NCBI GenBank assembly: GCA_046597055.1
Contig: JBKJLC010000293.1
Span: 32,001 to 96,000, forward strand
Length of the DNA stretch: 64,000 nt
Direction of reading: 5' to 3'
From: Kofleriaceae bacterium
GTDB lineage: Bacteria > Myxococcota_A > Polyangia > Haliangiales > Haliangiaceae
The translations under genes were made by a program, and so were the position numbers. The notes under the pieces are model-generated. The model was not told where the DNA came from. It did no database searches and saw only the letters and a list, made by a program, of their open reading frames with translations. This document shows positions 1-64,000 of the stretch, piece by piece; positions within the stretch are counted from its first letter, which is position 1, and each line of letters starts with the position of its first letter.

Positions 1-501
1 ACCGAACCGGGCGGTGCGCCGGGTCGGCATCCGCTCGTCGGTGCCGGTCACCGGATGCGCCCAGTCGCGCAGCGTCGGGCGCAGCTCCTCGAGCGAGTCG
101 ACGTCGTGCGCGGGGGGCGGCGGCAGGTCGTCGAACCCCGGCACCTCGAACCCACCGGCCGCGCCGGGCAGGCCGGGCGGGCTGGCCACCGCGGGGTTGA
201 TCACCGGGCCGGCGATGGTCTCTCGACGTGGGGTCGTGATCATCAGCCCGACGGTCGCGGCGATGACCAGGCCACCCGCGAGCGCGGTCGGCCGCAGGTG
301 GGAGCGCCGCGGCTCGGGACGCCGCACCGGCGGCGGCGCCAGCTCGGGCGGCGCCAGCGCGGGCACCGGCGCCGCCACGAGACGCCCGGTCGGCGACGTG
401 CACCGATCGCACCACAGGGCCACCGAGCCGTTGCGCGCCACGATGGGACGACCGCGGTGGAGTGCCACCTCGTCACCACAGCCGGCGCACGTACCCCCCA
501 T
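1..501 (-). CDS. Partial membrane-anchored protein, possibly M23 peptidase-like (runs off window)
   Basis: Own translation from ATG 501: MGGTCAGC...WCDRC..., a hydrophobic segment, then WAHPVTG..RMPTRRTARFG; open to the window edge; family is a guess. Confidence 0.5.
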   Translation of the reverse strand, partial: MGGTCAGCGDEVALHRGRPIVARNGSVALWCDRCTSPTGRLVAAPVPALAPPELAPPPVRRPEPRRSHLRPTALAGGLVIAATVGLMITTPRRETIAGPVINPAVASPPGLPGAAGGFEVPGFDDLPPPPAHDVDSLEELRPTLRDWAHPVTGTDERMPTRRTARFG

Positions 502-612
502 CAACGCGATGGTAACCAACCCGGCAGCGTCCGCAGGGTCGGTCCGCCCACAATCCAGCTGTGGCTCGATGTCGTACCTCTCCCTCTCCGTCTCCCCCGC
601 AGGCCAGGCCGC

Positions 613-2031
613 TCAGGTCATCAGGATCAGCGCCGCGATCCCGGCCGCCACCACCACGATCGACACGACCGCGACCGGCAGCGCCCACCACGGGCCGCGG
701 TACGGCGGGGGTGGCTCGGGCAGCGCGACGTGCGCAACCGGCGGCGGCAACGGCGTGACCTGCTCGGTCAGCTGGCGGAGCCGACCGGGGCCGACGCCGA
801 GCACGGTCTTCTTCGCGGCGGCGTCGCTGTCGGACGGCTTCTCGCCGCCTTCCCAGCCGGTCACCGCGAACGTCGGCTCGTCGCTGGGCGCGGCCCGCGC
901 CGGGCTCGGCGCCATCCGGTAGGTCGCGCCGGGATCGTCCTCGCCGAGCCCGTCCGGGGCGGGGGTCAGCGCCGCGCTCGGCGGTGGCGTCGGCGTGGTG
1001 CGGACCTTCGCCGCGCCGGCCATCTTCGACGGGGTGTCGCCGACCGTGCCGGCCTCGATCACCATCGAGGGATCGTCGCCGGGGTCGCCCGCGTCGTCGC
1101 TGGCCGGGCCGGCGGCGCCGGCGATGAAGCGTTCGGCCATGAATGCGGCCAGCGCGGCCGGGCTGGCCAGGCCGCCGAGCCCGACGGCGACCGCCTCGAG
1201 CGCGGTCGCCATCTCGATCGCGGTCTGGAAGCGCGCGTCGGGGTCGAGGGCCATGGCGCGCTGGACGATCGCCTCGAGCGCGGGCGGATAGCCCGGCACG
1301 ACCTTCGAGGGTGGCGCGATATCCAGGGTGACGATCTTCTGCAGGGTCTCGTAGTCGCTCTCGCCGCGGAACGCGCGGCGCAGCGTGGTCAGCTCGTAGA
1401 GCACGATGCCGAGCGAGAACACGTCGGCGCGGCGGTCGACCGGCTTGCCCTTGCACTGCTCGGGCGCCATGTAGGCGAACTTGCCCTTCACCGTACCCGA
1501 CTGGGTCTCCTGGGCGCGGCCCTTGGCGCGCGCGATGCCGAAGTCGAGCAGCTTGACCACCCCGTCGTAGCCGAGCATCACGTTGGCCGGCGTGACGTCG
1601 CGGTGGACGATCTCGAGCTGCGTGCCCGACAGGCCCTTGCGGTCGTGGGCGTGGTGCAACGCGTGGGCGACCCGCGCGACGATCGCGAGCGCGATGCCAG
1701 GCGGGATCGGCTGGCGGGCACGCGCCGAGACCTCGAGGACCGCGCGCACGGTCTCGCCATGCACGAACTCCATCGCGAGGAAGTAGACCTGGCCTTCCTT
1801 GCCGACCTCGAGCAGGCGCGCGATGTTCGGGTGGTTGAGGCCGGCGACCAGGCGCGCCTCGTCGAGGAACATCTGGATGAACTTCTGGTCCTCGGCGCGC
1901 TCGCGGGTGATGACCTTGACCACCGCCTCCTCGCCGGCCGGGCCCCGCGCGCGATAGATCTCGGCCATGCCGCCGGTCGCGAGCAGCGACTGGACCTGGT
2001 AGCGCCCGAGCTTTTGGACGGGCTCGGTCAC
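613..2031 (-). CDS. Ser/Thr protein kinase with C-terminal TM
   Basis: GGMAEIY, VVK, HRDVTPANV, DFG, YMAPE motifs. Confidence 0.93.
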   Translation of the reverse strand: MTEPVQKLGRYQVQSLLATGGMAEIYRARGPAGEEAVVKVITRERAEDQKFIQMFLDEARLVAGLNHPNIARLLEVGKEGQVYFLAMEFVHGETVRAVLEVSARARQPIPPGIALAIVARVAHALHHAHDRKGLSGTQLEIVHRDVTPANVMLGYDGVVKLLDFGIARAKGRAQETQSGTVKGKFAYMAPEQCKGKPVDRRADVFSLGIVLYELTTLRRAFRGESDYETLQKIVTLDIAPPSKVVPGYPPALEAIVQRAMALDPDARFQTAIEMATALEAVAVGLGGLASPAALAAFMAERFIAGAAGPASDDAGDPGDDPSMVIEAGTVGDTPSKMAGAAKVRTTPTPPPSAALTPAPDGLGEDDPGATYRMAPSPARAAPSDEPTFAVTGWEGGEKPSDSDAAAKKTVLGVGPGRLRQLTEQVTPLPPPVAHVALPEPPPPYRGPWWALPVAVVSIVVVAAGIAALILMT

Positions 2032-3182
2032 AGGAACGACATCATGTAGTCGGGATCCTCGACCGCGCGCGCGGCCGCGGTGGCCTCGAGCGGCGCGAAC
2101 ACATCGACCATCACCGCCAGCTCGTCGGTGCGGGTGGCGCCGATCGACGCCTCGTAGCTACCCGGGTGCGGCCCGTGGGGAATGCCGCCCGGGTGGTGCG
2201 AGATGCTGCCGGGGCCCACGCCCTTGCGCGAGGTGAAGTTGCCGTCGGCGTAGAAGATGATCTCGTCGCACGACGGGTTGCTGTGCGGGTACGGGCACGG
2301 GATCGCGTCGGGCGCGAAGTCGACCAGGCGCGGCACGAAGCTGCAGATCAGCGCGCCCCGGGCGCCGAAGGTGCCGTGCCAGGTCGGCGGCAGGTGCACC
2401 GACGACACCCGCGGCTGGAACGCCAGGATCGGGAACACCCACGGATACACGGTGCCGTCCCAGCCGACGACATCGAGCGGCGAGGTGTCCATGGTGAAGC
2501 CGTGCCAGCGCCCGCCGCGCTTCACGACCAGGTCGCGCACGCCATCGTCGAACGGCGCGGCCAGGACCGGCCGCCGGAAGTCGCGATGGCTGTAGGGCGC
2601 GTCCATCCGCAGCTGGCCGACCCCGTTGCGCCACTGCTTGAGGAGGTGGAGGTCGTCGAGCTCGAACCACAGCCAGTGCTGCGGCCCGGCGTCGGGCAGG
2701 AACCGGTGCATGAGCGAGCGCGGCACCGCGACGTAGTCGCCCTGCGTGAAGGCCAGGTCGCCGAGCTGGCTGCGGAGCACGCCGCCGCCCTGGTGGACGT
2801 AGATCAGCAGGTCGCCGTCGCCGTCGGCGACCCACACCGGATCGGCCGCGTCGGGATAGGCGACGCCGGTGGTGAGGAGCCCGTTCCACAGGAGCGGCAC
2901 GAACGCGTCGACCGGGGCCCCGCCCTTGCGATCGATGCTCTGCGCCCGGTAGTGGCGCTTGGCCAGGGCGCGATCGCCCTCGGAGCCATGCGGCGCGGCC
3001 CAGCCGTGGCGGGCCGGCGCCGGCCGTTGCAGGTGCGGGCGGCGCAGGTGATAGAGGATCGTGTAGGGGCCGTCGAAGCCGTCGCGCGTGAAGCACTCCT
3101 CGAAGCGCAGCTCGCCGCCCGGGCCGCGCAGCTGGACGTGGTGCTTCCTGGCGACCTCGCCCTGCTGGACGCGGTCGAGCAT
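2028..3182 (-). CDS. hmgA: Homogentisate 1,2-dioxygenase
   Basis: Start re-placed at MLDRVQQGEVARKHH; DVVGWDG, VHLPPTWH, PYPHSN..DE, HPGGIPHGPHPG; operon context. Confidence 0.92.
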   Translation of the reverse strand: MLDRVQQGEVARKHHVQLRGPGGELRFEECFTRDGFDGPYTILYHLRRPHLQRPAPARHGWAAPHGSEGDRALAKRHYRAQSIDRKGGAPVDAFVPLLWNGLLTTGVAYPDAADPVWVADGDGDLLIYVHQGGGVLRSQLGDLAFTQGDYVAVPRSLMHRFLPDAGPQHWLWFELDDLHLLKQWRNGVGQLRMDAPYSHRDFRRPVLAAPFDDGVRDLVVKRGGRWHGFTMDTSPLDVVGWDGTVYPWVFPILAFQPRVSSVHLPPTWHGTFGARGALICSFVPRLVDFAPDAIPCPYPHSNPSCDEIIFYADGNFTSRKGVGPGSISHHPGGIPHGPHPGSYEASIGATRTDELAVMVDVFAPLEATAAARAVEDPDYMMSFL

Positions 3183-4339
3183 CAGACCGCTCCGCGCTCG
3201 CGCTGCTCGCGCTCGATGCTCTCGAACAGCGCGCGGAAGTTGCCGGCGCCGAAGCCGCGGTCGCCCTTGCGCTGGATGATCTCGTAGAAGAACGGCCCGG
3301 CCGCCTTGTCTCCGTAGAGGCCCGACGCCTCCTTCAGGAAGATCTGCAGCATGTACGCGTGGTGGTGATCGCCGTCGATCAGCACCTCGAGCTCGCGCAG
3401 CGTGGCGAGATCCTCGTCGATCACGTCGATGCCGGTCTGCTTGATGCGCTCGGGCAACATCTCGTAGTACGTGCCCGGGGTCGGCATGAACGACACGCCG
3501 CGCTCGCGCAGGCCGCGCACGCCGCCGAGGATGTCCTTGATCGCGAGCGCGACGTGCTGCACGCCGTCGCCGCCGAGCTCCTCGTTGAAGATGTTGATCT
3601 GCGACGACTTGAAGAACGGCCGCGCCGGCTCGTTGTTGGCGAAGCGGACGCCGCTGGCCGGGTCCCACATGACGATCGACTTGAGCCCGGAGCCGTGCTG
3701 ACGCGCCGGCTCGACGTCGCTGGTGTGGAACTCGACCTTCCACATCTGCTCGAGGCCGAGCACGTGCTCCATCCACAGGAGCGCCGGCTTCATGGTCTGG
3801 AAGTTCGAGGTGACGTGGTCGATCGCCTCGAAGCCGAACCGGTTCGACGGGCCGGTCGGCGCGACCGCGATCGCGCCCGGATACAACGACGCGTAGCCGC
3901 GCCGCTCGCGGAAGCGGAACGTGGTGTCGCCGAACGGGGTCGTGATCGAGAACTGGCGCAGGGTGCCGTGATCGTCGGTGTAGGTCTGCACCTCGTCGAT
4001 CGGCGTGCCGCCGCGCTCCTCGAGCAGCGCGAACGCGCGGGCGGCGTCCTCGACCTCGAACACCAGCGTGCCGACCCCGTCGGGGTGGCGACCGAGGAAG
4101 CGGGCGGCCCGACTCGACGCCGGCAGCCCCGGCAGCGGCGACGAGCACACGATCGTGCAGTCGGCCGCGGTGAACGCGACCGAGCGCTGGCGACCGGCCA
4201 GCTCGAGCTCGGGCGACGACCGCCAGCTCTCCGCGAAGTCCATGCGGTCGACGTAGAAGCGGCGGCTCCGGTCGAGGTCGCGGACGTAGTAATGGATACC
4301 TTCGATGCGCTTGATGCCGAGCGGCGCGAGCGGGACCAT
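3182..4339 (-). CDS. hppD: 4-hydroxyphenylpyruvate dioxygenase
   Basis: IDHV, GVQHVAL, FFYEIIQRKGDRGFGAGNFRALFESIE; GGAGG before ATG 4339. Confidence 0.95.
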   Translation of the reverse strand: MVPLAPLGIKRIEGIHYYVRDLDRSRRFYVDRMDFAESWRSSPELELAGRQRSVAFTAADCTIVCSSPLPGLPASSRAARFLGRHPDGVGTLVFEVEDAARAFALLEERGGTPIDEVQTYTDDHGTLRQFSITTPFGDTTFRFRERRGYASLYPGAIAVAPTGPSNRFGFEAIDHVTSNFQTMKPALLWMEHVLGLEQMWKVEFHTSDVEPARQHGSGLKSIVMWDPASGVRFANNEPARPFFKSSQINIFNEELGGDGVQHVALAIKDILGGVRGLRERGVSFMPTPGTYYEMLPERIKQTGIDVIDEDLATLRELEVLIDGDHHHAYMLQIFLKEASGLYGDKAAGPFFYEIIQRKGDRGFGAGNFRALFESIEREQRERGAV

Positions 4340-4358
4340 GGCTTCCTCCGTGGAGACG

Positions 4359-5039
4359 TCAGACCCGGGCGACGACGGCGTCGGGCTGCTGATCGGGGTG
4401 CGCGGCGGGGAACGCCGGGAGCTGGTTGCACGCGGCCTCGATCGCGGCGAGCCGCGCGAAGCCACCGGGGTCGACGCCAAACCGGCGCGCCGAGTAGAGC
4501 TGCGGGATGAGGCAGCAGTCGGCGAGGGACGGCGCGTCGCCGACCGAGAACCGGCCGGCGGTGGGCGCGACCGCGGCCTCGAGCGCGGCCAGGCCCGAGC
4601 GGATGAAGCCCTGGACCCAGACCGTGTCGTCGCCGCCGAGCGCGACCACCGCGCGGGTCGTGGTGAGGTTCTGCAGCGGCTGGATCCCGGAGTTGACGAT
4701 CTCGGCGAGCGCGCGCGCGTGGGCGCGGCGCTCGAGCTCGCGCGGCAGGAGCGGACCGGTACCGGCCGTGGGCCAGCGCTCGTCCAGGTACTCGATGATC
4801 GGCAGCGACTGGCTCAGGAAGTGGACGCGGCCGTCGCCCTCGACGACCTCGAGCGTGGGGACCTGCGCCATCGGGTTGTGGGCGCGGTAGCCGGCGTCGT
4901 GCTGACCGCCGCCGCCGGCGACGCCGCCCTTGACGATGTCGACCGTGACGTAGTCCCAGGCCAGGCCCTTGAGGCCGAGCGCGATCCGCACCCGGTAGCT
5001 CGCCGAGCTGCGCCAGTAGTTGTGGAGGCGGAGGTTCAT
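4359..5039 (-). CDS. maiA: Maleylacetoacetate isomerase (GST zeta)
   Basis: YWRSSASYRVRIAL, NPMAQVP, SGIQPLQNL, AHPDQQPDA. Confidence 0.95.
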   Translation of the reverse strand: MNLRLHNYWRSSASYRVRIALGLKGLAWDYVTVDIVKGGVAGGGGQHDAGYRAHNPMAQVPTLEVVEGDGRVHFLSQSLPIIEYLDERWPTAGTGPLLPRELERRAHARALAEIVNSGIQPLQNLTTTRAVVALGGDDTVWVQGFIRSGLAALEAAVAPTAGRFSVGDAPSLADCCLIPQLYSARRFGVDPGGFARLAAIEAACNQLPAFPAAHPDQQPDAVVARV

Positions 5040-6037
5040 GCCGGCACCTTGACCGCCGCGTCGGGGCCGACCACGCGCTGGCGGATGGTGCCGAACGGGT
5101 TCACGCCGCCCTCGAGCACCGCCTCGATCTCGATGGTGTCGCCGACCTTCATGAACGGCGTGGTCGGCTTGCCGTTGTCGATGGTCTCGATCATCCGACG
5201 CTCGGCCAGGCACGACACCCCGCGCGCGCGCTCGGCGTTCGACACCGTGCCGCTGCCGACGATGGTCCCCGCGGTGAACCGCCGGGTCTTCGCCAGGTGC
5301 TGGACGAGATCATGGAAGGAGAAGTGCATCTCGGGGCCGGCGTCGCAGTCGCCGATCAGCTTGCCGTTGTGGGTCGAGCGGATGCGGGCCTGCAGGCGGC
5401 CGCCGTGCCAGGCCGGACCCAGCTCGTCGGGGGTGACGGCGAACGGCGAGAAGGCGGTCGCCGGCTTGGACTGGAAGAAGCCGAAGCCCTTGGCCAGCTC
5501 GGTCGGCACCAGGTTGCGCAGCGTGAGGTCGTTGGCGAGCATCACCAGGCGCACGTGGCGGGCGGCGGCGGCGGCCTTGGTGCCGAGCGGCACGTCGCCG
5601 AGCACGACCACGACCTCGGACTCGTAGTCGAGGCCCCAGGCCGGATCGTGCAGCACGACCGGCTCGCGCGGCCCGAGCATGTCCCCGGAGCCACCCTGAT
5701 AGATGAGGGGGTCCGAGCGCAGCGTGTCGGGCGGCTCGGCGCCGCGCGCCTTGCGGACGAGGATGACGTGGTTGAGGTACGCCGAGCCGTCGATCCACTC
5801 GTACGCGCGCGGCAAGGGCGCCATCAGCCGCTCGACGTCGATCGCCATGCCGACCACGTCGTGGCGGTCTAGCTCGCCGGCGAGCTGGGTCAGCGCCGGC
5901 AGCGCCTCGTCCCAGTTATCCAGCGCGCCCTGGAGGTTGATCCAGGGGGCGGGGGCAGGTGCGGCGGCCTGGCCGTCGCTTCGGACGACCAGCAGCCGGC
6001 CATCGCGGGATCCGTCGCGGAGCGTCGCCAGCTTCAT
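5036..6037 (-). CDS. Fumarylacetoacetate hydrolase family protein
   Basis: MKLATL..GSRDG, LDYESE, NDLTLRNL, GSGTVSN. Confidence 0.92.
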   Translation of the reverse strand: MKLATLRDGSRDGRLLVVRSDGQAAAPAPAPWINLQGALDNWDEALPALTQLAGELDRHDVVGMAIDVERLMAPLPRAYEWIDGSAYLNHVILVRKARGAEPPDTLRSDPLIYQGGSGDMLGPREPVVLHDPAWGLDYESEVVVVLGDVPLGTKAAAAARHVRLVMLANDLTLRNLVPTELAKGFGFFQSKPATAFSPFAVTPDELGPAWHGGRLQARIRSTHNGKLIGDCDAGPEMHFSFHDLVQHLAKTRRFTAGTIVGSGTVSNAERARGVSCLAERRMIETIDNGKPTTPFMKVGDTIEIEAVLEGGVNPFGTIRQRVVGPDAAVKVPA

Positions 6038-6626
6038 CGAGCCGGCACCTTACTCCTCGGCCGGGCGCGCTGCCAACCGCGCCGGGCCCAGGCTCGGGCA
6101 CAGACCGCAAACAAAAACAGCTGGATCAGGCGGCGGCGCGCAGCCACACCAGGCGCGGCCGCGAGCACGCGCTCAGCAGCTCGCGAAGGTCGCCGACCTG
6201 AGCGGCCACCGGCGGCTCGGGATGGCGATCGGTGCGGGGGCGTGACGTCAGAGATGCCATGGCGGCGAGGATGTGGTCGGGCTGGATGGTGCGCATGAGG
6301 ATCTCGGGGCGGGCTGCAGGAGGAAGCGGGGCGGTATCTACGCCCGCGTTCTCCGCGGCGCAAGTCAGCTGCCGTCGCTTGCCCGTCGGTGCGTCGCGAT
6401 GCCACTGGCGCATCGCGTGGCCGCCCCCGGCAGGTACGCGGAATGTCGCTGGCAACTGCAGGCGCCACCCGGCTGTCTGACCACCTCGAACGTTGGTCAC
6501 CATGTGGGTGCGAGCGCCGGCTCCCGGTGCGGCTTGCAGCGGCAGCTCCGGATCGACGATCCCCAGGCGACTCTGTCCGGCTCCCGGACACACCGCTCGC
6601 GCCGGTCACGGTGCCGGAGCCGCGAG

Positions 6627-6715
6627 CTGCGAGCCGGAGCCGGAGCGGGGCTGCAAGCCGGAGCCGGGAGCGGGGGCTGCAAGCCGGAGCCGGGAGCAAG
6701 CAGCGACTGTAAGCC
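6627..6715 (+). repeat. Short imperfect tandem repeat, CTGCRAGCCGGAGCCGG(G)AGC x3 plus a degenerate copy
   Basis: Read directly in the intergenic DNA. Confidence 0.7.
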
Positions 6716-6782
6716 CGCGGCTCGCGGCTCGTTCTGAGCCGGTACCGGCGCTGCGCTTCGCGGTGCCCAGGAGGAGCCTGCC

Positions 6783-7676
6783 GTGTCGCCTGCCCCCCGC
6801 TCTCGCGGCCTCGTCGCCGCCCTGCCCGTGGTCCGTCTCGCCGCCGTTGCGGCCCTCGCCATCGCCGCCGCCGGCTGCGCCGCGGCGCACCGGAGCCAGA
6901 TGGCCTCGGCCCCGATGAGCAGCGCCGCCGCAGAGCCGTCGGCCCCGCCGCCCCCGCTCGACCGCTCGGTGTTCTCGCGCGACACCAGCGGCCAGCTCGA
7001 CGAGGACTCGCTCCAGCAGATCCTCGCCGCCCCGATCGAGCTCGATCTGCCGGCGCGGGTTGGCGTCCTGCCGATCATCACCGCGACCGACTGGCGCGGA
7101 CCCAATCCCGACTACGCCAACGTGCCGGCCGGGGTGGCGCCGTTCGTCAAGCGCCTGCGCGGCTCCGAGCCGTTCACCCTCGTCACCGAGATGATGCCGA
7201 TCCCGTCGGGCGCGCTCGGGATGGAGGCGCTGCGCGAGATCAGCGCGCGTTACCGGCTGCGCTACGTGATCCTCTACCGGGAAATCATCACGACCCAGAC
7301 CCGGCACAACCCGTGGGCGTGGGGATACCTGACGATCCTGGGCGCCGCGTTCCTGCCCGGCCAGCAGCACCAGGTCCACGGCTACCTGGAGGCGAGCCTG
7401 TTCGACGTGAAGACCGGGCTGCTCCTGTTCACCACCCGGCGCGCGGTCAGCGGCGAGCGCCGCTCGAACACCTGGTACCAGGACGACAAGCAGGCGCGGC
7501 TGCGGTCGGCGCTGGTCGGTCGTTTCGGGCCCGACCTCGCCGACGACGTCAAGGCCGACCTCTACCGGTTCGCGGCGGCCGCCCAGGTCGAGAACGACCG
7601 GCGGATCGCCAGCACCGGCGGTCCGTCGTCGATGCCGGGGCTGCCGTCCGCCACCGTCGCCACCGACACGCCGTAG
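6783..7676 (+). CDS. Putative lipoprotein
   Basis: Hydrophobic leader ending LAIAAAGC; globular-looking remainder. Confidence 0.75.
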   Translation: MSPAPRSRGLVAALPVVRLAAVAALAIAAAGCAAAHRSQMASAPMSSAAAEPSAPPPPLDRSVFSRDTSGQLDEDSLQQILAAPIELDLPARVGVLPIITATDWRGPNPDYANVPAGVAPFVKRLRGSEPFTLVTEMMPIPSGALGMEALREISARYRLRYVILYREIITTQTRHNPWAWGYLTILGAAFLPGQQHQVHGYLEASLFDVKTGLLLFTTRRAVSGERRSNTWYQDDKQARLRSALVGRFGPDLADDVKADLYRFAAAAQVENDRRIASTGGPSSMPGLPSATVATDTP

Positions 7677-7733
7677 GCCGGTCCGGACGTGAGCGGTCGC
7701 ACCGGGGCGCCCGCGATCGGGCGCGCCGGGTGG

Positions 7734-8426
7734 TCAGTCGCGGCCGTACCCGGTGTGGCTCGGCCGGGCCGCGACCGCGCCCTGCAGGTAGCGCTGGAAC
7801 GGGACCCGACGCCCGGCGTTGACGCGCCAGAACGCGAGCAGCTGGCCCTCGCGGAGGAAGGCCAGGCCGACGTCGCCCGCGGTGAGGGCCTGGGCCAGGC
7901 CGGCGGTGGTGACCACCGCGTGCGCGGCGCCGGTGGCGAGCCGCAGCCGGATCCGCACCTCGGCCCCGCCCGCCGGGTTCGGGTCGAACGCGCCCTCGAA
8001 CATCGCGACCGAGCGCACGACCAGCGCGCGCCGGTGGTAGGTCTGGCGGCCGAAGCCCACCCCGGCCGCCGCCCAGGCCACGCCCGCCAGCGCGGCCAGC
8101 ACCCCCACCGTGGACAGGCCGAGCGCGGCCAGCGCGCTGACGGCCGCCAGGATGCCGACGCCGGTCATGACGGCGGCGAGATCGTAGGCGCTCGCCGGCG
8201 GCGCGTAGAGACCGAGCTCGGACATGCGCAAGAATTCCGGGTGATGGGCGACCTGCCGCATGCGCGCGAGGTCGTGGTCGCGGAGATTGGTGCCACGCGC
8301 CAGCTGGGGCGGCTGCCCGGACGCGGTCTCGCCGACCCCGGACGACGAGGTCGCGCTGAACCGCCCGGTGACGACACGGTCCGACCGCATCACCTCGGGG
8401 ACGGGCGGGCGAGACGTGCTGGGCAT
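7734..8426 (-). CDS. Hypothetical membrane protein (start uncertain)
   Basis: Two hydrophobic segments in the 7734..8531 ORF. Confidence 0.5.
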   Translation of the reverse strand: MPSTSRPPVPEVMRSDRVVTGRFSATSSSGVGETASGQPPQLARGTNLRDHDLARMRQVAHHPEFLRMSELGLYAPPASAYDLAAVMTGVGILAAVSALAALGLSTVGVLAALAGVAWAAAGVGFGRQTYHRRALVVRSVAMFEGAFDPNPAGGAEVRIRLRLATGAAHAVVTTAGLAQALTAGDVGLAFLREGQLLAFWRVNAGRRVPFQRYLQGAVAARPSHTGYGRD

Positions 8427-8603
8427 ACCGGGTCGACGGAGGTCCCGCGGCGTCTTCCCGCGCAACGCCGCGAGTGCCAGCTTCTGCCGCCCATGACCAC
8501 CGGCCGTGGGCCCGATCGCACGCGCACGCACGCGCGCACGGCGCGGCTCGGTCGGCGCTCCGCCGGTACCGCCGAGTCGGGCGGGCGTCCCTGATCCGGG
8601 AAG

Positions 8604-11588
8604 TCAGGGCGCGGGCAGCCGCTCGAACAGCACGACGCTCGCGGCCCAGCTGGCGGGATCGCGGGCGACGTAGGCGGCGCGCAGCGCGGCGAGCGCGACC
8701 GCGGGCGCCTCGCCGGCCGAGATCCGTCCGCGCAGCTCATCGAAGAACCGGGTCGCCTGATCGTCGGGGATGTCGACGGTCGGCGCCACCACCGCGCGCG
8801 CGCCGGCCTCGACGAACGCATCGGGCAGGCTCCACCGCTTGTGGAGGAAGGGCGCGACCTCGGCGGCGCGACACGCCGCCAGCACGATCACCGGGGCGGC
8901 CGCAAACCGGGCCCGGCGCACCGCCGCCGCGGTCAGCGCCCAGCCACCATCGGCGCCCGGCGACAGCGCGAGGAACGACGCGTCGGCGATGCCGAGGTCG
9001 ACCTTGCCGTGGACGTGCAGCTCGGCGTAGGTCGCGGTGGCCAGCTCGGCGAGCACCCGCGCCGGGGTCGCGTCGGCGCCGCGCAGGGCGATCGCGCCGG
9101 GCGACGCTGGCCGGGGCGCGAGCGCGGGCAGCCCCAGCGCCGGCGGCGGCACCGCGTCGCCGACCACGAGCTCGCGCGGCGCGGCCGCGGTCGCACCCGC
9201 GGCCAACCGCCCCGACGCCCCGGCGACGAACGCCCACGGCAGCTCGACCGGCAGCAGCCCGGCGTGGCCGTGCACCGGCGGTCGCGCGAACACCGCCACC
9301 GACCGGCAGCCGCGCAGCGCCGCCCGCAGCGCCGCGGGCACCAGCGTGGCGTCGTCCCACGCGACCGCGGTGCCGACCTCGGTGTACGCGCCGGTCGCCG
9401 CGCCGTCGGGGCCACGCACGGCGGCGGTGCCGCGGGTGTCGTCGACGCTCACCGCCAGCGCGCACTGCGCCGGCGCCGCCACCCCCAGCTCGCCGGCGAC
9501 CGTGGTCACGACCTCGGCCCACGCACCGCGCCGGCCGGCGTCGTCGACCATCGTCGCGTAGATCCATCCGCGCTGCACGTCGTCGCCGTCGCGGGTCGCC
9601 GCCTGCGCCAGCTGGCGCAGGCGCGCCACCGCGCCCGGGTCCCGCTCGAGGTCGAGGCGCGCGCGCGCGACCTCGCGGGTCAGCCGCACCGCCGGATCGT
9701 CGACCTCCGCGGCCGCCGCCAGCCACAGCTCGGCCCGGGCCCGGTCGGCCGGGCTGCCCGACATGCGCGCGCGATCGACGAACGCGATCAGCTCGAGCGG
9801 GGCCGGATCGACCCCGCAGTCGCGCGGGCCCGGCAGCTCGACCGGGAGCGGCGCCGCGCTGGTGTAGATGTCGGTGAGCGCCAGGCCGATCGTCGCGAAC
9901 CGCGCGGTCGCGCAGACATCGCCGGCGCGGGCGCGCACCTCGGCGAACGTGGCCTGCGCCAGCGCCACTCGATCGCGGCCGCGCTGGTACTCGGCCAGCA
10001 GCCCGAGCGCGTGATCCTCGAGCGAGGGCGCGCCCGCCGCCGCGAAGTCGCGGACCGCGATCACCGCGTGCTCCTCGGCCTCGGGGAAGCGCGCGACCTC
10101 GCCGTAGAGCTGCGCCAGGTCGAGCGCCAGCGCGCCGCACCGGTGCGCCCAGGCCCGGGCGTCGCACCCGGCGAGCCCCGCGCGCAGGTGGGTCTCCGCG
10201 CGATCATCATCGCCGCGGTCGCGCATGTGCCGGGCCTGCTCGCGCACGGCGAGGAGCCCGAACCACGGGTCACCGGTGGCGACGGCGAGCCGGGTGAGGT
10301 CGGCCAGCCGGGTCTGGCTGGCGCCGGTCAGCATGATCGCGCCGAGCAGGAGGTCGGCCACCGCGGGCCCGGCCCGGTCGAGCCTCGCGACCAGCGCGGC
10401 ACCGTCGGCCGGCTGCGCGCGGCCGCGCGCCAGCTCGCGGTAGGCGCCCGCCAAGGGCGCGCGCGTCTGGAAGCTGGCGGCGGCCACGCGGTCGACCGCC
10501 CGCCGCGCGGCGTTGGTGCCGGCCAGGCGGTCGAGCTCGTCGGCGAGCGGGCCCAGCGCGAGCGCCTGGTCCCGGCTGATCGCGGCCCGGAGCGCGTCGT
10601 GGAAGTAGAGGCGGGTCAGCCCCGGCCGCTGCCGGGCGTGCTCGGCGGTGAGCGGCGGACCGGTGCGGTCGATCATCGCCTGGGCGGCGGCGTTGAACGC
10701 GAGCAGCCCCTCCGCGCGCCGGAGCATGGGCGCGCGCAGGCTCTGCGCCCGCGCCCGCGCCTCGTCGGACCAGCCCGGCTCGCCAGCGGCGGCGACCTGG
10801 TCGAGCTCACCGGCGGCGGTCAACGCCAGGCCCAGCTCGCGCAGCGCGAGCCCGCGGTTCCAGCGCGCCGCCACCAGCGTCGGCGCGGCGGCCAGCGCGC
10901 GATCGGCGGCCGCCAGCGCATCCTCGGGACGACCGGCCAGCACCGCGAGCGCGGCCAGATCGGCGTCGCGCGCGGGTGCCGGCGGCATCGCCTCGAGCAC
11001 CTGGCGAGCGCGGGCCAGCTCGCCGCTGGCCGCGTGCGCCGCCAGCAAGCTCGCGCGATCGCCGCGGCGTTCGAGATCGGCGAGCACCTGCAGCGACACG
11101 GCTTCGTGGCTGGCCTGGCTGCGGCTGACCACGTAGGGCCGGTGCCGCGCGAACGGCTCGGCGGTGAACCGGACCTCGACCGCGCGCTGCTCGGCGAGCG
11201 CGAGCGCCAGCGCGGGCGCCTCCACGAACGCGGGCGCCTTGCCCACCGCGGGCTCACGGCCAACCCGGCCCACCAGCAACACGCCCGCCGCCGCCGCCAG
11301 CGCCACCCCGACCAGCGGGACCGCCCGGCGCCAGCGGCCGCTCGCCGCGCGCGGCGCTGGCCGCGTCACGATCGAGGCCGCCGGCGCCATCGCGGCCTTG
11401 CCGGCGAGCACGGTGTCGAGCCCGACCAGATCGCCGAGCTCGTGCTGACAGCGGGTGCAGGTCGCGAGGTGGCGCAGCGCCGCGGCCTCCTGGTCGGGCC
11501 GCAGCTCGCCGTCGAAGTAGCGCGCGACCTGCGCGTGCGGATCGGCGATCGGTTCGCTCATTGGATCGCTCCCGGATCGGTCACTCAT
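8604..11588 (-). CDS. zf-HC2 anti-sigma-like N-terminus, TM, TPR-like region and C-terminal CHAT (caspase-like) domain
   Basis: HLATCTRC near N-terminus; LHVHG and VIVLAAC in the C-terminus; AFVEAGARAVVA. Confidence 0.8.
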   Translation of the reverse strand: MSDRSGSDPMSEPIADPHAQVARYFDGELRPDQEAAALRHLATCTRCQHELGDLVGLDTVLAGKAAMAPAASIVTRPAPRAASGRWRRAVPLVGVALAAAAGVLLVGRVGREPAVGKAPAFVEAPALALALAEQRAVEVRFTAEPFARHRPYVVSRSQASHEAVSLQVLADLERRGDRASLLAAHAASGELARARQVLEAMPPAPARDADLAALAVLAGRPEDALAAADRALAAAPTLVAARWNRGLALRELGLALTAAGELDQVAAAGEPGWSDEARARAQSLRAPMLRRAEGLLAFNAAAQAMIDRTGPPLTAEHARQRPGLTRLYFHDALRAAISRDQALALGPLADELDRLAGTNAARRAVDRVAAASFQTRAPLAGAYRELARGRAQPADGAALVARLDRAGPAVADLLLGAIMLTGASQTRLADLTRLAVATGDPWFGLLAVREQARHMRDRGDDDRAETHLRAGLAGCDARAWAHRCGALALDLAQLYGEVARFPEAEEHAVIAVRDFAAAGAPSLEDHALGLLAEYQRGRDRVALAQATFAEVRARAGDVCATARFATIGLALTDIYTSAAPLPVELPGPRDCGVDPAPLELIAFVDRARMSGSPADRARAELWLAAAAEVDDPAVRLTREVARARLDLERDPGAVARLRQLAQAATRDGDDVQRGWIYATMVDDAGRRGAWAEVVTTVAGELGVAAPAQCALAVSVDDTRGTAAVRGPDGAATGAYTEVGTAVAWDDATLVPAALRAALRGCRSVAVFARPPVHGHAGLLPVELPWAFVAGASGRLAAGATAAAPRELVVGDAVPPPALGLPALAPRPASPGAIALRGADATPARVLAELATATYAELHVHGKVDLGIADASFLALSPGADGGWALTAAAVRRARFAAAPVIVLAACRAAEVAPFLHKRWSLPDAFVEAGARAVVAPTVDIPDDQATRFFDELRGRISAGEAPAVALAALRAAYVARDPASWAASVVLFERLPAP

Positions 11589-12147
11589 CGCCCTGCCCTC
11601 CGCCGAGGGTCGCGCGGAGCCGACGCCGCGCGCGCAGCACCCGGGTCCCGACCGTCGCGATCGGCACGCCCAGCTCGTCGGCGATCTCCTGGTACGACCG
11701 GCCGTCGAAGGCGAACCGCTCGAACGCGAGCCGCAGCTCGGCGGGCAGCCCGGGGAGCGCCGCGCGCACGTCCTCGGTGCTGAGCGACTCCCACCAGGCG
11801 CGGTCGTCGGGCGGCGCGGTCACCGGCATGCGATCGTCGAGCTCGGTGGTCGGCACCTCGCGCTTGCGGACCCGGTCGATGAAGAGGTTGTGCATCACCC
11901 GAGCCATCCAGGCGGCGTGGTTGACGTCGGGCGGCAGCCGATCGTGGTGGGCCACCGCCTTGAGGAGCACGTCCTGCACGAGGTCATCGGCGTCGAACCC
12001 GGACCGGCACAGCTTGCGGGCCAGGCCGGTGAGAAAGGCGCGGTGGGCCCGGGCGAGCTCCTCGAGGCGTCGGCGATCGCGGGCGGCATCCAGCGACGTA
12101 ACGGACGCGCGGTCGGTTTCTTCCTGGGGCGCCTCGGAATTCCGCAT
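11581..12147 (-). CDS. ECF sigma-70 factor
   Basis: DADDLVQDVLLKA, AWMARVMHNLFID, SYQEIADELGVPIATVGTRVLRAR. Confidence 0.93.
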   Translation of the reverse strand: MRNSEAPQEETDRASVTSLDAARDRRRLEELARAHRAFLTGLARKLCRSGFDADDLVQDVLLKAVAHHDRLPPDVNHAAWMARVMHNLFIDRVRKREVPTTELDDRMPVTAPPDDRAWWESLSTEDVRAALPGLPAELRLAFERFAFDGRSYQEIADELGVPIATVGTRVLRARRRLRATLGGGQGDE

Positions 12148-12305
12148 CAAATCGTCTGGATCCTGACCGCCCCAGCATAGACGGCCCGGGCGGGAACCGC
12201 CGCATCCGAACGCCACGTGCCCGGGTCTCCCGAGGAGAGCACGGACTTACCATCCCGTGCCGGGACCTCGGGACCGCGCCCGGCAGGTAAGGGCCCGACT
12301 TCGCC

Positions 12306-12938
12306 TTACCGGGCGGGGGCCGCGACCGCGTCTGCCGCGGGCGCCGCCGGCCGGCTGGCCAGGGTGTCGGCGATCGCCGGCCCGGCCTGGGCAGCGATGC
12401 GTCCCATCGCCACGCTCAGCGCGCGGGCCAGGCCCTCGGGGGTCTGCACGGTGAGCGGCTCGACCTCCTCGTACTGCTCGGTCCACAGGTTGTCGCCGCT
12501 GATCACGTCGGTCAGGCGCAGCTCGACCACCACGCGACCGAGCCAGCGCCCCTTCGCCTCGTCGACCTCCTCGATCGCCGCGACCCGGCCGGTCAGCACC
12601 GCCGAGGCCTGCGGCGACGCCTCGCGCACGACCGAGCGGAAGCGGCCGCTGCGCTCGAGCGCGACCTCGAGGTAGTTCGAGATCATGACGCCGGGCGCCG
12701 CGCTCCACCGGTGATAGTCGTAATAGTCGAACCGGTACGGGTTGGTCCGATACACGATGCGCTCGTCGTCGTAGGCGGCATCGGTCGCCAGCGCCTCGAG
12801 CACCAGCACGGCCTCGCCGCCGGCGGTGCGCCCGGTGGGCGGCGACAGGTGGTAGTAGCGGGTGGTCGGCATCTTGCCGCCACAGGCCGACCCGGCGCAC
12901 GCGAGCGCCAGCGTCAACACGAGTCCGGTCGCTCTCAT
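12306..12938 (-). CDS. ABC-type transport auxiliary lipoprotein (PqiC-like)
   Basis: Lipobox SAC, TRYYHL, RW..AP; Mla operon context. Confidence 0.82.
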   Translation of the reverse strand: MRATGLVLTLALACAGSACGGKMPTTRYYHLSPPTGRTAGGEAVLVLEALATDAAYDDERIVYRTNPYRFDYYDYHRWSAAPGVMISNYLEVALERSGRFRSVVREASPQASAVLTGRVAAIEEVDEAKGRWLGRVVVELRLTDVISGDNLWTEQYEEVEPLTVQTPEGLARALSVAMGRIAAQAGPAIADTLASRPAAPAADAVAAPAR

Positions 12939-13843
12939 GGCAGCTTCCTCTCACCCGTCGGGGTCGACAGCAACAGCCGCGACGGGCGCTGGCGCAGGTC
13001 GCGCGCCAGGTCCTTGAAGCTGCGGCTGGCCTGGCGCAGGTCGAACAGCGCCGAGCCCAGGTGGGTCTGGTTGGTGCGGACCACGCCGCGCAGGTCGTCG
13101 ACGAACGCGTTGGCGTTGACGACCATCTTGGGCAGGTCGTTGGCGACCAGGCCGTTGGCGGTGACCAGCAGGGCGTTGGCGCTCTTGGTCGCCTGATCGA
13201 CCGACGCCAGCGAGGCCCGGATCATCGTCCGGTTCTCGGACACCATGCCCTGCAGCTCGGCGCTGGTCAGGGCCATGTTGGCCGACACCGCCTTGGCGTT
13301 GGCGAACAGCTCCTCGATGCTGGCGTACTGCGACGGCTTGGTGATCGCCTCGAGGTTGGCCATGACCTGGTTGGCCCGGCCCATGATCTCGGTCGACTGG
13401 TCGACGATGCCCTTGGCCTGCTGCTCGAGCTTGTCGAGCATGGTCTGGCCAGTCGGGATCACCGAGCCGGCCGCCAGCCGCGGCGACGCCGCCGAGCCGC
13501 CCCGCAGGTCGATCACCTTGAGCCCGGTGATGCCGGCCAGCGACAGGACCGCGGTGGTGTCACCGCGGATCGGCTGGCCTTCCTTGACCTCGATCGCGAC
13601 CCGCACCTTGGTGGCGTCGCCCGGCGCCAGCGTGATCGACTTGACCGAGCCGACCCGGATGCCGGCGAAGGTGACCTCGGCGCCGTCGACCAGCCCGAGC
13701 ACCGACTCGTCGAACACGATGTAGTAGCGGTCGCGGGTCTCCCACAGACGGAGGCCGCCGAACACCACCAGCACCAGCGCCAGCAGGCTGGCGGTGGCGA
13801 TCACGAACACCCCGAGCTTGATCTTCTGTGCTTTGGACGTCAT
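12935..13843 (-). CDS. MlaD/MCE family protein
   Basis: KLGVFV TM, GLVDGAEVTFAGIRVGSV, coiled-coil tail. Confidence 0.9.
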   Translation of the reverse strand: MTSKAQKIKLGVFVIATASLLALVLVVFGGLRLWETRDRYYIVFDESVLGLVDGAEVTFAGIRVGSVKSITLAPGDATKVRVAIEVKEGQPIRGDTTAVLSLAGITGLKVIDLRGGSAASPRLAAGSVIPTGQTMLDKLEQQAKGIVDQSTEIMGRANQVMANLEAITKPSQYASIEELFANAKAVSANMALTSAELQGMVSENRTMIRASLASVDQATKSANALLVTANGLVANDLPKMVVNANAFVDDLRGVVRTNQTHLGSALFDLRQASRSFKDLARDLRQRPSRLLLSTPTGERKLP

Positions 13844-13850
13844 GGGAACC

Positions 13851-14651
13851 TCACGCGGGCACGACGGAGCGCGCCGGCCGCCGGCGCTTCTTGTCGCCGC
13901 GGTCCACGGCGATACGGTGGAAGAAGTTGTAGACGGTCTCGTCGGTCGACGCCGACAGCTCGGGGATGGTGCCGGTGGCGCAGATCACACCGTCGGCCAG
14001 CATCACCGCGCGGTCGGCGATGGTCCGGATGCTCTCGAGCTCGTGGGTCACCGCGACGATCGAGATGCCGAAGATCTTGCGGAACTGCAGGAGGGTCTCG
14101 TCGATGCCGGCCGCCACCACCGGGTCGAGCCCGGCCGAGGGCTCGTCGCAGAAGATGATCTCGGGGTCGAGGATCGACGCCCGCGCCAGCGCCGCGCGCT
14201 TGCGCTGGCCGCCCGACATCTGCGACGGGTAGCGCTGCTCGAGCCCGCCCAGCCCGACCACCGCCAGCTTCATCATCGCCATCTCCTTGATGATCGAGTC
14301 GGGTAACGAGGTGCACTCGCGCAGCGGCAGCGCCACGTTCTCGAGCACGGTGGTCGCACCGAACAGCGCGTCCTGCTGGAACAGCATGCCGGTGCGGCGC
14401 AGCAGCTGATCGCGCTGCTCGTCGGGGATGCCGTAGAGCGGCTGGCCGAGCAGGAACACCTCGCCCGACAGCGGCGGCAACAGGCCGGTGATCGTGCGCA
14501 GCAGGGTCGACTTGCCGCAGCCCGACGAGCCGAGCAGGGTGACGATCTCGCCCTGCTCGATCCGCAGGTCGACGCCCTCGAGCACCGGCGACCCCGGGTC
14601 GTAGCCGACCACGACGTCCTTGCAGTGGACCAGCGGGTAGTCGGTGGTCAC
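13851..14651 (-). CDS. ABC ATPase, MlaF-like
   Basis: GSSGCGKS, MSGGQRKR, FCDEPSAGLDP; GTG start overlapping the permease stop. Confidence 0.92.
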   Translation of the reverse strand: MTTDYPLVHCKDVVVGYDPGSPVLEGVDLRIEQGEIVTLLGSSGCGKSTLLRTITGLLPPLSGEVFLLGQPLYGIPDEQRDQLLRRTGMLFQQDALFGATTVLENVALPLRECTSLPDSIIKEMAMMKLAVVGLGGLEQRYPSQMSGGQRKRAALARASILDPEIIFCDEPSAGLDPVVAAGIDETLLQFRKIFGISIVAVTHELESIRTIADRAVMLADGVICATGTIPELSASTDETVYNFFHRIAVDRGDKKRRRPARSVVPA

Positions 14652-15802
14652 GCGCCCCCCGAGGCGGTCAGCGTGGTGATGGTGGCGAACGCGGCGTCGA
14701 CCACGATGACGAGGAAGATGCACACCACCACGGTCTTGGTGGTCGAGGTGCCGACGCTGCTGGCGTCGCCGCCGGCGCCCAGGCCCATGTAGCTGCCGGT
14801 GAAGCCGATGATCCAGGCGAACACCAGGCTCTTGCCGACGCCGTGGACGAAGTCGCCGAGCACGACCGCGTCGGTGGTGCGGCCCCAGAAGGTGAGGATC
14901 GACATGTCCATCGACATCGCGGTGACCAGCATGCCGCCGCCGATGCCGATGAACATCGCGATCAGCGCCAGCGCCGGCTGCATGATCGAGAGCGCCAGGA
15001 TCCGCGGCAGCACCAGGAACCGGACCGGGCTCACGCCCATCGCCCGCAGCGCGTCGACCTCGGCGCGCACCCGCATGGTGCCGAGCTCGGCCGCGATCGC
15101 GGCGCCGGTCCGGCCGGTCAGGATGATCGCGGTCATCATGGGGCCGAACTCGCGGACCATGGAGACGCTGACCAGGTCGGCCACGAACACGCCGGCGCCG
15201 AACTGGCGCAGCTGGACCGAGCCCTGGAACGCCATCGTCATGCCCAGCAGGAAGCTGAGCAGGCCGACGATGAAGATGCCGTCGACGCCGATCGTGACGG
15301 CCTGGTGGAACAGCGCGCCCTCGGGCAAGCGCTTGCGCCGGGTCAGCACCGCCCACGCCTCGCGGCCGGTGTCGGCGACCAGGCCCCAGAAGTCGCGGGC
15401 CTTGCCGGCGGCCATGACCATGCGGTCACCGGCGCGCTCGAAGATGCCGACGTGCTCGGGCGCCGGGGCCCGCTCGTCGCGACCGCGGCGCAGCAGCTCG
15501 AGCGCCGCCTGGTGGCGGTCGCTGAGCGCGCGAGTGTCGAAGCGCTTGCCCCGCCGCGCCATCATGCGGGTAGCGAGCGACATGACCGCGACTCCCGAGG
15601 AGTCGAGCCGGCCGGTCTCGGAGAAGTCGACGATGACCGCCTTCACCTCGCGCCGCGCGGCCACCGCCTTGAGGCGCCGGTAGAAGGACCGGGCGGTCGG
15701 GATCGTGAGATCCCCCTTCACCCGCAGGACGACGGTCGTACCGATGCCCGGGGCGTGCGACGTCTCGCCGTCGTCGCGCGATTTTCTGAGCTGGGGCATC
15801 AC
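14648..15802 (-). CDS. MlaE permease with N-terminal STAS domain
   Basis: LDSSG STAS motif; REFGPMMTAIILTGRTGAAIAAELGTM. Confidence 0.92.
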   Translation of the reverse strand: MMPQLRKSRDDGETSHAPGIGTTVVLRVKGDLTIPTARSFYRRLKAVAARREVKAVIVDFSETGRLDSSGVAVMSLATRMMARRGKRFDTRALSDRHQAALELLRRGRDERAPAPEHVGIFERAGDRMVMAAGKARDFWGLVADTGREAWAVLTRRKRLPEGALFHQAVTIGVDGIFIVGLLSFLLGMTMAFQGSVQLRQFGAGVFVADLVSVSMVREFGPMMTAIILTGRTGAAIAAELGTMRVRAEVDALRAMGVSPVRFLVLPRILALSIMQPALALIAMFIGIGGGMLVTAMSMDMSILTFWGRTTDAVVLGDFVHGVGKSLVFAWIIGFTGSYMGLGAGGDASSVGTSTTKTVVVCIFLVIVVDAAFATITTLTASGGA

Positions 15803-15950
15803 CGTCCGCTTCGTTCTGCAAGAAGCGATGCAGTAGGTTTTCCGTCGTAATCTCGAGGTGCTACGTGCGCGGTACGAGCGCCCATGTCACACCGGGCGGT
15901 TGAGACACAGCGCACCTGGACCTGAGACGTCGCCGCTCGGTCGTCCCGGA

Positions 15951-19118
<3,168 letters not shown>

Positions 19119-19144
19119 GGAGATCTCCTGCCAACCAGCCGCGG

Positions 19145-20242
19145 TTACTGGACCTTGACGCCGTCGACGACCAGCTCGTCGACGGTGGCCGCGACCCGGT
19201 CACCGACCGCCACGCCGCGCACGATCGAGAGCTTGTCGCCGGGCAGCTCGGGGCCGATCTGGACCACGCGCTCCTCGAGCCGATCCTTCACCACCACGAA
19301 CAGCCGCCAGGTCTTGCCGCGCCGGACCACCGCGGTCTTCGGCACCGCCGGCAGCGGCTTCTGGCCCAGCGTGAGGGTCGCCTCGGCGAACATGCCGGGC
19401 GTCAGCGGCGAGCCCGGGGCCAGCTGGGCCTCGGCGACCAGCGCGCGGGTGCGACCGATCTCGGTGCCGATCTTGGTGACCTTGCCAGGGTAGCTCTTGC
19501 CGGGATACGCGATCGCGGTGACCTCGACCGGCTGGCCCTGCTGGATCCGCGGCACCGACGCCTCGGGCACGCTCAGATCGACCCGCAGCGGGTCGTCGTC
19601 GACCAGCGTCACCAGCGGCACGCCGGGGCCGACCCACTCGCCGGGCGCGACGTAGCGCTCGCTGATCACGCCGGCGAACGGCGCCCGCACGATGCCGTCG
19701 TTGATCGACTTCGATGCCAGCTGGAGCTGGGCGCGGGTGGCGGCCACGGTCTGGGCCGCGGCGGTGCAGCTGGTGGTGTCGCGATCGAACTGCGAGCGGG
19801 TGATCGCGCCCTTCTCGAACAGCTGCTGCGAGCGCTTGCACTCGCCGTCGGCCAGCCGCTCCTGGGCCTGGGCCGCCGCCAGCTGGGCGCGGATCGACTG
19901 CGCCGACAGCGCCGCGTTCGAGGCGTCGAGCCGGACCAGCGGATCGCCCAGCTTCACGCGATCGCCGCGGTTGACCAGCACGGTGAGGACCTTGCCGGGC
20001 ACCGACGACGTCACCTCCGACGACTCGTCGGGCTTGACCATGCCGGTCAGGGTGAGGCGGTCGGGCGCGGGCAGGCTCTCCACGGTGGCGAGCGCGATCT
20101 TGGCGGTCGCGGCGGCCGCATCGACCTTGCCCGACCGGGCCTCCGAGCGCGTACCGCACGCGGCGGCGGTGGTGGCGAGCGCGAGGGCGAGGGTGGTGCG
20201 CAGCAACATGAGACCTCGGGAAGGCAGGCGGGCGGGGATCAT
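19145..20242 (-). CDS. RND periplasmic adaptor (MFP); start 20242 or 20209
   Basis: VRAPFAGVI, LTPGMFAE; lies between the TolC and RND genes. Confidence 0.9.
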   Translation of the reverse strand: MIPARLPSRGLMLLRTTLALALATTAAACGTRSEARSGKVDAAAATAKIALATVESLPAPDRLTLTGMVKPDESSEVTSSVPGKVLTVLVNRGDRVKLGDPLVRLDASNAALSAQSIRAQLAAAQAQERLADGECKRSQQLFEKGAITRSQFDRDTTSCTAAAQTVAATRAQLQLASKSINDGIVRAPFAGVISERYVAPGEWVGPGVPLVTLVDDDPLRVDLSVPEASVPRIQQGQPVEVTAIAYPGKSYPGKVTKIGTEIGRTRALVAEAQLAPGSPLTPGMFAEATLTLGQKPLPAVPKTAVVRRGKTWRLFVVVKDRLEERVVQIGPELPGDKLSIVRGVAVGDRVAATVDELVVDGVKVQ

Positions 20243-21657
20243 CGGACGTCGTTGCCGGTAACGTGGTGAAGGCGGGTCCGGGCGATCCGACGATCGATCA
20301 ACGCGTCGATCGATGCGATGCGGGCGCGGGTCAGCTCGGTTTCGGCGTCGACCAGCTCGAGCGCGGTGGCGCGCTCGGCCGCGAGCAGCTCCTGGCGAAC
20401 CCGGTAGCTCTCCTCGGCCGCGACCAGGCCCTGCTCGGTCGCGGCCAGCGCGGCGTCGGCGAGCAACACGGCCTGGCGGGCCGCGGTGATCTCGCCGCGG
20501 ATGCCGAGCTCGAGCCCGGCGCGATCGGCGGCCAGCGCGCGCTCCTGGGCGGCGAGCTTGGCGTCGTTCGGTCCGACGTGCAGGAAGTCGTTGAGCGACC
20601 ACGACAGCTTCGCGCCGGCCGCCCAGGTGAAGGTGAACTTGTCCTCGGCCGGGAACACCCGCTGGTTGGGGTTGTCGTAGACGCCCTGGGCGAACACGTC
20701 GAGCTGGGGGAGCCGATCGGCCCGCTCCGCCTTGCGCTGCTGGCCGAGGGCGGCCGCGGCCGCGTCGAGCGCACCCAGCTCGAGTCGCTGCTGGAGCGCG
20801 GTCCGCAGGAGCACGGCGTTCGCCGCCACCGCCTCGTCGGTCCCGGCCACGCGGACATCTTCGCCGATCACCAGCGGCTCGTCGGGGCCGGCGCCGATCG
20901 CGATCCGCAGCTGCTCGCCGCGCAGCGCGACCAGCTGGCCGACCTGCGCCACCGCCAGCTCGGCCTGCGCGCGCAGGGCCTCGAGCCGGAGCACGTCCGC
21001 CTTCGACACCCGCTGCGCCTCGGCGAGCGCGCGCACCCGATCGAGGTTGCCGGTCACCTGCACCAGCAGCCGGCCGGCGACGATCACCTGCAGCTCGGCG
21101 CGGACCCACTCGTAGTAGGCGACCCGGGCCCCGGCCGCCGCGGACAGCTCGCTGGCGTGGCGGGAGATGGTGGCGGCGGTGACCCCAAGCTCGGTCGCAC
21201 GCTTGAGCGTCGGCAAGTAGATGAACAGCTTGGTCAGCGGCATCGCGACCTGGGCGCCCAGGTGATACGAATTCTGGAAGATCGGAAACGGGATGCCCCC
21301 GCCCAGGGTGGGTGGGTCGAGGTACGACAGTCGGGTGTAGCCCGCGCTGACGGTGGTGAGCGGCACCAGGGCCACCGTGATCGACGACAGCCCGGTGCGG
21401 AGCTCCTCGACCTCGGCGGTCTTGCGGCGAACGGTCGGGCTGGCCTTCTTCGCCCGCGCGGCGGCCTGGTCGGCGGTGAGCCCGCCCGCCTGGCCGAGCA
21501 GCTTGCCAACCTCGTCGTCGAAGGAGGCGGTCGTGGTCGGTGGCGTCGGTGCCGCCGGAGCCGTGGGTGCCTGCGGCCGCGGGGCCGGGGAGCGCTGAGC
21601 GGCCGCCGGACCGGCGAACGCGGCGAGCGCGAGCGCCGCGGGGAGGAGACGTCGCAT
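20239..21657 (-). CDS. TolC family outer membrane protein
   Basis: Signal peptide, OEP-like helical repeats, ATALELVDAE. Confidence 0.88.
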   Translation of the reverse strand: MRRLLPAALALAAFAGPAAAQRSPAPRPQAPTAPAAPTPPTTTASFDDEVGKLLGQAGGLTADQAAARAKKASPTVRRKTAEVEELRTGLSSITVALVPLTTVSAGYTRLSYLDPPTLGGGIPFPIFQNSYHLGAQVAMPLTKLFIYLPTLKRATELGVTAATISRHASELSAAAGARVAYYEWVRAELQVIVAGRLLVQVTGNLDRVRALAEAQRVSKADVLRLEALRAQAELAVAQVGQLVALRGEQLRIAIGAGPDEPLVIGEDVRVAGTDEAVAANAVLLRTALQQRLELGALDAAAAALGQQRKAERADRLPQLDVFAQGVYDNPNQRVFPAEDKFTFTWAAGAKLSWSLNDFLHVGPNDAKLAAQERALAADRAGLELGIRGEITAARQAVLLADAALAATEQGLVAAEESYRVRQELLAAERATALELVDAETELTRARIASIDALIDRRIARTRLHHVTGNDVR

Positions 21658-21671
21658 GTCATGTCGGGCAA

Positions 21672-21687
21672 AGCACCGCTCGTGCCA
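21672..21687 (-). promoter_or_regulatory. Putative sigma54 -24/-12 promoter for tolC-mfp-rnd
   Basis: TGGCACG-AGCG-GTGCT with GG-N10-GC spacing; NtrC-type activator encoded divergently. Confidence 0.6.
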
Positions 21688-21830
21688 TCGCGCACCCTGG
21701 AGGTTGCGAGCGGTTATGTGCGGGCGAGCCGGGGCTGTCGGGTTCCGCTGTCGGATCGCCTTACAGCGAGTGACGGTTCAGCGTACGCCGCGACCTCGGC
21801 TGGCGCCGCCAGCTCGGCTAGCATGCCGCC

Positions 21831-23225
21831 ATGTCGTCGCAGGCCGCGCTGTCGGACCCGTTCCCGCCGGTTGGCCCGCGGCTCGCAGGGACCGCGGCCG
21901 TGTGGCGAGGTACCCGCAACGATCTGCTCATCGCCACCGGTCACCGGAACATGCGCTTCACCGCCACGGTGGGGCTCATCTCGAACGGGCTCCTGGCCGG
22001 CATCTTCGTCCACGCCGGGTATCCCACCTGGCGCGTCATCGCGCAGCTCACGGTGTTCGCGCTCATGGTGTCGGCGCAGTTCTTCACCGTGAGGCGGGTC
22101 CGCCGCACCGCGACCTGCATCGATCAGGCGGTGGTCGGCCTCCACAGCATGGCGCAGGTCTACCTGGTCGGCGTGGTCGCGCTCACCGGCGGTCTGCACA
22201 GCCCGCTGATCGCGTCGATCGGCTCCGCGACTGCGTTGCCCATCATCTTCTTCGGCGCGCAGGCGGTGTCGCGGCGGCTGACGGCGTCGCTGGTGGTCCT
22301 GTTCGTCGCGATGGCGATGCTGCCAGGCGCCTGGTTGGGCCCAGCCCTGCCACCCGATCACTACATCGCGGCCGCGATCATCTCGTTCGTGTGGACGGTC
22401 CTGATCGTCACCACCTTCGTGACGCGCATCCACCACGCGACCGTGGCGGCGTCGTGCACGGTCGACCGGCTCAGCGAGGAGCAGGTCGCGGCCAGCGCCG
22501 AGCAGCTGCTGCGCCTGCAGTCGGTGGGCTCGAAGGTCGCCCACGAGCTCAAGAACCCGCTAGCGTCGATCAAGGGGCTGGTCCAGCTGGTCGCGCGCTC
22601 GACCGAATCGGCCAAGAACCAGGAGCGGCTCGAGGTGGTGCGCAGCGAGATCGTTCGCATGGAGACGATCCTCGCCGAGTATCTGTCGTTCTCGCGTCCG
22701 CTCGACGAGCTGCGACCGCAGCCGGTCGACGTCGCCGCGCTGGTCGCCGACGTGATCACGGTGATCGCGGGCCGCGCCGAGCAGGCAACCATCGCCGTCG
22801 CGGTCGACACCCGGCCGGCAAAGATCGCGGCCGATCCGCGCCGGCTCAAGGAGGCGCTGCTCAACCTGCTGGCCAACGCGATCGAGGCGACCCCGGCCGG
22901 CGGCCGCATCGCGGTGATCGCCCGACCCGCCGACGGCGCCGACGGCGGCGCGATGATCGAGGTCCGCGACACCGGCCGCGGCATCAAGCCCGACGACCTC
23001 GCGCGGCTCGGCACCTCGTTCTTCACCACCCGCGACGGCGGCACCGGGCTCGGCGTGGTGCTGGCCCACAACGTCGTCGCCCAGCACGGCGGCACCATGC
23101 ACTACGCGAGCGCGCCCGGCCGCGGCACCAGCGTGACCATCCGGCTGCCCCCGGCGCCGACCCCGGCGGCCCAGGGCCTGGCGCTGACGACCTCGCCGGC
23201 CCGGTCGCTCGAGCCGGCCGCCTGA
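21831..23225 (+). CDS. Membrane sensor histidine kinase
   Basis: AHELKNPL, NLLANAIEA, DTGRG, GTGLG. Confidence 0.93.
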   Translation: MSSQAALSDPFPPVGPRLAGTAAVWRGTRNDLLIATGHRNMRFTATVGLISNGLLAGIFVHAGYPTWRVIAQLTVFALMVSAQFFTVRRVRRTATCIDQAVVGLHSMAQVYLVGVVALTGGLHSPLIASIGSATALPIIFFGAQAVSRRLTASLVVLFVAMAMLPGAWLGPALPPDHYIAAAIISFVWTVLIVTTFVTRIHHATVAASCTVDRLSEEQVAASAEQLLRLQSVGSKVAHELKNPLASIKGLVQLVARSTESAKNQERLEVVRSEIVRMETILAEYLSFSRPLDELRPQPVDVAALVADVITVIAGRAEQATIAVAVDTRPAKIAADPRRLKEALLNLLANAIEATPAGGRIAVIARPADGADGGAMIEVRDTGRGIKPDDLARLGTSFFTTRDGGTGLGVVLAHNVVAQHGGTMHYASAPGRGTSVTIRLPPAPTPAAQGLALTTSPARSLEPAA

Positions 23226-23304
23226 GCGGAGCGGGCTCCGGCCAGCGACGACCGACGAAAGGGCGGGTGGAAGCCCATGCGTCCCCCCCGCGCGGCCGCG
23301 TACG

Positions 23305-24705
<1,401 letters not shown>

Positions 24706-24785
24706 CCGGCACCGCGCTGCGGTGCGCGCCGCCCCGCGCGTGAAGGACGCGTGAAGCCGGCTGGACCGCCCCTGCCGCCTGGCTG

Positions 24786-25604
24786 ATGATGGCCGCCGTG
24801 AAGCACCTCGCCGCGCTCATCGTCCTGGCCGGCCTCGTCACCGCGCCTTGCCCCGCCCGCGCCGACGACGAGGTGGCGCCGGTGGACCGCGGGCTCCACG
24901 GGCCGATCGTCCTGACCGGCGTGACCCTCTATATCCTCGGCGAGAGCGTGCTGAAGGGGCCGATCTCGCCCGACACCTGCCGCTGGTGTGGACCGGTCCT
25001 GTTCGATGGCGCCGTGCGCGACGCGCTGGTGTGGCCGCGCCGCGACATCGCGCACCAGCTCAGCAACGCCACCGGGTTCGTCGGCGCGCCGCTGGCCGCG
25101 TTCGGCGGGCTCGCCCTCGCCGCCCGTCTCGACGATCGCAGCGGCACGTTCGTCGACGACGCGCTGATCGTCGCCGAGTCCGCGGTGCTCTCCGGCACCG
25201 TCAACTACCTGATCAAGGCGGCGGTCGGCCGCGAGCGCCCGTTCGTGCACGCGCTCGCCGACGAAGACAAGCCGCTGACCCGACGCCCCCAGGACAACAA
25301 CCTGTCGTTCTACTCGGGCCACTCGGCGTACAGCATGAGCCTGGCCGTCTCGGCCGGCACGGTCGCGTCGATGCGCGGCTACCGGTGGGCGCCCGCGATC
25401 TGGGGCACCGGCGTCGGCCTGTCGCTCACGACCGGCTACCTGCGCATCGCCGCCGACAAGCACTGGACCACCGACGTCGTGGTCGGCTGGGTCGCCGGCG
25501 CCGCCATCGGCTACCTGGTCCCCCAGTTCCATCGCAAGTCCAGCCGCACCGGCGTGGTCCCCTCGGCCACCGGCCAGACCGTCGGCATGTCCTTCCGCTG
25601 GTAG
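24786..25604 (+). CDS. PAP2 family phosphatase
   Basis: K..VGRERP, SFYSGH, RIAADKHWTTDV. Confidence 0.9.
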   Translation: MMAAVKHLAALIVLAGLVTAPCPARADDEVAPVDRGLHGPIVLTGVTLYILGESVLKGPISPDTCRWCGPVLFDGAVRDALVWPRRDIAHQLSNATGFVGAPLAAFGGLALAARLDDRSGTFVDDALIVAESAVLSGTVNYLIKAAVGRERPFVHALADEDKPLTRRPQDNNLSFYSGHSAYSMSLAVSAGTVASMRGYRWAPAIWGTGVGLSLTTGYLRIAADKHWTTDVVVGWVAGAAIGYLVPQFHRKSSRTGVVPSATGQTVGMSFRW

Positions 25605-25632
25605 CCCTTCGCCCCCGGACCCCGGCGCCGGG

Positions 25633-27474
25633 CTACAGCCGCTGGCCCCAGGGATGGCGCGCGATCAGCGCCACCGCCCGGGTCCGCGCCCGATCATCGA
25701 GCCGGTCGTCGGCGGCCTCCGCCAGCGCGGCCGCCAGCTCGGTCGCCGAGGCGAACCGGTCTATGCGATCCTTGGCCAGCCCGATCGCGAGCACCCGGTC
25801 GACATCGGCGGGCAGCTCGATCAGCGCCGACGGGCGGGTCGGCATCTTGAAGACGACGTCGTAGAGCGTCGACGGCACGTCCTTGCCGGTGAACGCCGGG
25901 TGGCCGGTGAGACAGCGGTAGACGATCGCCGCCAGCGCGTAGACGTCGGCGCGCAGGTCGACCTCCTCGCCGCGGGCTTGCTCGGGCGCCATGTAGCCCG
26001 GGGTGCCGACCACGTGCCCGGCGGTGAGGGTACCGCCGTGGTCGGCGACCTTCGACACGCCGAAGTCGAGCAGCTTCCAGGTGAAGCGGCCGGTCTCCTC
26101 GGCGAGGAACAGGTTGTGGGGCTTGATGTCGCGGTGCACGACGCCGGTCCGGTGCGCGACCTCGAGGCCGGTCGCGAGCTGCCGGACCAGGATCACCACC
26201 TGGGCGAGCGGGAGCCGACGGGCCCGGCGCAGGTGGTGGGCGAGATCGAAGCCGCGCAGCCGCTCCATCGCGATGAACGGAATCTCGCCGGCGGTCATGC
26301 CGACCTCGTGGACCGCCACCAGGTACGGGCTGTCGAGCCGCGCCGCCACCTCGGCCTCGCGCAAGAAGCGCGCGACCGCCTGCGGATCCGCCAGCGTGCT
26401 GGGGTGCAGCAGCTTGACCGCCGCGTCGCGCTGGTCGTGGACGCTGGTCGCGTCATAGACCTCGCCCATGCCCCCGCGCCCGATCAGGTTGCCCAGCCGG
26501 TACGAGCCGATCTCCTGGCCGGTGTAGCGGCCGGGACCGCCGACCTTGAGCGCGCGATCGAGCTCCTGGCGGACCTCGGCGAGCAGCGCCTCGCGCATCG
26601 AGATCGCGCGCACCGCGCGGTCGAGCCGCTCGACCGCCTCCAGCGTGGCCCGCCGGCTGCGCCGCCCGAAGTACAGCGCCGACAGGTACAGCATCTGGAT
26701 GGTGACGTGCGAGATCACCTGGTCCGGGATCGGCAGCGCGGTCGACCGCATCACGCTGATCTCGGTCACCGCCCCGGTCGCGAACAGCGCGGCCATGGTC
26801 AGGTGTCCGATCGCCCCGAACCCGTACAGGAGCAGCGCGTCGCGCAGGCTGTGGCCGAGGCTGAAAAAATAGACCCCGAACAGCATCATCGAGCAGGCCG
26901 GTGACACCACGCCCCAGTAGAGGGTGCCGCCCAGCATCGCGAGGATGCCGAACACGCCGGCGACCAGCACCCGGCTGCTGGTGAACCGCGCCGGATCGCG
27001 CATCTGCACCAGGAGCCAGCTGGTGGCGGCCACCACCGCGGCCAGGGTGACGCCGAAGATCGCCTTGGCCACCGGGTTGCCGCCAGCCGGCAGCACCGCG
27101 ACCGACGCGCCCAGCGCGAGCATGATCGCGAGTCGCGAGAACGCGCGGGTGCGCTCGATCTCCTCGACCCGCATCGCGTCGATCGGCGTGGCGGCGGTCG
27201 ACTGCCGGGTGTCGCCCTCGGCGCTCGGCAGCAGGCCGTGGGTCGACGGCAGTTGCTGGGTCGGCTGGCCGTGGACGACGTCGACCGGCCCGGTCGACGC
27301 GGTCGCGCTCGGTCCCGGCCGGCGGCGCGCCGCCGGGGCCGCCGCCTGGGTCGCCGACTCGCGGATCAGATCGAAGGTCGCACCGTCGAGAACGTCGCGA
27401 TCGTCGCCGTGCGGGTCGGGCGTCGCCGGATCAGCGCCGACGGCGTCCCCCTTGCTGCGCTCGCGCCCCGTCAC
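25633..27474 (-). CDS. Membrane Ser/Thr kinase (TM region then kinase domain)
   Basis: GRGGMGEVY, HRDIKPHN, DFG, GTPGYMAPE. Confidence 0.93.
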   Translation of the reverse strand: MTGRERSKGDAVGADPATPDPHGDDRDVLDGATFDLIRESATQAAAPAARRRPGPSATASTGPVDVVHGQPTQQLPSTHGLLPSAEGDTRQSTAATPIDAMRVEEIERTRAFSRLAIMLALGASVAVLPAGGNPVAKAIFGVTLAAVVAATSWLLVQMRDPARFTSSRVLVAGVFGILAMLGGTLYWGVVSPACSMMLFGVYFFSLGHSLRDALLLYGFGAIGHLTMAALFATGAVTEISVMRSTALPIPDQVISHVTIQMLYLSALYFGRRSRRATLEAVERLDRAVRAISMREALLAEVRQELDRALKVGGPGRYTGQEIGSYRLGNLIGRGGMGEVYDATSVHDQRDAAVKLLHPSTLADPQAVARFLREAEVAARLDSPYLVAVHEVGMTAGEIPFIAMERLRGFDLAHHLRRARRLPLAQVVILVRQLATGLEVAHRTGVVHRDIKPHNLFLAEETGRFTWKLLDFGVSKVADHGGTLTAGHVVGTPGYMAPEQARGEEVDLRADVYALAAIVYRCLTGHPAFTGKDVPSTLYDVVFKMPTRPSALIELPADVDRVLAIGLAKDRIDRFASATELAAALAEAADDRLDDRARTRAVALIARHPWGQRL

Positions 27475-27528
27475 GTGATCCCGAGTCTAGCATCGGGGTC
27501 GCCTGCGCTCCGCCCGATGCGGACCCGC

Positions 27529-28449
27529 TCAGACGGGCGTGCACGCCGTCAGCGGGACGCAGCTGCCGGTCCAGCATCCGCCTTGCACCCCGGCGACGGT
27601 GCCGTCGGGGCAGACCGGTGGCGGCATCGCACACGCCGCGTCGCCGTAGCAGTCGCCCGGCTCGTCGCCGGGCACGCAGGTCCCCTCGCAGATCGGCGTG
27701 GGCGGGCACTCGAACCCGGGCGCCGAGTCGCAGGGATAACAGCGTGGCTCGCAGTGCGCCTCCGGGCCGCAGTCGATCCCGGCGCACACGTCGCCCGGCG
27801 GCACGCAGCGGCCGTAGCACACCGGCGGACACGCCTCGCCGGGTTCGCAGCCGGGCGGCGGCAGGCACTCGGTCTCGCTGGTGCAGTCCCAACCGCTCGG
27901 ACACTCGCTGTCCCCGTAGCAGCCGGGCACCGGCGTCTCCGACGCGCACTCGAAGAACCGCAGCGCGAGCGCCGGCGGCGTGAAGTACGCCAGCGGGCGG
28001 TAGTGCGCCTCGCAGTCGTTACGGCGCGAGCACGCGTGCGCGTCGAGCGCGCTGCACGCGACCCGCGAGTCGTCGGGGCCCGACGGCGCCAGGCCCCAGC
28101 ACTCGTGGAAGTTCCATGGCGCCTCGCAGCGGGCATTCGGCGGGCACTCGGTGTAGGCGGCCCGGCACGCGACGTCGGCGAGACAGCTCGCCTCGTCCAG
28201 GCCCTCGCAGGGTCCGGGACAGGTCGCCCAGTCGCGTGCCTCGGCCGGCTCGGGCGCGCCGACCCGGGGATCGTCGCAGCTGCTCCCGAACCCCTCGCAG
28301 ACGCCGCTCTGCGGGTCGCGAAGCCCGAGCCGTGCGATCTCGGCACAGTCGTCATCATCATCGTCCTCGCCCCAGTACACCGTGCAGCCGGCGGGGAGCG
28401 CGAGCAGCGCGGCGAGCACGACGAGACCCGTAGCAAGACGCTGGATCAT
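27529..28449 (-). CDS. Cys-rich putative lipoprotein
   Basis: LPAGC lipobox, Asp run, many Cys-rich repeats. Confidence 0.8.
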   Translation of the reverse strand: MIQRLATGLVVLAALLALPAGCTVYWGEDDDDDDCAEIARLGLRDPQSGVCEGFGSSCDDPRVGAPEPAEARDWATCPGPCEGLDEASCLADVACRAAYTECPPNARCEAPWNFHECWGLAPSGPDDSRVACSALDAHACSRRNDCEAHYRPLAYFTPPALALRFFECASETPVPGCYGDSECPSGWDCTSETECLPPPGCEPGEACPPVCYGRCVPPGDVCAGIDCGPEAHCEPRCYPCDSAPGFECPPTPICEGTCVPGDEPGDCYGDAACAMPPPVCPDGTVAGVQGGCWTGSCVPLTACTPV

Positions 28450-28631
28450 GGACACGGCTCCTGTTAGGCGAGACAAGGCTCCCGCTCTCAGCAAGGCCCA
28501 CGCCAGCGCGGCGCGCGAAACAACTGCGCGATCTCATGGACGCCGCGGCGACCGCGACTCAGTTTTGTGAGGCTTGACCGCGGGTACCATCGCGGTTTAC
28601 CCACGACGCGGGTCCGACCCGACCACCCCCC

Positions 28632-29363
<732 letters not shown>

Positions 29364-29410
29364 CCGAGCGGGGCCCCTGGGTGCCCCGCGACGCGTGCTA
29401 AAGACTGGCG

Positions 29411-31177
<1,767 letters not shown>

Positions 31178-31210
31178 TGCGCCGCGCGCGACCTCGGCTA
31201 TAGTCGAGGC

Positions 31211-31429
31211 ATGCGCTTCGAGATCCGTTACTGCGTGATGTGAGGCTACCGGGCCGAGGCTGCCCGGGTGGCGGCCGCATTGCGGAAGGCGCTGGGCGCC
31301 GAGGTCACGCTGGCCTCGGGCGGTCGCGGTGAGTTCACGGTCTGGCGCGACGGCGTGAAGATCGTGGATACGTCGAAGACCGGCGAGTTCCCGACCGACG
31401 ACGAGGTCGTGGCCGCGGCTCGCGCCTGA
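31211..31429 (+). CDS. Rdx (SelT/SelW/SelH) family selenoprotein with CxxU; in-frame TGA at 31241-31243
   Basis: MRFEIRYCVM-U-GYRAEAARVAAAL...GGRGEFTV...GEFPTDDEV; hairpin directly after the UGA. Confidence 0.85.
31245..31272 (+). promoter_or_regulatory. Putative bacterial SECIS hairpin
   Basis: GCTAC-CGGGC-CGAGGCT-GCCCG-G-GTGGC immediately 3' of the in-frame TGA. Confidence 0.6.
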
Positions 31430-31440
31430 CCCGCGCGAGG

Positions 31441-32652
31441 TCAGCGCGCGCTACCCGGCGTCAGCTCGAACACCTCGACCGACGCTGCGCTGGCGGCCCG
31501 GTACATGCTCGGGTCGATCAGGTACAGCACCGCGTCGTCGTCGCCGTCGGGCGCGTGCGCGCCCAGCTCGTACCGGACCTGATCGCTGCGGACCCACAGC
31601 GTGCGCAGCCCGGCCGGCACCTCGCTCAGGTCGGGGTCGCGCCATCGAACCAGGTCGGCGACGCACTTGGGGTGCCCGGTATGCCCGGCCACCTGGCGAA
31701 CCCCGGCCGGCAGCGAGCGCGGGTGATACCGGCGGGGCCGGACCTGTTCCTGCTCCCACGACCGATCGGCGCCCGGTCGATCGGGATCCGCCGGCCGGTG
31801 ATAGAGCAGGCCACCGCCCTCGGCGAGCCCGCCATCGCGGCCGATCGCGCCCGGCACATGGAGCGGCGCCAGCGACAGCGGCACCCAGTCGCCAGCGGTC
31901 CAGGACGGCCGCACCACCTCGACCGCGGCGTCGAGGTGCCGCTCGAGCGCGTCGGCGATCACCTCGGCCGACCGCGCTCCGTCGAGGCCGAGCAGCCCGA
32001 GCTCGCGCGCGGTCACGCCGGCGTGGGTGAGCAGCAGGCGGCGGTCGCCCAGCGCCGCGGTCGCGGCGAGGCGGAGCCGGCCGGCGAGGAGCAGCCCCCC
32101 GACCAGCTCCCGCTGGCCCTCGGTGTACGCCGAGAAGTCGCGGTGCACGACGCCCGGCGTCGGCAGCTCGGGAAACGCTGCGGTGTAGGCCGCGAGCCGG
32201 GCCGCATGTCCGGCCGGGTCATGGCTCTTGCGCGCGAGCACCTCGCCGGCCAGCTCGGCGCCCGCGGCGAACCGGGCATCGGTCGCGCCCGCCAGCTCCA
32301 TCACCCGCGCCATGTCGTGGTTGCCGGCCAGGATCACGACCTGCTCGGGCGGATGTGCGGCCAGCCAGGTCAGCACCCGACGCCCGTCCACCTGCGCCTC
32401 GGCGGTGGTCCCCTGGGCGCGCGTGCCGTAGTCGAAGTGATCTCCGATGCTGATCAGCTGCACCTCGTCACGGAGCTGGCCGTCATCGTCGAGCAGCCGG
32501 TGATGGTCGAGCACCTCGAACACCCGCTGCGCGCTGGCCTGGGGGTCGCCGAGCGCCACGGTCCGGCCGATCGCGACCGGCGCGCGCGGCACGATGGCAT
32601 CACCGTCGACCAGGCGGTCGGCCAGGGCGATCGCCCGCGCCACGCGATCCAT
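31441..32652 (-). CDS. Calcineurin-like metallophosphoesterase
   Basis: GDPQA, GDHFD, GNHD, THAG, GHTG. Confidence 0.8.
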   Translation of the reverse strand: MDRVARAIALADRLVDGDAIVPRAPVAIGRTVALGDPQASAQRVFEVLDHHRLLDDDGQLRDEVQLISIGDHFDYGTRAQGTTAEAQVDGRRVLTWLAAHPPEQVVILAGNHDMARVMELAGATDARFAAGAELAGEVLARKSHDPAGHAARLAAYTAAFPELPTPGVVHRDFSAYTEGQRELVGGLLLAGRLRLAATAALGDRRLLLTHAGVTARELGLLGLDGARSAEVIADALERHLDAAVEVVRPSWTAGDWVPLSLAPLHVPGAIGRDGGLAEGGGLLYHRPADPDRPGADRSWEQEQVRPRRYHPRSLPAGVRQVAGHTGHPKCVADLVRWRDPDLSEVPAGLRTLWVRSDQVRYELGAHAPDGDDDAVLYLIDPSMYRAASAASVEVFELTPGSAR

Positions 32653-32735
32653 CCCTTCAGTCTGGCATGGCGCCCGCTGCGGGACACCGCCCACCCCGGC
32701 TTACTTGCGCGGATCCCATCGAGTAACGTCGCTCG

Positions 32736-33791
32736 GTGCGCACCATCGCGATCCTGGTTGGCGTCGTCATCCTCCTCGCCGCCCTCAAGGCGGCCTCGGC
32801 GATCGTGGTCCCGCTCCTGCTCGCGACCATGATCGCGCTGGCCTTCCAGCCCATCTCCGAGCGCCTGGCCCGGCGCGGCGTGCCGCCGATCGTCGCGGCG
32901 ATCCTCACCATCCTGTGCGTGCTCGGCGCGATCGCCGGGGTCGCGTTCCTGATCGGGCTCGCCGCGCGCGACTTCGCCGCCGACGCGCCGCGCTACGGCG
33001 CCGAGCTCGGCGCGATGCGCGATCAGCTCAAGGGATGGCTCTCGGCGCGAGGCATGGGCGCGATGGCCGGCGACCTCGACTCGGCGGCGCCCCAGGTCGG
33101 CATCAGCGACCTCCTCAGCCAGGCCGCGTTCATGCTGTCGGGCGTGCTCGGCACCCTGTTCAACGTCCTGCTCCTCACGGCCTTTATGCAGGTCGAGGCC
33201 ACCATGCTGCGCGACAAGCTCGAGCTCGTCCTGGCCGACTCCAAGTCATCGGAGCACGTCAGCAAGGCCATGGACGAGACCCAGCGCTACTTCCGGGTCA
33301 AGGCGATGCTGTCGCTCGCCAACGGCGTGCTGCTCGGCACCTGGTGTGCGATCTGGGGCGTCTCGAACCCGGTCCTGTGGGGCGTGCTGGCGTTCGCCCT
33401 CAACTTCGTCCCTATCATCGGAAGCCTGCTCGCGGCGATTCCGCCGGTCGTGCTGGGCCTGGTCGAGCTCGGGTTGGGGGGCGCGCTCGGCGTCGCCGCC
33501 GGCTTTGCCGCGGTCAACGTCGTGGTCGACAACATGCTCGAGCCGCGCCTGATGGGCCGGGCCCTGGGCGTCTCGCCGCTGGTCCTGATGATCTCGCTCC
33601 TGGTCTGGGGCTTCGTGCTCGGCCCGGTCGGCGCGCTGCTGTCGGTGCCGCTGACGGTCGCGGTCCGGATCTTCTTCGACAATCACCCCCAGCTGCGCTG
33701 GGTCGGCCTCCTGATGGCGTCGAGCACCCGCGACTACAAGGACGTGATCCGGCAGGGGCGCACCCCGCACATGATCCGCCCGCCCGAGTAG
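32736..33791 (+). CDS. AI-2E family transporter
   Basis: Multi-TM; NFVPIIGS, NMLEPRLMG, WGFVLGPVGALLSVPLT. Confidence 0.9.
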   Translation: MRTIAILVGVVILLAALKAASAIVVPLLLATMIALAFQPISERLARRGVPPIVAAILTILCVLGAIAGVAFLIGLAARDFAADAPRYGAELGAMRDQLKGWLSARGMGAMAGDLDSAAPQVGISDLLSQAAFMLSGVLGTLFNVLLLTAFMQVEATMLRDKLELVLADSKSSEHVSKAMDETQRYFRVKAMLSLANGVLLGTWCAIWGVSNPVLWGVLAFALNFVPIIGSLLAAIPPVVLGLVELGLGGALGVAAGFAAVNVVVDNMLEPRLMGRALGVSPLVLMISLLVWGFVLGPVGALLSVPLTVAVRIFFDNHPQLRWVGLLMASSTRDYKDVIRQGRTPHMIRPPE

Positions 33792-33827
33792 CATCGCCGG
33801 CTTGCCCGGTCGTCGGCGGCATGGGAC

Positions 33828-34562
33828 ATGGGCAGCATGTCCTCGCTTCGCACGCTGACCTTCACGGTGAAGACGGTGGCCGCGGCCTGCGGCGGCTCCA
33901 CCGGTGCTCCCGCCGCCAGCCAGCCCGCCCCCGCGCACACGCCAGCCGACGTCGGCGACCACCGCCACCACCACGGCGACGGCATGCCCCATCGGTTCGA
34001 CGGCGCCGAGGCGTGGGCCAAGGTGTTCGATGATCCGGCGCGCGACGCCTGGCAGCAACCCGACCAGGTGGTCGGCCTGCTCGACCTGGCGCCGGGCATG
34101 GTGGTCGCCGACGTCGGCGCCGGCACCGGCTACTTCGTCGGTCGGCTGGCCGGCGCGGTCGGTCCCTCCGGCCAGGTGATCGCCACCGACGTCGAGGCCG
34201 ACATGGTGCGCTACCTCGGCGAGCGCGGCGCCCGTGACGGCTGGACCAACGTGCGCGCGGTCCAGGTAGCCGGCGACGATCCCGGCCTCACCGCCGCCTC
34301 GGTCGACCGCATCCTGATCGTCGACGTCTGGCACCACCTCGGCGATCGGCCGCGCTACGCGGCCCGGCTGGCCGCCGCGCTGCGCCCGGGCGCGCGCCTG
34401 ATGGTCGTCGACTTCACGCTCGACGCCGAGCGCGGGCCCCCCCGCGCCCTGCGGCTGGCGCCCGAGGCGATCATCGCCGACCTCACCGCCGCCGGGCTCA
34501 CCGCCGAGGTGGTGGCCGAGACGCTCCCCGATCAGTACGTCGTGGTCGCGCGCGCCCGCTGA
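33828..34562 (+). CDS. Class I SAM-dependent methyltransferase
   Basis: RDAWQQPD, VADVGAGTGYF. Confidence 0.87.
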   Translation: MGSMSSLRTLTFTVKTVAAACGGSTGAPAASQPAPAHTPADVGDHRHHHGDGMPHRFDGAEAWAKVFDDPARDAWQQPDQVVGLLDLAPGMVVADVGAGTGYFVGRLAGAVGPSGQVIATDVEADMVRYLGERGARDGWTNVRAVQVAGDDPGLTAASVDRILIVDVWHHLGDRPRYAARLAAALRPGARLMVVDFTLDAERGPPRALRLAPEAIIADLTAAGLTAEVVAETLPDQYVVVARAR

Positions 34563-34695
34563 CGCCGAACCGCGCCGAGTGCGGCGCCATGCGGCGGCGC
34601 GAGCGACCTGCGGTGAGGCTTCCACGCCTCGGGTTGTGATGGAGTGGAATGACCCCCACACATGGCTTGCCAGTAGCACCCCTACAGTCACTCCC

Positions 34696-35742
34696 ATGAA
34701 GCCCAGCGTGTTCGTCCTGATCGTGCTGGCGGCCGGCTGCGGCCGGGACGAGCTCCGGGTGTCCGGCTCCACGTACGCTTACACTCCCGGCGCGCCGGAC
34801 TGGATCTCTCAGCGGACGCATCTCCTTGCACCGCGCGCTGCACATGGGCTGGTCGCACTACCCGGCCGCGCGTTCCTCGTGATCGGCGGCGACCGCGGCA
34901 AGCTCGACTCGTCGCCCACGGTCGAGCCCGCGCTCGACATCGAGCGCTGCGTGCTCGGCGAACCCGCGTGTGTCGTTGTCGGCCGGCTCGCGCGTCCGAC
35001 CGAACAACCGACGGTCGCGCGCGCGCCCGACGGGACGATCGTGGTCGCCGATTGGCGCGGACTTCAGATCTTCGATCCCGCCACCGGGACGACCGCGGAG
35101 GTCCCGGTGGCGCCACACACGATCGTCGCGACGGCCGCTGGCGTCGTCCTGCTCGGGATCGAGGGTGCGCGGGATCGGACCACGAACCTCCCCGGGCCGT
35201 ACCAGTTCGGCCTGTTCCGCGGCCAGGCCACGGGTCTCGAGCCGCTCGCGGCCGCCCCCAACGCGGCGTGGGCAGGCGGGGTGGATGTGCTCGACGGAGA
35301 TCGCATCGTCACGGCATCGCGCACGAGCTCGGCGCTGCTCGACGTCGCGACCGAGACGTGGACGGTGCTACCGAGCCTGCCGACGGAGACGTTCACGACG
35401 CACGTGGTGCAGGTCGGGGACGGCCTCGTGCTCGCGATTCCCGACGGCGCTCCGAAGGCGTATTTGCTCTCGGCGGCCACGCTGCGTTGGACGGCCGTCG
35501 CCGTGCCCACGACCACGGACCATGTGCAGCACGCGCTCACGGTCCCGGGCGGGGCCGTGGTGGTCACCAGTGACGGCGTCGGCGGCGCGACCCGTACGTT
35601 CCGCGTCAGCGATGGGTCCTGGCTCGCGGGCCCGCCCCCGCCGCCGTGGTCGATCCTGAACGCCGCGGTCGTGCTCGACGACGGCACGGTGATCTCGGTG
35701 GGAGGGTGCGACTCCAACTTCATCGACGCGCGCGCGTCGTGA
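34696..35742 (+). CDS. Lipoprotein, Kelch/beta-propeller-like
   Basis: MKPSVFVLIVLAAGC lipobox; LVIGG and ISVGG with Trp-containing repeats. Confidence 0.65.
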   Translation: MKPSVFVLIVLAAGCGRDELRVSGSTYAYTPGAPDWISQRTHLLAPRAAHGLVALPGRAFLVIGGDRGKLDSSPTVEPALDIERCVLGEPACVVVGRLARPTEQPTVARAPDGTIVVADWRGLQIFDPATGTTAEVPVAPHTIVATAAGVVLLGIEGARDRTTNLPGPYQFGLFRGQATGLEPLAAAPNAAWAGGVDVLDGDRIVTASRTSSALLDVATETWTVLPSLPTETFTTHVVQVGDGLVLAIPDGAPKAYLLSAATLRWTAVAVPTTTDHVQHALTVPGGAVVVTSDGVGGATRTFRVSDGSWLAGPPPPPWSILNAAVVLDDGTVISVGGCDSNFIDARAS

Positions 35743-35810
35743 CCTGCGCTGGTCGCCTGCACGTGACCGGTGGCGGTCGGCCGGGCGTCGGCGACCGCGG
35801 CGGTGATGCG

Positions 35811-35882
35811 TACCCACGAAGGGAATCGAACCCTCTCCATCGGTTTGAAAGGCCGAGGTCCTGACCACTGGACGACGCGGGC
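35811..35882 (-). tRNA. tRNA-Glu(TTC)
   Basis: Cloverleaf; anticodon loop CTTTCAA; T loop GGTTCGATTCC. Confidence 0.85.
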
Positions 35883-35896
35883 GGTGACAGACGGGG

Positions 35897-35964
35897 TGCC
35901 TCTGGCAGGAATCGAACCTGCTCACCAGGTGTCGGAGACCCGGGTCGGATCCGTCCACAGAGGC
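35897..35964 (-). tRNA. tRNA-Arg(CCG), shortened D arm
   Basis: Acceptor GCCTCTG/CAGAGGC; loop CTCCGAC. Confidence 0.7.
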
Positions 35965-35975
35965 GAGAAACGCGG

Positions 35976-36049
35976 AGCCCACCGACGGATTCGAACCGTC
36001 CTCTCTCCCGTACCAGGGGGGTGTGTCCGACCAGGATCACCAGATGGGC
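35976..36049 (-). tRNA. tRNA-Thr(GGT)
   Basis: Loop CTGGTAC; GGTTCGAATCC. Confidence 0.75.
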
Positions 36050-36062
36050 GTGAGCGTTGCGG

Positions 36063-36135
36063 TCGGGATCGAGAGGATCGAACTCTCCCATTTCGCCGTG
36101 TGAGAGCGACCTCACCCCCAGGTGAGCTGATCCCG
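36063..36135 (-). tRNA. tRNA-Val(CAC)
   Basis: Acceptor CGGGATC/GATCCCG; loop CTCACAC. Confidence 0.75.
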
Positions 36136-36142
36136 ATTTCAA

Positions 36143-36216
36143 TGGAGCACTCGCCCGGATTTGCACCGGGATGACACGGTTTGCAGCCATGCGCCTGACT
36201 CTTCGGCCACGAGTGC
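36143..36216 (-). tRNA. tRNA-Cys(GCA), CCA encoded
   Basis: Loop CTGCAAA; U73; ends TCCA. Confidence 0.85.
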
Positions 36217-36220
36217 GTGG

Positions 36221-36294
36221 TGGTGGACCCGGGGGGATTCGAACCCCCGTCTCTGCTGTGCGAGAGCAGGATCTTGCCGCTGGACGACAGGCCC
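36221..36294 (-). tRNA. tRNA-Ala(CGC), CCA encoded
   Basis: Loop CTCGCAC; G3:U70. Confidence 0.88.
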
Positions 36295-36308
36295 GGAAGG
36301 AACACGAG

Positions 36309-36381
36309 CGGCCCTGACGGGAATCGAACCCGCCTGGATCTCATAGACAGTGAGAGAACGTCACCAGACGTATCCAGGGCC
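36309..36381 (-). tRNA. tRNA-Asp(GTC)
   Basis: Loop CTGTCTA; G73. Confidence 0.8.
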
Positions 36382-36403
36382 GTGAACGAGAGACGAATGA
36401 TGT

Positions 36404-36477
36404 TGGTGGAGTCGGACGGATTCGCACCGTCGTCACTGACATGCCGAGCCAGTGTTCTGCTGTTGAACTACGACCCC
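36404..36477 (-). tRNA. tRNA-Ala(GGC), CCA encoded
   Basis: Loop TCGGCAT; G3:U70. Confidence 0.8.
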
Positions 36478-36481
36478 GGGG

Positions 36482-36554
36482 TCCCGTCGATGGGAATCGA
36501 ACCCACCTGGTACTGGGAGACAGCCAGCTGACGTCACCAGACGTCTCCGACGAG
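36482..36554 (-). tRNA. tRNA-Asp(GTC), second copy, A73
   Basis: Loop CTGTCTC; D arm shared with the 36309 copy. Confidence 0.7.
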
Positions 36555-36564
36555 CAGACAGACG

Positions 36565-36635
36565 TGGAGCTGGAGGGAATCGCACCCCCGTCGCTGGCAT
36601 GTCGGACCAGCATTCTGCTGTTGAACTACAGCTCC
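36565..36635 (-). tRNA. tRNA-Val(GAC)
   Basis: Loop CCGACAT; acceptor GGAGCTG/CAGCTCC. Confidence 0.78.
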
Positions 36636-36639
36636 TCAG

Positions 36640-36711
36640 TCGGAATGACAGGACTTGCACCTGCAGCCTCACCGTCCCGAACGGCGCGTTCTTCTATTGA
36701 ACTACATCCCG
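36640..36711 (-). tRNA. tRNA-Pro(CGG)
   Basis: Loop TTCGGGA; C1:G72, A73. Confidence 0.85.
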
Positions 36712-36814
36712 AGGCGGACGAGGGCCCGACCCGGGGGGGCCGGTCGGACAGGTCCTCGTCCTGTGGAAACATGAGAGCTCGGCCGCAGGCGCCGCCTGAC
36801 GCGAACGTAGTGAG

Positions 36815-36900
36815 CGGAAGGAAAGGGAATCGAACCCTCGACACATGGATCCTGTGCGCGCGATTAGCAGTCGCGGTCCTCGACCAGCCGGACTCCTTCC
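36815..36900 (-). tRNA. tRNA-Ser(GCT)
   Basis: Loop CTGCTAA; long variable arm; G73. Confidence 0.85.
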
Positions 36901-36972
36901 CGAACCGACCCACGACGGACGCTGACTGTCGACCGAGATCGGCAGCCGGGCTCCGGGGTGGGTATCGGTTTG

Positions 36973-37064
36973 CGGAGGGAGAGGGAGTCGAACCCCCAAG
37001 GCATCTCGAAGATGCTCGCGCGGCTTTCGAAACCGGCACCGTCGCCACATCGGCTTGCCCCTCC
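36973..37064 (-). tRNA. tRNA-Ser(CGA)
   Basis: Loop TTCGAAA; long variable arm; G73. Confidence 0.85.
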
Positions 37065-37178
37065 AGATCGATGCCTCACGCGCCACCCTGCTGGCGCCAC
37101 GACCGGGGCCATCACTCCCTGGTCGCGGCGCTCCGCCGCCGCCGCCCACCCGCCGCCACGTGTGTCAACGCGAGAGAG

Positions 37179-37727
37179 TCACGAGGCCAGCTCCCCGTCG
37201 CTCTCGATCTCGCCGGTCCAGTACAAGTAGTCACGCCACGCGTCAGGCATCGACCGCGTGCTGACCCTGATCGTCACCGCCGGCACCCAGGTCGGGCGCG
37301 CCGGCTCCATCCGCAGCTTCATCCCGGCCTCGGCCGGCGTCCGGTTGCCCTTCGATCCGTTGCACGGATAGCAGCAGGTCACGATGTTCTCCCAGGTGGT
37401 CTTGCCGCCGCGGGCACGGGGAACCACGTGGTCGTAGGTCAGCTCCGCCAGCGTGCACTTGGTCGCGCAGTACTGGCACTTGTAGCCGTCACGCGCGTAG
37501 ATGTTCACGCGCGAGAACTTGACGGGCTTGCGGTATCGCCGGAACGCACGGATCAACCGCACGACCGCCGGCACCTTGATGATGAGCGTCACCGCTCGGA
37601 TCTCGGCGTCGTACTCCTCGACCACCTCCACCTTGCCGAGGGTCAGGAGGGTGATCGCCCGCTGCCACGGGATGACCTTGATGGGCTCGTACCCCTGCGA
37701 CAGGAGCAGCGTCGTCGCGTGACTCAT
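37179..37727 (-). CDS. HNH endonuclease inside the tRNA array
   Basis: RDGYKCQYC, TYDHVVPRARGG, WENIVTCCYPCNGSKGN. Confidence 0.93.
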   Translation of the reverse strand: MSHATTLLLSQGYEPIKVIPWQRAITLLTLGKVEVVEEYDAEIRAVTLIIKVPAVVRLIRAFRRYRKPVKFSRVNIYARDGYKCQYCATKCTLAELTYDHVVPRARGGKTTWENIVTCCYPCNGSKGNRTPAEAGMKLRMEPARPTWVPAVTIRVSTRSMPDAWRDYLYWTGEIESDGELAS

Positions 37728-37789
37728 GACGGTCCGTGTTCCTTTCCCCGGTCACTGTCTTTCAGGCGCGCCCCGGTGCCAGCGCGCCA

Positions 37790-37811
37790 TCGGCCCACGA
37801 CGTGTGGGCAA
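37790..37811 (-). promoter_or_regulatory. Ro-site-like bulged-C hairpin upstream of the HNH gene
   Basis: TTGCCCAC-ACGTC-GTGGG[C]CGA. Confidence 0.55.
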
Positions 37812-37824
37812 AAACTGCGTGTCG

Positions 37825-37899
37825 TGCCCTCCGTCGGATTCGAACCGACACTGCCCAGATTCTGAGACTGGTGACTCCTTCCAGTTGGTCTAGGAGGGC
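37825..37899 (-). tRNA. tRNA-Leu(CAG) with short variable region
   Basis: Loop CTCAGAA; variable region only GCAGT; A73. Confidence 0.75.
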
Positions 37900-37900
37900 G

Positions 37901-37977
37901 TGGAGTGATCGACGGGACTCGCACCCGCTAGGACGAGGTTCACGGCCTCGCGCCTGGACGACTTTGGCTTCGATCAC
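37901..37977 (-). tRNA. tRNA-His(GTG), atypical (U73, no encoded G-1), CCA encoded
   Basis: Loop CCGTGAA; acceptor GTGATCG/CGATCAC. Confidence 0.75.
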
Positions 37978-37979
37978 GG

Positions 37980-38050
37980 TCCGCCCGGGAGGAATCGCAC
38001 CTCCGTCGTCCGGTTATCGGCCGGGTGCTCTGCTGTTGAGCTACGGGTGG
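37980..38050 (-). tRNA. tRNA-Ile(GAT)
   Basis: Loop CCGATAA. Confidence 0.75.
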
Positions 38051-38057
38051 GAAAGAC

Positions 38058-38185
38058 TGGGGTGGGTGGCCTGGATTCGAACCTGGCATCTGCGGCTCCC
38101 TGAGAACCCTCTTCTGACGGCCCGGTGACGGGCAAGCTGACGAGGAGGGGCCATAACCGCCGTCCTGCCACTGGACGACACCCAC
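38058..38185 (-). ncRNA. tRNA-shaped Y-RNA-like element A, CCA encoded
   Basis: Acceptor, D and T arms intact; anticodon loop replaced by ~60 nt containing CTTGCCCG-TCAC-CGGGCCG. Confidence 0.75.
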
Positions 38186-38199
38186 GTACGAAGTAGCAG

Positions 38200-38326
38200 T
38201 GCAGGCAGCTGGACTCGAACCAGCGTCACACGCGTTAACACGATAACCATCCAGCGTCGGCCCGCGACCGGGCGAGGTGAGTACAGGACGGATCCACGTT
38301 GCGCTACCGGGCTGAGCTACACCTGC
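38200..38326 (-). ncRNA. tRNA-shaped Y-RNA-like element B
   Basis: Insert with CTCGCCCG-GTCG-CGGGCCGA...GGATGGTTATCG. Confidence 0.75.
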
Positions 38327-38347
38327 GAAGAAACACAACACGAGTCG

Positions 38348-38472
38348 TGTGGACGGCCGGAGTCGAACCGGCGCGTGCGGTTTGCGACGATAACCGACTT
38401 CGACGGCCCGTGACCGGGCGAGGGTTGTGAAGACGAGATCTTTCCGCCGTCCTACCGTTAGACGACGTCCAC
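38348..38472 (-). ncRNA. tRNA-shaped Y-RNA-like element C
   Basis: Insert with CTCGCCCG-GTCA-CGGGCCG...GGTTATCG. Confidence 0.75.
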
Positions 38473-38477
38473 GTGCG

Positions 38478-38605
38478 TGCAGGTGGCTGGATTCGAACCA
38501 GCGGCCAACGGATTGATAATCGATGACCATCCGACATCGGCCCGTCGCCGGGCGAGGTTGTGAAGGACGGGTTTACGTTGCTCTACCGGACTGAGCTACA
38601 CCTGC
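38478..38605 (-). ncRNA. tRNA-shaped Y-RNA-like element D
   Basis: Insert with CTCGCCCG-GCGA-CGGGCCGA...GGATGGTCATCG. Confidence 0.75.
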
Positions 38606-38620
38606 AAAGAAAAACATGCG

Positions 38621-38692
38621 TCTGGATGACTGGAATCGCACCAGCGGCCTCGTGATCCCCGAACACGCGCCCTGCTCCTGAGCTACACCCAG
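38621..38692 (-). tRNA. tRNA-Pro(GGG)
   Basis: Loop TCGGGGA; C1:G72, A73. Confidence 0.75.
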
Positions 38693-38693
38693 A

Positions 38694-38792
38694 TGGGGCG
38701 GGACTTTGGATTCGAACCATGTAGACCGATAACCATCCATCGTTCGGCCCGTTTCCGGGCAAGGGCACTTTGATAGACGGACTCGTCCCGCC
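38694..38792 (-). ncRNA. Y-RNA-like element E without a D arm
   Basis: GGCGGGAC/GTCCCGCC-CCA stem, GGTTCGAATCC, CTTGCCCG-GAAA-CGGGCCGA...GGTTATCG. Confidence 0.7.
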
Positions 38793-38797
38793 AGAAG

Positions 38798-38867
38798 TCG
38801 CAACGGAAGGACTCGAACCTTCACCGGCGCGGATATGAGCCGCGCGTCCTCGCCCGAGGTCGCTGCG
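38798..38867 (-). tRNA. tRNA-Met/Ile2(CAT), small D loop
   Basis: Stem CGCGG/CCGCG; loop CTCATAT. Confidence 0.72.
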
Positions 38868-38868
38868 A

Positions 38869-38939
38869 TGGGGCAACGGCGGGAGTCGCACCCACTGACC
38901 GGCGGGAACCCCGCCGGTCCTCCACGCGAACTCGTTGCC
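38869..38939 (-). pseudogene. Degenerate tRNA-like element (GTT in an over-paired anticodon arm)
   Basis: GGCAACG/CGTTGCC-CCA; T loop GGTGCGACTCC; CCGGCGGG-GTT-CCCGCCGG. Confidence 0.55.
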
Positions 38940-38944
38940 ACGAG

Positions 38945-39011
38945 CACGCCGCCAGAGAATCGAACTCTGCAGTCCGGGGTTGGAATCCAGACTCTTCCCA
39001 GAAGGCGACGC
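38945..39011 (-). tRNA. tRNA-Trp(CCA), shortened D arm
   Basis: Loop TTCCAAC; G73. Confidence 0.65.
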
Positions 39012-39080
39012 AAGTTGCAAGCATCAACATGTCACTTCCACTCCCCTCCAGTTACAGCTCGAGAATAGAAGTGGCGATCG

Positions 39081-39150
39081 TGCCACCGACAGGATTCGAA
39101 CCCGTACCGACGACGTTCGTAGCGTCGCGTCCCATCCTCGGGACGGTGGC
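39081..39150 (-). tRNA. tRNA-Arg(ACG)
   Basis: Stem CGACG/CGTCG; loop CTACGAA. Confidence 0.8.
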
Positions 39151-39152
39151 AG

Positions 39153-39345
39153 ACAGGCAAGTGGCTGTGTTGGAGTGCGCCTTGTTCAGGGGCGCGGCGT
39201 CCAGAGCGCGCGGTTGCCCGTTTACGCTCGTCGACACGCACGCGGCGATCTACGAGAGACCGCCTCGCGCTGGCTCGCATCGGTCGCCCGATGGTCGCTA
39301 CCTTGGGCCCGTTATAGTTACGGTAACCAACACATTCCGGCCCGT
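39153..39345 (-). ncRNA. Y-RNA-like RNA carrying a 23S rRNA H69-H71-like module
   Basis: Termini ACGGG[C]CGG / CTTGCCTGT; inner stem TGTGTTGG/CCAACACA; contains CCGTAACTATAACGGGCCCAAGGTAGCGA. Confidence 0.7.
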
Positions 39346-39349
39346 GACG

Positions 39350-39422
39350 TATCCCTGGGGGGAATCGAACCCGCCATACCTGGTTTGAGAGACCAGTAGA
39401 CTGACCACTGTCTGACAGGGAC
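39350..39422 (-). tRNA. tRNA-Glu(CTC)
   Basis: Stem CTGGT/ACCAG; loop CTCTCAA. Confidence 0.82.
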
Positions 39423-39472
39423 ATCTTCGCGTGGCGCTTGCGCCCAAGGCGCCTCACGCCACGCGATCTTCG

Positions 39473-39545
39473 AGGGCCCGGCGGGAATCGAACCCGCACC
39501 TCGCAGTTTAACAGACTGCCGCTCAGCCAGTTGAGCTTCGGACCC
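39473..39545 (-). tRNA. tRNA-Asn(GTT)
   Basis: Stem GCAGT/ACTGC; loop CTGTTAA. Confidence 0.85.
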
Positions 39546-39617
39546 AGACACGCCACGGTCGTGAGACCGCGGCGCGTGCGTGTTGAGGGCGACTCTCGTC
39601 GTGGCCTGGGCCGAAGC

Positions 39618-41255
39618 CTAGGCGCGGGCGAAGTCGCTGATCACCGGCGGCGTCGCCGTGTCGAAACCGACCACGTCGAGCATGCCGGCGTCGTTCGGGT
39701 CCGCGATCGTGAACCCGTTCGAGGTCATCCCGACCACCACCAGCTTGGCCGGGATGCCGCGCGCCTGTCGATAGGCGCGCAGGGCCTGGGCCGGGTGCAC
39801 GCTCCCGGCCCAGGTCTCGCTGTCCGTGTACACCACGAAGGTGTCCACATCCACCTTGTGCCGCTGCGCCCAGATCATCGGGAGCGCGCAGTCGGTTCCA
39901 CCCATCGGCAGCTTGGCGACCGCCGCGACCACGTCGTCGAGCCGCTGGCGCGGCGAGATCGACAGGGTCGTGATGCCCGACTCGCCACCGCCGTGCATGC
40001 CGCCGTAGCCACCGCTCGCCGCGGTGAAGCCCACGAACGTGTGGTCACGCTCGGTCGCCGCGGTGATCAGCGCCATCGCCGCGCTGCCGACCCGCGGCGT
40101 CAGGCCGGGCACCCCGGCGATGGTGCCGCACGCCATCGAGCCCGACACGTCGAGCGCGAGCAGCATGCGCTTGCCGGCCGGCTCGACCGCCTTGAACGAG
40201 GCGTAGAACGCACCGTCCAGGGCGTCGATGATCGGCGTCACCGGCGTCCAGGTGCCGCTGCCACGGACGCTCTTGCCACCCTGGTAGGTCAGGAGCGCCG
40301 CCAGGACCGCGACCGGGTGGACGCGGGCCTTGGCGATCCGGTTCGCATCACCCAGCCGCGCGACCACGGTGTTGGTCGCGTTGGCACCCGGCGCGAGCAA
40401 GCCCGCACGGGTCATCGTGGCCAGGTTCCGGATCATCGCCGTCATGGGCATGTCGACCAGCAGCGCGTCCCACACGCCGGCGTCGTTCAGCCAGCGCGTC
40501 GGCAGCGTCTCGCGCGGCAGCCGGAACTCGCGCACCAGCGCCGCCACCTCGGCCGCAGTACCGGCCGCCTTCACCGCCTCCATGCCGATCAGCAACCGCA
40601 GCGCCGGGTCGGCGCTCGCGCCATCCGGCACGGTTCCCTTGGTCACCCACGAGAACAGCCGATCGTGCGATGGCGACGCGGCGCGCGGGTGCGCGAGCCG
40701 CAGCAGGTCTCGGTTCGACCAGCCGTCCCGCTGCTGGTACTTCACCAGCTGCAGCGCGAGGTCGGCCGCCGGCTTGTCGTTGAACCAGCCGGCCACCGCC
40801 TTGCGCATGCCACGGCCCCAGCCGCCGAAGCCCTGCGCGTACTCCGCGAAGTGCATGAGGTGAGTGCCGATGCGGCAGACCGTCGGCAGGGCAGCGTAGG
40901 CGCTCTTGCGAGTCGCCTCGTCGCCGAGCTTGGCGGCCAGCGCCAGGGCGAAGATCGCCGGGTCGTTCTTGGGCGCCCGACCCGCCTGCGAGATCTCGGC
41001 GATCCGCGCGACCGTGCGCGGACCGTCGGCTGCCACGCAGCGGACCACCGTCTGGGCAGTCTCGAGCGTCAGCTTCTGCTCGGAGATGTAGTAGGTGCCG
41101 CCCTCGCTACCCAGGATGAGGAAGCGATCGAGCCGCGCCCAGTCGTCGACCGGCCAGGCGAAGCCCCCGGCCAGGTTCGGCACCTGCGCCGTACCCGGGA
41201 TCGGCTGCGACTGCGGCGTCGCCTGCGTCGAGAAGAACTTGGTGAACTTGAACAC
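39618..41255 (-). CDS. rsr: Ro60 / TROVE-domain RNA-binding protein
   Basis: TPQSQPIPG, RLDRFLILGSEGGTYY, KYQQRDGW, AMIRNLATMT, vWA DVSGSM, GGTDCALP, TDSETW; GTG start with GGAGG. Confidence 0.96.
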   Translation of the reverse strand: MFKFTKFFSTQATPQSQPIPGTAQVPNLAGGFAWPVDDWARLDRFLILGSEGGTYYISEQKLTLETAQTVVRCVAADGPRTVARIAEISQAGRAPKNDPAIFALALAAKLGDEATRKSAYAALPTVCRIGTHLMHFAEYAQGFGGWGRGMRKAVAGWFNDKPAADLALQLVKYQQRDGWSNRDLLRLAHPRAASPSHDRLFSWVTKGTVPDGASADPALRLLIGMEAVKAAGTAAEVAALVREFRLPRETLPTRWLNDAGVWDALLVDMPMTAMIRNLATMTRAGLLAPGANATNTVVARLGDANRIAKARVHPVAVLAALLTYQGGKSVRGSGTWTPVTPIIDALDGAFYASFKAVEPAGKRMLLALDVSGSMACGTIAGVPGLTPRVGSAAMALITAATERDHTFVGFTAASGGYGGMHGGGESGITTLSISPRQRLDDVVAAVAKLPMGGTDCALPMIWAQRHKVDVDTFVVYTDSETWAGSVHPAQALRAYRQARGIPAKLVVVGMTSNGFTIADPNDAGMLDVVGFDTATPPVISDFARA

Positions 41256-41261
41256 GGCACG

Positions 41262-41322
41262 CCTCCGGCCCACGCGGTGGGCACTGCTGGTTGGGCTCGG
41301 CCACGCACCATGCGCGGCGAGC
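41262..41322 (-). promoter_or_regulatory. Two Ro-site-like hairpins in the rsr leader, one abutting the SD
   Basis: GCTCGCCGCGCA-TGG-TGCGTGG[C]CGAGC and TGCCCAC-CGC-GTGGG[C]CG-GAGG. Confidence 0.6.
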
Positions 41323-41417
41323 GAGATCTGTAATGAGGAATCGCTTCGCGAAGCGCTCGATGCCTCCCGGCGGCATCGCCGCCGCACCACCGGAGGTGGC
41401 GGACTGGCGAGTCTTCG

Positions 41418-41489
41418 AGCCGGTCGGAGGAATCGAACCTCGTTGGGTCGCTTACGGAACGACTGCTCGCCCAGCGAGCTACGACCGGC
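41418..41489 (-). tRNA. tRNA-Thr(CGT)
   Basis: Loop TCCGTAA; GGTTCGATTCC. Confidence 0.75.
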
Positions 41490-41497
41490 GGAAACTG

Positions 41498-41556
41498 GCG
41501 GACAAGTGGCACTCGTGGGGGTCTGTTATCAGGAGAACCCACGAGCATCGGCCCGC
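41498..41556 (-). ncRNA. Minimal (~59 nt) Y-RNA-like stem
   Basis: GCGGG[C]CGA-T-GCTCGTGGG...CCCACGAGT-GCCAC-TTGTCCGC. Confidence 0.7.
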
Positions 41557-41560
41557 GCAG

Positions 41561-41631
41561 AGCGGCGCGCGGGAGTTGCACCCGCACGGTCAGGGTGGAG
41601 GCCTGGCATGCTGCTGTTACATCAGCGCCGC
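41561..41631 (-). tRNA. tRNA-Gly(TCC)
   Basis: Loop CCTCCAC; U73. Confidence 0.78.
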
Positions 41632-41641
41632 GACACGAAAG

Positions 41642-41712
41642 AGCAGGTGGTGGGAATCGAACCCGCGATCCCGGCATGGCGTACCGGTGTGTCACCACAA
41701 CACTTCACCTGC
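41642..41712 (-). tRNA. tRNA-Gly(GCC)
   Basis: Loop ACGCCAT; U73. Confidence 0.75.
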
Positions 41713-41795
41713 GGCGGTGTGCCTCGAGTGTCCTCGGGGCCACCTGACGGTCGTCGGCGCGCTCGGCAGGGCTTCGCGCGTCGACGAACGCATCG

Positions 41796-41870
41796 TGGGT
41801 CGGGCGGGAATCGAACCCGCGTCGGGGCAGATTAAGAATCTGCTGCAAAGCCAGCGTTTGCTACCGACCC
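41796..41870 (-). tRNA. tRNA-Lys(CTT)
   Basis: Stem GCAGA/TCTGC; loop TTCTTAA. Confidence 0.85.
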
Positions 41871-41899
41871 AGTTGCCGCGCCAGGCGCGGCGAGTCTCG

Positions 41900-41972
41900 T
41901 CCCACCCCCTGGAATCGAACCAGGACCTCTCGGGCTTCAGCCAAGCGCGCAGACCACATGCGCCAGGGTGGG
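41900..41972 (-). tRNA. tRNA-Phe(GAA)
   Basis: Loop CTGAAGC. Confidence 0.8.
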
Positions 41973-42063
41973 GTTGTGCGGTCGCCGCCGACCGCTGGGG
42001 AGCGGGTGACGACGACCTTCCGAAATGGGCGCCCGCGCTACCGGGCGCCCCATCATTCGTCTC

Positions 42064-42080
42064 TTCGGTTGTCAGAGATC
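42064..42080 (-). promoter_or_regulatory. Possible boxA-like antitermination element
   Basis: GATCTCTGACAACCGAA resembles rrn leader boxA-type sequences. Confidence 0.35.
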
Positions 42081-42150
42081 CACCCCGCGCGTCCGTCGGC
42101 CCGTGCGGGCAGACCTCGAGCGGGGCCGCGCCGTTTCATGGGCGCAGCAG

Positions 42151-42224
42151 TACCGGGCCCAGGATTCGAACCTGGATCTGTACGGTTCAGAGCCGTCCGT
42201 CGTGCCGAGTTGGACCAGCCCGGT
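42151..42224 (-). tRNA. tRNA-Gln(CTG)
   Basis: Loop CTCTGAA; GGTTCGAATCC. Confidence 0.78.
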
Positions 42225-42276
42225 GCGTGTCAGTAAGTGCGTCGATCGCCAGTCCCATGACTGACAACGATCGCAG

Positions 42277-42361
42277 TGGGGCGCCCAGGTTTTGAACCTG
42301 GCGGGTCGCGTGCGACGGCGGCTTTACAGGCCGCCCCGTCTCCATAGCGGTCTATCGCCCC
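42277..42361 (-). tRNA. tRNA-Tyr(GTA), first gene of the array
   Basis: Loop CTGTAAA; long variable arm; A73. Confidence 0.82.
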
Positions 42362-42384
42362 GAGGGTGCTGCCGGAACGGCAAC

Positions 42385-42420
42385 GAGAAAGGGCCACCTG
42401 GGTTCGTCCCGGGTGGCCCT
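42385..42420 (-). terminator. Terminator/attenuator-like hairpin upstream of the array
   Basis: AGGGCCACCCGGG-ACGAA-CCCAGGTGGCCCT followed by TTCTC (short U tract). Confidence 0.55.
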
Positions 42421-42450
42421 GTTCACGGAGCTTGAGAGAGTGCTCTCGAG

Positions 42451-42645
42451 CTAGGTGGGAGGGGCCCCCCTGGGATCCTGACCGCCGCGGACGGCGCGAT
42501 TCGCGAGACCGAAGATCTCTTCGATCTTCAGGCACTTGGCGGCGAAGCTGGACGTCAGACACCAGCTCAACTGCGCGGAAACGCGCCCTTGCGGCGAGCC
42601 AGATGGCATCGCATAGGCAAGGTGATGGAGCGAGGTGGTGTTCAT
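42451..42645 (-). CDS. Putative 64-aa leader peptide ending ...DPRGAPPT
   Basis: ATG 42645; stop ~30 nt before the hairpin; no homology evidence. Confidence 0.4.
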   Translation of the reverse strand: MNTTSLHHLAYAMPSGSPQGRVSAQLSWCLTSSFAAKCLKIEEIFGLANRAVRGGQDPRGAPPT

Positions 42646-42778
42646 GGCGGGTGCTTCGACGTCCGAGGTTTCGTTTGGTTCTGCTTTTTTCCGTCCCGAA
42701 CCGGTGCCAGCCTGTGCCGCCCTTCCGTCCGGGTCCCCTGCGATCCGCTCAGTGCAGCAGTCGCGGGTTGATGATCTG

Positions 42779-42807
42779 TGCTTAAAGGGTCTGGCCTCCG
42801 AAGTCAA
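42779..42807 (-). promoter_or_regulatory. Possible sigma70-type promoter for the array
   Basis: TTGACT-N17-TAAGCA in a locally AT-rich tract; weak -10. Confidence 0.3.
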
Positions 42808-42941
42808 ACTCCAATCGAAATTATCTCAGAACTAACAGTCACCATTCGAGTTTCGTCGTCGAGGTCGTCGTCGCAACCGTCGGTGTGCGGCCGTGTCCAC
42901 CGGACATGAGCGTGAGCGGCACGAATGGCACGAACGGTTCG

Positions 42942-43718
42942 ATGGTAGCCACGGAGAGCTCGGTTCTGGTGTCGTTGCGGGAGCTTCGAGAGATCGAGGA
43001 CCGCCGGCTGGTCGAGCGGAAGGAGGCGGCAACCGCCCGCGAGGTGGCCCAGACCCGGGCCTGGGAGGAGGCGGTGGCGCGGCGCGCGCGCGAGCGGACC
43101 GAGCGCGAGGCGGCCGAGGCGGCCGAGGCAGCGCGGTGCGCGGCCGCGCAGGAGCACGCGGCGCGCGCCGACGCCCTCCGGCTCGCGGCGGTCGAGGCGC
43201 AGGCGCGGGCCGAGGCCATGGTCCGGATCGAGGTCGAGCGCGCCAGCCTGGAAGTGGCGCTGCGCCGCGCGGAGCTCGAGCGGCGGCGTCCCCGCTGGCT
43301 CATGACGATCACCGCGGGCATGGCCGCGGTGGCGCTCGCGGTGGGATGGCTGGCGGTCGAGGCGCAGGACGCCGCCCGCGCGCAGCAGCGCGCCGCCGCC
43401 CGCGCGCAGGCCGAAGCCGCGAGCTCGCGGCAGGAGCTCGCGCGCCGGGTCGCGCAGGCCGACGTGCTGGGGCGCAAGATCGCGGACGCGCGGGCCGCGC
43501 TCGAGGCAGAGCGGCGGCGGGTCGAGCGCGCGAAGTCGCAGGCGCAGGCCGAGTGGAACCGTGTCCATGGCGGCAGTCGCCCCAAGCCCGGCAGTGGCAA
43601 GGGTGGCGCCGGCACTGGCAAGGGCGGTCGCGGGAAAGGCAATGGCAGTGGTGGCGGCGTGACTGACAGTCCCCCGGCCGGCGCGGTCAAGGTCTGTACG
43701 GACGGTGTCTTCTGCTGA
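42942..43718 (+). CDS. Coiled-coil membrane protein, hypothetical
   Basis: ESSVLVSLRELREIE, E/R/A-rich coil, one TM, Gly-rich tail. Confidence 0.7.
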   Translation: MVATESSVLVSLRELREIEDRRLVERKEAATAREVAQTRAWEEAVARRARERTEREAAEAAEAARCAAAQEHAARADALRLAAVEAQARAEAMVRIEVERASLEVALRRAELERRRPRWLMTITAGMAAVALAVGWLAVEAQDAARAQQRAAARAQAEAASSRQELARRVAQADVLGRKIADARAALEAERRRVERAKSQAQAEWNRVHGGSRPKPGSGKGGAGTGKGGRGKGNGSGGGVTDSPPAGAVKVCTDGVFC

Positions 43719-43837
43719 GCGATGACTGACCGGCGCGGAGCCGCGGCTGACCGGGGGCCCACCGGCAGGGCGGGCCCGCGCCGGGCCGCGGACGCCGGGG
43801 GGTAGCGAAGGGGTCGGGAGTCGAGTAAGTCTGGCCG

Positions 43838-46642
43838 GTGCCCGCGCGCTACCTGATCGGCGTCGATCTCGGGACGACCAACACCGCGGTCGCCTACGTG
43901 GACACGCGCGCGACCGACCCACGCGTGAAGGTGTTCGAGGTCGTGCAGCTGGTTGCCCCCGGTGAGGTCGCCCCTCGCCGGCAGCTGCCATCGTTCCTGT
44001 ACCTGCCGGGCGAGCACGATCTGGCGCCTGCCGAGACCGCGCTGCCGTGGCGACCGGTCGGCGCCGCCGGCGACAACCGCATCGTGGTCGGCGAGCTCGC
44101 CCGTCACCAGGGCGCGCGCAACCCGTCGCGGATGATCGCCTCGGCCAAGTCCTGGCTGTGCCACCCGGGCGTCGACCGCAAGGCCGCCATCTTGCCGTGG
44201 GGCGAGGGCAGCGGACCGCGGCTGTCGCCGGTGGCCGCCCAGGCAGCGATCCTCGCGCACGTGCGGGCGGCCTGGGACGACCTGATGTCCGGGGAACCGG
44301 ACAGCCAGTTCGTGGCCCAGGACGTCGTGGTCACCTGCCCCGCCTCGTTCGACGAGGCCGCCCGCGAGCTGACCCAGGAGGCGGCCGCGCTGGCCGGCCT
44401 CGAGCGGGTGGTGCTGCTCGAGGAGCCCCAGGCGGCGTTCTATGCCTGGATCGATCGCCACCACAGCCGGGCCCGCACGCTCGCGCCCGGCGAGCGCGTG
44501 CTGGTGTTCGACGTCGGCGGCGGGACGTCGGACTTCACGCTGATCACGGTCGACGCCGACGGCGGCTTCGAGCGCACCGCGGTCGGCGATCATCTGCTCC
44601 TCGGTGGCGACAACGTCGACCTGACCCTGGCCAAGCTGGTCGAGCAGCGGCTCACCGCCGATGGCGGCAAGAAGCTCGATGCCCTCCAGTGGCACGGTCT
44701 GGTCCACGCCTGCCGGCTGGCCAAGGAGACGCTGCTGGGCGACGCCGCCCCGGCCGAGGTGCCGATCACCGTCGCCAGCCGCGGCTCGCGCTTGATCGGC
44801 GGCACGCTGCGCGACCAGATCACGCGCGCGGAGCTCGAGCGGGTGCTGTTCGACGGCTTCTTCCCGGTCGCGACCGCCGACGCCACCCCGGTCCGCGGCC
44901 GCGGCGGCCTGCAGGAGATGGGGCTGCCGTACGCGAGCGACCCGGCGGTGACGCGGCACCTGGCGTCGTTCCTGGCCCGCCACGGCGCGGCCCGGGTCGA
45001 CGCGGTGCTGTTCAATGGTGGCGCCATGACTCCAGTCGCGCTGCGCGCGCGCGTGCTCGGGCAGCTGGCGGCGTGGCAGCCCGATGCGCCACCCCCGCGC
45101 GAGCTCGAGGCGATCGCACCCGAGCTGGCGGTCGCCGTGGGCGCCGCCTATTACGGGCTGGTCCGGCGCGGCCTGGCGACCCGCATCCGCGGTGGTACTC
45201 CGCGCGCGTTCTACATCGGCGTGGCGCGCGTGGCGGCGTCGGGCGGCGTCGCCGCGGCGCGGGTCGAGACCCACACCGCGGTGTGCCTGGCCGGCAAGGG
45301 TCTCGACGAGGGCACCACGGTCGAGCTCGACCGCGACTTCGAGCTGGTGACCAACCGTCCGGTGCGGTTCCGGTTGTACTCGTCGAGCACGCGGACTGAC
45401 CCGCCCGGCACGCTGGTGCCGATCGGCGATGGCCGCGCCGACACGATCGACGACGGCTCCGATCTGCTCGAGCTGCCGCCGATCGTCACGGTGCTGCGCG
45501 CGCGCGGCAAGAGCGCGGTCACGGTCCGGGTCCAGGCGACCGTCACCGAGCTGGGCGCGGTCGAGATCTGGTGCCACGACGTCGCCGATCCGACCGCGCG
45601 CTGGCGGCTATCGTTCGACGTACGCTCGGGTGGCTCGCCGGCGGCCGACGACGACACCGCGGCCAGCGCGGCGCCGCACCCGCGCATCGACGAGGCCAAG
45701 GCGCGCGTGACCGACGGGTTCCGCGGCGACCCCGGGCTGCTGGCGCCGCTCACGCGCGAGCTCGAGGAGATGCTCGAGGCGCGGCGCGACGAGTGGTCGA
45801 TGCACGCGACCCGCGCGCTGTTCGACGCCCTGGCCGACGTGGTCGAGACCCGGCGTCGGTCGGCCGATCACGAGCAGCGCTGGCTCGGCCTGGCCGGGTT
45901 CTGCCTCCGGCCCGGCACCGGCGCCCCGCTCGACGCCTGGCGGGCGCGCCAGATGTGGGGCGTGTTCAACGAGGGGCTGGTCCACGGCAAGACCGAGGCG
46001 TCGCGGCTGGCCTGGTGGATCGTGTGGCGGCGGATCGCCGGCGGCCTCATCCCGGGCCAGCAGGAGCAGATCTACGACCGGCTGGCGACGCTGCTGTTGC
46101 CGAGCGCGCGCCAGCAGAAGAAGCTGAGCGAGATCAAGCCGTCGAAGCAGGAGCTCGGTGAGATGTGGCGCGCGGTCGCCAGCCTCGAGCGCATCCCGGT
46201 CGCGCACAAGCTGAAGCTCGGCGACGAGCTGATGCGGCGGATGGAGACCCGCAAGGGTCGCGAGGACGCTGTCCACCTGTGGGCGCTCGGCCGGATCGCC
46301 GCGCGGGTACCGCTGTACGGGCCGCTCAACACGGTCGTGCCGGCGTCGAAGGCGGCGGCGTGGCTCGACCAGCTGCTGGTGTGGGACTGGCCGGAGCCCG
46401 ACAAGGTCGCCTTCTCGCTGGCGCAGCTCGGCCGGCGCACCGACGACCGCACCCGCGAGCTCTCGGAGCCGCTGCGCGCGCGCCTGGCCGCCTACCTGCG
46501 CGGGCAACCCGGCGGCGACCGCGCCGCGATCCTGGTCGAGCAGGTGGTCGCGCTCGAGGCCCGCGAGGAGCGGGTCGCGCTCGGCGACACGCTGCCGGCC
46601 GGCTTGCGGCTGATGGTCGACGACCCGCCGCCCCCGGCGTGA
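43838..46642 (+). CDS. Hsp70-family protein with C-terminal extension (DUF3731-like)
   Basis: GVDLGTTN, EEPQAAF, DVGGGTSD; tail with WLGLAGFCLRPG, WWIVWRRIAGGL, GDTLPAGLRL. Confidence 0.9.
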   Translation: MPARYLIGVDLGTTNTAVAYVDTRATDPRVKVFEVVQLVAPGEVAPRRQLPSFLYLPGEHDLAPAETALPWRPVGAAGDNRIVVGELARHQGARNPSRMIASAKSWLCHPGVDRKAAILPWGEGSGPRLSPVAAQAAILAHVRAAWDDLMSGEPDSQFVAQDVVVTCPASFDEAARELTQEAAALAGLERVVLLEEPQAAFYAWIDRHHSRARTLAPGERVLVFDVGGGTSDFTLITVDADGGFERTAVGDHLLLGGDNVDLTLAKLVEQRLTADGGKKLDALQWHGLVHACRLAKETLLGDAAPAEVPITVASRGSRLIGGTLRDQITRAELERVLFDGFFPVATADATPVRGRGGLQEMGLPYASDPAVTRHLASFLARHGAARVDAVLFNGGAMTPVALRARVLGQLAAWQPDAPPPRELEAIAPELAVAVGAAYYGLVRRGLATRIRGGTPRAFYIGVARVAASGGVAAARVETHTAVCLAGKGLDEGTTVELDRDFELVTNRPVRFRLYSSSTRTDPPGTLVPIGDGRADTIDDGSDLLELPPIVTVLRARGKSAVTVRVQATVTELGAVEIWCHDVADPTARWRLSFDVRSGGSPAADDDTAASAAPHPRIDEAKARVTDGFRGDPGLLAPLTRELEEMLEARRDEWSMHATRALFDALADVVETRRRSADHEQRWLGLAGFCLRPGTGAPLDAWRARQMWGVFNEGLVHGKTEASRLAWWIVWRRIAGGLIPGQQEQIYDRLATLLLPSARQQKKLSEIKPSKQELGEMWRAVASLERIPVAHKLKLGDELMRRMETRKGREDAVHLWALGRIAARVPLYGPLNTVVPASKAAAWLDQLLVWDWPEPDKVAFSLAQLGRRTDDRTRELSEPLRARLAAYLRGQPGGDRAAILVEQVVALEAREERVALGDTLPAGLRLMVDDPPPPA

Positions 46643-46837
46643 TCGTGAGCGAGGTGCCCGGGATGGATCGCGTGGTGGTGTGGTCGATCACCTGGTCGAA
46701 GACTCAGGGGCGCCACCCGCACGCGCGCAACCAGGCGAGCATCTCGGTCTGACGGGCGTGCCAGTCGGCCGGGCGATGGCGATGGCGCCACTGCCGGTCA
46801 CATGAGCTCTCGCACTCACAAGTTCGATCACTTGCTC

Positions 46838-46956
46838 TTCCGTTCGTCCTGAGCGCAGCCCGGCGCGAAGCGGCGGGCGAAGTCGAAGGACGACCAGTGC
46901 GCGGCCGGCGTCCTTCGACCTCGAGCTCGCTCGCTCTGCGCTCAGGACGAACGGAA
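46838..46956. repeat. Palindromic REP/MITE-like element
   Basis: 21-bp perfect IR TTCCGTTCGTCCTGAGCGCAG plus inner IR GTCGAAGGACG/CGTCCTTCGAC. Confidence 0.8.
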
Positions 46957-47004
46957 AAAACTGCTCGACCCCGATCGCTTGCGCCTATCCGATCGGCATT
47001 GGCG

Positions 47005-49092
47005 CTAGCGCGCCGGCTCGCCGACGACGACGAACAGCATGTCGTCGTCGTGGGGCGCGTCGCCGACGTGGACCCGGACCGCATCGAGCAGCGCCTGGGC
47101 CAGGTTGTCGCCGGCGTGGGCACCGAGGCTGCGCAGGGTGCGCTGGAGCCGACGCTCGCCGAACGCGCTATCGGCAATGTTGCGAGCCTCGACCACGCCG
47201 TCGCTGGTGAGCACGATGATGTCACCCGGCGCGAGCGCGCGCTCGCCCAGACCGATCACGCGCTCGGGCTCGCCCAGCGCGGTGCCGCGCGCGATCAGCG
47301 CGTGGAGCTCGACCGTGTCGCCGGTCGGGTGCAGCAGGTAACCGCCGCGGTGGCCCGCGCTCGCCCACTCGACCCGACCGCCGGCGCGATCGACCAGCGC
47401 CGCCATGGCGGTGACCCGGTGCCGCCCGCCGTCGACGGTCGCGACGGTGTCGTGCAGCATGCCGATCACCGCCGCCGGGGTCGCGCGCACGCCGAGCAGC
47501 CCGGCCGCGGTCTGGCCGGCACCGTGGACCGCCGCCGACACCAGCGCGGCCGGGAGCCCGCGGCCGGCGACGTCGCCGACCAGGACCAGCAGGCGGTCGT
47601 CGGGCAACGCGACGCAGCTCCACAGGTCGCCGGCGACCCGCGCGGCGGGCTGGTAGATCACGGCGACCCGGTTGCCGCCCATGTCGCGCACGTCGCCGAC
47701 GGCGCGCGCCTGGCGCACCGCCTCGGCCAGCTCGAGCTCGCGCGCGAGATCGGCCCGGCGCTCGACCTCGCGGGTCAGCGCGAGCACGGTCAGCGCCCGC
47801 GCCGTGGCCCGGGCCGCTTCGTCGAGGACGACCCGGTCGGAGTCGCGCAGCGGGGCGGCGCGGGTGCCGACGCACAGGCCAACCAGCACGTCGCGGTCGG
47901 CCAGCGGCACCACCACGTCGGCGCCCAGCCCGCGCACCCAGGCCTCGATCTCCTCGCGGCGGTGATCGAGCCGCTCGGTCGCCAGCTCGGCGACCGCGAA
48001 CGTGCCGTGCTGCTGCAGCCAGGCCTCGATCGCATCGCCGAACGGACGGGTTGGCCCGGTCGCGGCCCCGCGGACCAGCCACCAGCCACCCTCGAGCCGC
48101 GCCCACACCCGCACGTCCGCGGCGAGGGCGCGGTCCTCGAGCAGCTCGGCCAGGCCGCGCGCCGCCTCGTCAGCGGTGGCCGCGGCGCCGACCCGGTCGA
48201 CGAAGCGGTCGAGCGCGAGCTGCGCCGCCTCGGCCGGGGTCACCACGTCGTGCGCGACGGTGCGACCGATCACGACGATCACGCCGGCGGCGAGCGCGCT
48301 GGCGAGCACCAGCACGGTGCTCTGCCCCGGCGCCGACACCGTCAGGGCCAGGATCAGCAGCACCACGCCGGTGATCACGGTCGCGATCAGCTCGCGCGCG
48401 ATCGCACGATCGATCCCGTGCGAGCGCAGGACGTCGCTGCGCAGGATCGCGTAGATCGCCATCGCGGTCGCGGCCAGGGCCGGCACCCACGTCAGCGGGT
48501 AGGTCCGGACCACCTGCAGCGCGAGCAGGATGTCGTTGCCGGCCAGGAGCGCGAGCACGCCGAGCGCGATCACCAGGCGCGGCTGGCGGCGACGATCGCG
48601 GTGCCAGTTCCGGGTGCGGCGGCTGAGGCCGACCGCGTAGCCGACCCAGGCCGCGAACATGCCGACGTGGATCGGGAACAGTGGCCCGGCGACCGGGAAC
48701 GACGCGCCGGTCGCCACGATCTGGACGTCGCGCACCACCAGATCGGTGGCGAGCGCGACGATCATCTGGCCGAGCCCGACCACCACCGCGGTCACCAGGA
48801 TCGGTCGGTGCGAGTCGAGCTTGCCGACCAGCGCGAGGATCACCATCAGCAGCCCAGCGCCGATCACCGGCACCGGCGCGTAGCCGAGCCGGTAGATGTG
48901 CAGCGTCACGTCGAGGTCCGTCGCGCACGCGCCGAGCGTCATGCCGACCGCCCACGGCAGCGCGGCGACCGCGATCAGGACGAACGCGAGGCGGACCACC
49001 AGGTCGCCGCGCAGGATCGCGGCCAGCACGGCGAGCACGACCAAGGCTGCGCTGACCACCGCGAACGGCATGGCCTGGACGGTGAAGCTCAC
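47005..49092 (-). CDS. Multi-TM sensor with SpoIIE/PP2C phosphatase domain
   Basis: VAGDLW, GDVAGRG, SAGH, SDGVVEA, DDM. Confidence 0.88.
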   Translation of the reverse strand: MSFTVQAMPFAVVSAALVVLAVLAAILRGDLVVRLAFVLIAVAALPWAVGMTLGACATDLDVTLHIYRLGYAPVPVIGAGLLMVILALVGKLDSHRPILVTAVVVGLGQMIVALATDLVVRDVQIVATGASFPVAGPLFPIHVGMFAAWVGYAVGLSRRTRNWHRDRRRQPRLVIALGVLALLAGNDILLALQVVRTYPLTWVPALAATAMAIYAILRSDVLRSHGIDRAIARELIATVITGVVLLILALTVSAPGQSTVLVLASALAAGVIVVIGRTVAHDVVTPAEAAQLALDRFVDRVGAAATADEAARGLAELLEDRALAADVRVWARLEGGWWLVRGAATGPTRPFGDAIEAWLQQHGTFAVAELATERLDHRREEIEAWVRGLGADVVVPLADRDVLVGLCVGTRAAPLRDSDRVVLDEAARATARALTVLALTREVERRADLARELELAEAVRQARAVGDVRDMGGNRVAVIYQPAARVAGDLWSCVALPDDRLLVLVGDVAGRGLPAALVSAAVHGAGQTAAGLLGVRATPAAVIGMLHDTVATVDGGRHRVTAMAALVDRAGGRVEWASAGHRGGYLLHPTGDTVELHALIARGTALGEPERVIGLGERALAPGDIIVLTSDGVVEARNIADSAFGERRLQRTLRSLGAHAGDNLAQALLDAVRVHVGDAPHDDDMLFVVVGEPAR

Positions 49093-49246
49093 CCCGCGAC
49101 CAGGCTACACCCGGCGCTGCGAGTGAAGCGAGCGGTCCGCGTGCCTGCGGGCGCTGTGGGCATCGGCGGCGGTGCGATCACCGAGACCCGCCCACACCGG
49201 GGGGCTTGCGCCTACCGACTCCGAGGGTGTGTTATGAGGAAGCTTC

Positions 49247-49948
49247 GTGTCTCGCCGCGCGAACCGGATCCGAGCTCGTCTCGCTGCCACGATCACGCCG
49301 ATCGCGCCATCGGGTGACATGTTCGTGTGCCAGACCCGGGACATCTCGCAGGTCGGCTGCTTTCTCGAAACGGCGACCCCGCTGCTCGCCGGCACCCGGA
49401 TCGAGATCGCGATCTTCGATCGGGCCCGCGGCGCGCCGGTCGAGGTCCTCGGCGAGATCTCGCGCGTGCTGCGCGGCGGCAACCCCGGCCTCGGGGTCCG
49501 GCTGCTCGAGCCCAACGAGGACTGGAAGGTGCTGTGTCAGTCCCTGGCGCGCGACGCCGGTCCCTACGACAAGAAGGTGCGGCGCCTGCGCATCCTGGTG
49601 GTCGGCGACGAGCGCCGCCAGCGCGGCGCCCTCGCGCTCTACGTCACCAGCGGCTGGGACGTCCAGTTCGCGACCGACCTCGACGGCACCGTGGAGGCCC
49701 TGCGCGAGGTGGCCAGCCTCGATGCGATCATCGCCGAGCACGACGCAGCCGACGAGCGCTGGCAGCCGGTGCTCACCGAGGCCAAGCGCATCCAACCGGG
49801 CGCCCGCCGCATCGTCCGCGGCGCCCGCAACGGGCCGCTGGCGGAGGGCGCGCTGGTCCACCGGTTCGTCGAGCGCGACGCCGGGCTCGACGCCCTGCTC
49901 GACGCGCTGACCGCCGACATGACCGTCACGGAACCGCCCCCGCGCTGA
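49247..49948 (+). CDS. PilZ domain plus receiver-like domain protein
   Basis: RRANRI, DISQVG. Confidence 0.75.
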   Translation: MSRRANRIRARLAATITPIAPSGDMFVCQTRDISQVGCFLETATPLLAGTRIEIAIFDRARGAPVEVLGEISRVLRGGNPGLGVRLLEPNEDWKVLCQSLARDAGPYDKKVRRLRILVVGDERRQRGALALYVTSGWDVQFATDLDGTVEALREVASLDAIIAEHDAADERWQPVLTEAKRIQPGARRIVRGARNGPLAEGALVHRFVERDAGLDALLDALTADMTVTEPPPR

Positions 49949-49969
49949 CCCGACGAGTCGATCGCTCGG

Positions 49970-50440
49970 CTAGCGGGCTTGCTCGAGCCGGGCCAGGGTG
50001 TGCTGCTGCTCGGCGAGCGCCTCCTTCAGGCGTCGCTGGGCCAGATCCTCGCGCATGGCGGCGGCGCGATCGCGCGAGGCCCGCGACACCGCCGCCAGGG
50101 CGATGATGCGCGAGGCGCTGCCAACGACCTCGGCGGCGGTCTCGAGCACCAGCATCTCGTCGTCGGGGTCACGCAGCCCGCGCTGGATCGCGCGGGCCAG
50201 TCGCGCGAACACCAGGTCGGCCCCGGACAGGAGGGTCTCCTCGGTGTCGCCCCACGCGAGCCGGCGCGAGATGCCGTCGTGCAGGGCCAGATCGAGCCCG
50301 TTCGAGGTGTCGTGGCCGGCGGTCAGCGCCCGCACGATCGCGTCGAAGATCGCGACCGCGGGTGCGTCTTCGTCGCCGCCGCCGACGATGTCGAGGACCT
50401 CGTCGCGCAGCACCTGGACCCGCTCGCCGACGTCGATCAC
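49970..50440 (-). CDS. Hypothetical protein
   Basis: Start overlaps the PP2C stop; protein-like composition. Confidence 0.7.
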   Translation of the reverse strand: MIDVGERVQVLRDEVLDIVGGGDEDAPAVAIFDAIVRALTAGHDTSNGLDLALHDGISRRLAWGDTEETLLSGADLVFARLARAIQRGLRDPDDEMLVLETAAEVVGSASRIIALAAVSRASRDRAAAMREDLAQRRLKEALAEQQHTLARLEQAR

Positions 50441-52314
50441 GAGCGCTGGGTCTCCTTGGTGACCCGGCGGCGCGGCGGCGGCCGGTCGCCGTCGGGACGC
50501 CGGTCGGGACCGCCGGCGTCGACCACGGTCGCGAGCTTCTGCTCGAGCTCGGAGATCCGCGCCTCGTTCTGGCTGACCTGGCCGCGCAGCCGCGCGGTCT
50601 CGCGCACGACCCCGCGCAGGTGCTCACCGGCCGGCGCGACCGAGCCGACCACCAGCGTCGCGATGCCCGAGCTCAGGCGCTGATAGGCAGCGGTGATCCG
50701 GCGCATCGCCGCCGCCTTGGCCGCGGGCGGCGCGGTCGCGGTGCGCACCGCCTCGACGTGCGCGCGCCGGGCATAGTCGAGCGCGTCGAACAGCGGGCTG
50801 ACCCCGGCCTCATCGAGCGTGCGCACGTCCCACAGCTCGCGGGCGGCCAGCACGACGTCCCCCGCGTCGCCGGCGGCCGCGGTCGCGACCCGGTGCGCGT
50901 GATCGACCGCGCGGGTGTAGAGCGCGCGATCGCCGGCGCCGCGCCCCGCCGTGGGCTGGGCCAGGGCCCGGCGGCGGGCCGCGTCGAGCAGGCCGCCGAC
51001 CTCGGGCGCCGGCACCTCGCCCGCGACGGCGGTCCCGCGCACGTACGGGATGGTCGCCGAGTCGTGGAACTTGCCGGTCTCGACCCGGCCGCTTGGATGA
51101 CGCTGCGACTGCTCGGCGTCGGCGCGGACCAGCTCGCCCTCGATGGTCCGCAGCCACTCGGCGAGCACGCCGCCGACCGCGGTCTCGGCGGTCACCAGCG
51201 CGCGCGCGACCGCGACCTCGACCAGCCCGGCCACGCCGCTGTCCTCGGCGCGCAGCTCGCCGATGACCTGATCGACCGCGCGCGCGAGGCCGTCGAGCAG
51301 ATCGCGCAGCGGCGGCCAGCCGCCGCCCTGCCCCAGCCAGCCGTGGGCGAGGTTCTCGGCGAAGGTCCACACGTTCACGCCGGTGACCTTCTCGAGGTCG
51401 TGGTAGACGGCGTCGGCGAAGTTGCCGGCGACGATCGCGATCGCCTCGTCGGGCGCGAGCACCGCGCACAGCGGCGACCGGTGGATGCCGGCGACCCGGC
51501 ACGCGGCGAGGAAACGATCGCGCCGCGCCCACCACGAGCCGGCGCCGGTGGTGCGCAGGACCATGGTCGCGCGTGGCACCGCGGCGACCCCGGCCTCGAT
51601 GACGATCGCGGTGACATTGTCGCCACCGCCGCCGCGCAGCCCCGCCTCGATCAGGTCGCGGACGACGTCCGCCGGCGGATCGGTCGACGCGACCAGGTGG
51701 TGCACCGAGTCGGCCGACGCATACCCGTAGAGGCCGTCGGAGCAAAGCATCAGGCGGTCGCCCGGTTGCAGCTCGACCTCGCTGACGTCGGGCTGCGCGG
51801 CCGGGCGAGCGCCGAGGTTGCGCGACAGCACGTTCTTGTAGGCGTGATGGTCGGCCTCGTGGGGCGCGATCGCGCCGCGCGCGACCAGCTCGGCGACGAT
51901 CGTGTGATCGTTGGTCAGGCGGTGCAGCCGGCCGTCGCGCAGCAGGTAGGCGCGGCTGTCGCCGACGTGCGCGATGGTCGCCCGCCGGCCGTCGAGCAGG
52001 CAGACCACCACGGTCGTGCCCATGCCCTTGCGCTCGCGCCGCTGCTGCGACTCGCCGTGGACCGCGGCCGACGCCGCGTTGATCGCCGCCTCGAGCAGCT
52101 GGCGCGCCGGCAGCGCGGTGCGGCGGGCCCGCACGTACTCGTGGATCACGTCGCGCGCCTTGTTGGACGCGACGTCGCCCGAGGCGGCTCCGCCCATGCC
52201 GTCGAGCACCGCGTAGAGGCCCCACTTCGGATCGACGATCAGCGCGTCTTCGTTGTTGTCGCGGACCGAGCCCTTGTGGCTGTCCCCGAACGACCGGACC
52301 GTGAGCGCGGTCAT
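50437..52314 (-). CDS. PP2C Ser/Thr phosphatase with helical C-terminal extension
   Basis: RDNNED, DGMGG, HVGDSRAY, CSDGL, GGGDNVT. Confidence 0.92.
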   Translation of the reverse strand: MTALTVRSFGDSHKGSVRDNNEDALIVDPKWGLYAVLDGMGGAASGDVASNKARDVIHEYVRARRTALPARQLLEAAINAASAAVHGESQQRRERKGMGTTVVVCLLDGRRATIAHVGDSRAYLLRDGRLHRLTNDHTIVAELVARGAIAPHEADHHAYKNVLSRNLGARPAAQPDVSEVELQPGDRLMLCSDGLYGYASADSVHHLVASTDPPADVVRDLIEAGLRGGGGDNVTAIVIEAGVAAVPRATMVLRTTGAGSWWARRDRFLAACRVAGIHRSPLCAVLAPDEAIAIVAGNFADAVYHDLEKVTGVNVWTFAENLAHGWLGQGGGWPPLRDLLDGLARAVDQVIGELRAEDSGVAGLVEVAVARALVTAETAVGGVLAEWLRTIEGELVRADAEQSQRHPSGRVETGKFHDSATIPYVRGTAVAGEVPAPEVGGLLDAARRRALAQPTAGRGAGDRALYTRAVDHAHRVATAAAGDAGDVVLAARELWDVRTLDEAGVSPLFDALDYARRAHVEAVRTATAPPAAKAAAMRRITAAYQRLSSGIATLVVGSVAPAGEHLRGVVRETARLRGQVSQNEARISELEQKLATVVDAGGPDRRPDGDRPPPRRRVTKETQRS

Positions 52315-52321
52315 CGGATCC

Positions 52322-52783
52322 TCACCGCCACGCCTCGGTCGCGCGCCGCTGCGCCGAGCGCTTGGCGACCTCGTCGGCGATCATCTCGTTGACCATGCGC
52401 GCGGTCACCCGGATCGCGCTCGTGATCGCGAGCACGACCGTCGGGTCGTCGGGGCGGTCGCGGCGGGCGACCTGGATGGCGACGTCCCCGATCGCGACCA
52501 GCACGCGCAGGGCATGGTCGGGCGCCAGCCCGTCGGCGCCGCGCAGCGCGATGAACGTCTGGACGAAGCCACGGTGCAGCGCGTGGTCCCCGGTGAGCAG
52601 CAGGGTACGAAGACCGAGGAGGACACCGTCGAACAGCGAGCGCGCCTCCTCGGCCGTGAGCCGCGCAAACGCGTGATCGAGGCTCGGACGTACCTCGAGA
52701 AGACGGCTCAGCACCGCTTGTCGCAGCCCCTCGAACGCGGCGACGTACGCGGGCACACCCGTCATGGGGAACGATGCTACCAA
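52322..52783 (-). CDS. Hypothetical helical protein
   Basis: Co-oriented directly upstream of the PP2C gene. Confidence 0.65.
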   Translation of the reverse strand: MVASFPMTGVPAYVAAFEGLRQAVLSRLLEVRPSLDHAFARLTAEEARSLFDGVLLGLRTLLLTGDHALHRGFVQTFIALRGADGLAPDHALRVLVAIGDVAIQVARRDRPDDPTVVLAITSAIRVTARMVNEMIADEVAKRSAQRRATEAWR

Positions 52784-52831
52784 GCCCCGCCGTCGCGTGA
52801 TAGCGTCGGCGAGGTCACAAGGGAGACGCCA

Positions 52832-53650
52832 GTGAAGGGGGGGAAGATCCTAGTCATCGACGATGAGCCCATGGTCCGCGAGGCCGTGGGTCGGGTCCTT
52901 GTCGGCGAGGGTTACGCGGTGGCGTTTGCCCACGACGGTAATGACGCCATCGGCAAGCTACGCGCCGACCGGCCCGACGCGATCCTCCTCGACCTCATGA
53001 TGCCGGGGATGAACGGGCGGCAGTTTCTGTCCGCCCTGCGCTCGGACCTCGGCCTGGATCTGCCGGTGGTCGTGATGACCGCCGTCCACGGCCTCGGCCA
53101 GCGCGCCATCACGCTGGGCGCGACCGACGTGGTCGAGAAGCCGTTCGACGTCGACGAGCTGCTCAACAAGGTCGCCCTCGCGGTGTTCCGGAGCCGCCAG
53201 TCCGAGCCACCAGCGACGCCCACCGACGCCTCGCTGGGCATCAGCGAGACTCCGGTCGGCGAGATCCGCATCATCGTCGTGATCGATCACGACCTGGGCG
53301 CGCTCGGCCGGCTCGACGCGCTGCTGAGCGGGGCCGGCTACACGGTGGTCGCCGTGCCGCGCATCACGGATCAGCTGCCCCGGCTGCTGCGCGCGCTGGC
53401 GCCCACCGCGATCCTCCTCGGGGTCGACGCCACCAACGACGGCGGCGCCGCGCTGACCGCGACCATCCGGGCCACCTCCGGGCTGCACGACGTCCCGCTG
53501 CTCGCCTTCACCCGGGCCGGCGACGCTCGCGCCGCGGTGGCCACGCACGTGGTCTCGACCGCGGCGGTCACGCTGGCGCGGCCCGGCGACGACGATCTGC
53601 TCCGGACCGTCGACCTGATGAGCAACCGGCGTCCGCGTCCGAAGGCGTGA
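52832..53650 (+). CDS. Response regulator (receiver plus degenerate receiver)
   Basis: ILVIDDE, LLDLMMPGMNG, KPF. Confidence 0.88.
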   Translation: MKGGKILVIDDEPMVREAVGRVLVGEGYAVAFAHDGNDAIGKLRADRPDAILLDLMMPGMNGRQFLSALRSDLGLDLPVVVMTAVHGLGQRAITLGATDVVEKPFDVDELLNKVALAVFRSRQSEPPATPTDASLGISETPVGEIRIIVVIDHDLGALGRLDALLSGAGYTVVAVPRITDQLPRLLRALAPTAILLGVDATNDGGAALTATIRATSGLHDVPLLAFTRAGDARAAVATHVVSTAAVTLARPGDDDLLRTVDLMSNRRPRPKA

Positions 53651-53731
53651 CGCCGATCGACGCGCCCGCGCCCGGCGCGAAGACGAGCGCGGCGGGCACC
53701 GGCGGCACCGCGGGGTGGTAAAATCAGCGGG

Positions 53732-55039
53732 ATGTTCGATCCCGCCGTGTTCGCTGCGCGACGCAAGGCTTACATGGAGGCGCTCGGCCCCGACGCCGTC
53801 GCGATCGTCTCCTCGCTGCCGGAGCGGCTGCGCAACGGCGACGCGCACTATCCGTTCCGGCAGCACTCCGACGTGCTGTACCTGACCGGGTTCGCCGAGC
53901 CCGACGCCACCGTGGTGTTGCGCCCCGGCGCCGAGACCGACCGCGTGACCATGTTCGTGCGGCCGCGCGATCCGGAGATGGAGACGTGGGATGGCCGCCG
54001 GGCCGGGCTCGAGGGTGCCCGCGAGCGCTACGGGGCCGATGCCGCCTATCCCGCGGCCGAGCTGGCCCAGCGCCTGCCTGACCTGATCGCCAACTGCGAG
54101 GAGCTCCACTACCCGCTCGGGCTGCGCGAGGATCTCGACTTGCTGGTCGCAGCCATTCTGGGTCGCCTGCGTCGGAGCGAGAAGCGCGGCAAGCGGCCGC
54201 CGCGCGCGGTGGTCGATCCGCGGGCGGCGCTGCACGAGCTGCGCCTGCACAAGGGCCCCGAGGAGGTCGTCGCGCTGCGCAAGGCGTCCGCGATCACCAG
54301 CGACGCGCACATCGCCGCCATGCGCGCGGGCCGGCCCGGGACCTTCGAGTACGAGCTCGAGGCGTCGATCGACTTCACGTTCCGCAGCCGCGGCGGCAAG
54401 GGTCCCGGCTACACGACGATCGTCGGCGCCGGCGAGAACGCGACCATCCTCCACTACGTCGAGAACAGCTGCGCCATCGCCGACGGCGACCTGGTGCTGG
54501 TCGATGCCGGCTGCGAGTACGGCTGGTACACCGCCGACATCACGCGGACGTGGCCGGCCTCGGGCCGCTTCACCGCCGCGCAGCGCCGGATCTACGACCT
54601 CGTCCTCACCGTGCAGAAGGCGGCGATCGCGATGATCCGGCCGGGCGTGACGCTCGACGACCTCCACCAGCACTGCGTCAAGCGGCTGACCGCCGGCATG
54701 GTCGAGCTCGGCCTCCTGACCGGTCCGGCCGAGGCGCGGGTCGAGGACCTCTCGTACAAGAAGTTCTACATGCACGGCACGTCGCACTGGCTCGGCCTCG
54801 ACGTCCACGACGTGGGGGCGTACACGCGGGGCGGCAAGGCGCGCCCGCTCGCGCCCGGCATGGTGATCACGATCGAGCCGGGGCTCTACATCGCCGCCGA
54901 CGCGCCCGACGTGCCGGCCGAGCTACGCGGCATCGGGGTGCGCATCGAGGATGACGTGCTGGTGACCAGCGACGGGCACGAGGTGCTCACCGCCGCGTGC
55001 CCGAAAGAGATCGCCGACGTCGAAGCGCTGTGCCGGTAG
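53732..55039 (+). CDS. pepP: Xaa-Pro aminopeptidase
   Basis: FRQHSDVLYLTG, DAG, DITRT, HWLGLDVHD, EPGLY, GVRIEDD. Confidence 0.95.
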   Translation: MFDPAVFAARRKAYMEALGPDAVAIVSSLPERLRNGDAHYPFRQHSDVLYLTGFAEPDATVVLRPGAETDRVTMFVRPRDPEMETWDGRRAGLEGARERYGADAAYPAAELAQRLPDLIANCEELHYPLGLREDLDLLVAAILGRLRRSEKRGKRPPRAVVDPRAALHELRLHKGPEEVVALRKASAITSDAHIAAMRAGRPGTFEYELEASIDFTFRSRGGKGPGYTTIVGAGENATILHYVENSCAIADGDLVLVDAGCEYGWYTADITRTWPASGRFTAAQRRIYDLVLTVQKAAIAMIRPGVTLDDLHQHCVKRLTAGMVELGLLTGPAEARVEDLSYKKFYMHGTSHWLGLDVHDVGAYTRGGKARPLAPGMVITIEPGLYIAADAPDVPAELRGIGVRIEDDVLVTSDGHEVLTAACPKEIADVEALCR

Positions 55040-55180
55040 CCGTCACTCGTCGCGCAGCCAGTGGCCGTTCTGGTCGTACCCGCGGTAGCGCGGGTTCCGG
55101 CCGGTCGGCCACTTCCGCATGAGTGAGACGCCCGGTCACCAGCCTGCATCCTGGCACGACCGCGGGTATCGTGGCGGCAC

Positions 55181-55933
55181 ATGCCCGCGCGCCTGGTCAC
55201 GATCCCGTTCTCCCACTATTGCGAGAAGGCCCGGTGGGCGCTCGAACGCGCCGGCGTCGAGTTCATCGAGGACGCGCACCTGCCGATCTTCTCGTACCTG
55301 CCGCTGATCCGCCGGCGCGCGCGGCGCACGGTGCCGGCGCTGATCACCGCCGACGGCGCGGTGCTACCCGACTCGACCGACATCCTGCGCTGGTGCGATC
55401 AGCACGGGACCGGGCCCGCGCTCTATCCGCCCGAGCACCCGGACGCGGCGTCGCTCGAGGACGACTTCGATCGCAAGCTCGGTCCGGCGACCCGGCGCGT
55501 CGCCTACTTTCACCTGCTCGCCAGCAAGGCGGCCCTGACCGAGGTCATGAGCAAGAACGTCCCGTCCTGGGAGCGCAAGGTCGGGCCGATGGTGCGGCCG
55601 CTCGCGGCCTCGATGATCCGCCGCGGGCTCAAGATCGACGCCGCCGGGGCCGAGCGGTCGCGCGCGACGATCGACGACCTGTTCGCGCGGGTCGCCGAAC
55701 GGCTCGCCGACGGCCGCCGCTACCTGTGTGGCGATCGCTTCACCGCCGCCGACCTCACCTTCGCCGCGCTGGCGACCCCGTTGATCGCGCCCGACGCCTT
55801 CGCGGCTCGCTACCTGCCGTCCATCGAGCACACCCCGCCGGCGTTCATCGCCGTACGCGATCACTATCGCGCCACGCCGGCCGGCCAGCTGGTCGAGCGC
55901 CTCTACCAGCACGACCGCACCGCCCGCGCCTGA
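55181..55933 (+). CDS. Glutathione S-transferase family protein
   Basis: SHYCEKARWAL, TVP, DSTDI, FTAADLTFAA. Confidence 0.9.
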   Translation: MPARLVTIPFSHYCEKARWALERAGVEFIEDAHLPIFSYLPLIRRRARRTVPALITADGAVLPDSTDILRWCDQHGTGPALYPPEHPDAASLEDDFDRKLGPATRRVAYFHLLASKAALTEVMSKNVPSWERKVGPMVRPLAASMIRRGLKIDAAGAERSRATIDDLFARVAERLADGRRYLCGDRFTAADLTFAALATPLIAPDAFAARYLPSIEHTPPAFIAVRDHYRATPAGQLVERLYQHDRTARA

Positions 55934-56197
55934 CGCCCCGAGCCGAGCGACGCGAGGCGGCTCTGGGGGCCGGACTCGCCACGCGCAACCCGCGCCGAGC
56001 ACTCGGGTTCACCCCCGCCGGTCGCTGGGGGCAGAGTCTCCAGACACCCGGTCGCGCTACCCAGCTACGGGTCGGAATTACCTGATCGAACTGAGGTTTT
56101 CCCCAGGTAACCAGACGCAATCGCTCGCAAGAAGTGACCCTGAGGTGCCGAGCCCCCACCGGCAGCGGGTGGCACGAGTCGTGATGTATGTCCCGAC

Positions 56198-57490
56198 ATG
56201 CGCACCCTCCGCTCCTGGATCGCCGGCCTGTTCCTCGCCGTCCCCGCGGCCGCCGGCGCCGCTCCCCTGAGTCAGCTGCCGGCCGCCCAGCCCGCGCCGG
56301 CGACCCTGGGCTGGATCGGTGATCCCGGAGCCCTGGGCCCGCGCACGCTGATGCAGGTCATCCCGCCGGTCGAGCAGATCCCGGCGGTCGGCACCACCAC
56401 CGTCGTCTACATGAACCGCCGCGGCGCGACCCTGTCGCCGGGCACCAACGACTCGCGCATCAACCGCTCGACGATCGTCCAGACCGCCGCGCAGATCCCC
56501 GCCTTCGAGGGTACCGACGCGGAGTGGGCGAAGATCATGTCGTGCACGCGGACGATCTTCGCGCCGTTCGACATTCGGATCACCGACGTCGATCCCGGCA
56601 ACGTGCCCCACGTCGAGTCGATCATGGGCGGCACCGCCCAGCAGGCCGGCATGCAGCAGGGCGTGCTCGGCGTGTCGCCGTTCACGGTCGACTGCCAGGT
56701 GATCCCCAACGCCATCGTCTACACGTTCACCCAGTCGACCCGCGCCGCGTACGGCACCACGGCTGGCCTGCCCGAGGAGATGTGCGAGATCGCCGCCCAG
56801 GAGATCGCCCACGCGTTCGGCCTCGATCACCAGCTGCTCGCGTCGGACCCGATGACGTACCTGCAGTACAACGGCCTCAAGACGTTCCAGAACGTCGAGG
56901 CCTCGTGCGGCGAGTCGGTCGCGCGCACGTGCGGGCTGCCCGGCACCGGCGTGGTGTGCGCGCAGAAGCAGAACTCGGTCGCGCTGTTGACCCAGCGCAT
57001 CGGGCTCGGCGACGCGATCGCCCCGACCGTCGCGATCAGCTCGCCCGAGGACGGCGCGACCGTGCCGCTGGCGTTCACGCTGAACGCCAACGCGACCGAC
57101 AACGCCGCCATCAGCAAGGTCGAGCTGTACGTCGACGGCCAGCTCGCCGACACCAAGACCGCGGCGCCCTACACCTTCGCGGTCGCCAACCTGATCGCCG
57201 GGGGCCACGTCCTCGAGGTGAAGGCGTACGACGCCAGGAACGTGGCGCAGACGACCATCAGCGTCACCGCCCGCAGCGGCGCGCCCCAGCCGACCCCCGA
57301 CCCGGCGCCCGGCACCGGCCCGGGCAATGGCACCGGTCCCGGCAATGGCACCGGCGAGGACGCCGACGGCGACGGCACCGCCGACACCGTCACCGGCGGC
57401 TGCTCGACCGGCAACAGCGCCCCCGGCGGCGCCCTGCTGGTGCTCGGCCTCGGCGCCGCGGTGGCCCTCCGCCGCCGCCGTCGGGCCTGA
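56198..57490 (+). CDS. Secreted metallopeptidase-like + Ig-like protein with MYXO-CTERM anchor
   Basis: QEIAHAFGLDH...DPM; KVELYVDG; GGCS...LLVLGLGAAVALRRRRR. Confidence 0.82.
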   Translation: MRTLRSWIAGLFLAVPAAAGAAPLSQLPAAQPAPATLGWIGDPGALGPRTLMQVIPPVEQIPAVGTTTVVYMNRRGATLSPGTNDSRINRSTIVQTAAQIPAFEGTDAEWAKIMSCTRTIFAPFDIRITDVDPGNVPHVESIMGGTAQQAGMQQGVLGVSPFTVDCQVIPNAIVYTFTQSTRAAYGTTAGLPEEMCEIAAQEIAHAFGLDHQLLASDPMTYLQYNGLKTFQNVEASCGESVARTCGLPGTGVVCAQKQNSVALLTQRIGLGDAIAPTVAISSPEDGATVPLAFTLNANATDNAAISKVELYVDGQLADTKTAAPYTFAVANLIAGGHVLEVKAYDARNVAQTTISVTARSGAPQPTPDPAPGTGPGNGTGPGNGTGEDADGDGTADTVTGGCSTGNSAPGGALLVLGLGAAVALRRRRRA

Positions 57491-57581
57491 CACCAGGCCC
57501 GGGCTTGGCGGCCTCGGCCGCCTGCGCCGCGCAGCATGACCAGGGACACCGGGATCCGCCCCGTGCTAAGCCCAGGACCCG

Positions 57582-57878
57582 ATGCCTCTCACCGGCAAAC
57601 AACGCCGCCACCTCCGCGCCCTCGGCCACGCGCTCACGCCGCTCGTCCACCTCGGCAAGGGCGGCCTGTCGCCGGCGCTGGTCGCTCAGGTCGACCAGGC
57701 GCTGACCGACCACGAGCTCATCAAGATCAAGATGCTCGACGCCGCCGATGTCGACCGCCACGTCGCCGCCGACGAGCTGGCGAGCCAGACCCACAGTCAG
57801 GTCGCCCAGGTGCTGGGCTTCACGATCTTGCTGTACCGGCCCGATCCCGACGAGCCGCGCATCACGCTGCCCCGCTGA
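57582..57878 (+). CDS. yhbY: CRM-domain RNA-binding protein
   Basis: LTGKQRRHLRALGH, GKGG, HELIKIK, LYRP. Confidence 0.93.
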   Translation: MPLTGKQRRHLRALGHALTPLVHLGKGGLSPALVAQVDQALTDHELIKIKMLDAADVDRHVAADELASQTHSQVAQVLGFTILLYRPDPDEPRITLPR

Positions 57879-57952
57879 GCCGAGCGAAGCGCTGGGTCCG
57901 TACCGGTCGGGCGCGACGCCCAGCCGCGGCCGAAGGACCAGCCCCGCGTGAC

Positions 57953-57981
57953 CCGTCACGACGTCGTCACGACCCCGTCAC
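57953..57981 (+). promoter_or_regulatory. Pho box (three 11-bp-period repeats)
   Basis: CCGTCAC-GACG-TCGTCAC-GACC-CCGTCAC just upstream of phoB. Confidence 0.75.
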
Positions 57982-58004
57982 CGTTCGCATGGTACCCAGA
58001 TCCC

Positions 58005-58709
58005 ATGCCTGGGTTGTGCCTCATCATCGAGGACGAGGTCGACCTCGCCGCCACGCTCGAGTACAACCTCGTCCGCGAGGGTTACCAGGTCCGGGTGGCC
58101 CACACGGGCACCGCCGGACTCGACGCCGCCCAGACCGAGCCGATCCCCGACGTGGTGATCCTCGATCTGATGTTGCCCGACCTGTCGGGCACCGAGGTCT
58201 GCCGCCGGCTACGGGAGCACGAGCGCACCCGGGACGTCCCGGTCGTGATGTGCACCGCCAAGGGCAGCGAGATCGATCGGGTGGTCGGGTTCGAGGTCGG
58301 CGCCGACGATTACGTGGTGAAGCCGTACAGCCCGCGCGAGGTGGTGCTCCGCATCCGCGCCATCCTGCGCCGCGCCCACAAGAGCGAGGCCGAGCCCGAG
58401 ACGCTGCGGTTCGGCCGGCTCCGGGTCGATCGCGAGGCGCACCGGGCCTGGGTCGACGAGGACGAGATCGTCCTGACCGCGCTCGAGTTCCGGCTGCTCC
58501 ACGCGTTCCTGTCGCGCAAGGGCCGGGTCCAGACCCGCGACGCGCTGCTCAGCGACGTCTGGGGCATCGACGCCGAGGTCACCACCCGGACCGTCGACAC
58601 CCACGTCAAGCGGCTGCGCGAGAAGCTCGGCGACGCCGGCCAGTACATCGAGACGCTGCGCGGAGTCGGCTACCGCTTCCGCGACCAGCCCGATGACGAC
58701 GAGGGCTGA
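58005..58709 (+). CDS. phoB: PhoB-like response regulator
   Basis: LDLMLP, GADDYVVKP, RTVDTHVKRLREKL, RGVGY; pst context. Confidence 0.88.
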   Translation: MPGLCLIIEDEVDLAATLEYNLVREGYQVRVAHTGTAGLDAAQTEPIPDVVILDLMLPDLSGTEVCRRLREHERTRDVPVVMCTAKGSEIDRVVGFEVGADDYVVKPYSPREVVLRIRAILRRAHKSEAEPETLRFGRLRVDREAHRAWVDEDEIVLTALEFRLLHAFLSRKGRVQTRDALLSDVWGIDAEVTTRTVDTHVKRLREKLGDAGQYIETLRGVGYRFRDQPDDDEG

Positions 58710-58751
58710 CCGGCGGGCGCCGGTCCGCTGGCGTATGGTCCGGGCCCGCGC

Positions 58752-60467
58752 ATGAACCTCGGGATCGGCTCCAAGCTCTTCCTGGCCTCGGTCGGGATCA
58801 TCGTCGTCGTCGAGGCCAGCGCCGCGGTGGTGCTGCGCGCCGAGGTGCGGTCGACGCTCGAGGATCGGGCCGAGGCCGAGCTGGTGATCATCGCCGACAC
58901 CGCCCGGATCGTCCTCGAGTCGGTGCCCGACTTCGCCGGGCCCGGCGGCCACGAGCTGGCCCGCAACATCGGCGCCACCACCCACACCGACGTCGACGTG
59001 TTCGACGCGAACGGCGAGGTGCTCGCCAGCTCGAGCCCCGGCGAGTCGGGCGACGTGCTCGGGTTGCCCGAGATCCGCGACGCGCTCGATCCGACCCGGG
59101 CCCACGGCGTCGCCCGCCGGGGCGAACGCATCCTGGTCGCGCGGCCGTTCCGGCGCGGCGACGGGCTGGGGGTGGTCCGGGTGGCGTCGACCACCGTCGA
59201 GCTCTCGCGCGCGTACCGGCGGCTGTGGGGCGCGCTGTCGCTCGGCGCCGCCGTCGGCCTCCTGGTCGCGGTCGGCATGACCCTGACCGCGACCACGCTG
59301 ATCCGGCGGTCGCTGCAGCGCCTGGCCGGCTCGGCGGCCGAGGTCGCGGCCGGCGGCTCCGGGCGGATCCTGGTCGAGGCCAACCACGAGATCGGCCAGG
59401 TCGGCGACTTCATCAACCGCATGGCCGACGACGCCCGCCGCACGGTGTCGGCGCTGCAGCTGGAGCGCGGGCTCCTCGGCTCGGTGCTGGACGCGATGAC
59501 CCAGGGCGTGATCGCCGTCGACGGCGAGCGGCGGATGACCCTCATCAACCCGTCGGCGCGCACGATCCTCGACCTGCCCGGGGTCCCGCTCGGCGAGGCC
59601 TTCATCGATCAGGTCCGGATCCCGGGCGCGGTCGCGCTGGTCGAGCGGGCGCTGGCCGGCGACGGCCCCGACAGCGCCGAGTTCACCACCCCGGCCGGGG
59701 TCCGGGTGCTGGCCCGGGTCTCGCCGCAGCGCTCGGGCTCGGGCTGCATCCTGGTCCTCGACGACGTCACCGCGATCCGGCGGCTCGAGACGATCCGGCG
59801 CGACTTCGTCGCCAACGTCTCGCACGAGCTGCGCACGCCGGTCAGCGTGATCCGCGCCAACGCCGAGACGCTGATGTCGGGCGCGAAGGACGATCCCCGG
59901 TTCGCCGACCGCCTGATGGAGGGCCTGCACCGCAACTCCGAGCGGCTGGCCCGCATCATCACCGACCTGCTGGACCTGTCGCGGATCGAGGCCGGCCAGG
60001 TCGCGGTCGAGGCCGAGCCGGTCGGGGTCGCGGCGGCCGCCCAGCAGGCGCGCACCGCGATCGAAGCGCAGGCCGCCGCGCGTCCGGTGGTGGTCGCGAT
60101 CGAGGTCGACGACGCCATGGTGGTACGCGCCGATGCCAAGGCGCTCGATCAGGTGCTGGTCAACCTGCTCGAGAACGCGGTGAAGTACACCGGCGCCGGT
60201 GGCCACGTGTGGGTGCGCGCCCGCCGCCGCGGTGAGCTGGTCCGCATCGAGGTCGCCGACGACGGCCCCGGGATCGCGGCCCACCACCGCGAGCGCGTGT
60301 TCGAGCGGTTCTATCGGGTCGACGCCGGCCGCTCGCGCGAGCTGGGCGGCACCGGCCTCGGGCTGTCGATCGTCAAGCACCTGGTCGAGACGCTCGGCGG
60401 CCAGGTCGGCGTCGACGGCAACGAGCCATCGGGCTCGGTGTTCTGGGTCGAGCTGCCCGCGGCCTGA
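58752..60467 (+). CDS. phoR: PhoR-like sensor kinase
   Basis: RRDFVANVSHELRTP, FERFYRVD..RSR..GGTGLGL. Confidence 0.88.
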   Translation: MNLGIGSKLFLASVGIIVVVEASAAVVLRAEVRSTLEDRAEAELVIIADTARIVLESVPDFAGPGGHELARNIGATTHTDVDVFDANGEVLASSSPGESGDVLGLPEIRDALDPTRAHGVARRGERILVARPFRRGDGLGVVRVASTTVELSRAYRRLWGALSLGAAVGLLVAVGMTLTATTLIRRSLQRLAGSAAEVAAGGSGRILVEANHEIGQVGDFINRMADDARRTVSALQLERGLLGSVLDAMTQGVIAVDGERRMTLINPSARTILDLPGVPLGEAFIDQVRIPGAVALVERALAGDGPDSAEFTTPAGVRVLARVSPQRSGSGCILVLDDVTAIRRLETIRRDFVANVSHELRTPVSVIRANAETLMSGAKDDPRFADRLMEGLHRNSERLARIITDLLDLSRIEAGQVAVEAEPVGVAAAAQQARTAIEAQAAARPVVVAIEVDDAMVVRADAKALDQVLVNLLENAVKYTGAGGHVWVRARRRGELVRIEVADDGPGIAAHHRERVFERFYRVDAGRSRELGGTGLGLSIVKHLVETLGGQVGVDGNEPSGSVFWVELPAA

Positions 60468-60536
60468 GGTTCGATCGCGCGCGCGGGCCGCCACCCGCTC
60501 GGTCGCCAGCACTGCTACGGTCGCCGCGGAGGCACC

Positions 60537-61646
60537 ATGAAGACGCGCGCCGCGATCGCATTCGAAGTCGGGAAGCCGCTGGTGATCGAGGAGGTCGATC
60601 TCGAGGGCCCCAAGGTCGGCGAGGTCCTGGTCGAGCTCAAGGCCACCGGGGTCTGTCACACCGACGAGTTCACCCGCTCGGGTGCCGATCCCGAGGGGCT
60701 GTTCCCGGTGATCTTCGGCCACGAGGGCGCCGGCATCGTGCGCGAGGTCGGGCCCGGCGTCACCAGCCTGGCCCCCGGCGATCACGTCATCCCGCTCTAC
60801 ACGCCCGAGTGTCGCCAGTGCAAGTCGTGCCTCTCGCGCAAGACCAACCTGTGCACCGCGATCCGCGCGACCCAGGGCAAGGGGCTGATGCCCGACGGCA
60901 CCAGCCGCTTCTCGCGCAAGGGCCAGCCCATCCATCACTACATGGGCTGCTCGACGTTCGCCAACCACACGGTGCTGCCCGAGATCGCGCTGGCCAAGGT
61001 GCGCAAGGACGCGCCGTTCACGTCGATCTGCTACCTCGGCTGCGGCGTGACCACCGGGATCGGCGCGGTGATCTTCACCGCCGGGGTCGAGCCCGGCGCC
61101 AGCGTGGTCGTGTTCGGGCTGGGCGGCATCGGGCTCAACGTCGTGCAGGGCGCGCGGCTGGCCGGCGCCGACAAGATCATCGGCGTCGACGTGAACCCGG
61201 CGCGCGAGGCGCTCGGGCGCAGCTTCGGCATGACCCACTTCGTCAACCCGCGCCAGGTGACCGGCGACCTGGTCGGGCACCTGGTCGAGCTCACCGGCGG
61301 CGGCGCCGACTACAGCTTCGAGTGCGTCGGTGACGTGAAGCTCATGCGCCAGGCGCTCGAGTGCTGTCATCGCGGCTGGGGCGTCAGCGTCATCATCGGC
61401 GTCGCCGGCGCGGGCCAGGAGATCGCGACCCGACCGTTCCAGCTGGTCACCGGCCGGGTCTGGAAGGGCACCGCGTTCGGCGGCGCGCGCGGCCGCACCG
61501 ACGTCCCGCGGCTGGTCGACTGGTACATGGACAAGAAGATCGAGATCGACCGCCTGATCACGCACAAGCTTCCGCTCGAGCGGATCAACGAGGCGTTCGA
61601 CCTCATGCACGCCGGGACGTCGATCCGGACCGTCGTCGAGTTCTGA
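60537..61646 (+). CDS. frmA: S-(hydroxymethyl)glutathione dehydrogenase (class III ADH)
   Basis: [31 protein letters not shown]. Confidence 0.95.
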
Positions 61647-61783
61647 CCGGCGCCGGCTGGCCAGGCGTGGCGGGTGGTCCGATCACGCCCGCGCGCGAGC
61701 GGCCATCCGGACGTGTCAGCGTTCGGTGACACTGGTTCGTTCCGGAATCCCGAGTCGAACAGGCCACTTGCACGGCCGTTGAC

Positions 61784-61812
61784 GTGTCGCATGGCTGTTG
61801 CCGGGCCGTCAC
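61784..61812 (+). promoter_or_regulatory. Degenerate Pho box upstream of pstS
   Basis: GTGTCGC-ATGG-CTGTTGC-CGGG-CCGTCAC, 11-bp period. Confidence 0.45.
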
Positions 61813-61836
61813 ATGGGTTTCCTAAGGTCGAGAACG

Positions 61837-62841
61837 ATGCGACGCACAGCGCTTCTCCTCTCGGCCCTGGTCATCTTCCCCCTCACCGCGAGCTGCTCGA
61901 GCCGCAAGGCGAAGGGCGGCTCGGTGAAGGTCGATGGCTCCTCGACCGTGTTCCTCATCAGCGCCGCGGTCGCCGAACAGTTCCGGAAGACCGGTGGCGG
62001 CGACGCCTCGGTCGGCGCGTCGGGCACCGGCGGTGGCTTCAAGAAGTTCTGCGCCGGCGAGATCGACGTGGCCGGCGCCTCGCGGCCGATCAAGCCCGCC
62101 GAGATCGACGCGTGCAAGCAGGGCGGCGTCGAGTGGATCGAGCTGCCGGTCGCGTACGACGGCATCGCGGTGGTGGTCTCGCTCAAGAACACCTGGGTCG
62201 ACCACCTGACCGTCGAGGAGCTCAAGAAGATGTGGGTGCCCGAGGCCCAGGAGAAGATCACGAACTGGTCGCAGATCCGCGACGGCTTCCCCGACCGGCC
62301 GCTGCGCCTGTTCGGCGCCGGCGTCGACTCTGGCACCTACGACTACTTCACCGCGGCGATCGTCGGCAAGGAGCACTCGAGCCGCGGTGACTACACGCAG
62401 AGCGAGGACGACAACACGCTGGTCCAGGGGGTCGGCGCCGACGACAACGCGATCGCGTTCTTCGGCTTTGCCTACTACACGGAGAACAAGGACAAGCTGA
62501 AGATCGTCCCGATCGAGGACGGCAAGGCCGAGAACGGCGCGGGCCCGATCACGCCGAGCCCCGAGACGATCATCAAGGGCACCTACCAGCCGCTGGCCCG
62601 GCCGGTCTTCATCTACGTGTCGGTCAAGGCCGCGGCCAAGCCACACGTCGAGAAGTACGTGACCTTCTATCTCGACCAGGCGGCGGCGCTGTCGGCCCGG
62701 GTTGGCTACGTGGCGCTGCCCGCGCCGGTGTACGACCTCGCCAAGAAGCGGTGGACCGAGCGCAAGACCGGCTCGGTGTTCGCCGGCGGCTCCAAGGTCG
62801 GCGTGACGCTCGAGTCGTTGCTCGCCAGCGAAGGCGGCTGA
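61837..62841 (+). CDS. pstS: Phosphate ABC substrate-binding lipoprotein
   Basis: [24 protein letters not shown]. Confidence 0.93.
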
Positions 62842-62842
62842 C

Positions 62843-63793
<951 letters not shown>

Positions 63794-63811
63794 CCGGACC
63801 CCTCGAGCGAG

Positions 63812-64000
63812 ATGACCATGGCCCGCCCACCGATCGACATCGCCGCCCGCCGCGAAGGCATCCTCGCCGAGCGCGGGTTCGTCTGGGTGTGCCGGATCGC
63901 CGTGTTCCTGCCGCTGCTGATCCTGACCTGGATGCTCGGCAAGATCATCCTGCTGGGCATCGGCCGGGTCGACCTCGCGTTCATCACCGATCCGCCGTCG
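63812..64000 (+). CDS. pstA: Phosphate ABC permease, partial
   Basis: Follows pstC; first TM segment; truncated by the window. Confidence 0.65.
   Translation, partial: MTMARPPIDIAARREGILAERGFVWVCRIAVFLPLLILTWMLGKIILLGIGRVDLAFITDPPS

What the first reader, a model, noticed from the sequence alone, without database searches (positions are those of the whole stretch)
35811..42645. Integrated RNA island: complete 20-amino-acid tRNA set + Ro60 + seven Y-like RNAs + HNH
Seen: everything is co-oriented on the minus strand. I count 29 tRNAs whose anticodons cover all 20 amino acids (taking CAT as Met), one pseudo-tRNA, seven Y-like RNAs of four architectures and two protein genes. Only four of the 29 tRNAs encode CCA. 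No integrase, transposase or phage gene is nearby. Established: tRNA arrays with HNH genes are known, a cyanobacterial array is induced by translational stress, and rsr/Y RNA loci respond to tRNA damage (Salmonella rsr-yrlBA-rtcBA). Inference: an inducible translation-rescue or anti-ribotoxin operon combining backup tRNAs with modular Ro60 RNPs.
Basis: partly seen in the sequence, partly recalled or inferred. Interest (0 to 1): 0.85.

Follow-up and report, generated by a model that had tools for sequence, protein, structure and literature searches.

The report
Ribosome-mimicking RNAs in backup tRNA operon
A group of uncultured myxobacteria keeps an operon, probably switched on when protein synthesis slows, that supplies spare tRNAs for all 20 amino acids plus the RNA-handling protein Ro60 and its partner RNAs, one of which is a folded miniature of the surface that joins the two ribosomal subunits.

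Summary
The anatomy is confirmed: 29 tRNAs for all 20 amino acids, rsr (Ro60), an HNH gene and seven Y-like RNAs in four designs. It is not a recent island. Ro60 is in 15 of 16 congeneric genomes (Kofleriaceae) with host-like codon use.

(1) One Y RNA carries a circularly permuted miniature of 23S rRNA helices 67-71. It matches 23S at 27 of 29 nt, occurs in 37 of 81 loci, and its pairs covary.
(2) Five Y RNAs run in true tRNA order with an open acceptor, the reverse of YrlA.
(3) A 64-codon leader holding all 20 amino acids ends inside a terminator/antiterminator switch.
(4) An rRNA-leader boxA-like motif and a covarying 5.6-kb-span helix frame the array.
(5) A Ro-type hairpin abuts the rsr ribosome-binding site in 48 of 56 loci.

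Best reading: an attenuator-gated translation-rescue operon transcribed like an rRNA operon; the 23S mimic most likely caps free 30S subunits. Expression and binding are untested. This scan noted features 1-4 separately on other DNA; here they share one chromosomal operon. Six literature searches found no 23S-mimicking or tRNA-order Y RNA.

The parts
42451..42645 (-). Leader uORF, 64 codons, containing all 20 amino acids; stop codon 31 nt before the terminator
   Evidence: 22 of 27 non-redundant leaders hold at least 18 amino-acid types in their last 48 codons, against 7% of nucleotide shuffles
42461..42470 (-). Antiterminator strand inside the last uORF codons, complementary to the terminator 5' arm
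   Evidence: mean duplex energy over 38 loci peaks at -13.4 kcal/mol 36 nt upstream (about -6 to -8 further upstream); folding of the nascent leader
42382..42419 (-). GC-rich terminator-like hairpin with a pyrimidine tail
   Evidence: not picked up by the simple U-run scanner
42150..42361 (-). tRNA-Tyr(GUA), tRNA-Gln(CUG)
42061..42078 (-). Motif shared with the rRNA-operon leader of these bacteria (boxA position), preceded by two hairpins
   Evidence: same motif 188-221 nt before 16S in three relatives and at two contig-end rrn-like leaders of this genome; pattern in 14 of 17 genus genomes; the name boxA is my inference
42051..42064 (-). 5' strand of the long-range leader-trailer helix
   Evidence: I9, the only 100% complementary pair of 21
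41417..41972 (-). tRNA-Phe, Lys, Gly(GCC), Gly(UCC), Thr(CGU), with the short Y RNA between the last two
41497..41556 (-). Short Y-like RNA with a terminal Ro stem
41262..41284 (-). Ro-type hairpin abutting the Shine-Dalgarno sequence of rsr (candidate autoregulatory operator)
   Evidence: 48 of 56 loci against 0.1% of control windows
39618..41255 (-). rsr (Ro60), 545 aa, GTG start, TROVE + vWA with a DxSxS motif
39349..39545 (-). tRNA-Asn, tRNA-Glu(CUC)
39151..39346 (-). Y RNA whose effector domain is a circularly permuted miniature of 23S rRNA H67-H71
39295..39323 (-). 29-nt H69-H70 segment, 27 of 29 identical to 23S rRNA
38620..39150 (-). tRNA-Arg(ACG), Trp, pseudo-tRNA (38869-38939), Met(CAU), Pro(GGG), with the D-armless Y RNA among them
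38696..38792 (-). tRNA-order Y-like RNA without a D arm
   Evidence: same design in L035, L038, L074
38478..38605 (-). tRNA-order Y RNA 1 (open acceptor; loop-capped Ro helix in the anticodon arm)
38348..38472 (-). tRNA-order Y RNA 2
38200..38326 (-). tRNA-order Y RNA 3
38062..38185 (-). tRNA-order Y RNA 4 (followed by encoded CCA)
37824..38050 (-). tRNA-Ile(GAU), His(GUG), Leu(CAG, short variable arm)
37790..37811 (-). Ro-type hairpin in the HNH 5' UTR
   Evidence: 28 of 43 related loci that have the HNH gene; no background control for this one
37179..37727 (-). HNH_5 endonuclease, 182 aa, with two CxxC motifs and an intact HNH motif
35810..37064 (-). 13 tRNAs: Ser x2, Pro, Val(GAC), Asp x2, Ala x2, Cys, Val(CAC), Thr, Arg(CCG), Glu(UUC)
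36389..36402 (-). 3' strand of the long-range leader-trailer helix, 5,648 nt from its partner

Best explanation
A long-resident Kofleriaceae operon for recovery from translation failure. Step 1 (anatomy shown, switching inferred): RNA polymerase transcribes a leader ORF that samples all 20 amino acids. A ribosome that reaches its end covers the antiterminator strand, the terminator forms and the array stays off. If any tRNA is short, or ribosomes are slowed by drugs or damage, the antiterminator forms and transcription reads on. Step 2 (motif and helix shown, factor use inferred): a motif copied from the host rRNA leader recruits the rRNA-type Nus complex, and a leader-trailer helix closes the array into a loop for processing. 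Step 3 (shown as genes): the products are 29 tRNAs with anticodon loops unlike the housekeeping ones, Ro60, HNH and seven Y RNAs. Ro60 not bound by Y RNAs represses its own translation at a Y-like hairpin next to its ribosome-binding site (inferred). Step 4 (mimicry shown, target inferred): the Y RNAs give Ro60 ribosome-facing adapters. Five are tRNA-shaped with real acceptor ends. One presents the 50S face that makes the central bridges to the 30S subunit, so it most likely caps free 30S subunits and brings Ro60, and a partner such as PNPase or RtcB, to them for protection, repair or turnover. My odds for step 4 alone: 30S docking about 0.45, bait for 50S-binding proteins or drugs about 0.3, other about 0.25.
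For: Leader: an open frame of at least 48 codons ends 20-35 nt before the hairpin in 29 of 32 loci; a looser version of this geometry occurs at 343 of 3,240 random places. Amino-acid diversity is 18.4 types against 15.2 in shuffles. The antiterminator peak sits at a fixed distance. The same logic is described for whiB7 (10.1101/2023.06.02.543512, passages). rrn frame: (helix score at least 13 in 18 of 27 loci; swapped partners 15%, shuffles 2%); NusB-family and PNPase genes are present. 23S mimic: the only contiguous rRNA k-mer peak; profile score 32.9 bits, 0 of 40 controls; 23S-type pairing 93.7% with 16 of 31 pairs changed on both sides, 0 of 500 shuffles; the H71 analog ends in GNRA in 30 of 30. 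Retained helices are those of bridges B2a, B2b, B2c and B3, and distal H68 (B7a) is dropped (bridge assignments: PMC3592451 Table 1, PMC11040002 passages). tRNA-order Y RNAs: all 7 acceptor pairs covary. Operator. Precedent for stress induction of a tRNA array and its HNH gene: PMC8421152 passages.
Against: No expression data: the only RNA runs are contigs from relatives and cannot show transcription. No promoter located. Full-length folding of the leader favours the terminator with or without a ribosome; the antiterminator wins only in the nascent fold. The best antiterminator window lies elsewhere in 11 of 38 loci. The helix scores below 13 in 9 of 27 loci. The 23S mimic is not found in 10 of 32 well-covered loci, and three of 30 aligned copies lack the 5' half of the H69 tip, which weakens the B2a part of the docking idea. 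RNAalifold alone did not predict the H69 tip or the 1922-1924 pairing; I drew those from the rRNA. Some copies from metagenomes have no rsr on the held DNA (15 of 34, many on short contigs). Related genomes are not independent samples.
Confidence: 0.68

Rival explanations
1. Same operon, but the 23S-like Y RNA is bait for proteins or small molecules that recognise the H69/H71 region of the 50S subunit (HflX, RRF, the H69 pseudouridine synthase, rRNA-cutting toxins, H69-binding antibiotics) and does not dock on 30S.
For: HflXr binds the H69-H71 cleft, and RRF breaks bridge B2a at H69 (PMC11040002 passages). U1911, U1915 and U1917 are kept in 26, 29 and 25 of 30 copies. Y RNAs are known to tether Ro60 to proteins (PMC4201824).
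Against: The H67 and H68-base strands are also kept (1831, 1832, 1834, 1835, 1837 in 25-29 of 30), more than an H69-binding protein would need. No such factor appeared among 37 neighbouring proteins from 13 loci.
Confidence: 0.3
2. An anti-ribotoxin or anti-phage resupply and decoy depot: tRNAs with altered anticodon loops escape anticodon nucleases, while tRNA-like and rRNA-like Y RNAs soak up toxin nucleases. Ro60 is only a stabiliser.
For: 20 of 25 ARAGORN-called window tRNAs have an anticodon loop unlike the housekeeping isoacceptor (my count). Non-U at position 33 in 182 of 802 array tRNAs against 1 of 45 housekeeping calls. The same idea is proposed for phage tRNAs (PMC10264068, abstract), and a sponge role was raised for the Anabaena array (PMC8421152).
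Against: The leader would respond to any slowdown, not only to cleavage. Loop changes may reflect independence from modification enzymes or relaxed selection. No nuclease is identified. This reading overlaps with the best explanation and is not exclusive of it.
Confidence: 0.2
3. A selfish, HNH-mobilised phage-type tRNA array, now silent cargo; the 23S-like segment is a captured rRNA fragment without function.
For: The closest viral HNH relatives sit in tRNA arrays (18 of 48 viral loci, concentrated among the best hits). L-arrays are proposed to spread with homing endonucleases (PMC8421152). Flanking genes differ among family members.
Against: Permuted order with compensatory changes cannot be a passive fragment. 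The leader is under selection for amino-acid diversity. The operator and the long helix are conserved. The locus is kept in 15 of 16 congeners.
Confidence: 0.06
4. A Salmonella-type RNA-repair operon, activated by RtcR on tRNA fragments and serving RtcB.
For: The genome has rtcR next to rtcB and four RtcB matches. rsr and Y RNAs are part of that operon in Salmonella (PMC7790460, abstract; 10.1101/312249 passages).
Against: rtcB and rtcR are on other contigs and absent from the flanks of all myxobacterial loci examined. The array has its own attenuator, and that hairpin class with its antiterminator was found only once in the genome.
Confidence: 0.08

Closest known systems
YrlA and other bacterial Y RNAs with Rsr/Ro60 (Rfam RF02553; PMC4201824; 10.1101/312249)
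   Same: Encoded within 4 kb of rsr on the same strand; several per locus; bulged Ro-type helix followed by a YUAY-like motif; D and T arms in five of them (T arm only in one of the five).
   Different: YrlA has a loop-closed acceptor and its ends in the Ro stem; here five RNAs have the reverse permutation, with a free 7-bp acceptor. One RNA carries an rRNA domain instead of a tRNA domain. No copy reaches the Rfam cut-off.
L-type tRNA gene arrays, e.g. the Anabaena trn operon with HNH gene all8564 (PMC8421152)
   Same: More than 25 co-oriented supernumerary tRNA genes with a linked HNH gene; predicted induction by translation stress.
   Different: Anabaena uses direct-repeat promoter control; here a uORF attenuator. 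L-arrays are described as patchy and horizontally spread; this one is in 15 of 16 congeners. The passages searched had no mention of Ro60 or TROVE.
whiB7/wblC uORF transcription attenuator (10.1101/2023.06.02.543512)
   Same: A uORF with nearly all amino acids whose inefficient translation favours an antiterminator.
   Different: It gates a transcription factor; here it gates tRNAs for all 20 amino acids directly. No sequence kinship was tested.
rRNA operon leader: boxA and the 16S leader-trailer RNase III stem (PMC8632103 passages)
   Same: The same leader motif as the relatives' rrn operons, followed by a strand that pairs kilobases downstream.
   Different: The loop holds tRNAs, Y RNAs and two protein genes instead of 16S rRNA. 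Nus binding and RNase III cleavage are untested.
Salmonella rsr-yrlBA-rtcBA operon (PMC7790460)
   Same: rsr with more than one Y RNA in a stress operon linked to tRNA damage.
   Different: No rtcB, rtcA or rtcR in the locus; different control.
rRNA-mimicking leaders of ribosomal-protein operons (recalled; only a reference title seen)
   Same: An RNA that copies an rRNA structure.
   Different: Those act in cis in mRNA to bind one ribosomal protein; this is a separate small-RNA gene with a Ro handle that copies an RNA-RNA bridge surface.

Membership tests
Rsr/Ro60 protein | TROVE ring plus vWA domain with a DxSxS motif | tested here: met
   PF05731 E 3.8e-45, PF25045 E 7e-64; motif at residue 369. 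NCBIfam Rsr equivalog 595 bits, below its 900 cut-off.
Bacterial Y RNA (class) | Within 4 kb of rsr, same strand | tested here: met
   All seven lie within 1.6 kb of rsr on the minus strand.
Bacterial Y RNA (class) | Ro-type bulged helix with the conserved 5' strand | tested here: met
   98.9% of cells paired in A1 helix 1; 100% in A3 helix 4. Most copies end the motif without the AA of the YrlA consensus.
Bacterial Y RNA (class) | Bound by Ro60 in cells as a discrete RNA | not testable with these tools
   Needs immunoprecipitation; the RNA runs were uninformative.
YrlA (RF02553) | Score at or above the 69-bit gathering threshold | tested here: not met
   Best 31 bits, on a stretch that spans two neighbouring genes.
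YrlA (RF02553) | Circularly permuted tRNA domain with a loop-closed acceptor | tested here: not met
   The acceptor is formed by the RNA's own ends; all 7 pairs show two-sided changes in 31 sequences. Works like a tRNA-mimic Y RNA but is not YrlA.
L-type tRNA array | Long co-oriented cluster of supernumerary tRNA genes | tested here: met
   29 genes; 41 housekeeping isoacceptors called elsewhere in the assembly.
L-type tRNA array | Linked HNH endonuclease gene | tested here: met
   31 of 32 well-covered related loci.
L-type tRNA array | Patchy distribution from horizontal spread | tested here: inconclusive
   15 of 16 in the genus but 19 of 36 in the family and 5 of 24 further out, by the Ro60 query; one myxobacterial Ro60 clade; related HNH genes in viral tRNA arrays.
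L-type tRNA array | Silent until translation is impaired | not testable with these tools
   No suitable RNA data.
uORF transcription attenuator (whiB7 type) | uORF ending just before a terminator, its end able to pair with the terminator 5' arm | tested here: met
uORF transcription attenuator (whiB7 type) | Translation of the uORF controls read-through | not testable with these tools
   Needs reporter assays or ribosome profiling.
rrn-type antitermination and processing frame | Leader motif as in the host's rRNA operons | tested here: met
   Profile of the array motif hits three rrn leaders at E 1e-5 to 5e-4.
rrn-type antitermination and processing frame | Long-range leader-trailer helix | tested here: met
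   18 of 27 loci at score 13 or more; own partners pair better than swapped ones.
rrn-type antitermination and processing frame | NusB-NusE binding and RNase III cleavage | not testable with these tools
   Only the presence of NusB-family genes was checked.
rsr-yrlBA-rtcBA RNA repair operon | rtcB, rtcA and rtcR linked to rsr | tested here: not met
Integrated mobile island | Integrase, att repeats, foreign composition | tested here: not met
   lower GC is confined to the RNA genes.

The most novel reading that the evidence does not exclude
A bacterium encodes a trans-acting RNA copy of the 50S subunit-joining face, carried by Ro60, that docks on free 30S subunits as a stand-in large subunit. 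Beside it, tRNA-order Y RNAs are matured like tRNAs and may be aminoacylated. All are released from one rRNA-style transcript that a pan-amino-acid sensor switches on: an all-RNA ribosome triage kit.
Probability: 0.3. Interest if true: 0.95.

Novelty: new variant of a known kind. Interest (0 to 1): 0.86.

Why it matters
What bacterial Y RNAs bind is an open question; both Y RNA papers read say the effector is unknown. A Y RNA whose cargo is a recognisable piece of 23S rRNA names a candidate target and makes the question directly testable with purified subunits. It also gives a natural, free-standing 195-nt model of the H67-H71 junction. The tRNA-order Y RNAs look like the unpermuted form from which YrlA could have arisen, and they could be processed and charged. 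The 20-amino-acid leader in front of a 20-amino-acid tRNA set gives cryptic tRNA arrays a simple feedback logic. Finding these elements in one chromosomal operon ties them all to one signal, slow translation.

Tried and rejected
1) Other rRNA mimics in the window. The short Y loop looked like a peptidyl-transferase motif, but relatives do not keep it. The conserved pre-Phe element gave no significant match to mature rRNA (13 of 40 controls scored as high); it proved to match the rRNA leader instead. Of seven further spacer profiles, six had no rRNA match; one, absent from the window, weakly matched the 23S A-loop (1 of 40 controls, anchored on that motif, so not counted).
2) Expression. Two ice metatranscriptome runs share 6-7% of words and hold only contigs of relatives; one contig crosses the terminator, but DNA cannot be excluded. 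Not used as evidence.
3) Viral copies of the 23S mimic. One pattern hit was chance; none in 58 viral Ro60/HNH loci; no viral hit for the leader motif pattern.
4) Phylum-wide pattern search: 4 of 401 genomes. L150 is the reverse strand of a 23S gene; L151 has the same matched text and was not opened; G343 has the Y-type linker but its locus was not opened. The RNA is rare outside this family among those searched, by an exact pattern.
5) A shared regulon: the attenuator hairpin pattern occurs once in the genome, and I saw no such leader before three rtcB genes.
6) Sigma-70 promoter scan: none.
7) CCA scarcity as a special feature: rejected.
8) Neighbours of stand-alone 23S-mimic RNAs showed no recurring partner gene other than Ro60 and HNH (37 of 66 ORFs scanned).
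9) The genome's own rRNA is not assembled (one search found no 23S match), so relatives' rRNA was used.
10) The 2020 Annual Review on Ro60 and Y RNAs was not held and may bear on novelty.

Full report
1. Observation. The region 35810-42361 holds 29 tRNA genes on the minus strand. ARAGORN finds 25 at default; Ile, Trp and Val(CAC) appear at a relaxed threshold, His was read from the sequence, and all four were folded. They cover 20 amino acids if CAU is Met. Two proteins lie inside: Ro60/Rsr (41255-39618) and an HNH_5 nuclease (37727-37179). Only three tRNAs clearly encode CCA, which is normal for this genome.

2. Host and history. The nearest Ro60 relatives (up to 88% identical) are in Kofleriaceae and related myxobacterial genomes. 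Ro60 is found in 15 of 16 genomes of the genus, 19 of 36 of the family and 5 of 24 further out. Of 81 Ro60 loci (80 fetched plus the window), 48 have at least eight chained tRNAs. In the 32 myxobacteria-like related loci with at least 2 kb upstream and 3.5 kb downstream, HNH is in 31, the leader motif in 29, tRNA-order Y RNAs in 27, the 23S mimic in 22, and 15 or more tRNAs in 25 (24 loci of other groups and 24 short ones were left out of this count). GC3 of rsr and HNH is 0.94, like host genes. The edges share no 11-mer. In a quick tree of 88 Ro60 proteins, 55 array-type rows form one clade (SH-aLRT 98) without any of the 10 viral rows. The locus is long resident, not a fresh island. An older phage-type origin stays plausible, since 18 of 48 viral HNH relatives sit among five or more co-oriented tRNAs. 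Upstream neighbours are shared by only 8 related loci.

3. A Y RNA that copies 23S rRNA. The RNA at 39346-39151 has a terminal Ro-type stem, and 39323-39295 matches 23S rRNA of relatives at 27 of 29 nt. The segment is H69-H70; it starts at 1907 of an annotated 2,903-nt E. coli copy, 1908 in the usual numbering, which I recall. A 12-nt core occurs in 27 of 80 related loci, each time just after the Ro 5' strand; a profile finds 37 of 81. Mapping all non-coding spacers of 48 arrays on 23S, 16S and 5S gives one contiguous peak, at H69-H70; sliding profiles there beat 30 of 30 controls, and the whole profile beats 40 of 40. The rest of the domain follows 23S topology in permuted order: H69 tip, H70, an H71 analog capped by GNRA in 30 of 30, a capped H67, a shortened H68, then the strand that completes the H69 base. 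On 30 sequences this structure has 93.7% of cells paired and 16 of 31 pairs changed on both sides (0 of 500 shuffles; slid controls 31-47% paired). The long-range pair equivalent to 1923:1907 takes five forms (UA 10, GC 7, AU 5, CG 4, UG 3). RNAalifold by itself recovered the Ro stem, the second stem, the H71 hairpin and part of the H68-base pairing, but not the H69 tip or that long-range helix. A metagenome scan gave 34 hits, several redundant; none continues as 23S, and 19 have rsr on the held DNA. Two Armatimonadota loci carry it. By exact pattern it is rare in the phylum.

4. What it may bind. H69-h44 is bridge B2a, H71-h44 is B3 and distal H68 (1845-1895) is B7a (PMC3592451, Table 1 and passages). 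B2b uses the base of H68 and B2c the H67 backbone, and HflXr sits in the H69-H71 cleft (PMC11040002, passages). The mimic keeps H69, the H71 stem pairs (1947-1949 with 1957-1959 in 23-30 of 30), and the H67 and H68-base strands, and it drops distal H68 and the 1937-1945 linker. That is the central 30S-facing surface, so I infer docking on free 30S subunits (about 0.45), ahead of bait for 50S-binding proteins or drugs (about 0.3). Against docking: three of 30 copies lack half of the H69 tip, and 10 of 32 loci lack the RNA.

5. tRNA-order Y RNAs. Five RNAs run acceptor, D arm (absent in one), loop-capped Ro helix, YUAY-like motif, T arm, acceptor. A script found 85 candidates; 65 in 41 loci have a fully paired 7-bp acceptor, against 5.9% for shuffled strands (at least two rows look like false positives, and the script caught three of the window's five). 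In 31 aligned copies 97.7% of cells pair and all seven acceptor pairs change on both sides. YrlA has the opposite permutation, with a closed acceptor (10.1101/312249, passages), although M. smegmatis YrlA is opened by RNase P and gains CCA (PMC4201824, parts 1-3 of 5 read). Processing and charging here are inference.

6. Control. Upstream lies a 64-codon ORF (42645-42451) that stops 31 nt before a GC-rich hairpin. A similar hairpin was matched in 41 of 56 loci, two of them at wrong places. Over 38 loci the hairpin's 5' arm pairs best with a window 34-38 nt upstream, inside the last codons (mean -13.4 kcal/mol against about -6 to -8 further upstream; best window there in 27 of 38). An open frame of at least 48 codons ends 20-35 nt before the hairpin in 29 of 32 loci. 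Among 27 non-redundant ones, 22 hold at least 18 amino-acid types in the last 48 codons, against 7% of nucleotide shuffles, 2% of other frames and 27% of Ro60 windows; the window's leader has all 20. This is the logic described for whiB7, whose M. smegmatis uORF holds every amino acid but Cys (10.1101/2023.06.02.543512, passages). A Ro-type hairpin abuts the rsr Shine-Dalgarno in 48 of 56 loci against 0.1% of control windows, which suggests autoregulation.

7. rRNA-operon frame. The most conserved non-tRNA spacer motif (42078-42061; pattern in 14 of 17 genus genomes) has no match in mature rRNA but matches the rrn leader 188-221 nt before 16S in three relatives and two contig-end leaders of this genome. 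Calling it boxA is my inference from position. Its tail pairs with a strand 5,648 nt downstream, the only perfect inverted repeat of 21 in the region. Across 27 loci the own partner scores 13 or more in 18, swapped partners in 15% and shuffles in 2%. In rRNA operons boxA nucleates the Nus complex, which delivers the leader to its complement for RNase III (PMC8632103, passages). NusB-family and PNPase genes are present.

8. The tRNAs. Position 33 is not U in 182 of 802 array tRNAs against 1 of 45 housekeeping calls, and 20 of 25 window loops differ from the housekeeping isoacceptor (related loci are not independent). 80 of 85 array tRNA-Leu lack the long variable arm. Nuclease evasion is proposed for phage tRNAs (PMC10264068, abstract only); independence from modifying enzymes is an alternative.

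9. Comparison and novelty. Known: L-arrays with HNH induced by translation stress (PMC8421152, passages) and the rsr-yrlBA-rtcBA operon (PMC7790460, abstract). Here rtcB and rtcR are on other contigs. Searches found no Y RNA with an rRNA domain, no tRNA-order Y RNA and no Ro60 inside a tRNA array. I saw only listings for most hits and passages of PMC7824862, PMC11109978 and PMC12135203. The supplement of PMC4201824 lists candidate YrlA in Sorangium and Plesiocystis, with one file not searchable. The 2020 Annual Review was not held. For the leader and the rrn frame I ran no dedicated novelty search beyond, so their absence from print is not established.

10. Earlier notes of this scan. They report the 23S mimic in planctomycetes, tRNA-order Y RNAs in a cyanobacterium, and the 20-amino-acid leader and boxA stems in phages. 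My notes and tests on the first three came before I read those. One note on a phage rRNA-operon mimic preceded my boxA test. They are unchecked AI notes and are not counted as support. No note covered this locus or its relatives.

11. Verdict. A real, conserved operon of known parts (tRNA array, Ro60, HNH) with RNA parts I could not find described. Anatomy, mimicry and covariation are shown; induction, processing, Ro60 binding and the ribosomal target are inferred. Novelty: new variant of a known kind. Interest 0.86.

Noticed in passing
L024, L026, L032, L037, L047, L055, L060, L064, L066 (spacer after tRNA-Gly(GCC)): A structured spacer RNA in 11 related loci, absent from the window and sometimes tandem, contains the 23S A-loop (H92) motif; the profile match to 23S is weak (1 of 40 controls). 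A possible second rRNA mimic.
   Followed up: partly
L024, L028, L033, L045, L064, L070 (spacer between tRNA-Trp and tRNA-Pro): Another conserved RNA that begins with a loop-capped Ro hairpin and carries a small two-helix domain (14 loci); no rRNA match; absent from the window.
   Followed up: partly
window 39546-39617 and the same place in relatives: Two alternative conserved elements follow the rsr stop codon (22 and 18 loci); function unknown, no rRNA match.
   Followed up: partly
window 37075-37160: GC-rich hairpin after the HNH gene with a conserved loop motif in about 25 loci.
   Followed up: partly
window 36712-36800 and 39012-39078: Two folded spacers with no relatives found among 585 spacers; the first has a Ro-like 5' motif and may be a decayed Y RNA.
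   Followed up: partly
window 36308-36381 and 36480-36554: Both array tRNA-Asp genes have U at position 37, as in most related arrays; the housekeeping copy has A.
   Followed up: partly
L132, L138, L139, L142, L147: The 23S-mimic Y RNA stands without rsr and with at most one tRNA on the held DNA (up to 4 kb each side) in some metagenome contigs, beside unrelated genes.
   Followed up: partly
L078, L088, L091, L092, L100: Dormiibacterota, Chloroflexota and Gaiellaceae loci also pair rsr with 20-33 tRNAs, three with rtcB, but lack the 23S mimic and the leader motif. Ro60 inside tRNA arrays recurs in several phyla.
   Followed up: no
window 29411-31177 and 43838-46642: Two Hsp70/DnaK-like genes, one with DUF3731, lie on either side of the array at some distance.
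   Followed up: no
G000 contigs C264, C68, C181, C210: Four RtcB matches; the C264 copy lies divergent from rtcR and is followed by an RtcA-like ORF (recognised by eye).
   Followed up: partly
L157:701-3603: The 23S copy of this E. coli record looked atypical for E. coli around H68 (by recall); used only for numbering.
   Followed up: no

What the first reader, a model, noticed from the sequence alone, without database searches (positions are those of the whole stretch)
38058..38605. Four tandem tRNAs with the anticodon loop replaced by a Ro-binding module
Seen: elements A-D (125-128 nt) keep tRNA acceptor, D and T arms. In place of a 7-nt anticodon loop each has ~60 nt with a closed hairpin CTYGCCCG-N4-CGGG[C]CG and a downstream GGTTATCG-like motif. 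The N4 loops vary (TCAC, GTCG, GTCA, GCGA) while the helix is fixed. A encodes CCA. Established: the metazoan Ro site is GGUCCGA paired with UUGACC around a bulged C; typical YrlA has its ends in the Ro stem. Inference: these are circularly permuted Y RNAs with true tRNA ends, so RNase P, CCA addition and perhaps aminoacylation could act on them and deliver Ro60 to ribosomes or tRNA enzymes. I recall an isolated permuted YrlA being reported, so the novelty may be the multi-copy family rather than the topology.
Basis: partly seen in the sequence, partly recalled or inferred. Interest (0 to 1): 0.88.

Follow-up and report, generated by a model that had tools for sequence, protein, structure and literature searches.

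The report
tRNA-ordered Y RNAs beside Ro60 gene
Five small RNA genes just downstream of a bacterial Ro60 (rsr) gene are built like complete tRNAs that carry an extra capped hairpin matching the Ro60-binding stem of known Y RNAs, so they are likely Ro60 partners that would be cut out and finished like tRNAs: a rearranged and apparently undescribed layout of a known RNA family.

Summary
On the minus strand at 38058-38605 lie four tRNA-shaped elements (A-D). All sit in a 27-tRNA array, 0.8-1.6 kb downstream of rsr (39618-41390), which encodes a full-length Ro60 orthologue.

Each element carries a ~55-nt arm made of two helices, a one-base bulge and a 4-nt cap. The arm has the same parts as the Rsr-binding stem of Y RNAs, but closed by a loop, while the acceptor stem is open. 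This is the reverse of YrlA.

- **Structure:** the arm covaries (94.6% paired against 33-55% for slid controls).
- **Specificity:** it occurs only at this locus in the 8.4-Mb genome.
- **Distribution:** it recurs 130 times in 53 of 80 rsr loci from several phyla, 123 times on the rsr strand.
- **Correction:** the arm is usually inserted in the 5' strand of the anticodon stem, and most relatives keep an anticodon-like loop.

Rsr binding, RNase P and CCA processing, and charging are inferred, not shown. No RNA data were found.

Verdict: a new variant (tRNA order) of the known YrlA kind. I found no description in the papers I could search, and four relevant papers (three reviews and Burroughs and Aravind 2016) could not be read. 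This scan has noted the same layout before on other DNA.

The parts
38058..38185 (-). Element A: a tRNA-shaped RNA with a Ro-type arm. The arm (model R1 hit) is at 38094-38155. The acceptor is GUGGGUG/CACCCAC, followed by an encoded C-CCA. The T stem has an A-A mismatch, and the region 3' of the arm is degenerate.
   Evidence: Sequence. R1 hit of 35.0 bits, E 7.8e-07. The minimum-free-energy fold gives the cloverleaf plus a long arm.
38201..38326 (-). Element B. The arm is at 38234-38297 with cap GUCG. The acceptor is GCAGGUG/UGCCUGC with discriminator A. ACGUG (27-31) pairs with CGCGU (39-43) around the arm.
   Evidence: Sequence. R1 hit of 50.6 bits.
38349..38472 (-). Element C. The arm is at 38381-38441 with cap GUCA. 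It carries GUCGAAG, an exact GNCGAAN0-1G motif, in the 3' arm. The acceptor is GUGGACG/CGUCCAC.
   Evidence: Sequence. R1 hit of 41.0 bits. Motif check.
38479..38605 (-). Element D. The arm is at 38514-38576 with cap GCGA (a GNRA tetraloop). The anticodon stem is split: ACG lies 5' of the arm and GA 3' of it, and together they pair with UCCGU. A 7-nt loop UUAUCAA is retained. The D arm is identical to the YrlA consensus D arm.
   Evidence: R1 hit of 57.4 bits. Split stem 5 of 5 pairs. Rfam alignment.
38694..38791 (-). It is a D-armless copy made of an acceptor GCGGGAC/GUCCCGC, the arm (38720-38786, cap GAAA), a weak T arm and an encoded C-CCA. One base separates it from tRNA-Pro. It carries GCCGAACG, an exact GNCGAAN0-1G motif.
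   Evidence: Sequence. R1 hit of 48.3 bits. Motif check. Orthologues in L019, L021, L022 and L023.
39618..41390 (-). rsr, the Ro60 orthologue (590-aa frame).
   Evidence: Pfam TROVE 5.3e-45 and vWA_Ro60 8.2e-64. PDB 1yvp 5.9e-130 and 2nvo 2.1e-128 over nearly the full length.
39153..39345 (-). An open-ended Y-RNA-like gene whose two end strands are the two halves of the same arm. The 5' strand reads CGGGCCG-GAAUG-UGUUGG-UUACC and the 3' strand reads CCAACA-CAGCCACUU-GCCUG.
Evidence: I read the sequence.
41495..41560 (-). An open-ended hairpin Y RNA with the same arm halves. The 5' strand reads CGGGCCG-AUGCU-CGUGGG-UUCUC and the 3' strand reads CCCACGAG-UGCCACUU-GUCCG.
Evidence: I read the sequence.
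35810..42361 (-). The tRNA array that holds rsr and all of the above.
   Evidence: 25 ARAGORN tRNAs, all on the minus strand. One more by Rfam at 37980-38050.

Best explanation
A-E are Y RNAs in tRNA order, and they are predicted to bind the Rsr (Ro60) protein encoded just upstream.

**Shown.** Each is a tRNA body with an open 7-bp acceptor stem, a T arm and (except E) a D arm. From the anticodon stem a conserved, covarying, loop-capped arm projects. The arm has the helix / bulged-C / internal-loop / helix / YUAY layout of the Rsr-binding stem of YrlA-type Y RNAs. The arm is found only beside rsr.

**Inferred.**
- The array is transcribed with its tRNAs.
- RNase P would cut the 5' end and tRNA 3'-end enzymes the other end. 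CCA is encoded in A and E and would be added to B-D.
- Rsr would bind the arm on the outside of its ring.
- The tRNA body would serve as the effector or tether domain, as proposed for YrlA. Here it would be a single RNA with a free CCA end, where M. smegmatis YrlA becomes two pieces.

Which factor the tRNA body recruits is unknown.
For: **Context**
- rsr is a full-length Ro60 orthologue.
- A-E lie 0.8-1.6 kb downstream on its strand.

**Arm structure**
- On 73 copies, 94.6% of cells pair against 33-55% with slid partners.
- The covariation score is 0.359 against at most 0.109 for slid partners, and 0 of 500 shuffles reach it.
- Helix 2 shows GU, GC, CG, UG and AU at one pair.

**Specificity**
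- Five hits at E<=1e-4 in the 8.4-Mb genome, all at this locus.
- In 41 relatives' whole genomes there are 39 hits in 16 genomes. All 16 are among the 20 with TROVE, and none of the 21 without TROVE has a hit.
- 37 of the 39 hits are on the TROVE contig and strand, within about 6.2 kb. The other 2 are on other contigs of fragmented assemblies.

**Spread**
- 130 hits at E<=0.01 in 53 of 80 rsr loci. 123 are on the rsr strand. The median distance is 986 nt and the maximum 3375 nt, within 6-kb flanks.

**tRNA order**
- In 74 of 130 copies, the 7 nt just 5' of a U8/D-arm site pair 7 of 7 with the 7 nt after the T arm. With shuffled 3' strands the mean is 1.7 and the maximum 6.
- Among the 91 parsed copies: U8 in 87 of 91, A14 in 87 of 91, GG in the D loop in 87 of 91, and G53-C61 in 91 of 91.
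- Caps are 3-8 nt in 113 of 130. Of 54 tetraloops, 22 are GNRA or UNCG.
- Helix 2 pairs better within an element than with its neighbour: 96.1% against 85.1%, better in 29, worse in 2 and tied in 25 of 56 adjacent pairs.
- CCA follows the discriminator in 17 of the 111 copies that passed the loose frame test. The position is set by the T arm, not by that test.
- At least 11 arm-bearing relatives pass Rfam's tRNA gathering score along the whole model.

**Likeness to Y RNAs**
- The same arm occurs split open in two Y-RNA-like genes of this locus.
- YUAY follows helix 2 in 112 of 130 copies. YUAY is a conserved YrlA motif.
- AUGCU/AUGUC and ACUUGUC-type strands match the Rfam YrlA consensus.

**Precedent**
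- M. smegmatis YrlA is cut by RNase P and receives CCA in vivo (Chen et al. 2014, passages read).
Against: - No RNA evidence of any kind. Expression, ends, CCA and Rsr binding are all unshown.
- The strict GNCGAAN0-1G motif that Chen et al. link to Rsr recognition is present in only 13 of 130 arms, and in C and E only among the window's five.
- Rfam's YrlA model scores at most 31 bits against a gathering score of 69. Even that hit is a chimera of tRNA-Pro's T arm and D's D arm.
- Single-sequence folding is unremarkable, with z from -2.4 to +0.2. Only A's minimum-free-energy fold gives the comparative structure.
- A has a mismatched T stem and a degenerate 3' junction, so it may be decaying.
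- Relatives in the loci are kin, so counts overstate independence.
- The covariance model was built from copies that I picked by pattern.
Confidence: 0.8

Rival explanations
1. They are working, decoding tRNAs with an expansion arm, and any link to Rsr concerns their quality control.
For: - The tRNA body is complete.
- 57 of 75 scored relatives keep a 7-nt loop with U33 and R37, often CUNNNAA.
- Several relatives pass Rfam's tRNA threshold.
Against: - The 'anticodon' differs among close orthologues with near-identical bodies: CUU, GUU and UGU in L033:9198, L034:8748 and L060:8842.
- D's would be AUC. A34 outside tRNA-Arg is not normal in bacteria (established knowledge).
- A-C lack a proper 7-nt loop on a 5-bp stem.
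- E has neither a D arm nor an anticodon arm.
- A 55-nt arm on the anticodon stem should clash with the decoding site (inference).
Confidence: 0.07
2. The arm is an intron that is removed to give ordinary tRNAs.
For: The insert lies in the anticodon arm, where tRNA introns lie. The genome has four RtcB ligase genes.
Against: - None of the RtcB genes is on this contig.
- Bacteria are not known to have the tRNA splicing endonuclease (established knowledge; also stated in the text read).
- The insertion point varies: 0 to 5 stem nucleotides lie before it, and in one Desulfonema copy it sits in the D loop (my reading).
- The arm is conserved and covaries as an RNA structure.
- The arm also occurs without any tRNA frame.
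- The tRNAs left after removal would have unconserved anticodons.
Confidence: 0.03
3. The real RNAs have the usual YrlA order and run from the middle of one element to the middle of the next, with ends in the Ro stem.
For: - Rfam's YrlA model aligns full length across neighbours (31.0 and 18.5 bits).
- Neighbour halves could still pair: helix 1 at 97.0% and helix 2 at 85.1%.
- Chen et al. list a 190-nt 'YrlA' 189 nt from Ro in Sorangium (supplementary table). That may be such a read-across, though I did not see that sequence.
Against: - It needs a cut inside 3-8-nt caps, many of them GNRA or UUCG tetraloops.
- Helix 2 pairs better within elements: 29 better against 2 worse.
- Acceptor strands pair within, not between, elements.
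- 21 of the 53 loci with a hit hold a single copy, with no neighbour to pair with.
- CCA is encoded after the acceptor stem in A, E and others.
Confidence: 0.05
4. They are decaying tRNA pseudogenes that carry a repeat and have no function.
For: A has a mismatched T stem and a degenerate junction. ARAGORN calls none of the five.
Against: - Compensatory changes keep both helices and the tRNA stems.
- The family is present beside rsr in MAGs labelled Myxococcota, Chloroflexota, Actinomycetota, Cyanobacteria and Armatimonadota kin, in Thiotrichaceae and Parabeggiatoa MAGs, and in the Desulfonema magnum genome.
Confidence: 0.03

Closest known systems
YrlA (Y RNA-like A; Rfam RF02553; Chen et al. 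2014, PMC4201824; Wang et al. preprint 10.1101/312249)
   Same: - Encoded within 4 kb of rsr on its strand.
- A tRNA-like domain with near-canonical T and D arms.
- An Rsr-type stem with an internal loop and a conserved YUAY at the junction.
- A less-conserved hairpin before the T arm (their 'V').
- Several copies per locus are reported.
   Different: - The order is reversed. In YrlA the RNA ends form the Rsr stem and the acceptor stem is a closed loop.
- Here the Rsr-type stem is capped and the acceptor stem is open, sometimes with an encoded CCA.
- Rfam's model does not reach its threshold (31 against 69 bits).
- The strict GNCGAAN0-1G motif is in 13 of 130 arms.
M. smegmatis YrlA after processing (Chen et al. 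2014, passages read)
   Same: [quoted passage not shown] Rsr is therefore bound to an RNA with tRNA-type ends.
   Different: There the gene has the usual YrlA order, and cutting yields two base-paired pieces (~82 and ~65 nt). Here a single continuous RNA would result.
Plain hairpin Y RNAs (YrlB, Yrn2, metazoan Y RNA RF00019)
   Same: The same kind of bulged Ro-binding helix. One such gene sits at 41495-41560 in this window. A relative scores 34.4 bits on RF00019 against a gathering score of 38.
   Different: They have no tRNA body, and their ends lie in the Ro stem.
tmRNA, one-piece and permuted two-piece forms (recalled knowledge; Rfam lists tmRNA_permuted, seen)
   Same: An RNA with a tRNA-like acceptor/T domain and a CCA end joined to a non-tRNA module. 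It is a family that exists in two circular permutations.
   Different: It has a different partner (SmpB) and carries a message. Alanine identity (G3-U70) is absent from the window's five copies, though G-U at pair 3 occurs in 13 of 91 relatives.
b7a-tRNA of Burroughs and Aravind 2016 (known to me only through the passage)
   Same: A predicted tRNA-like RNA of RNA-repair loci, said to lie occasionally beside Rsr.
   Different: It is described there as strongly resembling an authentic tRNA and as associated with a Band-7 protein. No Ro-type arm is mentioned in the passage I read. The paper itself was not held, so overlap cannot be excluded.

Membership tests
YrlA (RF02553) | Encoded near rsr (within 4 kb) on the same strand | tested here: met
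   A-E lie 0.8-1.6 kb downstream of rsr on the minus strand. In the family, 123 of 130 are on the rsr strand and all are within 3.4 kb.
YrlA (RF02553) | tRNA-like domain with conserved T and D arms | tested here: met
   In 91 parsed copies: U8 in 87, A14 in 87, GG in the D loop in 87, and G53-C61 in 91. E lacks a D arm.
YrlA (RF02553) | GNCGAAN0-1G motif in the strand that Rsr is thought to contact | tested here: inconclusive
   Exact in C and E, and a near match in B and D (GCCGAC, GCCGAU). It occurs in 13 of 130 arms, against 0 of 130 in the opposite half.
YrlA (RF02553) | Conserved YUAY at the junction after the second helix | tested here: met
   112 of 130 arms. In the window: UUAU in B, C and E; UCAU in D; UUCU in A.
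YrlA (RF02553) | RNA ends pair to form the Rsr-binding stem, and the acceptor stem is a closed loop | tested here: not met
   The Rsr-type stem is capped by 3-8 nt in 113 of 130 copies. The acceptor strands lie at the element's two ends.
YrlA (RF02553) | Reaches Rfam's gathering score (69 bits) | tested here: not met
   The best in the window is 31.0 bits, and that hit is chimeric. There is none in 23 rsr loci.
YrlA (RF02553) | Bound by Rsr in cells | not testable with these tools
   No RNA-protein tool was available, and no RNA run is listed.
tRNA (RF00005) | Cloverleaf with a 7-bp acceptor stem, D arm and T arm | tested here: met
   A-D are complete, and E lacks the D arm.
tRNA (RF00005) | Five-base-pair anticodon stem with a 7-nt loop and an anticodon conserved among orthologues | tested here: not met
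   The stem is split by the arm. Both outer pairs form across it in 54 of 88 copies, against a shuffled mean of 15.8. The loop triplets differ among orthologues. A-C lack the loop.
tRNA (RF00005) | Called by tRNA finders | tested here: not met
   ARAGORN makes no call for A-E. Rfam's tRNA model gives 25.1 bits on part of D. At least 11 relatives do pass 29 bits along the whole model.

The most novel reading that the evidence does not exclude
These are chargeable tRNA-Y RNA hybrids. They would tie the Ro60 ring to the tRNA machinery (EF-Tu, ribosome, or tRNA repair and modification enzymes). Their free-varying anticodon-like loops would serve as baits or sensors for anticodon nucleases within a tRNA-array island. 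The tandem arrays would also be the long-sought precursor from which ordinary YrlA arose, by reading from the middle of one unit to the middle of the next.
Probability: 0.12. Interest if true: 0.9.

Novelty: new variant of a known kind. Interest (0 to 1): 0.62.

Why it matters
Y RNAs are the obligate partners of Ro60, a conserved RNA-surveillance protein and a human autoantigen. What the tRNA-like half of bacterial Y RNAs does is an open question.

- **A sharper functional test.** A widespread form with a true tRNA acceptor end, sometimes with encoded CCA, would make the tRNA mimicry literal. That allows direct tests: is it cut by RNase P, is it charged, and does it meet EF-Tu or the ribosome?
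- **A concrete origin.** The published idea is that YrlA arose from dimeric tRNA transcripts. In tandem arrays of these units, the 3' half of one and the 5' half of the next already have the order of YrlA, and their arm halves remain 85-97% complementary.
- **Annotation.** Such genes are missed both by the Rfam YrlA model and, in this window, by tRNA finders.

Tried and rejected
- **Rfam at gathering scores.** Only tRNAs were found, with no YrlA in the window or in 23 rsr loci. Sub-threshold YrlA hits in the window are read-across chimeras.
- **ARAGORN.** No call for A-E.
- **DNA search of the phage collection with the element region.** Only a tRNA-Asn-like stretch matched.
- **Three phage Ro loci (Bxz1, Cashline, Sham).** No significant closed arm (best E 0.057). 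There are usual-order YrlA-like hits of 32-42 bits upstream of Ro. So the known phage Y RNAs are not of this form in those three.
- **My first test for a tRNA frame.** It asked for any 7-mer within 95 nt pairing at least 6 of 7, and gave 111 of 130. Reversed or shuffled 3' strands gave 89 and 82, so I discarded it. I replaced it with the anchored test.
- **Single-sequence folding.** The z-scores are weak, and I do not use them as evidence.
- **Promoter and terminator scan.** No promoter-like sites, and 7 terminator-like sites against 3.2 expected. Not informative.
- **Sequencing runs.** No RNA holder is listed, and I laid no reads.
- **RtcB.** Four genes, none on this contig.
- **Papers not held, so not read.** Burroughs and Aravind 2016, Sim et al. 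2020, Sim and Wolin 2018 and Boccitto and Wolin 2019. Any of them might describe this layout.
- **Searches behind 'no description found'.** on the held library only. File 6 of the Chen et al. supplements was not searchable.
- **Readings rejected.** The intron, decoding-tRNA, read-across and pseudogene readings. See the rival explanations.

Full report
**What is there**

The window's minus strand carries a tRNA array from 35810 to 42361. ARAGORN finds 25 tRNAs, all on that strand. Rfam adds one at 37980-38050. By eye there is a further His-like one at about 37900-37975.

Inside the array, at 39618-41390, is a 590-aa frame with TROVE (5.3e-45) and Ro60 vWA (8.2e-64) domains. It matches solved Ro60/Rsr structures over nearly its whole length: 1yvp at 5.9e-130 and 2nvo at 2.1e-128. 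This is rsr. The nearest relatives of the protein are in MAGs labelled Kofleriaceae, Myxococcales or Haliangiales.

**The observation**

Between 0.8 and 1.6 kb downstream of rsr, on the same strand, lie five elements:
- E, 38694-38791
- D, 38479-38605
- C, 38349-38472
- B, 38201-38326
- A, 38058-38185

- a 7-bp acceptor stem, a D arm and a T arm;
- a hairpin CU(C/U)GCCCG-N4-CGGGCCG with caps UCAC, GUCG, GUCA and GCGA;
- a GGUUAUCG-like motif;
- C-CCA after A's acceptor stem.

E was missed. It has an acceptor stem, the same hairpin (cap GAAA), a weak T arm, no D arm, and also an encoded C-CCA. Neither ARAGORN nor Rfam at gathering scores calls any of the five.

**The arm is a real, conserved structure tied to rsr**

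I collected relatives from 15 of 16 same-genus genomes and from 80 rsr loci found with the Rsr protein. I aligned 73 arms.

The proposed structure is a 6-bp helix 2, an asymmetric internal loop, a 6-bp helix 1 with a one-base bulge, and a cap. Support for it:
- 94.6% of cells pair, against 33-55% when partners are slid by 1-3 columns.
- 47 cells have changes on both sides, against 4-27 for slid partners.
- The covariation score is 0.359, against at most 0.109 for slid partners. None of 500 shuffles reaches it.

A covariance model of the arm (R1) gave these results:
- **Own genome (8.4 Mb):** five hits at E<=1e-4, all at this locus. The next hit is at E 0.42.
- **80 rsr loci:** 130 hits at E<=0.01 in 53 loci, 123 on the rsr strand. 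The median distance from rsr is 986 nt and the maximum 3375 nt, within 6-kb flanks.
- **41 whole genomes of relatives:** 39 hits in 16 genomes. All 16 are among the 20 that have TROVE, and none of the 21 without TROVE has a hit. By my comparison of the two tables, 37 of the 39 hits are on the TROVE contig and strand, within about 6.2 kb. The other two are on different contigs of fragmented assemblies.

Two cautions apply. Kin are not independent. The model's seeds match it by construction, so the informative part is the absence of hits elsewhere.

**The order is that of a tRNA**

My first frame test was too loose, and controls showed it. I replaced it with an anchored test:
- 86 of 130 arms have, upstream, a site with U8, a 4-bp D stem, A14 and GG in the loop.
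- In 74 of 130 copies, the seven bases just before that U8 pair 7 of 7 with the seven bases after the T arm. With shuffled 3' strands the mean is 1.7 and the maximum 6.

Features I did not select for are those of tRNAs. In 91 parsed copies, U8 is in 87, A14 in 87, GG in the D loop in 87, and G53-C61 in 91.

Further support:
- The arm's cap is 3-8 nt in 113 of 130 copies. Of 54 tetraloops, 22 are GNRA or UNCG.
- Where elements are adjacent, helix 2 pairs better within an element (96.1%) than between neighbours (85.1%). It is better in 29, worse in 2 and tied in 25 of 56 pairs.
- CCA follows the discriminator in 17 of the 111 copies that passed the loose frame test. The position is set by the T arm, not by that test.
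- At least 11 arm-bearing relatives pass Rfam's tRNA gathering score along the whole model, with the arm as an insertion.

**Where the arm sits**

The arm does not simply replace the anticodon loop. In most relatives the first two or three bases of the anticodon stem lie 5' of the arm. The rest of the 5' strand, a 7-nt loop and the whole 3' strand lie 3' of it.

- Taking two bases from the 5' side, both long-range pairs form in 54 of 88 copies. With shuffled partners the mean is 15.8 and the maximum 28 in 1000 shuffles.
- The retained loop has U33 and a purine at 37 in 57 of 75 scored copies. Its middle triplet varies even among close orthologues (CUU, GUU, UGU), so it is unlikely to decode.
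- In the window, D has the split stem (ACG + GA with UCCGU) and a loop UUAUCAA.
- A and B have all five 5'-strand bases before the arm, and C has four. For those three, 'loop replaced by an insert' is a fair description.
- In one Desulfonema copy the arm sits in the D loop (my reading).

**Why the arm is a Ro-type stem**

1. Two other small genes of this locus, flagged by earlier notes of this scan, carry the same arm split open as their two end strands. I read both. The 5' strand is CGGGCCG-N5-helix 2-UU(A/C)YC, and the 3' strand is helix 2'-(C/U)GCCACUU-G(U/C)C(C/U)G.
2. Both strands resemble the Rfam YrlA consensus shown (cggCgaAUGCu......AcUuGucGccg). D's D arm is identical to the YrlA consensus D arm.
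3. YUAY, a conserved YrlA junction motif (Chen et al., section read), follows helix 2 in 112 of 130 arms.
4. The helix has four pairs, then a bulged C, then two pairs, on the strand that corresponds to the 5' strand of ordinary Y RNAs. Chen et al. say only that their motif resembles GGUCCGA.

Against this, the strict GNCGAAN0-1G motif is present in only 13 of 130 arms, and in C and E only among the window's five.

**Comparison with what is known**

- YrlA RNAs are tRNA mimics encoded beside rsr. Their ends form the Rsr stem and their acceptor stem is a closed loop (Chen et al. 2014: the abstract, three sections in full and further passages; Wang et al. preprint: the discussion in full and passages of other sections).
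- M. smegmatis YrlA is cut by RNase P in that loop and receives CCA, which gives two pieces.
- The elements here have the same parts in the opposite circular order and would give one piece.
- Three phage Ro loci that I checked have usual-order YrlA-like hits and no closed arm.
- Chen et al. discarded hits that overlapped tandem tRNA genes. They list a 190-nt 'YrlA' in Sorangium, so such arrays may have been met but read in the usual order. I did not see that sequence.
- In the held library I found no description of a tRNA-order Y RNA.
- Four relevant papers were not held, so prior description cannot be excluded.
- Earlier notes of this scan report the same layout on other DNA. They are unchecked AI notes and not independent evidence.

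**Mechanism: shown and inferred**

*Shown:* the anatomy, its conservation, and the linkage to rsr.

*Inferred:* co-transcription with the array; 5' cutting by RNase P; 3' trimming with CCA addition or use of the encoded CCA; Rsr binding to the arm; and the tRNA body acting as the tether or effector domain.

Charging is open. None of the five window copies has G3-U70, though 13 of 91 relatives have G-U at pair 3. No RNA run holds the stretch.

**Verdict**

The finding is real and not ordinary. It is best filed as a new variant (tRNA order) of the known YrlA-type Y RNAs, multi-copy here and widespread beside rsr.

Noticed in passing
window 37900-37975 (minus strand): A tRNA-His-like gene with anticodon loop CCGUGAA, acceptor GUGAUCG/CGAUCAC and an encoded CCA. 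Neither ARAGORN nor Rfam calls it.
   Followed up: no
window 38868-39035 (minus strand): Two further uncalled tRNA-like stretches, each with a T arm and complementary 7-base ends (GCGUCGC...GCGGCGU and GGCAACG...CGUUGCC). The second has a closed G+C-rich hairpin where the anticodon arm should be. Rfam gives only weak tRNA-Sec-like hits there.
   Followed up: no
L033 5724-5882 and L060 5797-5878 (relatives; 119-203 nt upstream of rsr): Arms of the same kind in tandem without any tRNA frame, directly in front of rsr. They might be frame-less Y RNAs or a leader through which Rsr regulates its own message.
   Followed up: no
window 37179-37727 (minus strand): An HNH endonuclease gene inside the tRNA array. 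Streptomyces phage Sham likewise has its Ro-like gene in a tRNA array with HNH genes, so the island may be mobile or of phage origin.
   Followed up: partly
L096 5180-5300 (Desulfonema magnum chromosome): One copy carries the arm inside the D loop instead of the anticodon stem and keeps only a short anticodon arm. Rfam gives a weak tmRNA hit there (25.4 bits).
   Followed up: no
L061 5844-5915 (relative, just upstream of rsr): A hairpin RNA that scores 34.4 bits on the animal Y RNA family RF00019, whose gathering score is 38. It is the counterpart of the window's 41495-41560 gene.
   Followed up: no
window 38338-38350 (minus strand), between C and B: A terminator-like hairpin followed by a U-rich run. 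The array might not be one transcript.
   Followed up: no
L083 (Chloroflexia MAG), 7794-9761: Seven arm-bearing elements on the strand opposite to rsr. Several have an extra stem-loop between the D arm and the arm.
   Followed up: no

Follow-up and report, generated by a model that had tools for sequence, protein, structure and literature searches.

A 193-nt RNA gene on the minus strand of the 64-kb window, by which we mean the whole stretch of DNA analysed here, is a conserved, structured, single-copy gene tied to rsr, the gene of the Ro60 orthologue. Sequence comparison shows the internal module to be a nearly exact copy of helix 69 (H69) and nucleotides 1925-1936 of 23S rRNA, one that selection has preserved among 27 distinct homologues. 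We therefore propose, with a probability of roughly 60%, that the RNA is a Y-RNA-class partner of Rsr, serving as a tether or gate whose effector is an H69-H70 mimic.

An RNA gene downstream of rsr within a tRNA array

The RNA gene lies 270 nt downstream of rsr on the same strand, and rsr itself stands in the midst of 25 minus-strand tRNA genes at 35810-42361 (ARAGORN). Scored with family model R1, a covariance model from the contiguous 5′ 113-154 nt of the RNA, the gene reaches 102.8 bits. Its parts and immediate neighbours are as follows.

39618-41390, minus strand: rsr, Ro60 orthologue (vWA_Ro60, 8.2e-64; TROVE, 5.3e-45)
39349-39422, minus strand: tRNA-Glu(CTC), 3 nt upstream of the RNA
39151-39348: inter-tRNA spacer, filled by the RNA gene
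39153-39345, minus strand: RNA gene, from the P1 5′ strand to the P1 3′ strand, 193 nt
39338-39345, minus strand: P1 5′ strand ACGGGC-C-G, with the invariant GGGCCG and bulged C39339; proposed Rsr handle
39327-39334, minus strand: P2 5′ strand UGUGUUGG, with UUAC next, at the YUAY position of YrlA
39295-39323, minus strand: putative rRNA-mimic module CCGTAACTATAACGGGCCCAAGGTAGCGA, comprising the H69 stem-loop CCGU-AACUAUA-ACGG and the equivalent of 23S nt 1923-1936
39278-39293, minus strand: GNRA-capped hairpin CAUCGG-GCGA-CCGAUG at the H71 position, 4 of 5 pairs with compensatory changes
39238-39270, minus strand: P4 hairpin GCGCGAGGCGGUCUCUCGUAGAUCGCCGCGUGC, 6 of 8 pairs with compensatory changes, and a conserved (U/C)AGCGA block 5′ of the hairpin
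39166-39173, minus strand: P2 3′ strand CCAACACA, pairing with UGUGUUGG over 8 bp
39153-39159, minus strand: P1 3′ strand UGCCUGU, placed by fold and alignment
39080-39150, minus strand: tRNA-Arg(ACG), 2 nt downstream of the RNA, its 5′ processing site coinciding with the end of the RNA contig at 39151

An initial annotation, made from the letters of the DNA, had described paired termini on the minus strand and an adjoining 8-bp stem. Both are present: ACGGGC[C]GG faces CU[U]GCCUGU, with 39345-39340 paired to 39158-39153, C39339 bulged and G39338 paired with U39159, and the 8-bp stem also appears in the minimum free energy (MFE) fold, which shows P1, P2, the H69-like hairpin and the GNRA hairpin. 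The fold energy of -91.4 kcal/mol compares with -76.0 +/- 4.3 for 200 dinucleotide shuffles, none of which was as good (z -3.6). Given that no sigma-70-like promoter was found in 35400-43200 and that the RNA abuts tRNAs, release by the processing enzymes of its neighbours would be the simplest route to a mature RNA. A weak terminator-like hairpin lies 3′ of tRNA-Arg.

Several other features of this region were recorded. An HNH endonuclease ORF lies in the tRNA array (37179-37727, minus strand; HNH_5, 4e-16), and related arrays have a gap of ~800 nt at its place, between tRNA-Leu(GAG) and tRNA-Ser(CGA). The rsr-tRNA array and four other ORFs sit between two Hsp70-like loci 12.6 kb apart, namely DUF2760 plus an Hsp70-like gene at 28632-31177 (plus strand) and an Hsp70-like/DUF3731 gene at 43838-46642 (plus strand); the split may reflect insertion into an Hsp70-like gene trio. 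No RNA ligase gene was found in the window, and four RtcB ligase genes occur elsewhere in the genome, on contigs C264, C68, C181 and C210, none of them near the array.

The RNA family follows rsr and its helices covary

Homologues were detected by BLAST in 11 other genomes of the genus. ARAGORN places the RNA after tRNA-Asn and tRNA-Glu(CTC) at all 12 loci, and in 11 of the 12 tRNA-Arg(ACG) follows it immediately. Among 80 rsr loci from public genomes, H69/H70 words were found just downstream of rsr in 25 and an R1 score of at least 85 bits in 26, including loci with only one or two tRNA genes (L068, L074). The closest rsr loci are named as Kofleriaceae, Haliangiales and Myxococcales MAGs. As to the genomic setting of rsr itself, 47 of the 80 loci (L032-L111) have at least five tRNA genes within 6 kb, and rsr also lies in or beside tRNA arrays well outside the myxobacteria, in MAGs labelled Chloroflexia, Caldilineaceae, Ardenticatenaceae, Cyanobacteria and Gaiellaceae.

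Two lineages of the RNA can be distinguished, one located between tRNA-Glu and tRNA-Arg, to which the window belongs, and the other after tRNA-Asn with U-rich flanks. Members of the second lineage (L041, L045-L048, L050, L058) carry GUUUYNA 5′ of P1 and CUUUUU 3′ of P1, flanks that suggest they may have their own termination rather than being released by a downstream tRNA.

At the level of the order, R1 identified the RNA in 40 of 147 genomes, one copy each, all of them from a single family and from three of 25 genera. Every one of the 40 belongs to the 84 genomes that have a TROVE gene, and the 63 genomes lacking one have no copy of the RNA, a co-occurrence whose counts overstate the support, as kin are not independent; the RNA is missing from 44 of the 84 rsr-bearing genomes. 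In 38 of these 40 genomes, a single contig carries both genes; the RNA then always follows rsr on the same strand, at a distance of ~1-1.5 kb. These order tallies take in the unpublished genomes G233 (RNA and rsr) and G234 (rsr), on which alone no conclusion rests. In a sample of 151 genomes from the phylum, scores above 100 bits were confined to the window's genome and one congener. A further 31 weaker R1 matches scored 31-41 bits, of which the one examined (G054) overlaps a true 23S locus; R1 gives true 23S genes 33-35 bits.

The initial annotation had named H69 conservation and covariation as a check; the H69 match is kept at homologous loci, and helices of the RNA covary. In an alignment (A1) of 27 distinct sequences of 163-264 nt, RNAalifold proposed 35 pairs, 19 of them with compensatory change. 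For a curated set of 31 pairs, 95.4% of cells were paired, as against 82.6% in shuffles (0 of 500 reached the observed value) and 32-45% when the partners were slid, and 17 of the 31 pairs change on both sides. P1 pairs are 95.8% formed, two with compensatory change; P1 and P2 together comprise 14 pairs, 90-98% formed, seven with compensatory change, and one P2 pair shifts from GC to AU in 11 of the 27 sequences. The GNRA hairpin and P4 covary freely. The fixed sequence of the H69-like hairpin leaves it without any covariation, which is what a sequence-level mimic should show.

The internal module matches 23S H69-H70

The genome's own 23S gene is absent from the assembly, and the 23S genes of relatives were therefore used as the reference. 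These read CCGTAACTATAACGGTCCTAAGGTAGCGA, then AAUUCCUUGUCGGGUAAGUUCCGAC, a segment that the Rfam LSU model annotates as H69 (6 bp, 7-nt loop), a C-UAA-G pair and the strand leading toward H71. Against these actual genes, the module at 39323-39295 is identical to 23S H69 plus nt 1925-1936 at 27 of 29 positions, bearing out the figure initially put forward. At up to three mismatches, the 23S 29-mer has a single site in the window (39295-39323, two mismatches), and it found no match in 100 shuffles of the window, so that none is expected by chance. No further copy was found in the window's own assembly, and the RNA gene alone gave no LSU (RF02541) match at E <= 10.

Across the 27 homologues, the 29-mer differs from 23S at no position in six, at one in ten, at two in three, and at four or more ungapped positions in eight. 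The H69 15-mer is exact in 21 and altered in six, and AAGGTAGCGA is exact in 23. The eight sequences with at least four differences and the six with an altered 15-mer indicate that the exact loop is not indispensable. The family profile matches the 23S genes of 12 of 12 relatives at E about 1e-9, solely at the H69-H70 segment. Moreover, the equivalents of C1925/G1929 have become A/U in two homologues, representing one event in which the rRNA's own pair is kept.

The strand 3′ of the H69-like hairpin reads GCCCAAGGUAGCGA and continues into the GNRA hairpin. The H71 stem previously claimed at this place stands in part: a GNRA-capped hairpin does occupy the equivalent position, but AAAUUCCUU of H70 and H71's own loop are missing, and the H70 loop UUCCU is absent from the RNA. 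The hairpin is thus a stand-in for H71.

Mimicry past the 29-mer, considered in three ways, is not statistically supported. For a permuted arrangement including the 5′ strand of H67/H68, a position-weight scan placed the best two of ~3000 places at the predicted spot, with just 9.6 and 7.6 bits, not significant alone. For a collinear arrangement extending to the start of H73, R1 aligns CAGCGAAGUAGCA and CCCACGGC without net score gain (35 bits in total). Local alignment to 23S gave p values of 0.015-0.90 for the downstream 200 nt in seven elements (0.90 for the window) and of at least 0.09 for the upstream 130 nt, while a control region reached p 0.025 once. As the alignment statistics are non-significant beyond the 29-mer, an extended junction mimic is not claimed. 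A match in a viral collection, considered as a phage copy, proved to be a genuine 23S gene. Among the 23S genes themselves, those of the close relatives (L017, L018, L021, L023 and L024) have GAAGUAGCA and CCCACGGC (or CCCACGAC) at places where the majority of sampled bacteria have GAAAUUGA and CCCGCGGC.

Two short conserved blocks of the RNA, CAGCGAAG.AGCA and CCCACKGC, resemble the version found in the 23S of close relatives, a hint that the RNA may descend from the lineage's own 23S. Such descent would also fit a 23S gene fragment in decay; this reading, like that of a simple processing spacer between array genes, leaves the RNA with no function of its own. We disfavour this explanation, in either form, as very improbable: the RNA is a single-copy gene in the genomes of three genera, helices lacking any rRNA equivalent show compensatory changes, the 29-mer persists where its flanks fall to 77-85% identity, similarity outside the 29-mer is not significant, and the RNA contigs described below are bounded at the ends of the RNA.

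The terminal helix resembles that of Y RNAs

The Y-RNA-style terminal helix with a bulged C that had been claimed for this RNA was recovered across the family: GGGCCG is invariant in 27 of 27 homologues (GGGCCGA in 15), and the ends pair with covariation. The handle helix (GGGCCG, bulged C) is present in seven RNAs around rsr; besides the RNA described here, it occurs in five loop-capped copies and a 59-nt RNA, within 3.5 kb of rsr.

About 38792-38697, 38605-38478, 38470-38350, 38326-38200 and 38183-38062, minus strand: five tRNA-shaped RNAs with acceptor stem, D arm and T arm
41498-41556, minus strand: 59-nt minimal Y-like RNA, GCGGGCCGAUG ... CCACUUGUCCGC around one hairpin

Two sequence motifs that the initial annotation had described as shared were likewise located, GGTTAYCG in other elements of the array close by and GCCACTTGYC in the 59-nt RNA (41556-41498). 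The 59-nt RNA sits between tRNA-Gly(TCC) and tRNA-Thr(CGT), just upstream of rsr. In the tRNA-shaped RNAs, a loop-capped copy of the handle, CUYGCCCG-NNNN-CGGGCCG, stands where a tRNA has its anticodon arm, with GGAUGGUYAUCG next; they amount to YrlA with its parts arranged as in a tRNA instead of permuted. Their Rfam matches are weak, to tRNA, tRNA-Sec and YrlA below threshold. YrlA also scored weakly at 38546-38673 and at neighbouring places; these hits were rejected, since they fuse the T arm of one tRNA with the D arm of the next, a false-positive type described for YrlA (Chen 2014, PMC4201824).

The description of bacterial Y RNAs in Chen 2014 (PMC4201824) gives a 5′ motif GNCGAAN0-1G, which resembles the GGUCCGA contacted by Xenopus Ro60 and is a likely Ro contact, a YUAY tetranucleotide that begins the next module of YrlA, and a length of 80-130 nt for characterised Y RNAs. 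It also looks for a gene encoded within ~4 kb of a Ro60 orthologue and for a long stem made of the 5′ and 3′ ends. The present gene lies within that distance, P1 and P2 form such a stem, and UUAC or UUAU follows P2 at the place of the YUAY. The 5′ motif fits 10 of the 27 homologues, one of them (L056) in another register, and does not fit the window's GCCGGAAUG; the length, 193 nt here and 163-264 nt in the family, falls outside the range of characterised Y RNAs. Over the window, Rfam at gathering thresholds reported tRNAs only, and at E <= 10 neither an 8.5-kb scan over the array nor one of the RNA gene alone gave a match on the RNA gene, Y_RNA and YrlA (RF02553) included; the homologue L050 returned two junk matches only. 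No Rfam family thus matched the RNA, an outcome that the initial annotation had left to such a scan. ARAGORN and Rfam found no tRNA on 39153-39345, with tRNAs on both sides only, and the RNA contains no GGUUCGAAUCC-type T loop and neither T nor D arms. Having no tRNA-like module, no Rfam match and a length outside 80-130 nt, the RNA is therefore classed as a Y-RNA-like variant and not as YrlA.

YrlA nonetheless provides the closest comparison in plan (RF02553; Chen 2014, PMC4201824; Wang 2018, bioRxiv 10.1101/312249). As described there, its gene lies beside rsr, its ends pair into an extended stem that bears a G-rich motif on the 5′ side, the stem leads into a tetranucleotide of the YUAY type, and a handle is joined in modular fashion to an effector imitating a translation RNA. 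The differences are that the effector of YrlA is a tRNA mimic, whereas that of the window RNA would be an rRNA H69-H70 mimic without T or D arms, and that the window RNA is housed between array tRNAs and would be cut out of the tRNA array. The tRNA-ordered RNAs of the same array share the handle CUYGCCCG...CGGGCCG followed by GGUYAUCG, but combine it with a full tRNA body and an open acceptor stem, whereas the window RNA has an open handle and an rRNA-like body. A precedent for the proposed tether and gate is Yrn1 of Deinococcus radiodurans, which tethers Rsr to PNPase (RYPER) and gates the ring (as summarised in PMC4201824 and 10.1101/312249); its module is unrelated in sequence. Another large structured non-coding RNA found in tRNA arrays is GOLLD, in Mycobacterium (Morgado et al. 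2020, via PMC9569102); it is an unrelated family with no rsr link reported in that account, and the RNA gene gave no match to Rfam's GOLLD.

A search of the literature outside subscription journals found no rRNA-like Y RNA and no natural H69 mimic, in agreement with the earlier statement that no described Y RNA with an rRNA-mimic domain was known. Ribosomal-protein mRNA leaders also imitate rRNA binding sites, so that a cellular RNA copies local rRNA structure for recognition by an rRNA-binding factor; these leaders are cis-regulatory, protein-specific and rarely exact in sequence, and we know of no ribosomal protein that binds H69.

The exactness of the copy at the most conserved rRNA positions, together with the location of the RNA in a 25-tRNA array, would also suit a decoy or sponge independent of Rsr. 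The H69-H70 copy would then mop up an agent that attacks or binds this part of the ribosome, for instance a toxin with nuclease activity, an antibiotic that binds H69 or a modifying enzyme; the RNA would belong to a reserve translation kit in the array, and its terminal stem would serve for stability alone. Units of tRNA arrays have been called putative anti-defence systems (PMC12803027). We regard such a decoy as unlikely, since the RNA follows rsr and not the array, being present at rsr loci with one or two tRNA genes and in 0 of 63 rsr-less genomes, since the terminal helix is common to all Y-like RNAs around rsr, and since neither the H70 loop UUCCU nor H71's own loop is present.

The Y-type handle and the linkage to rsr would equally be expected if the rRNA-like module were a pseudo-substrate, imitating a 23S precursor or damaged rRNA, filling the substrate surface of Rsr and holding the ring closed until a real substrate competes, with no third partner. 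The known role of Rsr concerns the ends of 23S and not domain IV, nothing in our analysis puts H69 among Rsr substrates, and the exact H69 loop in 21 of 27 homologues would be left unexplained; we consider this explanation quite unlikely. In its favour, Rsr aids 23S maturation as a Y-RNA-free protein and is inhibited by bound Y RNA, as reported in Chen 2014 (PMC4201824) and Wang 2018 (10.1101/312249).

Environmental RNA contigs are bounded by the ends of the RNA

RNA runs X18, X19 and X20 and the DNA run X1 were compared with 38600-39600 as contigs, which show neither strand nor level. The DNA run is collinear with this stretch and near-identical to it, and may represent the source sample. Within the 1-kb stretch, the soil metatranscriptome contigs of X19 and X20 lie solely on 39151-39345, with the proviso that an RNA library can also hold DNA; their contigs and depths are identical, probably reflecting one data set, and the two runs were therefore counted as one observation. 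A 168-nt contig in X19/X20 runs from 39274 to 39151, then through five extra letters, and then from 39345 to 39306, thereby joining the 3′ end of the RNA, at the tRNA-Arg processing site, to its 5′ end. This junction could mean that the RNA is circular, that the relative in question has a tandem copy in its DNA, or that a ligase or a template switch produced an artefact. A gapped pattern of the joined ends had five matches in metagenome contigs, all unrelated and none with an R1 match. Two more X19/X20 contigs share only the core from H69 to the GNRA hairpin (39273-39321, four mismatches each) and have other flanks, which points to further variants of the RNA in soil RNA. X18, which bears another habitat label, has a 241-nt contig over 38733-38972 that is 93% alike and holds tRNA-Met and parts of the elements on either side. 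Runs X4-X17 showed small word shares, on which no habitat claim is based.

Proposed mechanism

For an Rsr partner of the Y RNA class, the preferred reading, the following course may be envisaged. The RNA would be transcribed together with rsr and the tRNA array, and processing of the flanking tRNA-Glu and tRNA-Arg would free an RNA of ~195-200 nt. Its paired ends, with GGGCCG, the bulged C and the opposite CUUGYCYG, would form the helix on which Rsr docks, as their resemblance to known Y RNAs and their recurrence around rsr suggest. The copy of H69 and of strand 1925-1936 would then be displayed, propped by the GNRA hairpin where H71 would be. H69 is the core of intersubunit bridge B2a, and the module may be read by a factor that normally reads the exposed 50S subunit interface; candidates are an H69-binding protein, for example one involved in modification, splitting or recycling, or else the decoding region of the 30S subunit. 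In this way the RNA would act as tether and gate, the mode known for Y RNAs. Within the module, the H69 loop and CCUAAGGUAGCGA are the parts predicted to matter for a partner or a phenotype. As an outcome, Rsr and its exonuclease partners could be brought to ribosome-related targets, or Rsr could be held inactive. The decoyed or recruited partners listed in the initial annotation (ribotoxins, RRF, RluD/RlmH, RNA repair enzymes) are guesses.

In addition, the head-to-tail junction allows a bolder version, which we hold to be doubtful. After tRNA-type processing, the RNA would become a covalently closed circle, its ends joined across the Rsr handle in the manner of the loop-capped handle of its neighbours. 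It would then be a miniature of the subunit-bridging surface, taken from the lineage's own 23S, and an exonuclease-proof tether by which, under stress, Rsr and its nucleases would dock onto the 30S subunit or onto factors that read H69.

Bacterial Y RNAs are known as tRNA mimics. If the proposed role of the RNA is correct, the Y RNA scaffold would be a general display platform for look-alikes of the translation machinery, and Ro60 biology would point directly at the ribosomal subunit interface. The RNA also offers a defined bait for pull-downs of H69 readers off the ribosome. Should the head-to-tail junction be real, it would represent a rare bacterial circular non-coding RNA, and a circular tether, if true, would be a new link from Ro60 RNA surveillance to the ribosome interface.

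Follow-up and report, generated by a model that had tools for sequence, protein, structure and literature searches.

A circularly permuted Ro60-binding hairpin at the rsr ribosome-binding site is a candidate operator for autogenous control

Does the bacterial Ro60 protein, Rsr, adjust its own synthesis through a hairpin that resembles its RNA ligand? The question is raised by a 64,000-nucleotide stretch of DNA from a Kofleriaceae bacterium (hereafter the window), in which rsr lies in an array of 25 called tRNA genes and an HNH endonuclease gene. The initial annotation had drawn two hairpins, here HP1 and HP2, in the rsr leader and proposed that Rsr not occupied by Y RNA binds its own leader and represses translation. 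To our knowledge, Ro60 has been described as a ring-shaped protein of RNA surveillance and an autoantigen, not as a translation regulator. Among the full texts searched and in Rfam, no account was found of Rsr binding its own leader. The relevant features of the window are as follows.

37179..37727, minus strand: HNH endonuclease gene (182 aa), a candidate second Rsr target
37790..37811, minus strand: Ro hairpin in the HNH leader, 65 nt before the ATG
38118..38762, minus strand: five permuted Ro hairpins within tRNA-like bodies (bulges at 38746, 38539, 38405, 38259 and 38119)
39618..41255, minus strand: rsr (Ro60), 545 aa, with Pfam TROVE and vWA_Ro60
41262..41266, minus strand: GGAGG, Shine-Dalgarno of rsr, 6 nt before the GTG at 41255-41253, with which the relatives' starts align
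41266..41283, minus strand: HP2, a permuted Ro-binding helix and the conserved candidate operator
41295..41322, minus strand: HP1, 12 bp with bulged C41299 (or C41300), a possible second, lineage-specific Ro site
41417..41489, minus strand: tRNA-Thr(CGU)-like gene, the last stable RNA ahead of the rsr leader; relatives have a similar element before rsr
41498..41556, minus strand: short Y RNA-like hairpin in canonical order (GGGC[C]GA first, UUGUCCGC last), z -3.3 for 41495-41560

The best PDB matches of the Rsr encoded in the window are human Ro60, Xenopus Ro60 and D. radiodurans Rsr. The protein keeps the KY..R..W...D.LR..H segment, the His of which aligns with Xenopus His187, and the H187S mutation of Ro60 abolishes Y RNA binding (PMC11277228). 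A cognate Ro60 with a Y RNA-contacting surface is encoded near HP2. The segment is found in 103 of the 107 Rsr proteins whose leaders bear the motif described below, and also in 80 of the 101 without it. If the true rsr start were further upstream, the hairpins would belong to a longer open reading frame, a reservation that the initial annotation itself had voiced. The leader is included in 29 of the 30 relative loci, and the aligned start codon is ATG in 26 and GTG in 3. These aligned starts fix the GTG of rsr, so HP1 and HP2 are non-coding and the longer frame was ruled out. A promoter and terminator scan of 39400-43000 found no sigma-70 site, and Rfam gave no match over 41262-41322 at the gathering score or at E values up to 10. 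Four sequencing runs, each represented by a small share, yielded fragmentary contigs only. Ahead of the tRNA array lies a 64-codon open reading frame (42451-42645, minus strand) that uses 40 different sense codons; after it comes a strong hairpin (about 42390-42421, minus strand) ending in a short run of U. The frame is retained in the closest relative at 42% identity and resembles a leader-peptide attenuator.

HP1 folds as it had been drawn, a 12-bp stem with a single bulged C: four outer pairs, the bulge, eight inner pairs and a UGG loop (z -3.4 for the 33 nt around HP1; pair probability 0.93 in 41345-41225). HP2 consists of the wobble U41283.G41266, the bulged C41267 and a 6-bp stem (G41282-C41277 with G41273-C41268) around a CGC loop, and the pair beyond the U.G is a G/G mismatch. 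The annotated overlap agrees with the coordinates, in that HP2 shares the first G of GGAGG (41266-41262), 6 nt before the GTG. The folding z of HP2 is about 0, and its stem probability ranges from 0.3 to 1.0 depending on the segment folded. HP2 alone leaves most of the Shine-Dalgarno unpaired, other folds compete with it, and one alternative fold of the leader pairs the spacer and the Shine-Dalgarno.

Then, could such hairpins simply be chance products of GC-rich DNA? Of the 2909 predicted leaders of this GC-rich genome, 734 (25%) contain a bulged-C hairpin by a loose definition and 48 by the strict one. The loose descriptor was dropped, since 112/208 rsr leaders against 734/2909 control leaders is not discriminating. 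Neither hairpin, taken singly, stands above chance. HP2 rises above it because of conservation and covariation, both of which HP1 lacks. In the closest relative (L002, 88% protein identity), 20 of the 21 aligned HP1 bases are shared, both Cs are paired and the bulged-C register is gone. The Ro-site form of HP1 is seen only in this genome, and its bulge may still be due to chance. HP1 was also rejected as the main site by a wider count, because second hairpins at -35 to -130 occur in 14/207 leaders versus 4.5 by shuffling, several of them apparently inside Y-like RNAs. The initial annotation had placed HP1 first and described HP2 as the weaker hairpin; the comparison reverses this order.

For the comparison, rsr loci were drawn from the family, the phylum, four other phyla, named genomes, IMG/VR and eight annotated phage or plasmid records, and 208 leaders were kept after dropping duplicates and 21 loci (cut, below 30% identity, or with the start not found). 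Leader starts were chosen heuristically, and a few are evidently misplaced. One row of the leader counts (L023) comes from the unpublished genome G081, and the loci may include DNA of G076; no conclusion hangs on either. The motif was fixed from close kin as the core GGGCCG with four pairs and a bulge at most 34 nt from the start. The conserved element is a Ro60-binding helix in circular permutation, YGYCC-loop-GGGC[C]G.

Among the relative loci, 28 of 29 have GGGCCG(G/A)A ahead of the Shine-Dalgarno. The motif is present in 55 of the 66 close-kin rsr leaders, where dinucleotide shuffling predicts 1.07, and in 44 of the 142 held-out leaders, where it predicts about 1.0, counts that overstate independence because the genomes are kin. 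The held-out cases are distributed over Deinococcota (24/29), Armatimonadota (7/29), other named genomes (6/26), other Myxococcota (4/14), Actinomycetota (1/2), IMG/VR (1/32), Chloroflexota (0/2) and the annotated phage and plasmid records (1/8, Streptomyces phage TunaTartare). On the antisense strand the motif occurs in 0/208 leaders, and in rsr coding windows its frequency is 0-4%. A search upstream of rsr homologues, which the initial annotation had suggested as a check, has borne out HP2. Chance as the source of the hairpins, for which the near-zero z of HP2 and the abundance of the loose form in this genome would speak, is refuted for HP2 by the held-out excess together with the covariation given below, and we rate its probability as next to negligible.

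When GAGCCG is also allowed, 107 of the 208 leaders are positive. The 101 leaders without the motif include 26/32 from IMG/VR, 7/8 of the annotated phage and plasmid records and 5/5 of the Verrucomicrobiota-type loci. Four leaders missed by the descriptor (L181, L187, L247 and L252) have GGGUCG(A) between the Shine-Dalgarno and the AUG, closer to the GNCGAA of YrlA; given these, the operator may be more widespread than counted. The search was also run in reverse, with the motif plus AGGAG alone, and returned at least 330 matches (210 viral and at least 120 metagenomic). Among the matches listed, 17 of 330 lie directly before rsr (14 distinct N-termini) and 313 elsewhere, the other downstream proteins being sorted only as Rsr or HNH; at least 3 of the 17 loci were the source of the GAGC variant. 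Again among the matches listed, all 17 rsr cases fall within the 131 that form a fifth pair and none within the 199 that do not.

Is the stem itself under selection? Pairing was examined in 75 upstream-type cases and along a tree built from 98 Rsr proteins, with only the four core pairs setting the register. A fifth pair is present in 68 of the 75, against a shuffle mean of 46.7 and a maximum of 54; on the tree it changes 25 times, 17 of these changes being two-sided, from pair to pair. The sixth pair forms in 55 of 75 (shuffle mean 36, maximum 47), with 31 changes, of which 12 are two-sided and 17 lead to a non-pair. Within the core, C-G changed to U-A three times on the tree. The loops vary from 3 to 22 nt and G.U wobbles are frequent, which argues against a DNA operator. 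It could be supposed that an element so short and GC-rich has another reader, namely a different RNA-binding protein, a nuclease or a regulator that binds the inverted repeat as DNA. The loop lengths, the wobbles and the strand specificity point to RNA, however, and the element accompanies rsr across phyla and in phages and is absent from the HNH leaders of genomes where rsr was not found (one exception in ten, discussed below), so that we consider another reader very improbable.

The placement of the motif takes two forms. In 81 of the 107 positive leaders it lies just 5' of the Shine-Dalgarno or runs into it, with the bulge at a median of -14 and, in 73 of them, no more than 20 nt from the start. 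In the other 26, mainly from Deinococcota, the Shine-Dalgarno is in the loop or the 3' arm, GGGC[C]G stands between the Shine-Dalgarno and the AUG, and only the 4-5 bp core is paired. Parsimony on a midpoint-rooted Rsr tree gives three origins for the second form, and the estimate is a weak one. An element that shifts with respect to the Shine-Dalgarno but stays on the initiation region would appear to behave like an operator. As expected of an autogenous operator, HP2 lies in the initiation region of the mRNA for the protein concerned, and it is conserved with covariation before homologous genes.

How closely does the element match what Ro60 is known to bind? In D. radiodurans, Rsr protects G7, G8, C9, G11 and A12 of Yrn1 and stabilises that stem, and YrlA RNAs carry GNCGAA (PMC4201824). 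The Ro60-binding helix takes the form GGUCCGA in animals, the forms of Yrn1 and Yrn2 in D. radiodurans, and GNCGAAN0-1G in YrlA and YrlB (PMC4201824). HP2 has a strand that matches the Yrn1 footprint, and its partner, in permuted order, with the 3' strand first and the two closed by a loop. The single bulged C next to a G-C pair is present in HP2 and in the motif class, and the Ro-site strand GGCCG is present in 107/107 by definition. The final A is present in part: the base after CCG is G in 50/107, including the window, and A, the Ro consensus, in 47/107, with the next base mostly A. Changes of single bases in CGAA cost a phage Ro60 3-4 fold (PMC12135203), and G instead of the consensus A may lower affinity.

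The window also holds likely cognate Y-like RNAs in the five permuted hairpins at 38118..38762. Their YrlA matches are weak, below the gathering score. Over 38062-38800 (minus strand), several tRNA-bodied RNAs have the Ro hairpin where the anticodon arm region would be expected. HP2 mimics the primary target in that its sequence and structure agree both with the Y-like RNAs of the locus and with the published Yrn1 footprint. Where the leader variant was compared with the local Y RNA variant (all but three of 19 loci covered), the two agree in the phage locus L245 and disagree in L271 and L278. Other Ro sites occur in the flanks of 77/99 motif-bearing and 45/89 motif-less loci; the latter figure implies many loci with Y-like RNAs and no operator.

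The abundance of such RNAs raises the thought that the leader hairpins are left over from permuted Y-like RNA genes, as relics or fragments, or are tiny processed Y RNAs, with no translational effect. Five copies reside in the Y-like RNAs of the array and such RNAs often flank rsr, so copies could spread, and HP1 may be of this kind. HP2, on the other hand, is without tRNA arms and shares Shine-Dalgarno bases, its position is kept across phyla and phages, the covariation persists, and the Deinococcota form encloses the Shine-Dalgarno. Compared with a Y RNA gene, an RNA of 80-130 nt with paired ends and a large loop, HP2 is an 18-nt permuted hairpin, and it has neither an Rfam match nor tRNA-like T and D arms. 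We think a relic improbable.

At locus L224, the Rsr is that of PDB 2NVO at 514 of 515 residues, and the candidate operator wraps the rsr Shine-Dalgarno. Two upstream RNAs (146 and 145 nt) carry the permuted hairpin, and their ends, length and loops (GCUG, and a GAU around position 71) agree with those of RNAs a and b of D. radiodurans, a match that rests on the garbled text of Fig. S3 (PMC4201824). RNAs a and b bind Rsr 'less strongly' than Yrn1 (PMC4201824), which is the affinity order that autogenous control needs. By this match, the permuted hairpin would be present in RNAs that bind Rsr, its role in that binding being putative, and the match suggests the hairpin as the reason why they bind. 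Altogether, three tRNA-bodied RNAs with a permuted Ro hairpin lie at about 3890-4400 (minus strand) of this locus, two of them matching RNAs a and b. The gene between these RNAs and rsr we take to be NADAR-like.

Is rsr the only gene with such a leader? The HNH gene of the array also has a Ro hairpin, which the initial annotation had not listed. A second stem (37788-37765) follows it, and the CCGG of its loop could pair with the CCGG at 37751-37748 beside the Shine-Dalgarno. A pseudoknot of this kind (37748-37788) would be a possible link between the Ro hairpin and the HNH initiation site; CCGG is self-complementary and so cannot covary. In the genus (30 of 33 matches covered), the hairpin is present before 16/16 array HNH orthologues and 1/14 unlinked HNH paralogues. 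It lies on the Shine-Dalgarno in 4 of the 16 leaders and 61-74 nt upstream in 12, where the second stem follows. The family survey covered 30 of 33, 30 of 57 and 30 of 54 matches, an array being at least 2 tRNAs nearby. Among the matches listed, array HNH genes have the hairpin in 27/34 cases in rsr-positive genomes versus 1/10 without rsr, and other HNH genes in 2/25 versus 0/20. A TROVE family search found nothing in the 10 rsr-less genomes (74-98% complete). The single exception (L380, 2297-2693) has short rsr-like fragments upstream, at the expected place in the tRNA array, and rsr has probably decayed or been recently lost in that genome. In these genomes, which are kin and so not independent, the hairpin goes with rsr and with neither the HNH gene nor the array. 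The unlinked HNH paralogue (leaders L300-L313) is preceded by a conserved palindrome-like TTGAAA-N4-TTTCAA, probably a DNA operator.

A DUF7873 gene (contig C79) was considered as a third target and rejected, the strong hairpin being present only here and in the closest genome and a looser rule giving 6/41 leaders. In that contig (L318, 1599-1712 and 2500-2730), the Ro-type hairpin lies 93 nt before the DUF7873 gene, and a structured-looking sequence that ends in a T-arm and has no Rfam match comes after it; several genus members have an unpaired GYGGGCCG before the gene. The motif is absent from the 200 nt before four rtcB matches in this genome, the start codons of which were not located. 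In genome G986, the Deinococcus-type operator has two matches, one at rsr and the other inside a gene on the opposite strand. In one case (L100, 4206-5114), a gene of the RlaP family of RNA repair nucleotidyltransferases lies downstream of rsr, and a Ro-like hairpin enters its Shine-Dalgarno.

From these observations we infer binding by Rsr, repression through binding, and competition by Y RNAs. On the comparative evidence it is very likely that Rsr binds HP2, and it is quite likely, given such binding, that repression would follow. HP2 is probably a translational operator, at which Rsr free of Y RNA would block initiation. In the proposed mechanism, the operon would yield Y RNAs and Y-like RNAs together with the rsr mRNA. 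Y RNAs in excess would hold Rsr, and the mRNA would be translated. Spare Rsr would bind HP2, stabilise the hairpin and cover the Shine-Dalgarno region, and initiation would stop, so that the level of Rsr would be kept matched to that of the Y RNAs. Since the hairpin unaided would keep little of the Shine-Dalgarno paired, the protein would be needed for repression. The central idea of the initial annotation, a Ro-site mimic at the rsr ribosome-binding site for autogenous control, is well supported by the comparison, and its emphasis on HP1 has been given up.

Rsr might also bind the hairpin with a different outcome, an effect on mRNA stability or processing or an activation, for instance through protection of the 5' end of the rsr mRNA after tRNA excision or relief of a fold that hides the Shine-Dalgarno. 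Yrn2 needs Rsr for stable accumulation (PMC4201824), a tRNA-like gene precedes the leader in many relatives, the alternative fold in the window pairs the spacer and the Shine-Dalgarno, and 12/16 HNH leaders have the hairpin 61-74 nt upstream. This is nevertheless unlikely in our judgment, as 26/107 leaders have the bound strand between the Shine-Dalgarno and the AUG, where a bound 60-kDa ring would be hardly compatible with initiation, and in 73 of the remaining 81 the bulge is no more than 20 nt from the start.

Repression at the initiation site can be extended, tentatively, to a small RNA-repair regulon of rsr and the array HNH gene. Rsr might be its repressor and the Y RNAs, including the tRNA-bodied ones, the titrating antagonists. 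The surfaces of Ro60 for Y RNA and for misfolded RNA overlap (PMC4201824), so damaged RNA could also pull Rsr off its operators. Ro60 would then be a sensor that licenses the nuclease only when RNA partners or substrates are abundant. We see this wider scheme as a possibility, not as the expected outcome.

What would autogenous control mean, if true? Ro60 would acquire a third job and the Y RNAs the role of titrator, and it would be explained how bacteria and phages match Rsr to Y RNAs. Free and Y-RNA-bound Rsr differ in activity (PMC4201824). Deletions of rsr or of Y RNA genes may shift the levels of Rsr and the nuclease as a side effect. The hairpin, of about 20 nt, is a candidate minimal Ro60 ligand. 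Strains of the D. radiodurans type suit a direct test, their Rsr having been purified and solved (2NVO) and the operator enclosing the Shine-Dalgarno.

The proposed operator can be compared with several known systems. With the Ro helix of Y RNAs it shares the GGCCG(A/G) strand, a bulged C between G-C and Y.G pairs, and a same-strand rsr nearby. It differs in its permuted strands, small loop and length of 18-35 nt within an mRNA leader; it overlaps a ribosome-binding site instead of being a separate RNA, and often has G for the final A. RNAs a and b of D. radiodurans share the permuted hairpin by the match made here, but they are tRNA-like RNAs of about 145 nt (PMC4201824), whereas the operator is a bare hairpin on an mRNA. 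Long tRNA arrays (L-arrays) are induced by translational stress and have linked HNH and rtcB genes; the control described for them is transcriptional and cyanobacterial, and 'Y RNA' and 'TROVE' are absent from the main text of that paper (PMC8421152). The window resembles them in its 25 called tRNA genes and the HNH gene in the array. CsrA/RsmA is a repressor that acts on hairpins at Shine-Dalgarno regions and is titrated by multi-site small RNAs of the CsrB type. The protein and the site are unrelated here, the Rsr regulon looks like one or two genes, and titration by Y RNA is only proposed. In the autogenous operators of ribosomal proteins (S15/rpsO, L10, L25 and L31), the mRNA for a protein carries, at its initiation region, a mimic of that protein's primary RNA target, and excess protein represses. 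The rsr leader appears to follow the same logic of an own-mRNA mimic at the initiation region, with the differences that the protein is an RNA-surveillance ring, that its target is a small non-coding RNA, that the mimic is circularly permuted, and that a nuclease gene appears to share the Rsr operator.
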